A stretch of DNA of 32,000 nucleotides from Ruminococcus albus 7 = DSM 20455. Its GTDB lineage: Bacteria > Bacillota > Clostridia > Oscillospirales > Ruminococcaceae. Location of the stretch: assembly GCF_000179635.2 (NCBI RefSeq), contig NC_014833.1, positions 1,170,001-1,202,000 of the forward strand, given 5' to 3'. This document shows, piece after piece, positions 1 through 32,000 of the stretch; within the stretch, counting starts at the first letter, position 1; each line of letters starts with the position of its first letter. Under the pieces are notes generated by a model. The model ran no database searches and had not been told where the DNA came from. It worked only from the letters and a program-made list of their open reading frames with translations. Made by a program: the position numbers and the translations under genes.

Positions 1-432
1 AAACATTTCAACTGACCGATCATCAGGTGTATCATCGCTGGCGAGATCTCTGATATATGAATCCCATATCTTTTTTTCGTCTGCATTTTCGGTAAGAAGA
101 ACGGCTAATTTCAGGAGCTGATCGGGATATGCATCAATAACGTGAACGATCTCTTTAGGATCAGCATGACCTTTATCTCCGTACACAAAAATGGATAATC
201 TCCCGTCAGAGTAAAGAAAAGCCTGGACAGCGCCAAGCTTTTCGCTGTCGTTGTAGAAAATAAAAAAGCAAGGGAAATGCTCGTTGACGAACCAGTCGAA
301 AGCAGTTCCGTTTTTCCCGTTCATATAGAAAACAGCACCATTATCTTCCAAATCAGCTGTATTTATATCCGGAAGATTGATTTTCAGTGCCTCTTGCATA
401 TATTTCTCTATCTGCACCAATATCTTATTCAT
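1..432 (-). CDS. hypothetical protein, partial (C-terminal part lies beyond the left window edge)
   Basis: Minus-strand frame opens at ATG 432-430 (MNKILVQIEKYMQEALKINLPD...). It stays open for all 144 codons to position 1. It is absent from the ORF track because it has no in-window stop. No family recognised. Confidence 0.6.
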   Translation of the reverse strand, partial: MNKILVQIEKYMQEALKINLPDINTADLEDNGAVFYMNGKNGTAFDWFVNEHFPCFFIFYNDSEKLGAVQAFLYSDGRLSIFVYGDKGHADPKEIVHVIDAYPDQLLKLAVLLTENADEKKIWDSYIRDLASDDTPDDRSVEMF

Positions 433-607
433 ATCACTTCACCGTCCAATGAGTATATTTGTACACATTATAGCATTATGCGGCAGAAATGTCAATAAAC
501 CTGAAATAGTAACTGTGACCTTTGATTTCTATATCAGTGCTGCAGTGTCACTGCAAATTCTTTCTGCATAGACTATAAAAAACAAAACGGAAAGGAAGTG
601 CCACAAA

Positions 608-823
608 ATGAAAAAAACTATTATAACCATGAGCAGCATAACCTATGCCATGAAAGCAAAGGAATATCTGAATTCGCTTGGCTATTGGTGTGAGGTGGAG
701 CGCACTCGGAAAAATATAGGCAGCGGCTGTGGGTATTCAATAGTAGTGCGGGATGATGCTGATATCATCATACGCCAGCTGGAGCGCGTTAATATCCCGT
801 ATAAAGGGATATACAGCGTATAG
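608..823 (+). CDS. DUF3343-like small protein (putative sulfur/selenium carrier)
   Basis: 71-aa ORF with a purine-rich SD (GGAAAGGAAG) about 9 nt upstream. The pattern ...SSITYAMKAKEYL...GSGCGYSIVV fits the DUF3343 pattern as I remember it, including the conserved SGCG cysteine. It lies 10 nt upstream of a desulfurase-type gene. Confidence 0.65.
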   Translation: MKKTIITMSSITYAMKAKEYLNSLGYWCEVERTRKNIGSGCGYSIVVRDDADIIIRQLERVNIPYKGIYSV

Positions 824-833
824 GGGGGATGGT

Positions 834-1973
834 ATGGAACTAAAAAACATGGTGAATTTTGATAATTGCGCGGGTACTTATCCTAAGCCTGACAGTGTGC
901 GTAAGGCTGTTTCCGATGCAGTGAGGGTACTTGGGGGAAATCCGGGCAGGGGAGGGCACAGGCTGTCACTTGAAGCAGCTGAACGTATTTACGGTGTGAG
1001 AAAAAGTGCGGCAGAGTTCTTTGGCGCTGAAACGGAAAACACGGCATTTACGCCAAACTGTACCTACGCCCTGAATATGGCGATAAAAGGGATAATGCAG
1101 TTCGGCGGGCATATCATAATAAGCGGCTGGGAGCATAATTCCGTCAGCAGACCTGTATATGCCCTTACAAAGCGCTGCGGAGTGAAATGTTCGGTGGCTG
1201 AGATATTTGCAGATACGGGGAAAACTGTTGAGAGTATCGAGAAGCTTATTCGCAGCGATACTCTGTGTGTGTGCTGTATGGCGGCTTCAAATGTCACGGG
1301 AAGGATAATGCCATACAAGGAGATAGCAGAACTGTGTAAGCGCAGAAATATAGCTTTTATCTGTGACTGTGCACAGGCAGCGGGTGTTCTGCCGCTGAAG
1401 GTAGGAGATGGTATCAGCTTTATATGTACCTCCGGTCAGAAAGGGCTTTACGGTCCCACAGGGACGGGACTTCTTATAAGCAGCGGAGAATTACCTCTTT
1501 CGACGATAATCGAGGGAGGTACGGGAGCAACATCAGGGGAACTGGAACAGACTCCGTTTATGCCTGAAAAGCTTGAAAGCGGCACACTGAATACCGCAGG
1601 TGTGACTGGACTTGGTGCGGGGCTGGGATTCGTCAAAGCTAAGGGCATTGATAATATCCTGCGGCATGAAATGGAGTTGTGCAAACGATTTGAGCAAGGT
1701 CTTTTAAAGCTTGGTGCAGAGGTCTATGACAGCGATATTCTTCGGGTGCCGATAGTGGCATTTAATATAAAAGGCAAGACTTCTGAGGAAACGGCTGCGG
1801 AACTCAGCAAAGCCGGATTTGCTCTGAGGGGTGGTATGCACTGCGCGGCACTTGCCCATGAAAGTCTGGGTACGGGTAAACGGGGAGTTGTAAGGTTCTC
1901 GCCGTCGGTGTTCAACACCCATGTACAGGTGAGCGAACTTCTTGGTTTTATTGAAAACAGGCTGTGCGTATAA
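834..1973 (+). CDS. class V aminotransferase-fold cysteine desulfurase / selenocysteine lyase family protein
   Basis: Same frame as ORF-track 753..1973, with the start moved to ATG 834 (G-run 824-829 as SD). The 753 start would overlap the upstream gene. PLP-lysine motif TSGQKGLYGPTGTG and active-site cysteine motif RGGMHCAA are typical of the SufS/CsdA group. Confidence 0.85.
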   Translation: MELKNMVNFDNCAGTYPKPDSVRKAVSDAVRVLGGNPGRGGHRLSLEAAERIYGVRKSAAEFFGAETENTAFTPNCTYALNMAIKGIMQFGGHIIISGWEHNSVSRPVYALTKRCGVKCSVAEIFADTGKTVESIEKLIRSDTLCVCCMAASNVTGRIMPYKEIAELCKRRNIAFICDCAQAAGVLPLKVGDGISFICTSGQKGLYGPTGTGLLISSGELPLSTIIEGGTGATSGELEQTPFMPEKLESGTLNTAGVTGLGAGLGFVKAKGIDNILRHEMELCKRFEQGLLKLGAEVYDSDILRVPIVAFNIKGKTSEETAAELSKAGFALRGGMHCAALAHESLGTGKRGVVRFSPSVFNTHVQVSELLGFIENRLCV

Positions 1974-1981
1974 ATGAAAGA

Positions 1982-2005
1982 CCCCACAGGACGTATCCTG
2001 CGGGG
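1982..2005. terminator. hairpin between convergent genes (candidate bidirectional terminator)
   Basis: ccccacagga-cgta-tcctgcgggg forms a 10-bp stem with one G-U. It is flanked by short A/T runs on both sides and lies between stop 1973 (+) and stop 2023 (-). Confidence 0.5.
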
Positions 2006-2022
2006 CTTTGCATTATATAAAT

Positions 2023-2232
2023 TTACTTCCGTTTCTTGAATACCACTGCAACGCAGCCTGCCAGCGCAATACTGACTGTAGCAAGTGTTGCAGCACCTGT
2101 ATCAGGATTTATATTCTGACCGGTGACAGCTTTTTCACCTGCGTTTTCGGTATTCTCATCAGCCCATACAGGCACAGCTGCAGAACACAGCATCATCGTG
2201 CAGCATAGTAATGAAACGAGCTTTTTCTTCAT
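2023..2232 (-). CDS. very small secreted protein with C-terminal sortase-type sorting signal (NPDTG + TM + KKRK)
   Basis: 69 aa. SD AAAGGAG lies 7 nt upstream of the ATG. N-terminal signal peptide MKKKLVSLLCCTMMLCSAAVPVWA/DE. C-terminus is NPDTG-AATLATVSIALAGCVAVVF-KKRK. Confidence 0.7.
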   Translation of the reverse strand: MKKKLVSLLCCTMMLCSAAVPVWADENTENAGEKAVTGQNINPDTGAATLATVSIALAGCVAVVFKKRK

Positions 2233-2294
2233 ACCGTTTCACTCCTTTGCTCGGTAATGGGATATAATTTTTCGCATCATTTTCCTATATCATT

Positions 2295-2323
2295 ATTTTA
2301 TCACATATCTATCACAGATTCAA
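2295..2323 (-). promoter_or_regulatory. sigma-A type promoter for the small sorting-signal gene
   Basis: Minus strand reads TTGAAT-17 nt-TAAAAT with a TGn extended -10. Confidence 0.5.
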
Positions 2324-2407
2324 GATGCACATTGAACAAATAACAAAGTATATTTATGGAGAATATCAACAGATGAAATTAATGGACAGTAAAGCTGTTT
2401 TCATATA

Positions 2408-2443
2408 TAAAAAGACACTTCTGCCGAAAGAGCAGAAGTGTCT
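2408..2443 (-). terminator. rho-independent terminator of pgk
   Basis: Perfect 12-bp stem agacacttctgc / gcagaagtgtct with a 7-nt loop. It is followed on the minus strand by a T-run and lies about 35 nt after the pgk stop. Confidence 0.8.
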
Positions 2444-2476
2444 GAAATTACATATCAAGCGATGTTTCGCGGATTA

Positions 2477-3697
2477 TTACTTGTCAGCGATAACGTCGAT
2501 GCCGGGGAGAACCTTGCCCTCGAGGTATTCGAGAGATGCGCCGCCGCCTGTGGAGATGTGGCTCATCTTGTCAGCGAAGCCCAGCTGGATAACTGCAGCT
2601 GCAGAGTCGCCGCCGCCGATGATAGTAGTAGCATCGGTCTCAGCCAGTGCCTTAGCAACAGCTATAGTACCTGCTGCCAGAGTGGGGTTCTCGAAAACGC
2701 CCATAGGTCCGTTCCAAACAACGGTCTTAGCGGACTTAACAGCCTCAGCGAACAGAGCCTGAGTCTTGGTGCCGATATCCAGACCTTCCTTGTCTGCAGG
2801 GATCTTGTCGGAATCAACGATCTCAACTTCAACCTCAGCGTCGATAGGATCAGGGAAGTTGGAAACAACTGTTGTATCGATAGGCAGAAGCAGCTTCTTG
2901 CCGTTCTTCTCAGCCTTAGCGATCATTTCCTTGCAGTAATCAAGCTTGGTATCGTCAACCAGGGACTTACCAACTTCCTTGCCCTGAGCCTTCAGGAAGG
3001 TGTAAGCCATACCGCCGCCGATGATGAGGGTATCGCACTTCTCGAGCAGGTTAGAGATAACGTTCAGCTTATCAGCAACCTTAGCACCGCCGAGGATAGC
3101 AACGAAAGGACGAACAGGGGTCTCAACTGCATTACCGAGATAGTTGATCTCCTTCTGCATCAGGTAACCAACTGCGGTCTCCTTTACGAACTTGGTAACG
3201 CCTGCTGTAGAAGCGTGAGCTCTGTGAGCAGAACCGAAAGCGTCCATTACGAATACCTGACCGTCAACCAGCTCAGCCAGTTCCTTAGCGAACTCCTCGC
3301 CGTTCTTGGTCTCGTCGTTGCCTCTGAATCTTGTGTTCTCCAGAACAACGATCTCGCCGTCCTTCATAGCTGCAACTGCTGCCTTGGCATTGTCGCCTAC
3401 AACAGTATCGTCAGCTGCGAAAGTTACCTTAGTGCTTACCAGCTCTGCAAGTCTGTCAGCAGCGGGCTTCAGGCTGAACTTAGCCTCAGGACCGTTCTTG
3501 GGCTTGCCCAGATGTGAGCAAAGAACTACCTTTGCGCCGTTCTCAACCAGCTTGTTGATAGTGGGGAGAGCAGCTGTGATACGGTTATCATTAGTGATAA
3601 CGCCGTCCTTCAGCGGAACGTTGAAATCAACTCTTACAAGGACCTTTTTGCCCTTAACATCAATGTCTTCTACAGTGACTTTGTTTAAACCTGCCAT
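2477..3697 (-). CDS. pgk: phosphoglycerate kinase
   Basis: 406 aa. N-terminus [23 protein letters not shown] and the overall sequence are unmistakably PGK. SD AGAGAGAGGTG lies upstream. Strong codon bias creates a long antisense shadow ORF. Confidence 0.97.
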
Positions 3698-3775
3698 TTT
3701 AGTGACACCTCTCTCTTAATATTTCCGCCGGGGCGGATACTTTCCGTTGTTAAAGTTATAACAACTCCGAATTAT

Positions 3776-3804
3776 ATTATATAATATCACGGCAAAAAAA
3801 TCAA
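3776..3804 (-). promoter_or_regulatory. sigma-A type promoter for pgk
   Basis: Minus strand reads TTGATT-17 nt-TATAAT, about 80 nt upstream of the pgk ATG. Confidence 0.55.
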
Positions 3805-3891
3805 GAGGTTTTGGCTTATTTTTACCAATATTCCAAAAAAACAGTGCTGTTTTGTATGCCTATTATTCATTATTTTTTACTGTTCGGCATA

Positions 3892-4248
3892 TCAGCTGCG
3901 ACTGCTGCTGCGGAATACCAGTGAAGCGAGAAAAGCAAACAGCATAGCGGCTGCTATACCGCCTGCGCCTGCTGTAAGTCCTCCTGTGAATATACCAAGA
4001 AAGCCTTTGTCTTCTATCTCACGGCGGACACCCTCAGCCATCAGCGCACCGAAGCCTGTCAGCGGTACAGTTGCACCGCAGCCTGCGGCATCGCGGAATC
4101 CGTTGTATATCCCCAGCCCGCCGAGGACTACTCCTGATACTACATAAGCGGTCAGTATCCTTGCAGGGGTCAGTTTAGTGAAGTCTATGAGCAGCTGACC
4201 AATGGCACAGAGAGCTCCGCCTGCCAGAAATGCATATAGAAATATCAT
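3892..4248 (-). CDS. spoVAE: stage V sporulation protein AE (SpoVAEb-type small membrane protein)
   Basis: 118 aa. MIFLYAFLAGGALCAIGQLLIDFTKLTPA...GATVPLTGFG closely resembles B. subtilis SpoVAEb as I recall it. Its start overlaps the spoVAD stop (ATGA). Confidence 0.85.
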   Translation of the reverse strand: MIFLYAFLAGGALCAIGQLLIDFTKLTPARILTAYVVSGVVLGGLGIYNGFRDAAGCGATVPLTGFGALMAEGVRREIEDKGFLGIFTGGLTAGAGGIAAAMLFAFLASLVFRSSSRS

Positions 4249-5261
4249 TTTATAACACTACCTTTCTCGTGGGACAGCCATACCAGATGGCTCACTGAGG
4301 GTATGCTTTCGCCCTGCTGACTTACTGTCGGGGACAGAAGAGCACCCGTTGCGGCGAAAAGGATATTTTTGATCCTGCCGCTGCGAAGTTCAGGTATAAA
4401 GTATCCGCAGAGCATACTTGCCGCACAGCCACAGCCGCTGCCGCCCGAATGAACGTCCTGTTTTTCGCTGTCGTATATCATAAGTCCGCAGTCAAGGTGG
4501 CGGGAGCGTATATCCATACCTTCGTGCTCGAATATCTCACAAAGCAGTCTGCTGCCCACCTTGCCTAAGTCACCTGTGACTATATGGTCGAAATCTTCGG
4601 GGGATAAGTCTGTGTCCGTGAAAAATTCACTTATTGTAGAAAATGCAGCCGGAGCCATAGCGGCACCCATGTTGTTTGCATCTGTCACACCCATATCAAC
4701 TATACGTCCGATAGTCACGCCCCGTACATAGGGCGCACTTCCCTTGGAGGACACAGCCAGTGCTCCGCCTGCGGTAGCTGTCCACTGGGCGGTGGGGGGA
4801 CGCTGTCCGCCGTAGTTGAGGGGCATACGGTACTGTCTTTCGGCGGTACAGAAGTGTGATGATGTGACCGCCATAGCCATGTCTGCAAATCCTCCTGCGG
4901 TAAGCATGGAAGCCAGAAGAAGTCCTTCGGACATAGTCGAGCAGGCGGCGTAAATGCCGAGAAAGGGCAGGTCGTAGTCCCGCACGCCGTAGGTGGTGCC
5001 GACACACTGGTCAAGCAGGTCGCCGCCGATGAGAACATCAATGTCATCCTCCTTTAAGTTCGCTTTTTCCAGGGCTATGCGCACAGCCTGTTTCTGGAGC
5101 TGGTTTTCACCCTGTTCAAAGGTATCAGCAGTCAAATATGGGTCATCGTTTATTTTGTCGAAATACTTTCCGAACGGCCCTTCGTTCTCTGTTTTTCCGC
5201 CTACCGCCGCTGAAGTTACTATTGACGGCGGCTGATCAAATATAGTTGTTGCTTTGTGCAT
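4245..5261 (-). CDS. spoVAD: stage V sporulation protein AD (thiolase-fold, DPA-channel component)
   Basis: 338 aa of the expected length. The N-terminus ...PPSIVTSAAVGGKTENEGPFGKYFD and the thiolase-like core match the SpoVAD family. Translationally coupled to spoVAE. Confidence 0.85.
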   Translation of the reverse strand: MHKATTIFDQPPSIVTSAAVGGKTENEGPFGKYFDKINDDPYLTADTFEQGENQLQKQAVRIALEKANLKEDDIDVLIGGDLLDQCVGTTYGVRDYDLPFLGIYAACSTMSEGLLLASMLTAGGFADMAMAVTSSHFCTAERQYRMPLNYGGQRPPTAQWTATAGGALAVSSKGSAPYVRGVTIGRIVDMGVTDANNMGAAMAPAAFSTISEFFTDTDLSPEDFDHIVTGDLGKVGSRLLCEIFEHEGMDIRSRHLDCGLMIYDSEKQDVHSGGSGCGCAASMLCGYFIPELRSGRIKNILFAATGALLSPTVSQQGESIPSVSHLVWLSHEKGSVIK

Positions 5262-5283
5262 GGTATCATCTCCGTTTTGAATT

Positions 5284-5313
5284 TAGTATGGGCTGAGAAA
5301 ATGTTAATTATTC
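5284..5313 (-). promoter_or_regulatory. forespore sigma-G-type promoter upstream of spoVAD
   Basis: Minus strand reads GAATA-18 nt-CATACTA. This matches the B. subtilis sigma-G consensus GHATR-N17/18-CATXHTA. It ends 22 nt before the spoVAD ATG, with GGAG in between. Confidence 0.5.
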
Positions 5314-5318
5314 GTGTG

Positions 5319-5347
5319 TTGATTTTTTTTTTGCTATATGATATAAT
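5319..5347 (+). promoter_or_regulatory. sigma-A type promoter for the NUDIX-tgt unit
   Basis: TTGATT-17 nt-TATAAT with a TGn extended -10, back to back with the spoVAD promoter. Confidence 0.6.
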
Positions 5348-5397
5348 ATAACGAAATGCAGTGTGTCCGGACAGCAAAGAAAGGATATGGCACAATT

Positions 5398-5880
5398 ATG
5401 ATGGAAGATATGACCGCGCCCTGCGGTGACGGGCTGATAAATATACGTGTATGCGCCATAATACAGAAAAAGGGCAGACTGCTGATGGCTTACAGTGATG
5501 ATGCCGACTACTTGTATACAGTTGGCGGACGGGTAAAATTCGGTGAAACAGCCGGGCAGGCGATAGTCCGCGAAGTATTTGAAGAAACAGGCGTTAAGCT
5601 CGGTATCGACAGGCTCGGGTTCATTCAGGAGAATTATTTTTACGGTGATGTGCCGTCGAATAAGGGGAAACTCATATACGAGGTGGATTACTTTTTTTAC
5701 ATGAAAGTGCCCGAAGATTTCAAGCCCGTGGGTATGGATTTCAAAGAGGGCGATAACACTGAGCATCTTTGCTGGATAGACCCGATGACAGAGGAAAGAC
5801 AGTTCTATCCCGAGTTTTTCAGGACGGAGCTTTTTGAGCCTTTTGATGGCATAAGACATATTGTAACAGATGACAGATAA
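5398..5880 (+). CDS. NUDIX hydrolase
   Basis: Nudix box GGRVKFGETAGQAIVREVFEETGV (GX5EX7REUXEEXGU). ORF-track start 5356 lies only about 8 nt after the -10 element. I therefore prefer ATG 5398 (MMEDM...), preceded by GAAAGGA. Confidence 0.85.
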   Translation: MMEDMTAPCGDGLINIRVCAIIQKKGRLLMAYSDDADYLYTVGGRVKFGETAGQAIVREVFEETGVKLGIDRLGFIQENYFYGDVPSNKGKLIYEVDYFFYMKVPEDFKPVGMDFKEGDNTEHLCWIDPMTEERQFYPEFFRTELFEPFDGIRHIVTDDR

Positions 5881-5906
5881 TATAGATAAAAGTAAATGAG
5901 GTAGTT

Positions 5907-7055
5907 ATGTTCAAGTTATTAAAGCAAGAGGGTGCCGCAAGACGCGGTGAATTCAAGACGGTTCACGGAACTATACAGACTCCCGTTTTCATGAACGTGG
6001 GAACTTCTGCGGCGATAAAGGGCGGAGTGTCCTCAATAGACCTTAAAAACGAGCTGAAAACACAGGTGGAGCTCTGCAATACCTATCATCTTCATGTTCG
6101 TCCCGGGGACGATGTGATATACAAGATGGGCGGACTTCACAAGTTCATGAACTGGGATAAGCCCATACTTACCGACAGCGGCGGATTTCAGGTGTTCTCC
6201 CTTGCAAAGCTCAGGCGCATAAAGGAAGAGGGCGTGTATTTCAACAGCCATGTTGACGGCAGAAAGATATTCATGGGACCCGAGGAAAGTATGCAGATAC
6301 AGTCCCATCTGGCATCAACTATCGCTATGGCTTTTGATGAGTGCGTTGAAAATCCTGCGGAGTATAACTACTCAAAGCGTTCCTGCGAGCGCACCACAAG
6401 GTGGCTGCACAGGTGCATCGCGGAGATGAAAAGGCTCAACTCCCTTGAAGAGACCATAAACCGCGATCAGCTGCTTTTCGGCATAAATCAGGGCTGTACA
6501 TACGATGACCTGCGTATCGAGCATATGAAGACTATCCGCGAGCTTGACTACTGTGCAGGCTTCGCTATCGGCGGACTTGCAGTTGGTGAGCCTACGGAGA
6601 TAATGTACCACGTTATCGAGCAGGTTGAGCCTTATATGCCCAAGGACAAGCCCCGTTATCTTATGGGTGTTGGTACGCCCTCGAATCTTATCGAAGCTGT
6701 TTACCGCGGCATAGATTTCTTCGACTGTGTAATGCCAAGCCGAAATGCCCGCCACGGTACCATGTTCACATGGAACGGCATCATACATATCGAAAACAAG
6801 CGCTTTGAAACAGACGACCGTCCTGTTGACCCCCAGTGCGACTGTCCCTGCTGCCGCAATTTCAGCAGGGCTTATGTAAGGCACCTGTTCAAATCGGAAG
6901 AACAGCTGGGCGGCAGACTGGCGGTTATGCACAACCTCTATTTTTACAATACTCTCACCGAACGTATGCGTGAAGCCCTTGACGAGGGACGCTTCGGCGC
7001 ATTCAGGGCAGAGTATTCCGCTAAGCTGGCGCAGAGACTTCCTGACGGAGAGTAA
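5907..7055 (+). CDS. tgt: tRNA-guanine transglycosylase (queuine tRNA-ribosyltransferase)
   Basis: 382 aa. Contains TPVFMNVGT, LTDSGGFQVFSL and the zinc site CDCPCC...H. SD GAGG lies upstream. Confidence 0.95.
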   Translation: MFKLLKQEGAARRGEFKTVHGTIQTPVFMNVGTSAAIKGGVSSIDLKNELKTQVELCNTYHLHVRPGDDVIYKMGGLHKFMNWDKPILTDSGGFQVFSLAKLRRIKEEGVYFNSHVDGRKIFMGPEESMQIQSHLASTIAMAFDECVENPAEYNYSKRSCERTTRWLHRCIAEMKRLNSLEETINRDQLLFGINQGCTYDDLRIEHMKTIRELDYCAGFAIGGLAVGEPTEIMYHVIEQVEPYMPKDKPRYLMGVGTPSNLIEAVYRGIDFFDCVMPSRNARHGTMFTWNGIIHIENKRFETDDRPVDPQCDCPCCRNFSRAYVRHLFKSEEQLGGRLAVMHNLYFYNTLTERMREALDEGRFGAFRAEYSAKLAQRLPDGE

Positions 7056-7071
7056 CATAAAAATGATCATA

Positions 7072-7120
7072 CACAGCTTTTTCGCAGCAGTAATGCACAG
7101 CGGAAAAGCTGTGTTTTTTT
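7072..7120 (+). terminator. rho-independent terminator after tgt
   Basis: 14-bp stem cacagctttttcgc / gcggaaaagctgtg (one G-U) followed by seven T. Confidence 0.8.
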
Positions 7121-7171
7121 GAGAATGTAGGGACGATTTTCGGAATAGGAAAAGTGTAGTTTCAAAAATAG

Positions 7172-7200
7172 TTGACAAAACGGTTACAAAGAGGTATAAT
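7172..7200 (+). promoter_or_regulatory. consensus sigma-A promoter
   Basis: TTGACA-17 nt-TATAAT, a perfect match to consensus, 47 nt upstream of ATG 7247. Confidence 0.7.
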
Positions 7201-7246
7201 AATATCGGAACCTTGTGACTTATTATTGATTTCAAGGAGTGATATA

Positions 7247-8725
7247 ATGAGATTTATGGGACGTACATACGCTGCTGCTACAGCTATTATGCTCGCTTAC
7301 AGCGCTTTTTTCAGTGCTGCGGCAAGTGCTGCAAAAACAGATGACAAAAAAGTTACAGAAGTTACAAAGAAGGACGTTTCAGGATATTCAGCTGCTGAGA
7401 TCTGTGCTGATATGGGCATAGGTATGTTGCTTGATGATACAAAGGATATCGCTTCACAGGTAGCAGCGGCAAAGAAAAAGGGCTATGGAACTGTAAAGAT
7501 ATCGGACGGGATGAGCGGTCATACCGAGGATACCGAGAATTGGCTCGCAGGGCTTAAAAAGAGTGTTGATGCGGCAGATGAAGAGGATATGTACATAGTG
7601 CTCTCCCTTGACAGTGAAGATCTTACTGCTGAGGAAAGCAGGAATATATGGAAGCAGACAGCTGATCTATTCAAGAAATATGACAGAAAACTTCTCTTTG
7701 AGGGTGATTTTTTCAGCAGGACAAAGATCGGTGATAAGACGGATGCTGCAGCGGCGATACGCAGTATCAGCAAGGACAGGGTGCTTGTGTGTTCAGCAGC
7801 TGAACCATGGTCGGCTGCTGGCTTCGGGGCTGATACCATAGCTGCGGTAAGTGTAAACGGTAAGAACAGCGAGAAGCTTTTGAAGACATTTGAACGGCTT
7901 GAGATAGCTTTCGTAAACAAGGGCATACCTGTACTTATCCGCGGTACTGCACCCTCCGTAGAAAAAACGGCTGCATTGTTTGCGCAAAATGCGAAGGCGC
8001 TTGGTATTGCGGCTGTTATGGCAGATAATACCAATGAGGATAAGATCATAAAGACTTATAAAGATTCAGCGGCTTCGGGAACTGTATTTGATACTGAGGA
8101 AGCTGAGGAGAACAGCAGGATAGCATACACTGGCGATATAGAGCTGAAAGCCGGTGCTGATGGAAAATACAGCAGAAAGATCGCAGTAAGTGACCTGCTC
8201 GGCGGCATAGAAAAGGATCGGGTAAAAGGGATAAGGTTCACGGGAAGTGACGGCTTTACCCTAGTGCTTGATAAAAAAGGCACTTCTGCAGAAAAGGAGT
8301 GCTATAAAAAAGTTATATGTGTTAATGATATAAAGGGCGATACGCTGGAGGTATCTTCATCAGCTTCAAGCGGAACAAGGCTGGTAGAGTATGAGGTACT
8401 TGTGGCTGACGGCCGACTTGAACCATATACCCGTTATCTGCAGTTTAGTGAAAAGAACAGTGACGGCAGGTGCTATGCGCGTGCCGTCATGATGGTGAAA
8501 TATGAAGATGTAGCAGCTGCGGATTCGGTGAAGTTTACTTTTGACCTCGACGGCAAGACTGCAAGTGTGACATCCGCGAAGTACTATAAGGCTGTTTCAC
8601 AGCAGGGGCAGATAATTGAGCCCGATGAGGGTCATGTCTTCGTGGCGGCAGTAATATCGGGTGTGCCTGTCGGTATTACAGATAAACTGAAGGTCACTGA
8701 TATCGAACTTGTCGGTGCTGACTAA
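7247..8725 (+). CDS. secreted protein with degenerate GH5-like N-terminal domain and unknown C-terminal half
   Basis: Start moved to ATG 7247 (SD AAGGAG 7 nt upstream), because the ORF-track start 7172 lies inside the promoter. Signal peptide MRFMGRTYAAATAIMLAYSAFFSAAASAA. Residues about 45-290 are colinear with GH5 cellulase motifs, but the catalytic positions are substituted (see findings). Confidence 0.8.
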   Translation: MRFMGRTYAAATAIMLAYSAFFSAAASAAKTDDKKVTEVTKKDVSGYSAAEICADMGIGMLLDDTKDIASQVAAAKKKGYGTVKISDGMSGHTEDTENWLAGLKKSVDAADEEDMYIVLSLDSEDLTAEESRNIWKQTADLFKKYDRKLLFEGDFFSRTKIGDKTDAAAAIRSISKDRVLVCSAAEPWSAAGFGADTIAAVSVNGKNSEKLLKTFERLEIAFVNKGIPVLIRGTAPSVEKTAALFAQNAKALGIAAVMADNTNEDKIIKTYKDSAASGTVFDTEEAEENSRIAYTGDIELKAGADGKYSRKIAVSDLLGGIEKDRVKGIRFTGSDGFTLVLDKKGTSAEKECYKKVICVNDIKGDTLEVSSSASSGTRLVEYEVLVADGRLEPYTRYLQFSEKNSDGRCYARAVMMVKYEDVAAADSVKFTFDLDGKTASVTSAKYYKAVSQQGQIIEPDEGHVFVAAVISGVPVGITDKLKVTDIELVGAD

Positions 8726-8736
8726 GGAGGACGGCT

Positions 8737-9549
8737 ATGAGGAAATATATTGTTATGATAGCGGGAGCTATGCTGACAGCCACACTTTGCGGCTGCGGAA
8801 ATGTCATAGCCAGGGATGATGATATCATGTCAGAACGGATATCCCAAAGGTATGAGAAGGAAACCGAAACAGTTACCTCAGCTATGGAGCAGGAAGCTAC
8901 ATCATCGGTAGTGGGTGATATACGTGAAGAAAAGACTGCCACTGAGGCGGCGGTCGTAACGACTAAGACGGAAACTGCCGAAGAGGAAACCAAGACAAAA
9001 AAGACCAGCAGAGTTACGGCTGATTCAAATGATGTGATCGCTTTCACATTATCTGAGGAAACCAAGGAAAATACATCATCTGCTGAGACCACAGTTACGG
9101 CTGTGCCTTCTGTGACAACTGTTTCGGAAAAACGGGGAACTTCATCGGTGTCATCAAAAAGACCTGCAAATAAGGTCGATAAAGTAACTTCAAGAACTAC
9201 TACTTCTGCGACTTCAAAAAAGACTGTCACATCCAAGCCTGACGAATTCACGGATATATTTACAGATAAAAAGAGTACTGAGAAAAAAACAGGATCTGAC
9301 GGAGGGTCAGATGGCGGTGAAAAACATACAACCAAGCAGACGGAGAGAGCGACTGAAAAAGTAACTTCCGTAACGGAGAAACAGACGGAGAAGCCTGTGA
9401 AGACAGTAACTTCTGCTCCTGAGAAACCTGATGAACCTGTTGCTACAACAAAGGATAAAAGTGAGAAAAAGTCTGAGGGCAAGCTGAAAAGTGAGAAACA
9501 AGCGCCTTATAATGACCTTGACTGGGGTAGTTTTATTGCCATGAAATAA
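8737..9549 (+). CDS. lipoprotein, T/S/E/K-rich low-complexity
   Basis: SD AAGGAGG upstream. Signal peptide plus lipobox ...LTATLCGCGN. The rest is Thr/Glu/Lys-rich. It starts 11 nt after the preceding gene. Confidence 0.8.
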   Translation: MRKYIVMIAGAMLTATLCGCGNVIARDDDIMSERISQRYEKETETVTSAMEQEATSSVVGDIREEKTATEAAVVTTKTETAEEETKTKKTSRVTADSNDVIAFTLSEETKENTSSAETTVTAVPSVTTVSEKRGTSSVSSKRPANKVDKVTSRTTTSATSKKTVTSKPDEFTDIFTDKKSTEKKTGSDGGSDGGEKHTTKQTERATEKVTSVTEKQTEKPVKTVTSAPEKPDEPVATTKDKSEKKSEGKLKSEKQAPYNDLDWGSFIAMK

Positions 9550-9555
9550 CAGTAA

Positions 9556-9588
9556 AGCCGGATGGCAGAGATGTCATCCGGCTTTTTG
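9556..9588 (+). terminator. rho-independent terminator
   Basis: agccggatg / catccggct 9-bp stem followed by TTTTT. Confidence 0.8.
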
Positions 9589-9626
9589 GCTGTATATGAA
9601 AATAATGTTAAATTTCTTCTTTGCTA

Positions 9627-9655
9627 TTGCAAAAGTGAAAGGTAAGTGATATAAT
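9627..9655 (+). promoter_or_regulatory. sigma-A type promoter for the feo operon
   Basis: TTGCAA-17 nt-TATAAT with a TGn extended -10. It leaves a leader of about 100 nt before ATG 9763. Confidence 0.55.
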
Positions 9656-9762
9656 AAAGTTAGTCAAGGTAAACTAGGTTAGAAGATTATAACGATGCAT
9701 AGCAGACAGTACCTGTGAATATATCTGTAATGGGACAGTCTGTTTTAAGGAAGGTAATAGAA

Positions 9763-12114
9763 ATGACTCTCAAAGAATTGCAGATAGGAAAGAAAGCAGT
9801 GATAACCGAGGTCGGGGGAGAGGGTGCACTCAGGCAGCATTTCCTGGATATGGGTGTAATCCCCGGAGCTGAGGTAAAGGTCGTAAAGTACGCTCCGCTG
9901 GGTGACCCTATGGAGCTTCTGCTGCATGGATATTCACTGAGCCTGCGCCTTGCTGATGCTGCGCAGATAACAGTTAAGGAACTGTCAGAGGATGATGAGA
10001 AGGTTCAGGAAAAGCCAAGAAAGAAAAAACGTGAGCATCCCGGATTCGGTGAGGGCGGACGTTACCATGAGGCGCATCCGGAAAAGCCCGAACCTCTGCC
10101 TGATGATGTCAAGCTGACATTCGCACTGGTCGGCAATCAGAACAGCGGAAAGACCACCCTTTTCAACAGGCTGACAGGTTCCAATCAGCACGTGGGTAAT
10201 TTCCCCGGGGTAACGGTAGACCGCAAGGACGGCCCTATCAAGGGACATGAGAATACTCTTGTCACCGACCTTCCGGGAATATATTCCATGTCGCCTTATA
10301 CAGCTGAGGAGGTAGTAAGCAGGAGCTTTGTACTGGATGAAAAGCCCAGGGGCATTATCAACATCGTGGATGCTACCAATATCGAGCGCAATCTTTATCT
10401 TACAATGCAGCTGATAGAGATGGATGTGCCTATGGTGGTGGCGCTGAATATGATGGACGAGCTCACTGCAAACGGCGGCAGCGTGGATATAAACGAGATG
10501 GAAGCTATGCTGGGTGTAGCTGTCGTGCCGATATCAGCAGCTAAGAATTCGGGCGTTGATGAGCTTGTGGATCATGCAGAGCATATAGCACGCTTTCAGG
10601 AAAGACCCGTAAGGCAGGACTTGTGTGATGAAAACGACAGCGGCGGTGCAGTACACAGATGCATCCACGGCATATCCTGTCTGATAGAAGACCACGCGAA
10701 ACGTGCTGGTCTGCCTGTCAGATTTGCGGCAAGCAAGGTGATAGAAGGCGATGAGCTGGTAATGAAGCAGCTTGGTCTTGAACAGAATGAGATAGATGCA
10801 GTCGAACATATCGTTATGCAGATGGAGAAGGAGAGGGGACTTGACCGAAGCGCTGCTATAGCAGATATGAGATTTGCTTTCATACATAAGGTCTGTCGCG
10901 AAACGGTAAAAAGACCCCATGAGAGCAAGGAGCACATACGCAGCAGAAAGATAGACAAGGTGCTGACAGGACGCTTTACGGCGATACCTTCCTTTGTTGC
11001 GATAATGGCACTTGTGTTCTGGCTGACCTTCGGCGTTATAGGCGCGGGACTGCAGGGATTGCTTGAAACGGGAATAGACAAGCTGATAGCTCTGGCAGAC
11101 GGTGCTATGAAAAGGGCTGGTGTTAACGAAGTTATACACAGCCTGCTGGTCAAGGGCGTTTTTGCGGGAGTTGGCAGCGTGCTTAGCTTTCTTCCGATAA
11201 TCGTGACGCTTTTCTTCTTCCTGTCACTTCTGGAGGACAGCGGATATATTGCAAGGGTGGCATTCTTTATGGACAAGGCACTTCGTAAGATCGGACTTTC
11301 CGGACGAAGCATCGTGCCGCTGCTTATAGGGTTCGGATGTACAGTACCTGCTGTTATGGCTACACGTACCCTGCCAAGTGAGCGTGACCGTAAGATGACG
11401 ATACTACTTACGCCGTTTATGAGCTGTACAGCAAAATTGCCGATATTCGCATTCTTTGCATCGGCTTTCTTTCCTGAAAAAAGCGCATTTATATTGATAG
11501 GGCTTTATTTGCTGGGTATTATTTCCGGTATATTCGTTGCCTGCGTTTACAAGGCAACAGTATTCAGGGGCGAGGCTGTTCCTTTTGTTATGGAGCTACC
11601 GAATTATCGTCTGCCTGCTGCTAAGAATGTAGGTCAGCTTTTATGGGATAAAGCAAAGGATTTCCTGCAAAGGGCATTCTCGGTAATACTGATAGCATCG
11701 GTAGTTATATGGTTTTTGCAGAGCTTTGATTTCAGCCTGCACATGGTCAGCGATTCGGGCAAAAGCATACTTGCGGATGTGGCAGGAGTTTTAGCGCCTG
11801 TATTCGCACCTCTGGGTATTGGTGACTGGAGGATAGTGACCTCTCTTATAAGCGGATTTATGGCTAAGGAAAGCGTTGTATCAACGCTGGAGGTACTATT
11901 TGCCGGAGATGTGGGCAGTGCGTTGACTACTCTTGGAGCGGCTTGCCTGCTGGTGTTCTCGCTGCTGTATACCCCTTGTGTTGCAGCGATAGCAGCTGTA
12001 AAAAGAGAACTCGGAAAAAAATGGGCAGTGACCCTGGTGGTATGGCAGTGTGCAATTGCCTGGGTGATAGCGCTGGCTGTAAGGCTGATAGGCATGGCTT
12101 TCGGAGGTGTGTGA
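9763..12114 (+). CDS. feoB: ferrous iron transporter, FeoA-FeoB fusion protein
   Basis: Start set at ATG 9763 (SD AAGGAAGG); the track start 9715 is a GTG extension. The N-terminal ~75 aa form a FeoA/SH3-like domain (LKELQIGKKAVITEV...GVIPGAEVKVV). A charged linker follows. Then comes the FeoB G-domain (ALVGNQNSGKTTLFN...DLPGIYS) and a polytopic membrane domain. Confidence 0.93.
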   Translation: MTLKELQIGKKAVITEVGGEGALRQHFLDMGVIPGAEVKVVKYAPLGDPMELLLHGYSLSLRLADAAQITVKELSEDDEKVQEKPRKKKREHPGFGEGGRYHEAHPEKPEPLPDDVKLTFALVGNQNSGKTTLFNRLTGSNQHVGNFPGVTVDRKDGPIKGHENTLVTDLPGIYSMSPYTAEEVVSRSFVLDEKPRGIINIVDATNIERNLYLTMQLIEMDVPMVVALNMMDELTANGGSVDINEMEAMLGVAVVPISAAKNSGVDELVDHAEHIARFQERPVRQDLCDENDSGGAVHRCIHGISCLIEDHAKRAGLPVRFAASKVIEGDELVMKQLGLEQNEIDAVEHIVMQMEKERGLDRSAAIADMRFAFIHKVCRETVKRPHESKEHIRSRKIDKVLTGRFTAIPSFVAIMALVFWLTFGVIGAGLQGLLETGIDKLIALADGAMKRAGVNEVIHSLLVKGVFAGVGSVLSFLPIIVTLFFFLSLLEDSGYIARVAFFMDKALRKIGLSGRSIVPLLIGFGCTVPAVMATRTLPSERDRKMTILLTPFMSCTAKLPIFAFFASAFFPEKSAFILIGLYLLGIISGIFVACVYKATVFRGEAVPFVMELPNYRLPAAKNVGQLLWDKAKDFLQRAFSVILIASVVIWFLQSFDFSLHMVSDSGKSILADVAGVLAPVFAPLGIGDWRIVTSLISGFMAKESVVSTLEVLFAGDVGSALTTLGAACLLVFSLLYTPCVAAIAAVKRELGKKWAVTLVVWQCAIAWVIALAVRLIGMAFGGV

Positions 12115-12115
12115 T

Positions 12116-12256
12116 ATGAATATTGCAGATATAGTACTTGTGGTACTGATCGCTGCTGCTCTGGCAGGTGCGGTCTATCACTGTATCAGGAGCCGCGGAA
12201 AGTGCAGCTGCTCGTGCTGCTGCGGAGATTGTTCACAGTGCCGTGGTAAAATTTAG
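12116..12256 (+). CDS. FeoB-associated Cys-rich small membrane protein (not in ORF track, 46 aa)
   Basis: ATG lies 1 nt after the feoB stop. Translates to MNIADIVLVVLIAAALAGAVYHCIRSRGKCSCSCCCGDCSQCRGKI: one TM helix plus a Cys cluster, as in the FeoB-associated Cys-rich family. Confidence 0.7.
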   Translation: MNIADIVLVVLIAAALAGAVYHCIRSRGKCSCSCCCGDCSQCRGKI

Positions 12257-12404
12257 TAAAAGATAGAGGATGAGTTCATGCTTGTCCCCTTTTTTGTACA
12301 ATAACAAATGGTTAAGAAGACTTGGCGTTAACAGAAAGTCTAAAAATACGCATTTTTGATAACAATAGAGAAAGGTCATATATTTTAATTGTGAAGAATG
12401 GATA

Positions 12405-12433
12405 TTGACGTTAATGGTGGTAAGTGTTAAAAT
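12405..12433 (+). promoter_or_regulatory. sigma-A type promoter for the dlt-like operon
   Basis: TTGACG-17 nt-TAAAAT with a TGT extended -10 (TGTTAAAAT), 57 nt upstream of ATG 12490. Confidence 0.55.
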
Positions 12434-12489
12434 GATAGGGTGGATAATGATGCACATTTATTGACAGATAATTACAGGAGAGAACAAAA

Positions 12490-13995
12490 ATGGAGCTGAA
12501 TCTAATTCGACTGCTGGAACGTACAGCAGACAGATCACCTGACAAAACAGCGTACTCTGACAGCGTGGAGAGCCTTAGCTTTTCACAGGTCAGGGAACAG
12601 GCGGAACGCATAGGCAGTGCTATTGCTAAGAAGGTGCCTGCAAGGTGTCCCGTGGCGGTCATGTCAGGCAGACGTGTGCATACCCCCGTGATATTTCTGG
12701 GGATAGTATGCGCAGGGTGCTTTTATGCACCTATGGACAGCACTCAGCCTAAAGCGAGGCTGGCGGATATACTCTCAGTGCTACAGCCGAAGCTGCTGAT
12801 AGCAGATGAAGAGGGTATAGAGACTGCCCGTGAGCTTGGGTTTGAGGGCGAGATACTTAGCTATGAGGATCTGGCAGGGCAGGAGACCGACAGGGCTTTG
12901 CTCGATGAAAGGGCAAGGTATGCCTGCGCTGATGATCCGCTTTATGTGATATTCACCTCGGGTTCTACAGGTAAACCCAAGGGAGTTATCACTTCTATGA
13001 TGTCGCTGATGTGTTATATAAGCGCATATATAGAAGTCATGAAGATAGACGAGAACGATGTGCTGGGCAATCAGTCGCCGCTGGACTACATCGCTGCGGT
13101 AAGGGATATATATGTCCCCATATTTACAGGCGCTTCCATGTTCATAATACCTAAGCAGTGCTTTATGATGCCTGCAGAATTATTCAGGGTGATGAACGAG
13201 AGGAAGATAACATCTGTCGGCTGGAGCGTTTCAGTGTTCACGATTGCTGTGAAGCTTAAAGCTTTTGACGGTGAAAAGCCAGGATATCTGAAAAAAGTAT
13301 GTTTTTCAGGTTCGGTCATGCCCTGCAGTGCACTGAGGGTCTGGCAGGATAATCTGCCAGGATGCAGATTCGTAAATCAGTACGGACCTACCGAGTGTAC
13401 AGCATCGTGTACCTATCATGAGGTGGAAGGTCTTGTTGAAGAGGGTGACACTCTCCCTATCGGCAGACCCTACAGGAATTACAGAGTATTCCTGCTTGAC
13501 GATGACAACAAGCCTGTCAGCACAGGCGAACAGGGCGAGATATGCGTCAGCGGACCCATACTCGCGCTTGGCTATTACAACAACAAGGAACTTACAGACA
13601 AGTCGTTCATTCAGCATCCGCTGAACGGGGCTTACAATGAACTTATCTATAAAACAGGTGATTACGGAGTTTTTGATGAAAACGGTGTGCTCTGGTTCAA
13701 GGGGCGCAAGGACAGGCAGATAAAACACCTGGGTCACAGGGTTGAGCTTTCGGAGATAGAGAATGCCGCCCTCAGGCTGGAAAGCATAAGGGAATGCTGT
13801 GCTATGTACCTGAAGGAAAAGGAGCTCATATATCTTTTCTATACAGGTACTGCGACTGCGAAAGAAGCGGCTGTGCATTTCAGGGGAATACTCCCCGGAT
13901 TCATGGTGCCGCGCAAGCTTGTACAGCTTGAAGAAATGCCGCATTTGGCTAATGGCAAGACCGATATGCGTACGCTTACGGAAATGATGAAATAA
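12490..13995 (+). CDS. stand-alone amino-acid adenylation enzyme, DltA-like (carrier-protein ligase)
   Basis: 501 aa. Adenylation core motifs YVIFTSGSTGKPKGV, NQYGPTECT, YKTGDYG, GRKDRQIKHLGHRVELSEIE and ANGKTD. Length and architecture match DltA. SD AGGAGAG upstream. Confidence 0.9.
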   Translation: MELNLIRLLERTADRSPDKTAYSDSVESLSFSQVREQAERIGSAIAKKVPARCPVAVMSGRRVHTPVIFLGIVCAGCFYAPMDSTQPKARLADILSVLQPKLLIADEEGIETARELGFEGEILSYEDLAGQETDRALLDERARYACADDPLYVIFTSGSTGKPKGVITSMMSLMCYISAYIEVMKIDENDVLGNQSPLDYIAAVRDIYVPIFTGASMFIIPKQCFMMPAELFRVMNERKITSVGWSVSVFTIAVKLKAFDGEKPGYLKKVCFSGSVMPCSALRVWQDNLPGCRFVNQYGPTECTASCTYHEVEGLVEEGDTLPIGRPYRNYRVFLLDDDNKPVSTGEQGEICVSGPILALGYYNNKELTDKSFIQHPLNGAYNELIYKTGDYGVFDENGVLWFKGRKDRQIKHLGHRVELSEIENAALRLESIRECCAMYLKEKELIYLFYTGTATAKEAAVHFRGILPGFMVPRKLVQLEEMPHLANGKTDMRTLTEMMK

Positions 13996-14042
13996 AATGA
14001 GAATGATGAAATAATAAGGTTATGATACAGGAGGAACAAACA

Positions 14043-14276
14043 ATGAAAGAACAGCTTTTAGAATTACTTGAAGAAATAAGACCCGATGTGGATTTTGAAA
14101 ATGAGAAGCAGCTCATCACTGATGGTGTGCTGGATTCATTCGATATAGTATCCATGGTAACAGCCATGAACGATGAGTTCGATATCGAGATAGAGGTTGG
14201 CAATCTTGTGCCGGATAATTTCAACAGCATCGAGGGCATGATGGCTCTCATTGAAAAGCTGCAGGACGAGGATTGA
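14043..14276 (+). CDS. DltC-like aminoacyl/acyl carrier protein
   Basis: 77 aa counted from ATG 14043 (SD AGGAGG 8 nt upstream). Phosphopantetheine-serine motif GVLDSFDIV. Acidic helical protein. Confidence 0.85.
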   Translation: MKEQLLELLEEIRPDVDFENEKQLITDGVLDSFDIVSMVTAMNDEFDIEIEVGNLVPDNFNSIEGMMALIEKLQDED

Positions 14277-14285
14277 TACTGCGGC

Positions 14286-15464
14286 ATGGAGAAAGAGATA
14301 TTAAAAAATGCGGCTCTGACCTTAGGCACGCCCTGCTATATATTTGATACGGATGTATTCGCAAAGCGTGCAGCGGCAGTAAAAAATGCCTTTGGTGACA
14401 GGGTCGGGCTTTGCTATTCCATAAAGGCGAACCCTTTTCTGCTGGCAGCACTGCCGGAGGAGTTTTCGTATATCGAAGTATGCTCTCCGGGAGAACTCAG
14501 TATATGCGAGAATGTGGGTGCGCCACTTGATAAGATAATATTTTCGGGTGTGAACAAGACCGGGGAAGATATCGCACGCGCATATGCTGACGGCGTTGCC
14601 ATATTTACAGCCGAAAGCAGACTGCACGCAGAGCTTATTAACGAGTGTGCGGTAAAGAACGGCGGCAGGGTGAAGCTGATACTCAGACTTGCCCACGGAA
14701 GCCAGTTCGGTATGGATAAGTCCGATCTGTTGGACATTATCGACCGCAGGGAGCAGTTTGCAGGCGTTGAGATAATAGGTCTGCACTACTTTACAGGCAC
14801 GCAGAAAACTAAGGTCAAGACCATAGAAAAGGAGCTCGCACTTCTGGATGAGCTTTGTGCAGAGCTTGAAAACGAGCATGGCTATAAGCCCTCACATATC
14901 GAGTACGGCACGGGGCTGGCGGTGGAGTATTATAAGGACTTTACCGAAAGCACCGATATTGCGTTGCTTGAAGAAGCATCTGCGGTTATCCGTCCATTTG
15001 CGGAAAAGTACCCACTTACTGTTGAGATGGGAAGATTCTTTGCGGCTGAATGTGGAAGCTATCTGACCAAAATAATGGACATAAAGACCACAAATGATTT
15101 AAAATACGTGATATGCGACGGCGGTATAAACCATGTGAATTACTACGGTCAGAACATGGCTATGAAAGTTCCGCCTATAGAAGTAATTGAAAAAACAGGG
15201 GAGGAGAAGGACTACTGCCTGTGCGGAAGTCTTTGTACCACCGCTGATATACTTGTGCGCAAGGCAACTCTCCCGACTCTTGAAAGAGGGGATATCATCG
15301 CATTTTCAAAGTGCGGTGCTTATTCCGTTGCGGAGGGCATAGCGGCATTCCTTTCGAGAGATATGCCCGCAGTAGCTCTTTTCAGCGAAAAAGACGGACT
15401 TGTTTCTCAGCGAGGTCATGTGGCAACACACCCTCTTAATACCCCATCGGAGGTAAGACCTTGA
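14286..15464 (+). CDS. PLP-dependent decarboxylase, Orn/DAP/Arg decarboxylase (fold-type III) family
   Basis: 392 aa. Motifs colinear with LysA/ODC: TPCYIFD, PLP-lysine CYSIKANPF, GLHYFTGTQ, YGTGLAV, EMGRFF, CGSLCTTAD and CGAYS. Confidence 0.85.
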   Translation: MEKEILKNAALTLGTPCYIFDTDVFAKRAAAVKNAFGDRVGLCYSIKANPFLLAALPEEFSYIEVCSPGELSICENVGAPLDKIIFSGVNKTGEDIARAYADGVAIFTAESRLHAELINECAVKNGGRVKLILRLAHGSQFGMDKSDLLDIIDRREQFAGVEIIGLHYFTGTQKTKVKTIEKELALLDELCAELENEHGYKPSHIEYGTGLAVEYYKDFTESTDIALLEEASAVIRPFAEKYPLTVEMGRFFAAECGSYLTKIMDIKTTNDLKYVICDGGINHVNYYGQNMAMKVPPIEVIEKTGEEKDYCLCGSLCTTADILVRKATLPTLERGDIIAFSKCGAYSVAEGIAAFLSRDMPAVALFSEKDGLVSQRGHVATHPLNTPSEVRP

Positions 15465-17062
15465 GCTACACTTCGATAAATTACCTGCTGTATGTGGCAG
15501 TCTGTCTGCTGCTGTACGGCATCATACCCAAGACCAAAAGATGGTGGGTACTTCTGGCGGCAAGCATGGGATTCTACGGGATAATATGCAGGGAACACCC
15601 GTCACTGGTACTGTTTATACTTATGACCGCCGCGACTACCTACGGCGGAGGACTCTGGCTGGAAAAATACATCGAGCAGAAAGATGCTTATGTAAAGTCA
15701 CAGAAAGGCAAGTGGAGCAAGGAAGAAAAGAGCGCCTACAAGGACAAGGTGACAGCAGGCAAAAAGCGGATCTGCGCTTCGGTGCTGGTGCTGAACTTCG
15801 GTGTGCTGGCGTTCTTGAAATATTTCAACTTCTTTGCGGATACTATAAATTCCGTGACAGGGCGCGGAAGTGTCCCTAGGCTGGGACTGCTTCTTCCGAT
15901 AGGTATATCATTCTATACTTTCCAGTCCATGGGATATATCATCGACATCTACCGCAAGAAATATAAGGCGGAACGGAATTATCTGAAATTTCTGCTGTTC
16001 GTGTCCTTCTTCCCGCAGATAGTGCAGGGCCCCATAGCTTTTTACAGTGACCTGGCACATCAGCTTTACGCAGGTGAGGATGTCAGATTTGAAAACATAA
16101 AGCAGGGCGTTCTGCTGATAACATGGGGCTTTTTCAAAAAGCTTGTTATCGCTGACCGACTTGTTACTGCAGTGATGACTGTACCCAATGACTGCGACAG
16201 TTATTCGGGAACAGCGGTACTGCTGACGGCGCTGATGTATGCTTTGCAGCTGTATGCCGATTTCTCGGGCGGTATAGATATCTCCCGCGGCGTGGCACAG
16301 CTTTTCGGCATAAATATGGCTGAAAACTTCAAAAGACCATATTTCTCAAAGGATATTTCGGAGTACTGGCACCGCTGGCACATCACTCTCGGCGCATGGC
16401 TTAGGGAGTATCTGTTCTATCCCGTGGCAATGTCAAAGCCTTTCCAGAAAATGGGCAAGGCGCTGAAAGCCAAGTTCGGCATGAAGATATCGAAGGTGCT
16501 GCCTGTCAGCATAGCTTCGCTGATAACCTTCCTTGTGGTGGGTATATGGCACGGCGCAAACTGGAAGTATGTTGCCTTCGGTGCATGGAACGGCGGTATC
16601 ATAATGATATCCACACTTCTGGAGAGCAATTTTGAGAGCTGGAAGAAGAAGCTTCATATAGAGAATACAAACAAGCTGTTCATAGTATTCCAGCTTTTCA
16701 GGACATTCCTGATAGTTCTGGTGGGCTACTATTTTGATATAGCGCCTGATTTTTCAACAGCGATGCACATGATGTATATGTCGGTGACAGACCTGCATCC
16801 CTCTGAACTGTTCAGCAGGGAGTTCCTTGGTTCGCTGTCACTGTGCAGAGCCGATGTTGTCGCAGTGCTTGCTGCGATGGTAATAATGTTGATCGTATCG
16901 CTGAAGCAGGAGCATTCAGAGGTAACTCTGAGAGAAAGGATATGCAAAAGGAGCTTTGTATTCCAGTCGCTGGTATTCCTGCTGCTGCTGTATGCAGTGA
17001 TAATTTTCGGCGTTTACGGACCGGGTTCAAACCCCGCGGATTTTTATTATATGCAGTTCTGA
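15461..17062 (+). CDS. MBOAT family O-acyltransferase (AlgI/DltB-type)
   Basis: 533 aa, polytopic. MBOAT histidine motif EYWHRWHITLGAWLREYLFYP plus GIWHGANWKY. TTG start with SD GGAGGT 6 nt upstream. The start overlaps the decarboxylase stop (TTGA). Confidence 0.9.
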   Translation: MSYTSINYLLYVAVCLLLYGIIPKTKRWWVLLAASMGFYGIICREHPSLVLFILMTAATTYGGGLWLEKYIEQKDAYVKSQKGKWSKEEKSAYKDKVTAGKKRICASVLVLNFGVLAFLKYFNFFADTINSVTGRGSVPRLGLLLPIGISFYTFQSMGYIIDIYRKKYKAERNYLKFLLFVSFFPQIVQGPIAFYSDLAHQLYAGEDVRFENIKQGVLLITWGFFKKLVIADRLVTAVMTVPNDCDSYSGTAVLLTALMYALQLYADFSGGIDISRGVAQLFGINMAENFKRPYFSKDISEYWHRWHITLGAWLREYLFYPVAMSKPFQKMGKALKAKFGMKISKVLPVSIASLITFLVVGIWHGANWKYVAFGAWNGGIIMISTLLESNFESWKKKLHIENTNKLFIVFQLFRTFLIVLVGYYFDIAPDFSTAMHMMYMSVTDLHPSELFSREFLGSLSLCRADVVAVLAAMVIMLIVSLKQEHSEVTLRERICKRSFVFQSLVFLLLLYAVIIFGVYGPGSNPADFYYMQF

Positions 17063-17074
17063 TAAGGAGAGCAA

Positions 17075-18229
17075 ATGAAAAGCAAAATGAAAAAACGTAT
17101 GCTGAAGCTGACCGGCCTTGGCGTGGTGACAGTGCTTCTGTTTGTGCTTACATCCTATGTTTTGCAGTACACGGCTATCAGCTCGGAAACACATATACGC
17201 AATTTTTACCGCGAACCGAAAGATTCGCTGGATGTTGCTGTTATAGGATGCAGTGAGGCTTATGCTGATTTCTCACCGCCCATAGCCTATGATAAGTATG
17301 GCTTTACCAGCTACAATCTGGCTTTTGAGGGAGCACCGGGTCATTTCTACAGCTCGATGCTGGATACTTTCGTATCAAGGCAGAAGCCCCAGCTGGTGGT
17401 GTTCGAGGTAAACGGATTCTTATATAATGACGATCACTCTTACAAAGAGGGAGTAGTCCGCAAGTGGATAGATAATATGAAGAAGGACAAACTCTGGTAC
17501 GATCTTGTAAAGCAGGAGATACCCGAGGATGAACGGATCAACTACTACTTAGGTATACTTAAATACCACGACAACTGGAAACACCCGTTTTTGCTGGCAG
17601 GCAGACAGTACCAGCTGTGGGAGAATTATAAGGATGACGTATCCCTTATGAAAAGCTTCGGTACAAGAACAACTACAGATTCCAAAAAGAAGAAAACTCC
17701 CAAAAGAGTCCACAAATTATGTGATTACGGTATAAAGAATCTGACAGCGACGATCGATCATTGCCACGAACTTGGGATCGAAAATGTGCTGTTCATACGT
17801 ACACCTCATAAGGATAAGCTGACTCCCGAAGTTGATGAAGAACTCAGAAAGCTTATCACTGATGCAGGCTATGATTATGAGAATTTTGAAAACGATGAGA
17901 ATATCGGCATAGACGAAAATACCGACTTCTATAACGGCGATCACCTGAATGTTTTCGGCAATGAGAAGAATACCATATACCTCGGAAAGTACATAGTAGA
18001 TCACTATGATATCAAAACTTCTCACTCCGAAAAGGTAGATAAGAAGTGGCGTGAATGTGCTGAGTATACATATAAAACATTCGATGTTCTCAAAAAGAAA
18101 ACTCTTGAGGATGAGGATGATCAGTATAACGAGTTCTCAAATCTCAGCGATCACACACTTAAACTGAAGAAGAAGTTCGCGAAGTATAAGAATAAACACA
18201 CAGAAGGAGAATCCTCCGTAAAAGAGTGA
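17075..18229 (+). CDS. DltD-like / SGNH-like extracytoplasmic acyltransferase partner, N-terminally membrane anchored
   Basis: 384 aa. SD AAGGAG upstream. Single N-terminal TM helix ([19 protein letters not shown]). IGCSEAY resembles the DltD GSSE serine block, and [10 protein letters not shown] resembles an SGNH block V. It sits directly after the MBOAT gene, as dltD or algJ/X would. Confidence 0.7.
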
Positions 18230-18231
18230 TA

Positions 18232-18260
18232 TTGACAAGTACAGGCACAGATGGTATACT
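18232..18260 (+). promoter_or_regulatory. sigma-A type promoter for leuB
   Basis: TTGACA-17 nt-TATACT with a TGn extended -10. Confidence 0.6.
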
Positions 18261-18305
18261 ATAATCATTGATAATTCTGCCGATACGGCAAAAGGAGTAA
18301 TTGAT

Positions 18306-19388
18306 ATGAATAAAAAAATAACGGTCATTAAGGGTGACGGTATAGGTCCCGAGATAGTTACCGAGGCAATAAAGGTACTTGATGCAGTGGCAGCTAAGTT
18401 CGGTCACAGCTTTGAATACACAGATATACTCATGGGCGGCTGTTCCATAGATGCCTGCGGCGTTCCGCTGACAGATGAGGCTGTTGCTACCGCTAAGGCT
18501 GCCGATGCTGTACTGCTGGGTGCTATAGGCGGTAATACTTCCACCTCTCCCTGGTATAAGCTTGCTCCCAACCTCCGCCCCGAGGCAGGTCTGCTGAAGA
18601 TACGTAAGGAACTGGGACTTTTCGCTAACCTGCGTCCCGCTAACCTGTATGACGAGCTGAAATTTGCCTGCCCCCTGAGAAGCGATATCATCGAGGGCGG
18701 TTTCGATATGATGATAATGCGTGAGCTTACAGGCGGACTTTACTTCGGCGCAAGAAAGACCGAGGAAGTTGACGGCGTTGAGACTGCTGTTGATACCCTT
18801 TCCTACAACGAGAATGAGATAAGACGTATAGCTATAAAGGGCTTCGATATCGCTATGAAGCGCCGCAAGAAGGTAACAAGCGTTGATAAGGCAAACGTGC
18901 TGGATTCTTCAAGACTCTGGAGAAAGATAGTAAACGAAGTAGCTAAGGATTACCCTGAGGTAGAGCTGGAGCATATGCTGGTGGATAACTGCGCTATGCA
19001 GCTGGTACGTGATCCCAAGCAGTTCGATGTTATACTCACTGAGAATATGTTCGGTGATATCCTTTCGGATGAGGCTGCTATGGTCAGCGGTTCACTTGGT
19101 ATGCTGGCTTCCGCTTCGCTGAACGATACAAAGTTCGGTCTGTACGAACCCAGCCACGGTTCTGCACCTGATATCGCAGGTCAGGATAAGGCTAATCCTC
19201 TGGCTACCATACTTTCAGCTTCCATGATGCTCAGATATTCTTTTGATATGGATAAGGAAGCTGACGCTATCGACAATGCAGTAAAGCAGGTGCTTGCTGA
19301 GGGCTACCGTACAGGCGATATCATGTCCGAGGGCATGAAGCAGGTCGGCTGTAAGGAAATGGGTACTCTGGTAGCAGAGAGAGTATAA
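18306..19388 (+). CDS. leuB: 3-isopropylmalate dehydrogenase
   Basis: 360 aa. Contains [17 protein letters not shown] and [10 protein letters not shown] motifs and is LeuB-like throughout. SD AAAGGAG upstream. Confidence 0.93.
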
Positions 19389-19407
19389 ATCAGATAATGA
19401 TTCGGTG

Positions 19408-19438
19408 GGGGCTGTCAATTTATGGCAGCCCTGCTTTT
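19408..19438 (+). terminator. rho-independent terminator after leuB
   Basis: ggggctgtc / ggcagccct stem (two G-U pairs) with a 7-nt loop, then gcTTTT. Confidence 0.6.
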
Positions 19439-19453
19439 ATTGGGAGATAACAT

Positions 19454-19963
19454 ATGAGAAAATTGGGATTTTCGGGGGTAATAAAAGAGATAGTTTTACC
19501 CTTGGTGATTTCAGCGCTGATAACGTGGTATATGCTGTACAAAGCAGTGACGGACATTAAGCGGATAAAGTTCTTCAAGAGAAATGGTATTACGGCGCCC
19601 GCAAAGGTTATGGATTATAATATGCTGAAATGCGGCAGCGGACGTACGAGATACCATAAATATAATGTCACGGTGGAGTGCAAGCCGCCTGGCTCAGATA
19701 ACGAGGAAATGTACTTTCTTTCCACCACGAGCGGCAGGGCGAGGCGGTATAAAAAGCTGAAAGAAACCGAGGTGGTGTTTATGAGCCGCGACGAAAGCAT
19801 ACCTATCCTTGTGGAAGAACTGCACCTTATCAGGCGAGAGATATTTGCCGCGCTCCTTGGCGGGGTGATCTGCGGGCTGTTCTGCGCACTGTTACTGATA
19901 GCTGTGGCAGATGATCTTTCGGGCGGTGTGATAAGGAATTTTCTGCACAAACTTTTTTTCTGA
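19454..19963 (+). CDS. hypothetical membrane protein (TM - soluble domain - TM; DUF3592-like topology)
   Basis: 169 aa. It has hydrophobic helices near residues 12-30 and 130-150 and a basic central domain. SD GGGAG upstream. The family assignment is tentative. Confidence 0.6.
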   Translation: MRKLGFSGVIKEIVLPLVISALITWYMLYKAVTDIKRIKFFKRNGITAPAKVMDYNMLKCGSGRTRYHKYNVTVECKPPGSDNEEMYFLSTTSGRARRYKKLKETEVVFMSRDESIPILVEELHLIRREIFAALLGGVICGLFCALLLIAVADDLSGGVIRNFLHKLFF

Positions 19964-19982
19964 AAAAAATTTTGAAAAGCAC

Positions 19983-20011
19983 TTGACAATTCAGAAAAAA
20001 GATGTTATAAT
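19983..20011 (+). promoter_or_regulatory. consensus sigma-A promoter for the tRNA-Lys/tRNA-Leu unit
   Basis: TTGACA-17 nt-TATAAT with a TGn extended -10, about 35 nt upstream of the tRNA-Lys 5' end. Confidence 0.7.
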
Positions 20012-20046
20012 ATATGAGTTGTTATGAGAGATATCTCAAAGCAAAT

Positions 20047-20119
20047 GAGCCATTAGCTCAGTTGGCAGAGCATTTGACTTTTAATCAAAGGGTCTGGAGT
20101 TCGAATCTCCAATGGCTCA
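20047..20119 (+). tRNA. tRNA-Lys (anticodon UUU)
   Basis: A 73-nt cloverleaf was folded by hand. Acceptor GAGCCAT/ATGGCTC, D-stem GCTC/GAGC, anticodon stem TTTGA/TCAAA with loop CTTTTAA, and T-arm TGGAG-TTCGAAT-CTCCA. No CCA is encoded. Confidence 0.92.
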
Positions 20120-20159
20120 TTTATCGCCTTCGGTACACATCGGAGGCGGTATTTTATAT

Positions 20160-20241
20160 GCGGGTGTGGTGAAATTGGCAGACACGTTAGATTTAGGTTC
20201 TAATGCCGAATGGTGTGCAGGTTCAAGTCCTGTCACCCGCA
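20160..20241 (+). tRNA. tRNA-Leu (anticodon UAG)
   Basis: 82 nt. Acceptor GCGGGTG/CACCCGC, anticodon stem TTAGA/TCTAA with loop TTTAGGT, a long variable arm, and a GGTTCAAGTCC T-loop. Confidence 0.9.
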
Positions 20242-20251
20242 CTTCATTGAT

Positions 20252-20292
20252 AACCGTCAGGATACGTTCAGCGCGTATCTTGGCGGTTTTAT
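20252..20292 (+). terminator. rho-independent terminator after the tRNA pair
   Basis: 15-bp stem aaccgtcaggatacg / cgtatcttggcggtt (two G-U pairs) running into a T-run. Confidence 0.75.
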
Positions 20293-20393
20293 TGTGTTTA
20301 TGTATGTTGTGGGACATGGAATTTTTAGTTAAATGATAAAATAATAATTAAGAAAAAAGTTATAAAGCCCTTGTCTGTTTTACATTAAATATC

Positions 20394-20422
20394 TTGACTA
20401 ATTGATTAATTTATGGTATACT
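20394..20422 (+). promoter_or_regulatory. sigma-A type promoter for the LTD-CotH gene
   Basis: TTGACT-17 nt-TATACT with a TGn extended -10. Confidence 0.6.
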
Positions 20423-20438
20423 TGCCAAGGAGTATGAT

Positions 20439-20519
20439 ATGAAAAACAAGGAGATTGGTTATAATACGCACGTATGTGAAGGCATACGAATTATGATCAT
20501 GAGAGGAGTTTTTTTATGA
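20439..20519 (+). CDS. candidate 26-codon upstream ORF / leader peptide (MKNKEIGYNTHVCEGIRIMIMRGVFL)
   Basis: AAGGAG lies 6 nt upstream of ATG 20439. Its stop TGA overlaps the main ATG 20516 (ATGA). It lies entirely within the predicted 5' leader. No homology evidence. Confidence 0.3.
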   Translation: MKNKEIGYNTHVCEGIRIMIMRGVFL

Positions 20520-23302
20520 AAAGAAGAGCTTTTGGCCGCTGTACTGCGGCAGGCGTTGCTGCTCTGATCGGTGTTGCTGCACTTGGGCAGTCGATGCTGA
20601 CAGCCAGTGCGGCTTCGGGTGTCGTTATCAACGAAGTCTGCACCAAGAACACAACTGTACCCGCATCAGACGGTCAGTTCTATGACTTTGTAGAGCTGTA
20701 CAATCCCACGGGAAGCGCTATATCCATAGCAGGCTATGGACTGTCTGACGATGCAGCTTCACCTATGCAGTATACACTGCCGCGAAATGCTTCCATACCC
20801 GCATACGGTTATTATACCATTTACTGTGGAGTTGACAGCAGCAGCGGTGTGCAGGGCGCGTCCTTCGGCCTTTCCAAGAACGGTGAGAAGATAATACTTT
20901 CAAATGCGAACGGGAATGCAGTTGAAACCGTTGAAGTACCAGCGCTCAGTGATAATACTTCCTATGGCAGAACACCCGACGGCAGCCAGAACTTTGGTAT
21001 CTTTTCTTCGCTGACACCGGGTTATGCAAACCAGAATAACCAGAACGTTCAGGCAGATGTGAGTGAGCCGCAGTTCTCAAAAGAGAGCGGTTTCTACTCC
21101 AACAGTTTTGACCTGACGATATCTGCGCCCTCGGGCTGCACTGTATACTATACCCTTGACGGCAGTGACCCGACAACTGCATCAGAGCGTGCTAACGGCA
21201 GCATAAACATATATGACAGGTCATCGGAGCAGAATGTATATTCTGCAAGAACAGATGTTGCTGACGGATATACTCCGCCCAGCTCGCCTGTTGACAAGGC
21301 TACCATAGTACGTGCAATTGCTGTTGACCGTAACGGCAATGTGAGCGATATCGTAACAAAGACTTATTTTATAGGCTATACCCAGAACGACTGCGAGATG
21401 AATATGCGTGTCATATCCCTCGTCACCGACCCCGACAACCTTTTCGACTATGAAAAAGGCATATACGTAAAGGGCAAGATATACGATCAGTCTACGGGAA
21501 ATATGATGCAGTCCTGGAGCCATCCCGCAAACTATACACAGGACGGCAAGGAATGGGAGCGTCCCGCAAATATCACAGTGTTTGAAAAGGGAAAAGCCAC
21601 ATACAACGCAAACGTAGGCATACGTATACACGGTGCGGCTACACGTGCCGATGTACAGAAGAGCTTCAACCTTTATGCAAGGAGCGAATACGGTACAAAG
21701 AAGCTGAAATATGATTTCTTCAACGGACAGCTGACCAACCACAAGGGTGAAGTTATAGATTCCTTTGAGAAGATAACACTGCGTAACGGCGGCAACGATT
21801 ACAAGACCAAGCTTCGTGACCGTCTGAACCATGAGATGGTAAGCGACCGTCATTTCGGTTCACAGGCACAGACAGAATGTGTTGTGTTCCTGGACGGTGA
21901 ATTCTGGGGTACATACAATATCACAGAAAAGATAGGCAAGGAATACATTTCCGACCACTACAAGGTCAAGGAAGACGATGTATGCATGATAAAGACCGAT
22001 GAGCTCGCTGACGGCACTCAGCAGGGACTTTCGGATTATGAACAGCTGAAGCGCCTTGTATCTTCAAACAATTTCAAGGACAGCAGTGCATACGCCAGAC
22101 TTGAAGAGCTGATGGATATGAGGAGCTTTGCCGAATATATGGCAACAGAGCTGATAGTAGGCAACTCCGACTTTGGCGATAACAACTATGCGCTGTGGAA
22201 GACCGAGACAGTTGACGCTGATAAGAAGTACGGCGACGGCAAGTGGCGTTTCATACTCTTTGATACCGAATACGGTCAGGGTCTTTACGGACAGAGCAAC
22301 GCAAATACCAACGCTATACAGGCTCTGCGAAACAAGAACAAGTGGATAACACAGCTGTTCTTCGGACTGTGTGAGAATCAGGATTTCCGTGACCTTTTCC
22401 TGAGAGCTTATTTTGATCTGTGCAACGAGAACTTTGATACCGACAAGGTGCTCTCGCGCCTGAATGAGCTGGAAAATGCATACAAGGCTTCCATGAGCAA
22501 GAGCTACGCACGTTTCAACTGGTCAAGCGGCACAGGCGGCTGGGGCGGCGGAATTTGGGGCGGCGGCTGGCAGTTCCCCGGACAGGGCGGACAGCCCGGT
22601 CAGCAGAACCCCGGAGATGGTCAGCAGGCAAACGGCAACGACAAGTTCTCGACGGAGGTTTCTTCTATTCGCAGTTTCTGGTCGAACCGTATATCTGCCT
22701 GCGAACAGCAGGTGATGCAGTACTTCGGCATAAGCGGCACAGTAAACGTCACCGTGAAGAACAACTCTTCACAGGGACACGTAAACTTCAATACCCTGAA
22801 GGTTTATGACAGCAGCTGGAGCGGTGTATATCCCGCAGACTGCAAGCTGACCCTTGAAGCTAAGCCCGAGGACGGATATCATCTTGAAAAGTGGGTAGTC
22901 AGCGGTGCGCAGTTCGTTTCGGGCAGTGCGACATCTGAGGAAGCAGTTATCAAGCCCACAGGTCAGAACGTGACAGTTCAGGCTGTGTATGCGGCAGGCA
23001 GCGGTTCATCACAGCCCTCAGCAAAGGACTATCCTACGAACATCAAGGTGAATTACAATACCCAGTATCATCAGATACAGTTCGTATGGGACAAGGTACA
23101 GGGTGCTGACAAGTACGGCATAGCTGTATACCTGGCAGGAAAGTGGAGAGTGCAGACTTCAAGCATAACCACAAACAGCTTTGTTACACCCAAGAACCTC
23201 ACCCCGGGCATGAGCTACAAGGTAGCAGTTGCGGCAAGAGTTAACGGTCAGTGGAACACCACAGACCCCATCAAGAATGCTGTTACAGTTACTGTAAAGT
23301 GA
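20516..23302 (+). CDS. secreted multidomain LTD / CotH kinase-family protein with C-terminal Fn3-like module
   Basis: 928 aa, read in order:
- Signal peptide.
- Lamin-tail domain (VVINEV...FVELYNPTGSAISIAGYGLSDD).
- Chitobiase-C/Fn3-assoc-like segment (GFYSNSFDLTISAPSGCTVYYTLDGSDPT).
- CotH core (FNLYARSEYG...LRNGGNDY...).
- G/W/Q-rich linker.
- InlB-B-repeat-like segment (...EDGYHLEKWVVSG).
- Fn3-like terminal 90 aa. Confidence 0.88.
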   Translation: MKRRAFGRCTAAGVAALIGVAALGQSMLTASAASGVVINEVCTKNTTVPASDGQFYDFVELYNPTGSAISIAGYGLSDDAASPMQYTLPRNASIPAYGYYTIYCGVDSSSGVQGASFGLSKNGEKIILSNANGNAVETVEVPALSDNTSYGRTPDGSQNFGIFSSLTPGYANQNNQNVQADVSEPQFSKESGFYSNSFDLTISAPSGCTVYYTLDGSDPTTASERANGSINIYDRSSEQNVYSARTDVADGYTPPSSPVDKATIVRAIAVDRNGNVSDIVTKTYFIGYTQNDCEMNMRVISLVTDPDNLFDYEKGIYVKGKIYDQSTGNMMQSWSHPANYTQDGKEWERPANITVFEKGKATYNANVGIRIHGAATRADVQKSFNLYARSEYGTKKLKYDFFNGQLTNHKGEVIDSFEKITLRNGGNDYKTKLRDRLNHEMVSDRHFGSQAQTECVVFLDGEFWGTYNITEKIGKEYISDHYKVKEDDVCMIKTDELADGTQQGLSDYEQLKRLVSSNNFKDSSAYARLEELMDMRSFAEYMATELIVGNSDFGDNNYALWKTETVDADKKYGDGKWRFILFDTEYGQGLYGQSNANTNAIQALRNKNKWITQLFFGLCENQDFRDLFLRAYFDLCNENFDTDKVLSRLNELENAYKASMSKSYARFNWSSGTGGWGGGIWGGGWQFPGQGGQPGQQNPGDGQQANGNDKFSTEVSSIRSFWSNRISACEQQVMQYFGISGTVNVTVKNNSSQGHVNFNTLKVYDSSWSGVYPADCKLTLEAKPEDGYHLEKWVVSGAQFVSGSATSEEAVIKPTGQNVTVQAVYAAGSGSSQPSAKDYPTNIKVNYNTQYHQIQFVWDKVQGADKYGIAVYLAGKWRVQTSSITTNSFVTPKNLTPGMSYKVAVAARVNGQWNTTDPIKNAVTVTVK
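23030..23302 (+). repeat. copy 1 of a 273-bp direct repeat encoding a C-terminal Fn3-like module
   Basis: Aligns without gaps to 31677..31949. I counted 78 of 90 encoded residues identical. The longest identical nucleotide run I can read is about 45 nt (atgggacaaggtacagggtgctgacaagtacggcatagctgtata). Confidence 0.9.
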
Positions 23303-23531
23303 TAGGTACGACATTCGGGTGATGTAAGAACATTATTTAGGGCTATCCCCATGGCACACCGGCAGATACGATGATACGGTGTGCCGACGGGATAACATAA
23401 TTATTATCTTATTAAGGAGTTGTCTTTTTGACGAATATCAAAACGGAGATAGCAGCGTAAACGGGAGGTTTGCGAATACTATCTGCACAAGCCTCCCGTA
23501 GTGTGGCAAACATTTACAGGAGGTAAAAACA

Positions 23532-24191
23532 ATGAAGATCAAAGACTATATCATAAGACAGGAAACAGAAAAGGACTACCGTGAGGTGGAAGAAATGGCT
23601 CGTGAAGCTTTCTGGAATTTAAGCGTACCGGGATGCAGCGAGCATTATTTCATACACCTGTTAAGACAGCACAAGGCTTTTCTGCCGCAGCTTGATTATG
23701 TACTGGAAAGCGATGGCAGGATACTGGGCTGTGTGATGTATTCCGAATCTGATATCACAGATGAACAGGGCTGTAAACGGACTGTACTCACCATGGGTCC
23801 CCTTTGCGTGAGGAAAGGATATCAGCGTCAGGGGCTGGGCAAGGCTTTGCTTGAACACACTTTCAGGCTGGCAGAAGAGATGGGCTACGATACTGTCATA
23901 AACTTCGGAAACCCCGATAACTATGTTGCAAGAGGATATAAAAGCTGTAGAAAGTACAATGTGTGCTTTGAAGGAGATATCTACCCTGCGGCACTGCTGG
24001 TGAAGCCGCTGAAAGACGGCGTATTCGATGGCAGAAAGTGGTATTATCACCAGAACGATGCTGATGCGCCTTGTGAAGATGAAGCTGCGGTGGAAGAGTA
24101 TGACAAGCTTTTCACGCCGATGAAAAAGGCATGGCAGCCAAGTCAGGAAGAGTTCTATATCCACAGTCATTCGGTGATAGCCCGTGAGTGA
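23532..24191 (+). CDS. GNAT family N-acetyltransferase
   Basis: 219 aa. Acetyl-CoA motif A VRKGYQRQGLGKALLEH. SD AGGAGG upstream. Confidence 0.85.
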   Translation: MKIKDYIIRQETEKDYREVEEMAREAFWNLSVPGCSEHYFIHLLRQHKAFLPQLDYVLESDGRILGCVMYSESDITDEQGCKRTVLTMGPLCVRKGYQRQGLGKALLEHTFRLAEEMGYDTVINFGNPDNYVARGYKSCRKYNVCFEGDIYPAALLVKPLKDGVFDGRKWYYHQNDADAPCEDEAAVEEYDKLFTPMKKAWQPSQEEFYIHSHSVIARE

Positions 24192-24235
24192 CATCGGTAC
24201 TTAATGACTTCAATTATTATGGCCTAAAACAAAAA

Positions 24236-24269
24236 ATGGCTGCGCAGAAAACTCTGTGCAGCCATTTTG
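24236..24269. terminator. bidirectional rho-independent terminator between the GNAT and GH43 genes
   Basis: 13-bp stem atggctgcgcaga / tctgtgcagccat (one G-U) with a 4-nt loop. An A-run lies on the left and a T-run on the right. Confidence 0.8.
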
Positions 24270-24298
24270 ATATTATGCTATGATAGTTATCTCAGGTA

Positions 24299-26533
24299 TC
24301 AATCAAGTTTCCAGCTGTCAACTGAAGCATTGTTGTTGAATACGAAATAGAGATCGTTCTTGCCGCTCAGACCCTGAACAGGAACTGTGATCTCCTGCAT
24401 TGACGAACCTGCGGGTATCTCAACATAGGATACGACTGTTCCGTTTGCACTGCCTGTGCAAACCTTAACGATACAGCCTGTGTTGGAAGAAGCCTTGAAT
24501 GTCATGGTTTCTGCGCCGCTTCCGCAATCAACTCCGGATACACGGTACCAGCTGCCCTTCTTAGCCTGTACGGTAGAATAATCGCCGCTGCCGCTTATGG
24601 TTATGCCGCCCTGATGCGAGAATGTAGCTGCACGCTGGGTACGGAAGGGATCAAACGATTTGATCTGGCTGACACCCTTCTTGGTGCCTGTGATAGCCTG
24701 GATAGTACCATTGGAATTGATCGTTACCTTATCAATATGAGTGCTGCGGTAGCCGCCCTTCAGACCCATGTTGTCCTGTAAGTACTGTGCATGGTAGAAC
24801 AGATACCACTGATTGTTGAACTTGAATATGGTGTGGTGGTTGTTGCCGCCTGTGCCGAAGAATGTGCCTATACCCTTGAATGCCTCACCAACGTATGTGA
24901 AGGGTCCGAGAGGATAGTCGCTGACCATGTACTGGATAGCACCGCCTGACAGTCCATACTGGTTTCCGCCGGTGCTGAAATTCGAGCAGTAGCTGTAATA
25001 GTACTTGCCGTTGAACTTGTGTATGCCGCTGTCCTCAAAGAGATAAGGCGGGTCAATAGTCTGGGGAGTACCTACGATAGAGGTCATATCACTGCCGAGT
25101 TTTACACATCTTGCAGTCTTGGGGTGAGCATTCTGTCCGCTGGGAACACCGCCGCCGAAATACAGATATCCTGTGCCGTCGTCATCTACGAGTACTGCAG
25201 GGTCGAACAGCCATTCAACGTTGCCGCAGTTCGGGGTCGAACGAGAGATAAGTGCCTTGCCGATAGGATCTTTCCAGGGACCTGTGGGGCTGTCGGCTTC
25301 AAGAACTGCTATGCCGTTACCGCCGTTTGCGAAGTACAGGAAGAATTTCTCTTTGCCGTTGATCTTCTTGTGGCAGGCAGTAGGTGCCCAGGAGTTTCCG
25401 CCCCACCTGCACAGACCGTTAGATCCGGCTGCATTTATCAGACCGTGGTCTGTCCAGTTAACAAGGTCGTCGGAGGATATGCAGCGGATGCAGTTGATAG
25501 TACCGTATTCGATATCCTTGAGCTGACCGTTGCTGTAAAGCAGATGGTCGTCTGTCATAAATACATATACTCTGCCGTTATACTCCATTACACCGGGGTC
25601 TGCACCGAAGTACTGAGATATCAGGGGGTTGTTCTCGTTGGACTTCTTATAGCCGGTAGCGAGGCTGACATTGCCGAATTTGCCTGCCATTTCGTTGAAA
25701 TCTATCTTATTTATCTTGGGGAAGCTGTTTATTTTCTTGAGGATAAAATCCTGTAAGTAATTGATATCATCATTATCGACAGTACCGCTCTTGTCGATAT
25801 CTGCAGCCTTCTGAGACTGCTTGTTCGGGAATCCCGAATACATACCGCGCTTAGCAAGTATCAGGTCTGCCAGGTTGATCCTGCCGTCCTGATTCACATC
25901 GCCGCGGATATCGCCTGGGGTCTTGGGTGCGGTGTAGCCCTGTGAAGCCCCTGAGCTGTCGATCGTTACACCGTCAGCGGCAACTATGGCTTCATCGATG
26001 TAGAAATTGCCGTAAACGTCGGTAGTTTCAACATAAAGGTAAACATCGCTGGCATCCGATGGTATCTGGAAGCTGGGGTTTGAAAGCTGGAGATACTGTC
26101 CGCGGGAGGTGGAGCCTTCTGCAAGGTGCAGGTACTTTACTGTGCCCGTAGAATCGGTGTACTGCATGGAAAGCAGGAAATTCTGGGTGCTCTCGCCTTC
26201 CTCATAGTCAACGAATACATTGAAGCTGTAGCTTTTTCCGGGAATGAATGTAGAAGTATCAAGCGCCATCTGAGCGCCCTGCCATGCACTGGTACGGTCC
26301 TTGATAAGGAGCGCGTTGGTACCCTTGAAAGGATGTCTGCCGCTGAGAAGTATCTCACCTGAACCCCTTATCTCCCAGTTGCCGCTGCTGTCCTCAAAAG
26401 TATCATGGTAATAGAACCCGTTTGAATCGGGTGACATTGCCGCTGACACAGGTAACGCAGAAGTTGTCGAAAGCAATACTGCGCTGCTCAGAGTTGCTGT
26501 ACAAAGTCGGGTAATCGTTTTCTTCAGTTTCAT
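24299..26533 (-). CDS. cellulosomal GH43 glycoside hydrolase (arabinofuranosidase/xylosidase type): CBM22-like - dockerin - GH43 - CBM6
   Basis: 744 aa with a signal peptide. N-terminal CBM_4_9/CBM22-like domain. Type I dockerin duplicate (DVNQDGRINLADLILAKR ... DIDKSGTVDNDDINYLQDFI). GH43 catalytic motifs GADPGVMEYNGRVYVF, LFDPAVLVDDDG and LFEDSGIHKFNGKYYY. C-terminal CBM6-like domain. SD AGGAGG upstream. Confidence 0.9.
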   Translation of the reverse strand: MKLKKTITRLCTATLSSAVLLSTTSALPVSAAMSPDSNGFYYHDTFEDSSGNWEIRGSGEILLSGRHPFKGTNALLIKDRTSAWQGAQMALDTSTFIPGKSYSFNVFVDYEEGESTQNFLLSMQYTDSTGTVKYLHLAEGSTSRGQYLQLSNPSFQIPSDASDVYLYVETTDVYGNFYIDEAIVAADGVTIDSSGASQGYTAPKTPGDIRGDVNQDGRINLADLILAKRGMYSGFPNKQSQKAADIDKSGTVDNDDINYLQDFILKKINSFPKINKIDFNEMAGKFGNVSLATGYKKSNENNPLISQYFGADPGVMEYNGRVYVFMTDDHLLYSNGQLKDIEYGTINCIRCISSDDLVNWTDHGLINAAGSNGLCRWGGNSWAPTACHKKINGKEKFFLYFANGGNGIAVLEADSPTGPWKDPIGKALISRSTPNCGNVEWLFDPAVLVDDDGTGYLYFGGGVPSGQNAHPKTARCVKLGSDMTSIVGTPQTIDPPYLFEDSGIHKFNGKYYYSYCSNFSTGGNQYGLSGGAIQYMVSDYPLGPFTYVGEAFKGIGTFFGTGGNNHHTIFKFNNQWYLFYHAQYLQDNMGLKGGYRSTHIDKVTINSNGTIQAITGTKKGVSQIKSFDPFRTQRAATFSHQGGITISGSGDYSTVQAKKGSWYRVSGVDCGSGAETMTFKASSNTGCIVKVCTGSANGTVVSYVEIPAGSSMQEITVPVQGLSGKNDLYFVFNNNASVDSWKLD

Positions 26534-26589
26534 AAAAAAATCTCCTCCTTATATAAAATAACATAAAATAATTTAACAAATCCTACATT

Positions 26590-26623
26590 ATATGGGCATT
26601 ATAGCACACGAATATGCCCATAT
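26590..26623 (-). promoter_or_regulatory. inverted repeat bracketing an extended -10 element upstream of the GH43 gene
   Basis: ATATGGGCAT-14 nt-ATGCCCATAT with perfect 10-bp arms. On the minus strand the spacer reads ..GTGTGCTATAAT.. (TGn-TATAAT). It lies about 60-90 nt upstream of ATG 26533. Confidence 0.45.
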
Positions 26624-26825
26624 CTATGAAATTTCATGTACTAAATGTTAATAATTAAATAATTTTATTGATTAATAAACTTTTATAAGATAATAATTTT
26701 ATATGCCTTTTTCTGATTATTGCATAAGCTAAAAAGTTTATATAAATTAATAATACAAATGTGAAATTTGTTATAGCCATGCATGTTAAGACCTTTTATG
26801 TACTACTGCAGATCGTGATGTCCAC

Positions 26826-26870
26826 AGAAAAAAAGAAAAGCTGCACGGACAAAAATGTTCATGCAGCTTT
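26826..26870 (-). terminator. rho-independent terminator after the ABC permease gene
   Basis: Stem aaagctgcacgg.. / ..catgcagcttt (one mismatch), followed on the minus strand by TTTTCTTTTTTTC. Confidence 0.75.
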
Positions 26871-26909
26871 GTGAATATACAGTAAGAATTTATACTATGT
26901 TTGTTTCAC

Positions 26910-28505
26910 TTAGTCCTTTGACAAAGTGATGACTTTTCGGTACGAAAGCAGCGCTGCAGCCGATACTGATGCTATCATCACCAGAGTGGCAATATCAACG
27001 GATATCTTGGTGCCGAGAAAGACGGACAGTACAACCAGTCCCATTGTTGCGAACATATTCGGGAACATATATATGGCAACTGCCGCACCCTGCTTGATGA
27101 CCTCGACCTCGTTCTCCCAGTCAAGACGCATATGCTTTATGCCGCACACACAGCCCCGGGAGGTCGAGAAAGCACACAGGCATACCACAAGTATGATGTG
27201 AAGTATTGTAGTCAGAAATGAAGCCTTTGTGCATATACTGAATGTCAGTACGGCGAAAACGGCAAATGGTACTGTAATATACATATTAAAAAGCATCTTG
27301 CCCTGATACAGTGTCTTTTTGCTTATGGGAAGACTTTGCACTATCCAGTAGTTTTTGCCTTCAAGGGAGGGGGTGAAAGCAGTTGTAGCTATCATACCCA
27401 CGAAGAAGTAGGCTATAAAAGGTATGGCGGGTATCAGCATCTCAACGGTCATGGGGGCATCTTTTGCTACGGCTTTTATGACCTTCTGCGGGTCGATGAA
27501 CAGGGCAGCTGCGCCTGCCGCAAAGCACATTATTTCGCCGATCATTGCGTTTGTCATGTATACCACAGAACCTGTCATGCGCTTGAATTCCTTGAAAGCT
27601 ATGGCATTTACGAGGGAATGCTGTTTCTGTTCCTTCATTACGAATCCGCCTGAAGCCGCGTGTGAACGCAGGGCTGAATTTATCCTGCGGTACGACCTGC
27701 CTACGGGTATGAAAGTCACAACGAACAGAACAGCCGTTACTGATATGAAAAGGAGAGCGTACAGTATATGTGGCTTTGTAACAGCGGTGCTGAACCACTT
27801 CATCGGCATATAGATACTGCTGACCTTTGATGTAGTGGCGGATACGGTGTTGAGCACATCTTCTGTCTTGTTGTTTTTGAACATATCTTCAAGGAAGAAT
27901 CTCAGGAAGAACATCAGCCCTATGAAGATCATTGTGATGACAGTCTGTGCGATGTTCTTGTTTTTGAAGCCTGAACCCAGCCTTGCTATAATGAAGCCGA
28001 TGAATGCCGCCGCAAGCATTGGTATTACCGGCATTACAAGGGAGAGGATCAGCCAGATGGGATATACGATAAAAGGGGGCTTTTCATATATCCCGTATCC
28101 TGCCATCATCGAGAGCGAAACGCTCATATACCATGGCAGGCTTTTTATATACATATACATGAACTTGCACGCTGCGATCGTACCGGGTGCAAAGGGGAGC
28201 GACATCAGCATATCGTACTCCTTAAAACCGAAGAGATAGCCGTTTGTTTTGAACAGCGTAAATACGAAAGCCAGAAGGGATATGACCATGGCGCACATAT
28301 CAGGGATAAATGCGGTCAATCCGAATTTACCGTAGCCTATGCAGGTAAAAATACAGTAGCACATCAGCATGAGATAAAGCATTGAAGCTCCTATGATGCT
28401 GCCAACTATCCTGCCGCGTTTTTTGTTGTCCTTGCAGTGTTTGTATATGTTGATGCTGCTTGTGGACTTCATAAGTGTTTTGAGTAATAGGATATTTTTA
28501 TTCAT
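26910..28505 (-). CDS. ABC exporter permease, large polytopic membrane protein
   Basis: 531 aa with about 12 or more hydrophobic segments and no soluble domain. Its start overlaps the stop of the upstream ATPase gene by 8 nt (ATGAATAA). Confidence 0.8.
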   Translation of the reverse strand: MNKNILLLKTLMKSTSSINIYKHCKDNKKRGRIVGSIIGASMLYLMLMCYCIFTCIGYGKFGLTAFIPDMCAMVISLLAFVFTLFKTNGYLFGFKEYDMLMSLPFAPGTIAACKFMYMYIKSLPWYMSVSLSMMAGYGIYEKPPFIVYPIWLILSLVMPVIPMLAAAFIGFIIARLGSGFKNKNIAQTVITMIFIGLMFFLRFFLEDMFKNNKTEDVLNTVSATTSKVSSIYMPMKWFSTAVTKPHILYALLFISVTAVLFVVTFIPVGRSYRRINSALRSHAASGGFVMKEQKQHSLVNAIAFKEFKRMTGSVVYMTNAMIGEIMCFAAGAAALFIDPQKVIKAVAKDAPMTVEMLIPAIPFIAYFFVGMIATTAFTPSLEGKNYWIVQSLPISKKTLYQGKMLFNMYITVPFAVFAVLTFSICTKASFLTTILHIILVVCLCAFSTSRGCVCGIKHMRLDWENEVEVIKQGAAVAIYMFPNMFATMGLVVLSVFLGTKISVDIATLVMIASVSAAALLSYRKVITLSKD

Positions 28506-29223
28506 CAGCTACCTCCAGGAAAACATCCTCCAGCGAACAGCCCTTTGTGAGTTCTTCCATAGTACCCTGTGCGATGAGCTTGCCCTGCTTGATTATAGCT
28601 ACCTTGTTGCACAGCTTTTCGGCAACGTCCAGTACATGGGTGGAAAAGAATATCGCTGTTCCTCTGGAACATATATCGTGCATTATCTGTTTGAGGGTGA
28701 AGGTCGCTTTGGGATCAAGGCCTACAAAGGGTTCGTCAAGCACCATCAGTTTAGGTTCGTGTATAAGTGCCGATATAATGGCGAGCTTCTGCTTCATACC
28801 GTGGGAATAGGAGCTTATAAGGTCGCCAAGAGATTCTGTTATCTCAAACATATCGGCATAGTCCTTTATGCGTTCTGCACGTTCAGTACCGCTTATTCCG
28901 AAAACATCAGCGATGAAATCCAGGTACTGTATGCCGGTGAGATTCTCGTAGAGGTCGGGATTATCTGGGATATAGGCTGTGACTTTTTTGCATTCCATAG
29001 GTTCGGTCTTCACGGAATGACCGTCTATGAATATGTCCCCCTCGGTGAAATCGAGCACACCCACAACAGCGCGTATGGTAGTAGATTTGCCTGCACCGTT
29101 GTGCCCGATGAATCCGTAGATATCTCCGCTTTCAACAGTAAGGGTGACATTATCCGCAGCTTTTTTTCCCTCGCCGTAGATCTTTGTGTAGTTCATTATT
29201 TCAAGTATCGCTTTGTTTTCCAT
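28498..29223 (-). CDS. ABC transporter ATP-binding protein (ABC-2 / exporter type)
   Basis: 241 aa. Walker A GHNGAGKST, signature variant YSHGMKQKLAI and Walker B LMVLDEPFVGLD. SD GGAGG upstream. Confidence 0.92.
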   Translation of the reverse strand: MENKAILEIMNYTKIYGEGKKAADNVTLTVESGDIYGFIGHNGAGKSTTIRAVVGVLDFTEGDIFIDGHSVKTEPMECKKVTAYIPDNPDLYENLTGIQYLDFIADVFGISGTERAERIKDYADMFEITESLGDLISSYSHGMKQKLAIISALIHEPKLMVLDEPFVGLDPKATFTLKQIMHDICSRGTAIFFSTHVLDVAEKLCNKVAIIKQGKLIAQGTMEELTKGCSLEDVFLEVADE

Positions 29224-29266
29224 AAGCTGACCTCCGTTTGTTGTTCTCTTTTGTTTGAGATTATAT

Positions 29267-29309
29267 ATTTTGATATCAATATGATATCAAAATTTTCTGT
29301 GTTTGTCAA
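29267..29309 (-). promoter_or_regulatory. ABC operon promoter with overlapping 27-bp perfect palindromic operator
   Basis: Minus strand reads TTGACA (29309-29304)-17 nt-TATCAT (29286-29281). The palindrome ATTTTGATATCA-ATA-TGATATCAAAAT (29267-29293) has 12-bp perfect arms and covers the -10 element and the transcription start region. Confidence 0.6.
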
Positions 29310-29380
29310 GATTCTGTTACAAGCTTTGTAAAAATATATAAATTTCATATCTCCTTTTTGGCAGATATTTGTCGCGGTGA

Positions 29381-29413
29381 AAACAAAAAATCCGCGAACA
29401 TGATGTTCACGGA
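29381..29413 (-). terminator. second rho-independent terminator downstream of tRNA-Thr
   Basis: tccgtgaaca-tca-tgttcgcgga on the minus strand (one mismatch), followed by TTTTTTGTTTT. Confidence 0.6.
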
Positions 29414-29455
29414 CTTGGGAATCGGCGACCGCATCTTTACTGCGATATTAGCAAT

Positions 29456-29486
29456 AAAAAACCACCCTTGGATTATCCAAGAGTGG
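29456..29486 (-). terminator. rho-independent terminator immediately after tRNA-Thr
   Basis: ccactcttgg-ataat-ccaagggtgg on the minus strand (one mismatch), followed by TTTTTT. Confidence 0.75.
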
Positions 29487-29488
29487 TA

Positions 29489-29561
29489 AGCTGGTGACGG
29501 GACTCGAACCTGCGACCTGCTCATTACGAATGAGCTGCACTACCAGCTGTGCTACACCAGC
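29489..29561 (-). tRNA. tRNA-Thr (anticodon CGU)
   Basis: The reverse complement folds as a 73-nt cloverleaf. Acceptor GCTGGTG/CACCAGC, D-arm GCAC-AGCTGGTA-GTGC, anticodon stem GCTCA/TGAGC with loop TTCGTAA, and T-loop TTCGAGT. The T-stem GCAGG/CCCGT carries one A:C mismatch and one G-U. Confidence 0.85.
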
Positions 29562-29597
29562 GTATATCAGCACTGTCAATTGTTTAACAGCTATACT

Positions 29598-29626
29598 ATT
29601 ATACACTACTTTGTCAGATTTGTCAA
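29598..29626 (-). promoter_or_regulatory. consensus sigma-A promoter for tRNA-Thr
   Basis: Minus strand reads TTGACA-17 nt-TATAAT, about 36 nt upstream of the tRNA 5' end. Confidence 0.7.
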
Positions 29627-29804
29627 GGGTTGTATATAAAATTTCACAGGCAGGTTGTTTGATGCAAAACAGTTAAAAAATTAATTTGTTATAACTTTGG
29701 ATGAAAATATGCAAATTTGTTTATAATATGGCGGCTGTATAATATATTAACAAAAAGTTTAGGCGATACAATGTCTTTATGTTGATTTTTTACAACGCCC
29801 CCTA

Positions 29805-29833
29805 TTGACATTTATTCATTGGGGTGTTAAAAT
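29805..29833 (+). promoter_or_regulatory. sigma-A type promoter for the GH5 gene
   Basis: TTGACA-17 nt-TAAAAT with a TGT extended -10 (TGTTAAAAT, the same nonamer as at 12425-12433). Confidence 0.6.
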
Positions 29834-29903
29834 AAATCCGTAAGATACCATAGTACTGTAATAGTACAATAACCGAACGGTATCATCGAGAGGGGAATAT
29901 ATC

Positions 29904-31949
29904 ATGAAAAGTATTATCAGAAGAATGGCTGCCATTGCATCGGTAGCTGCACTGTCTGTGACAGGTGCGGTACCGGCGTTGTCGGCAGTCACAACAACAC
30001 CTGCAGTAGCTGCAACAACAGATGACTGCAACGACGACTGGCTGCAGGCAAAGGGCAGCAGACTTTACGACAAAAACGGCAACGAGGTATGGCTGACCGG
30101 TGCAAACTGGTTCGGTTTCAACTGCAGCGAGGCTTGCCCTCACTACCTCTGGAGTGCTGACGCTGATGACTGTCTGAAAGAGATAGCAGACCGCGGCATC
30201 AACATTATCCGTTTCCCTGTTTCTTCCGAGCTTCTCGTTTCATGGATGAAGGGCAAGCCAATGCCCGTAAGCAGCTTCTCCTGCAACACAGACCCTGCTT
30301 ACACCATCAATGCTGACTTCTGCGAAGCAGACGGAAAAACAGCAAAGAACAGTATGGAAGTATTCGATATCATGATGCAGAAATGCAAGAAGTACGGTAT
30401 CAAGGCTTTCATCGATGTTCACAGCCCACATACTGACAATTCAGGTCATAACTACAACCTCTGGTATGGCAAGGCAGGCGTAACTACTGATGTATGGATA
30501 GAGTCACTGGTATGGCTTGCTGACAAGTATAAGAATGATGACACACTTCTCGCTTATGACCTCAAGAACGAGCCTCACGGCAAGGGTCAGGAAGGCGATG
30601 AAGCAGCTAAGTGGGACGGTTCCAAGGATGAGAACAACTGGGCTTATGCTGCGACAAGATGCGCAGACGCTATACTTGACGTTAACCCCAATGCACTCAT
30701 ACTCGTTGAAGGTGTTGAGCAGTCGATGAGCGGCGCTCAGGCAGGCGACTACTGGGGTATGCCCGACAGAAGAGACAACTCACCTTACATTGGCGCATGG
30801 TGGGGCGGTAACTTCCGCGGCGCAAGAAAGTATCCTATCAAGCCCGAGCATGGTACATCTCAGATAGTTTACTCGCCTCATGACTACGGCCCTTCTGTTT
30901 ATGCACAGACATGGTTCAATAAGGATTTTACAGAGGAAACTCTTCTGAAAGATTACTGGTATGATACATGGGCATATATCAATGCTGAAGAGATAGGTCC
31001 TGAGCTTATCGGTGAGTGGGGCGGTCATATGGACGGCAAGGAGAACCAGAAGTGGATGACTCTTCTTCGTGACTACATGATCAAGCACCACATCAGCCAT
31101 ACATTCTGGTGCCTCAATACGAACTCCGGCGATACAGGCGGACTCTGGGATGGTCTTGGATTCATGGCAGGCAGCGGTACATCTATCAAGTGGAACGAGC
31201 CTAAGTATGAGCTCTTCGAGAAGGCTCTCTGGCAGACAGCTACTTCCGGCAAGTACATCGGTCTTGACCATCAGGTAGCACTGGGTAAGAACGGTATCTC
31301 CCTGAATGAGTTCTATTCAAAGTATTCATCTACTGAGGGCAGCAACCTTGACGGCGGAAAGAAATCTCCTGGTAATGTTAACAATGATACACCTGTTGTT
31401 CAGAGCATCAAGGTTTCGTACACTGCTGTTGAAGGTGGTGCAAACCTCAGCTGGAACAAGATAAGCAACGCTGATAAGTATGCTGTATACCAGAACGTTA
31501 ACGGTTCCTGGAAGCAGGTTGCCGAAACAACAGGCACTTCCTATAACTGGACAGGTCTGACCTATGGTACTAACTACAAGGTAGCTGTCGTTGCAAGAGT
31601 CAATAATGCATGGACTAATGATTATTCCAATGCTATCACTGTAACTCCCAAGCAGACAACTTCCAACACTGATGATTATCCTAAGAACGTTAAGGCTAAT
31701 TACAACACTCAGTATCATCAGGTACAGTTCACATGGGACAAGGTACAGGGTGCTGACAAGTACGGCATAGCTGTATATCTGGCAGGCAAGTGGAGAGTTC
31801 AGACTTCCAACATCACAACCAACAGCTTTGTAACACCCAAGAACCTCACCCCCGGCATGACCTACAAGGTAGCCGTTGCGGCAAGAGTAGGTGGAAAGTG
31901 GAACACAGCCGATCCTATCAAGAACGCTATAACTGTTACTATTAAGTAA
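29904..31949 (+). CDS. secreted GH5 endoglucanase (cellulase) with two C-terminal Fn3-like modules, no dockerin
   Basis: 681 aa. SD GAGAGGGG upstream. Signal peptide. GH5 acid/base motif LAYDLKNEPHG and nucleophile motif LIGEWGG. Two tandem ~90-aa Fn3-like modules follow, and the last one is the repeat copy. Confidence 0.92.
   Translation: MKSIIRRMAAIASVAALSVTGAVPALSAVTTTPAVAATTDDCNDDWLQAKGSRLYDKNGNEVWLTGANWFGFNCSEACPHYLWSADADDCLKEIADRGINIIRFPVSSELLVSWMKGKPMPVSSFSCNTDPAYTINADFCEADGKTAKNSMEVFDIMMQKCKKYGIKAFIDVHSPHTDNSGHNYNLWYGKAGVTTDVWIESLVWLADKYKNDDTLLAYDLKNEPHGKGQEGDEAAKWDGSKDENNWAYAATRCADAILDVNPNALILVEGVEQSMSGAQAGDYWGMPDRRDNSPYIGAWWGGNFRGARKYPIKPEHGTSQIVYSPHDYGPSVYAQTWFNKDFTEETLLKDYWYDTWAYINAEEIGPELIGEWGGHMDGKENQKWMTLLRDYMIKHHISHTFWCLNTNSGDTGGLWDGLGFMAGSGTSIKWNEPKYELFEKALWQTATSGKYIGLDHQVALGKNGISLNEFYSKYSSTEGSNLDGGKKSPGNVNNDTPVVQSIKVSYTAVEGGANLSWNKISNADKYAVYQNVNGSWKQVAETTGTSYNWTGLTYGTNYKVAVVARVNNAWTNDYSNAITVTPKQTTSNTDDYPKNVKANYNTQYHQVQFTWDKVQGADKYGIAVYLAGKWRVQTSNITTNSFVTPKNLTPGMTYKVAVAARVGGKWNTADPIKNAITVTIK
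31677..31949 (+). repeat. copy 2 of the 273-bp direct repeat encoding the C-terminal Fn3-like module
   Basis: See 23030..23302. Same strand and same position (last 90 codons plus stop) in an unrelated protein. Confidence 0.9.
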
Positions 31950-32000
31950 TTGCGATAGTTCATGATAATAAAGAAAGACCGTCGATCCGTTTGTAGGATC

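Follow-up and report, generated by a model that had tools for sequence, protein, structure and literature searches.

A five-gene unit of Ruminococcus albus linking a ligase, carrier protein and PLP decarboxylase to a predicted MBOAT/SGNH envelope-acylation pair

The stretch of DNA analysed here (the window, 32,000 nucleotides) comes from Ruminococcus albus, and positions 12490-18229 of its + strand are occupied by five close-packed genes that encode, in order, a ligase, a carrier, a PLP decarboxylase, an MBOAT and an SGNH/DltD-fold protein (Table 1). The five proteins are identical to ADU21563-ADU21567. An earlier note, made from the letters of this DNA, had described five co-directional ORFs with 9-47 nt gaps or start/stop overlaps, and all of them were confirmed on this strand, with intergenic distances of 47, 9, -4 and 12 nt, ribosome-binding sites and translational coupling. 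For the single promoter that the note proposed, the candidate is a putative sigma-70-like site that lies 57 nt ahead of the start codon (ATG) of the ligase gene and matched the consensus at 10 of 12 positions in a consensus scan. The feo genes end at a terminator-like hairpin (12268-12287), and a search of the leader for Rfam elements found none.

Table 1. Coordinates of the five genes and associated features within the window.
Feature	Position	Strand	Detail
Promoter-like site	12405..12433	+	sigma-70-like; TTGACG, 17 nt, TAAAAT, TG extension (extended -10)
Stand-alone adenylating ligase (A domain), 501 aa	12490..13995	+	AMP-binding, TIGR01733
Carrier protein, 77 aa	14043..14276	+	phosphopantetheine Ser32 in LDSFD
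Fold-type III PLP decarboxylase, BtrK/SbnH/LysA clade, 392 aa	14286..15464	+	Pfam Orn_Arg_deC_N + Orn_DAP_Arg_deC
MBOAT acyltransferase, 533 aa	15461..17062	+	MBOAT Pfam match
FYYMQF hexapeptide (FXYXXF acyl-shuttle motif, acceptor Tyr)	17042..17059	+	MBOAT C-terminus
Membrane-anchored SGNH-fold, DltD-like transferase (predicted), 384 aa	17075..18229	+	AF2 fold match

The first protein, previously read as a DltA-like adenylating enzyme, does match Pfam AMP-binding (220 bits) and the amino-acid adenylation domain TIGR01733 (318 bits), but its scores of 267-277 bits against the DltA models lie far under the cut-offs of 476 and 560, and its pocket is unlike that of DltA. When aligned to the verified sequences of PheA (1amu) and DltA (3e7w), the pocket code of the ligase reads IARGCSQASK (I201, A202, R205, G, C, S, Q, A, S, K490) and is invariant across 75 orthologues. 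The DltA code, DLMTMCTVAK, differs from it at 8 of 10 positions, and one of the two matches is the universal Lys517. Asp235 of DltA-type pockets, the residue of A domains that binds the alpha-amino group (PMC8788816), is replaced by Ile, and the Cys found in DltA at position 301 is lost as well. Asp199 of the ligase corresponds to PheA position 233, where neither PheA nor DltA has Asp, and the invariant Arg205 corresponds to PheA position 239. A second ligase subtype has Lys rather than Arg at position 239 and shares the Asp at 233; position 235 is Ile in one subtype and Asp in the other, so one common substrate may not hold for both. The presence of Arg239 and Asp233 together with the absence of Asp235 fits a pocket in which the head of an alpha-amino acid would be held and its side-chain carboxyl activated. 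Other A domains that activate a side-chain carboxyl (ACVS module 1, McyE and McyB2) may likewise have Arg239. The code of ten residues from which the substrate is read has no exact precedent, and VinN was absent among the best 60 PDB matches of the ligase.

The length and serine motif of the carrier given in the earlier note were upheld: its true start is the ATG at 14043, served by an AGGAGG ribosome-binding site 8 nt upstream (14029-14034), and the Ser motif is kept in 81 orthologues. The protein is annotated as "acyl carrier protein" in public records; it matched the PP-binding model weakly, beneath the curated cut-off, and scored 37.7 bits against the DltC model, for which the cut-off is 68. 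The assignment of the third protein to the Orn/DAP-decarboxylase family also stood, as both Pfam domains of this family were found. Its catalytic set (K47, H167, E247, R250, C317 and Y346) is intact and invariant in the family. LysA was considered as its identity and rejected: the lysA model scored 175 bits, beneath the equivalog cut-off; Y286, Q289 and T318 stand where LysA has its DAP contacts; and the LysA motifs CE(S/T) and R..Y are substituted. The nominally best NCBIfam match was TIGR03099 (178.5 bits), also beneath cut-off. A family profile run against solved structures placed BtrK first (173 bits) and SbnH second, above every LysA, the best of which reached 151.7. Public records name the protein "alanine racemase" or "diaminopimelate decarboxylase", and many relatives have a weak precomputed Ala_racemase_N match; in Pfam, the Ala_racemase domain had no match in the window protein.

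The fourth protein, read in the note as AlgI/DltB-type, was confirmed as an MBOAT, with its TTG start overlapping the decarboxylase TGA as TTGA and a GGAGG upstream. It scored 161 bits against the DltB model (cut-off 375) and aligned to DltB (6bug) solely over residues 143-421, with His307 and His364 conserved and His364 opposite DltB His336. Unlike DltB, it has a C-terminal extension of about 110 aa, which ends in FYYMQF. The C-terminus is of the FxYxxF type in all 72 full-length MBOAT orthologues, of which 66 have F[VYI]YMQF and the others FVYAQF, FMYAQF, FVYGGF or FLYFKF, and the MBOAT is the sole ORF with such an ending within the window. The same motif is the acyl shuttle of DltX and PatA (PMC12148441). 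The earlier note found no dltX-like small ORF upstream, and a separate DltX-like ORF is likewise absent from the window as a whole; its absence is explained by the fusion of the shuttle motif to the MBOAT C-terminus. The fifth protein, described in the note as membrane-anchored and DltD-like, had no sequence-level match in Pfam, NCBIfam or PDB. It has an N-terminal transmembrane helix (residues 2-29), invariant Ser60 (GCSE), Asp284, His290 and Asn292, and an AF2 model (pLDDT 91.3) whose top Foldseek matches were DltD 6pfx (E 1.8e-5) and 3bma, followed by SGNH esterases. This predicted likeness to DltD is at the level of fold alone (TM-score 0.34-0.38).

Besides R. albus, hundreds of its relatives among the Clostridia of gut and rumen have the unit, and in genomes chosen as species representatives the gene set is kept in at least 80 Clostridia. 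In the 80 genomes, at loci with room for the gene, the decarboxylase was accompanied by the ligase in 70/70, the carrier in 80/80, the MBOAT in 66/68 and the SGNH protein in 65/68. The gene order of the R. albus unit occurred in 59 of these genomes, and nine more had this order with an additional MBOAT/SGNH pair. Divergent relatives have equal gene content in shuffled orders (e.g., mboat-lig-dec-acp and mboat-p5-lig-acp-dec), so that the synteny of the decarboxylase with the other four genes, on which the earlier proposal depended, is strict also across rearrangements. The arrangement is far beyond chance. No flanking gene family was common to more than 11 loci; the feo and leuB flanks, taken earlier as a sign of a core chromosomal context, hold for R. 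albus and close relatives, and elsewhere the cluster lies in other contexts. The flanking genes at the loci surveyed gave no hint of an acceptor polymer. In some genomes one donor module is accompanied by two MBOAT/SGNH pairs or by additional SGNH paralogues, and in one variant cluster the ligase/carrier/decarboxylase trio accompanies a protein of the YfhO family, which acts in teichoic-acid glycosylation. More distant decarboxylase relatives (L089) are encoded with a carrier and a TIGR03098-like ligase but lack an MBOAT, and their neighbours include radical-SAM and SbnA-like genes.

With moderate confidence, we propose that the five genes make up a complete pathway of their own for attaching omega-amino-acyl groups to an extracytoplasmic polymer of the envelope. 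From the gene content, conservation, synteny, motifs, folds and family affinities shown above, we infer its substrate, order of steps, direction of transfer and acceptor as follows. The ligase would adenylate the side-chain carboxyl of an acidic L-amino acid, most likely Asp and next Glu, with Arg205 and Asp199 gripping the free alpha-carboxylate and alpha-ammonium, and would form a thioester on the phosphopantetheine of the carrier. The PLP enzyme would then decarboxylate the carrier-bound amino acid at its free alpha-carboxyl to give beta-alanyl-S-carrier or, from Glu, 4-aminobutyryl-S-carrier. As the unit encodes no protecting enzyme and GABA thioesters or esters are prone to cyclise, the beta-alanyl product is favoured; the Glu option sits uncomfortably with this chemistry. 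At the cytoplasmic face the MBOAT would accept the acyl group off the carrier, and its His364 would move it to the Tyr of its own FYYMQF at the outer face, from where it would pass onto Ser60 of the SGNH protein and then to a hydroxyl of the polymer. The earlier suggestion that a dicarboxylic amino acid is loaded and decarboxylated survives for Asp or Glu, which would fit the ligase pocket and the BtrK-like profile, while the DAP-to-lysyl version is disfavoured. The proposed export role of the MBOAT/DltD-like pair is supported by the conserved His, the FXYXXF end and a modelled SGNH/DltD fold with invariant Ser and His, and a product distinct from D-alanine is suggested by a pocket unlike that of DltA. 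If this is true, the polymer would carry a cationic group in ester linkage, comparable to D-alanylation yet of different chemistry. Our search of the literature found no published description of such a surface modification.

Judged by names, the locus could be an ordinary dlt D-alanylation operon with a housekeeping lysA or alanine racemase inside it by chance: DltA, DltC and DltB are the best-named NCBIfam matches for three proteins, DltD is the best fold match of the fifth, and the public names of the PLP protein agree. This is extremely improbable and already largely refuted, as every Dlt model score is far under its cut-off, the ligase code has lost Asp235 and the Cys at 301, dltX is absent and the MBOAT has a shuttle motif fused to it, and the PLP gene is syntenic in all genomes examined while its product is beneath the lysA cut-off and without DAP contacts. 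The decarboxylase-family domains also score well above the alanine racemase domain. Instead of a decarboxylase, the PLP enzyme might be a same-fold racemase or epimerase that supplies or creates a D-configured amino-acyl group for export, which would make the cluster a D-aminoacylation variant of Dlt. Alanine racemase does belong to fold-type III, the weak Ala_racemase_N matches recur in the family, and canonical Dlt relies on a racemase-made D-amino acid, but we consider this very unlikely, given that the decarboxylase-specific C-terminal sheet domain, Cys317 and His167 are all there, that the nearest characterised relatives are without exception decarboxylases, and that the ligase has lost the Asp that would bind the alpha-amino group if a D- or L-alpha-amino acid were activated at C1.

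Quite unlikely, in our judgement, is that the cluster makes a small molecule, either secreted or in the membrane (a thiotemplated natural product or amino-acylated lipid), rather than a wall decoration. The characterised ligase/carrier/decarboxylase trios all belong to secondary metabolism, and the L089 relatives point the same way. However, window-type clusters have no condensation, ATP-grasp, transacylase or tailoring genes, the added MBOAT/SGNH pairs or SGNH paralogues suggest several acceptors rather than one assembled molecule, and the YfhO variant also argues for the envelope. Beyond the trio, these clusters contain only an MBOAT with FXYXXF and a membrane-anchored SGNH protein, and pairs of this kind acylate envelope polymers (PMC12148441). 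The remaining alternative concerns the order of steps, which gene content alone does not fix and for which the earlier note allowed either sequence: the PLP enzyme could make free beta-alanine, GABA or lysine (from DAP) and the ligase load the product, with the conserved Asp199 binding the terminal ammonium. Omega-amino acids lack a second carboxylate, yet position 239 is invariably basic, and the family profile comes closest to BtrK and SbnH, whose substrates are large conjugates, and not to enzymes of free amino acids; the LysA-type DAP contacts are absent. Moreover, the characterised homologues encoded beside a carrier all act on a tethered substrate. The experimental precedents in which decarboxylation occurs only on the carrier are VinN/VinL/VinO, where VinO needs the thioester formed beforehand (PMC11284099), BtrK (PMC7857480), and CtaD/E/F and FlvN/L/O (PMC11350588, PMC7183216), with CtaF inactive on free substrate. 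Decarboxylation before loading is therefore unlikely.

The proposed omega-amino-acyl pathway combines two known kinds of system. In the Dlt pathway of Bacillota, as proposed for the R. albus unit, a stand-alone adenylating ligase loads a small stand-alone carrier, the acyl group crosses the membrane by way of an MBOAT to reach the Tyr in FXYXXF, and a membrane-anchored SGNH/DltD-fold protein hands it to the polymer; this relay is established for DltB/DltX/DltD and for PatA/PatB (PMC12148441). The R. albus unit differs from Dlt in its obligatorily linked PLP decarboxylase, its gene order (A-C-decarboxylase-B-D), its motif within the MBOAT rather than in a DltX microprotein, its pocket code and its failure to reach any curated Dlt cut-off. 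The exosortase-A-associated pair TIGR03098/TIGR03099, whose function is unassigned, likewise links an AMP-ligase to an Orn/DAP-family decarboxylase, and TIGR03098 is the best match of the L089 ligase. The unit's scores are far under the cut-offs of this pair (178 vs 478 and 592), its ligase scores higher on the DltA models than on the exosortase-A-associated ligase model, and no exosortase context was found at any locus examined.

The precedents named in the earlier note were BtrK, which stands as the best profile match, and MccE, to which VinN/L/O, FlvN/L/O and CtaD/E/F are preferable as closer systems. The Vin (vicenistatin) and Flv (fluvirucin) modules of Actinobacteria share with the unit an A-domain ligase, a stand-alone ACP and a PLP decarboxylase, and load 3-methyl-Asp or Asp via the side-chain carboxyl, with decarboxylation solely after thioester formation. 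Their products enter a polyketide synthase via further ligase and acyltransferase steps, whereas the acyl-carrier of the unit would meet an MBOAT/SGNH export pair, with no protecting-group ligase. BtrI/J/K (butirosin) and CtaD/E/F (closthioamide, from a cellulolytic Clostridium) also use a fold-type III PLP decarboxylase on an aminoacyl-S-carrier, BtrK converting Glu-S-carrier to GABA-S-carrier and CtaF Asp-S-carrier to beta-alanyl-S-carrier, but they have an ATP-grasp loader instead of an A domain, make antibiotics and lack an MBOAT/SGNH partner. On the export side, PatA/PatB of peptidoglycan O-acetylation resembles the unit in combining an MBOAT that ends in FXYXXF with a separate SGNH protein. 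PatA-type MBOATs have two extra C-terminal helices ending in this motif, with the Tyr acylated, and PatA/PatB and other MBOAT-SGNH systems draw on an acyl-CoA donor with no carrier protein (PMC12148441). Unlike PatA, the R. albus unit has a dedicated ligase, carrier and decarboxylase, and it would thus represent a third configuration, in which a carrier-protein donor is combined with a fused shuttle motif.

Five co-directional ORFs lie between feoAB and leuB in the window and encode, in order, an adenylating ligase, a carrier protein, a PLP decarboxylase, an MBOAT and a membrane-anchored, putatively SGNH-fold fifth protein; their products are identical in sequence to ADU21563-ADU21567. The earlier note, which had reported genes separated by 9-47 nt or by overlapping start and stop codons, described this set accurately: the intergenic distances are 47, 9, -4 and 12 nt (5' to 3' along the unit), and the overlap of the MBOAT's TTG start with the decarboxylase stop codon is seen in the sequence. 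The carrier, MBOAT and SGNH genes each have a Shine-Dalgarno sequence upstream, and no Rfam element, riboswitch or leader RNA was found in the operon leader. Public annotation of the five proteins is generic and partly wrong, with the PLP enzyme entered as 'alanine racemase' and 'hypothetical protein' also in use.

Coordinates of the five-gene unit, its surroundings in the window and variant loci around decarboxylase relatives in other genomes or metagenomes (L-numbers)
Feature	Position	Strand	Remarks
46-aa ORF	window 12116-12256	+	directly 3' of feoB
Terminator-like hairpin	window 12268-12287		ends the feo unit
Sigma-70-like site, extended -10	window 12405-12433		upstream of the ligase
Adenylating ligase	window 12490-13995	+	501 aa
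Carrier protein	window 14043-14276	+	77 aa; ATG 14043 start picked by ribosome-binding site
PLP decarboxylase	window 14286-15464	+	392 aa
MBOAT	window 15461-17062	+	533 aa
Membrane-anchored fifth protein (predicted SGNH fold)	window 17075-18229	+	384 aa
tRNA region	window 20046-20242	+	ORFs listed here spurious
CotH-kinase protein with lamin-tail domain	window 20516-23302	+	928 aa
GH43 enzyme with dockerin and CBMs	window 24299-26533	-
tRNA region	window 29489-29561	-	ORFs listed here spurious
GH5 cellulase with Fn3 domain	window 29904-31949	+
Two-component genes and second MBOAT/SGNH pair (L032, L043, L063, L065, L069, L075, L078, L082, L086)	about 0-6 kb, upstream of the ligase
Tandem SGNH/DltD-like paralogues	L067 10787-14161
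Tandem SGNH/DltD-like paralogues	L079 10787-13021
Variant cluster without MBOAT	L102 4369-14301
Cluster with distant decarboxylase relative	L089 3096-12572		similar: L090, L105, L111, L123

The CotH, GH43 and GH5 genes further along the window are those of a typical fibre-degrading R. albus chromosome and not of a mobile element. Two 406-aa ORFs at the window start were considered as insertion-sequence copies and rejected, as they encode an aminotransferase and a phosphoglycerate kinase and show no repeats. Genes for tRNA-Lys(ttt) and tRNA-Leu(tag) lie 3' of leuB and a 169-aa membrane ORF, with tRNA-Thr(cgt) further on.

The five-gene unit is real and widespread. When one genome per species was scanned with the decarboxylase-family alignment, relatives turned up in at least 433 genomes, and the loci of the best 80 of these 433 (49-91% identity) were fetched for analysis; all are from Clostridia except a few contigs with bins that look misassigned. 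The carrier gene was present in all 80 loci with room for it and the ligase in 70 of 70, followed by the MBOAT (66 of 68) and the SGNH gene, which adjoins the MBOAT (65 of 68). The exact gene order of the window is kept in 59 of the 80 loci, and nine more carry a second MBOAT/SGNH pair upstream. Within the fetched loci, feo and leuB flank the unit only in R. albus and close relatives. When the flanking families were searched for a clue to the acceptor, none was common to more than 11 of about 75 loci, and the five genes therefore behave as a self-contained unit. A library search returned at least 150 clusters (50% identity) above 300 bits on the decarboxylase-family profile. In a metagenome scan seeded with the most divergent decarboxylase members (about 30-40% identity), gene content was kept and the orders were shuffled (e.g., mboat-lig-dec-acp, mboat-p5-lig-acp-dec and lig-dec-acp, where p5 is the fifth protein), and many human-gut and rumen contigs encode the cluster. 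Because the linkage outlasts gene-order rearrangement, these data are strong evidence that the decarboxylase is functionally coupled to the unit. The earlier note had called for a neighbourhood census of this kind; the decarboxylase is syntenic with the other four genes, and a refutation through lack of synteny fails.

The first gene could be read as a DltA-type D-alanine ligase. Its product matches the amino-acid adenylation domain model TIGR01733 (318 bits), but it scored below both DltA cut-offs (TIGR01734, 267 vs 560 bits; NF003417, 277 vs 476 bits), and its pocket code differs, so this identity was rejected. The exosortase-A-associated family TIGR03098 was not reached either (178.1 vs a cut-off of 592.35 bits). 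We extracted the ten specificity positions after checking PheA against 1amu and B. subtilis DltA against 3e7w, and obtained DAWTIAAICK for PheA, DLMTMCTVAK for B. subtilis DltA and IARGCSQASK for the window ligase. The window code is near-invariant in 75 orthologues, reading IAR[GC]CSQASK in 72, with Ile/Val at position 299 in two others and a gap at 517 in one. In normal A-domain substrates, the alpha-amino group is hydrogen-bonded by Asp at position 235 (PMC8788816). The window ligase has Ile at 235 instead of Asp, and Arg at 239, deep in the pocket. A second ligase subtype, which goes with the lig-dec-acp order, has the code DVK[TIV][LM]SLCNK, keeping Asp235 and carrying Lys at 239. Both subtypes have Asp at 233, where PheA and DltA have Ser. 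Because a conserved acid-base pair sits deep in the pocket, and because the alpha-amino anchor is missing in the window subtype, we infer that an acidic amino acid would bind with its alpha-amino-acid head at the distal end and be adenylated on its side-chain carboxyl. Arg239 also occurs in the codes of ACVS module 1 (EPRNIVEFVK), McyE (DPRHSGVVGK) and McyB2 (DARHVGIFVK), A domains that activate side-chain carboxyls; these are given as background and are not used as evidence, and literature support for Arg239 in side-chain-carboxyl-activating A domains was not found. The second subtype (about 40% identity; L095, L098, L101, L104, L126, L130, L163 and other loci) has its MBOAT upstream or downstream, and its code may mark another substrate or another binding mode for the same one. 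The carrier weakly matches PP-binding and also matches the DltC models weakly (NF003464, 37.7 bits, cut-off 68; TIGR01688, 22.6 bits, cut-off 52), and its phosphopantetheine Ser motif is conserved among orthologues.

The PLP enzyme, in turn, could simply be LysA. Profile searches bore out its placement by the earlier note in the Orn/DAP decarboxylase family, with both domains matched (PF02784 and PF00278), and K47 (the PLP lysine), H167, E247, R250, C317 and Y346 are invariant. However, the enzyme fell below the lysA equivalog (TIGR01048, 175 bits, cut-off 297.9), as it did below the exosortase-A-associated TIGR03099 (178.5 bits, cut-off 478.45). Relative to Aquifex LysA, CET is replaced by CTT and R..Y by Y..Q, changes that all family members share; in LysA, we take the original residues to contact DAP at its distal end. 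With the equivalog score missed and the putative DAP-binding residues replaced, LysA identity was rejected. The best match of the family profile in the PDB was BtrK, L-glutamyl-[BtrI carrier protein] decarboxylase (173 bits, E 6e-50), followed by 6knh (152.6 bits), which was deposited as 'Probable diaminopimelate decarboxylase protein' and is presumably SbnH. LysA structures ranked below both (best, 151.7 bits). Judged from its sequence, the PLP enzyme looks like a carrier-dependent decarboxylase. When canonical lysA was sought in the fetched loci, only the decarboxylase family itself matched, and no fusion to a carrier or MBOAT was found in long decarboxylase representatives of the library (P0232, P0335 and others). 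P0232 (1046 aa) has Ig-like surface repeats and a transglutaminase-like core alongside the decarboxylase domain, and is probably a gene-call read-through, not a real fusion.

The last two genes encode the export half. The MBOAT matches PF03062 (66.8 bits, cut-off 27) and scores 161 bits against the DltB model (cut-off 375), aligning to DltB only over residues 143-421 of 533. His364 aligns with DltB His336, and His307 and His364 are each kept in at least 95% of 72 orthologues. At the C-terminus are about 110 extra residues ending in FYYMQF; all 72 full-length orthologues have an FxYxxF-type end, which is F[VYI]YMQF in 66. FXYXXF-type ends are also found in metagenome MBOAT variants; the C-terminus of the second-copy MBOATs reads P[IM]YA[ND]F. 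In DltX the Tyr of the FXYXXF motif is charged with D-Ala, and in PatA with acetyl, and the group then goes to the SGNH protein (PMC12148441). FYYMQF is this acyl-shuttle motif, with its function here predicted. No other ORF in the window, small ORFs included, ends in an FXYXXF-type motif. The lack of a dltX-like small ORF upstream, pointed out in the earlier note, thus extends to the whole window and is explained by the location of the motif on the MBOAT's own C-terminus. The 46-aa ORF 3' of feoB, with a single TM helix and a tail rich in Cys (…CIRSRGKCSCSCCCGDCSQCRGKI), was rejected as DltX-like since its end lacks FXYXXF; it resembles a small membrane protein associated with FeoB.

The fifth protein had no match in Pfam, NCBIfam or PDB sequences, nor did 33 homologues match Pfam, and a profile of its family gave no sequence-level link to DltD in the PDB. 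An AlphaFold2 model built from those homologues (pLDDT 91.3) has a TM helix at residues 2-29, and its best fold matches were DltD of Enterococcus faecium and Streptococcus pneumoniae, followed by SGNH esterases (vs DltD, E 1.8e-5, TM-score 0.34-0.38). Ser60, in GCSE (GxSE), and His290 are invariant in the family. The model suggests an SGNH-fold, DltD-like protein, and so the membrane-anchored DltD-like protein proposed earlier is supported by the helix and, at the level of fold, by the DltD match.

We propose that the ligase would load Asp or Glu onto the carrier via the side-chain carboxyl and that the PLP enzyme would strip the alpha-carboxyl from the carrier-bound amino acid. The resulting omega-amino-acyl group would leave the carrier thioester for the MBOAT Tyr, move on to Ser60 of the SGNH protein and finally reach a hydroxyl of an envelope polymer. 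The exported group would be beta-alanyl (from Asp) with a chance approaching even; GABA is less likely, and other groups share the remainder. A GABA thioester or ester cyclises readily. Protecting groups are used in butirosin and macrolactam biosynthesis; no protecting-group enzyme is encoded in the five-gene unit, and beta-alanyl is favoured over 4-aminobutyryl for these reasons. It is favoured also because the second ligase subtype keeps Asp235, whose VinN equivalent anchors a beta-positioned amino group. Glu is still in play because of the affinity to BtrK and the position of Arg239.

Several variant clusters bear on how such a module may be used. In nine loci, genes for an OmpR-type response regulator and a histidine kinase lie directly upstream of a second MBOAT/SGNH pair, which is followed by the five-gene set; the second-copy MBOATs are about 37% identical. 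The arrangement recalls the two-component regulation of dlt and suggests that a single donor module supplies two acceptors. Two other loci have two or three tandem SGNH/DltD-like paralogues, 30-36% identical to that of the window, after a single MBOAT. L102, a variant without an MBOAT, encodes a hexapeptide acyltransferase, a ligase (IAR code, as in the window), a carrier and a decarboxylase, then a 754-aa YfhO-family membrane protein, a 360-aa protein and a second ligase with the DltA-like code DLMVLCTVAK, and ends with a second carrier and an AAC(3)-like N-acetyltransferase. In L089, which also lacks an MBOAT, the decarboxylase is a distant relative (about 35% identity) with an 85-aa carrier encoded after it. 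Around the two are genes for three radical-SAM proteins, an SbnA-like PLP enzyme, a NadE-like protein and a ligase that matches TIGR03098 best among NCBIfam models; this branch is probably a small-molecule pathway reusing the same trio. Together, the variants suggest a portable module for making an omega-amino-acyl carrier, joined to differing downstream machinery.

By D-alanylation, the textbook route, Gram-positive bacteria adjust their surface charge, withstand cationic antimicrobial peptides and interact with hosts. It is possible, though we put it somewhat below an even chance, that many gut and rumen Clostridia (Ruminococcus, Acutalibacteraceae, Oscillospiraceae and Lachnospiraceae) attach beta-alanine or GABA, made in situ on a carrier from Asp or Glu, in ester linkage to a surface glycopolymer, teichoic-acid-like or other. 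If so, this would be an unrecognised cationic envelope modification parallel to D-alanylation, racemase-independent and with a different ester stability; it would adjoin a two-component system in some species, and duplicated MBOAT/SGNH pairs may serve several acceptors. To our knowledge, decarboxylation on a carrier is known only from antibiotic biosynthesis (Btr, Cta, Vin and Flv), and the pathway would link that chemistry to cell-envelope biology. It would also show MBOAT/SGNH export fed by another self-contained donor module with a non-proteinogenic amino-acyl group. As its five components are soluble or membrane proteins of a cultivable organism, R. albus 7, the pathway lends itself to direct testing.

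In Dlt systems a separate DltX carries FXYXXF and DltB lacks it, whereas in the window unit the motif is fused to the MBOAT. According to PMC12148441, no carrier protein takes part in MBOAT pathways whose motif is fused; the window unit has both a carrier and a fused motif, and thus represents a third MBOAT architecture, a carrier-protein donor with a fused Tyr shuttle, that is absent from the description in PMC12148441. No published dlt-like or MBOAT cluster with a decarboxylase was found in a full-text search, the coverage of which is incomplete. Four literature trios decarboxylate a side-chain-tethered amino acid on a carrier: BtrJ/I/K converts Glu to GABA (PMC7857480); CtaD/E/F, in which CtaF is inactive on free substrate, and FlvN/L/O each convert Asp to beta-Ala (PMC11350588, PMC7183216); and VinN/L/O acts on 3-methyl-Asp, with thioester formation first (PMC11284099). 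VinN and FlvN are A-domain ligases like that of the window, and the window decarboxylase, like BtrK, CtaF, VinO and FlvO, is encoded beside a stand-alone carrier and an ATP-dependent loader. The exosortase-A-associated pair TIGR03098/TIGR03099 differs, both family cut-offs being missed by the window proteins. The unit is best described as Dlt/Pat-type MBOAT-SGNH export joined to on-carrier decarboxylation of the Btr/Cta/Vin type.
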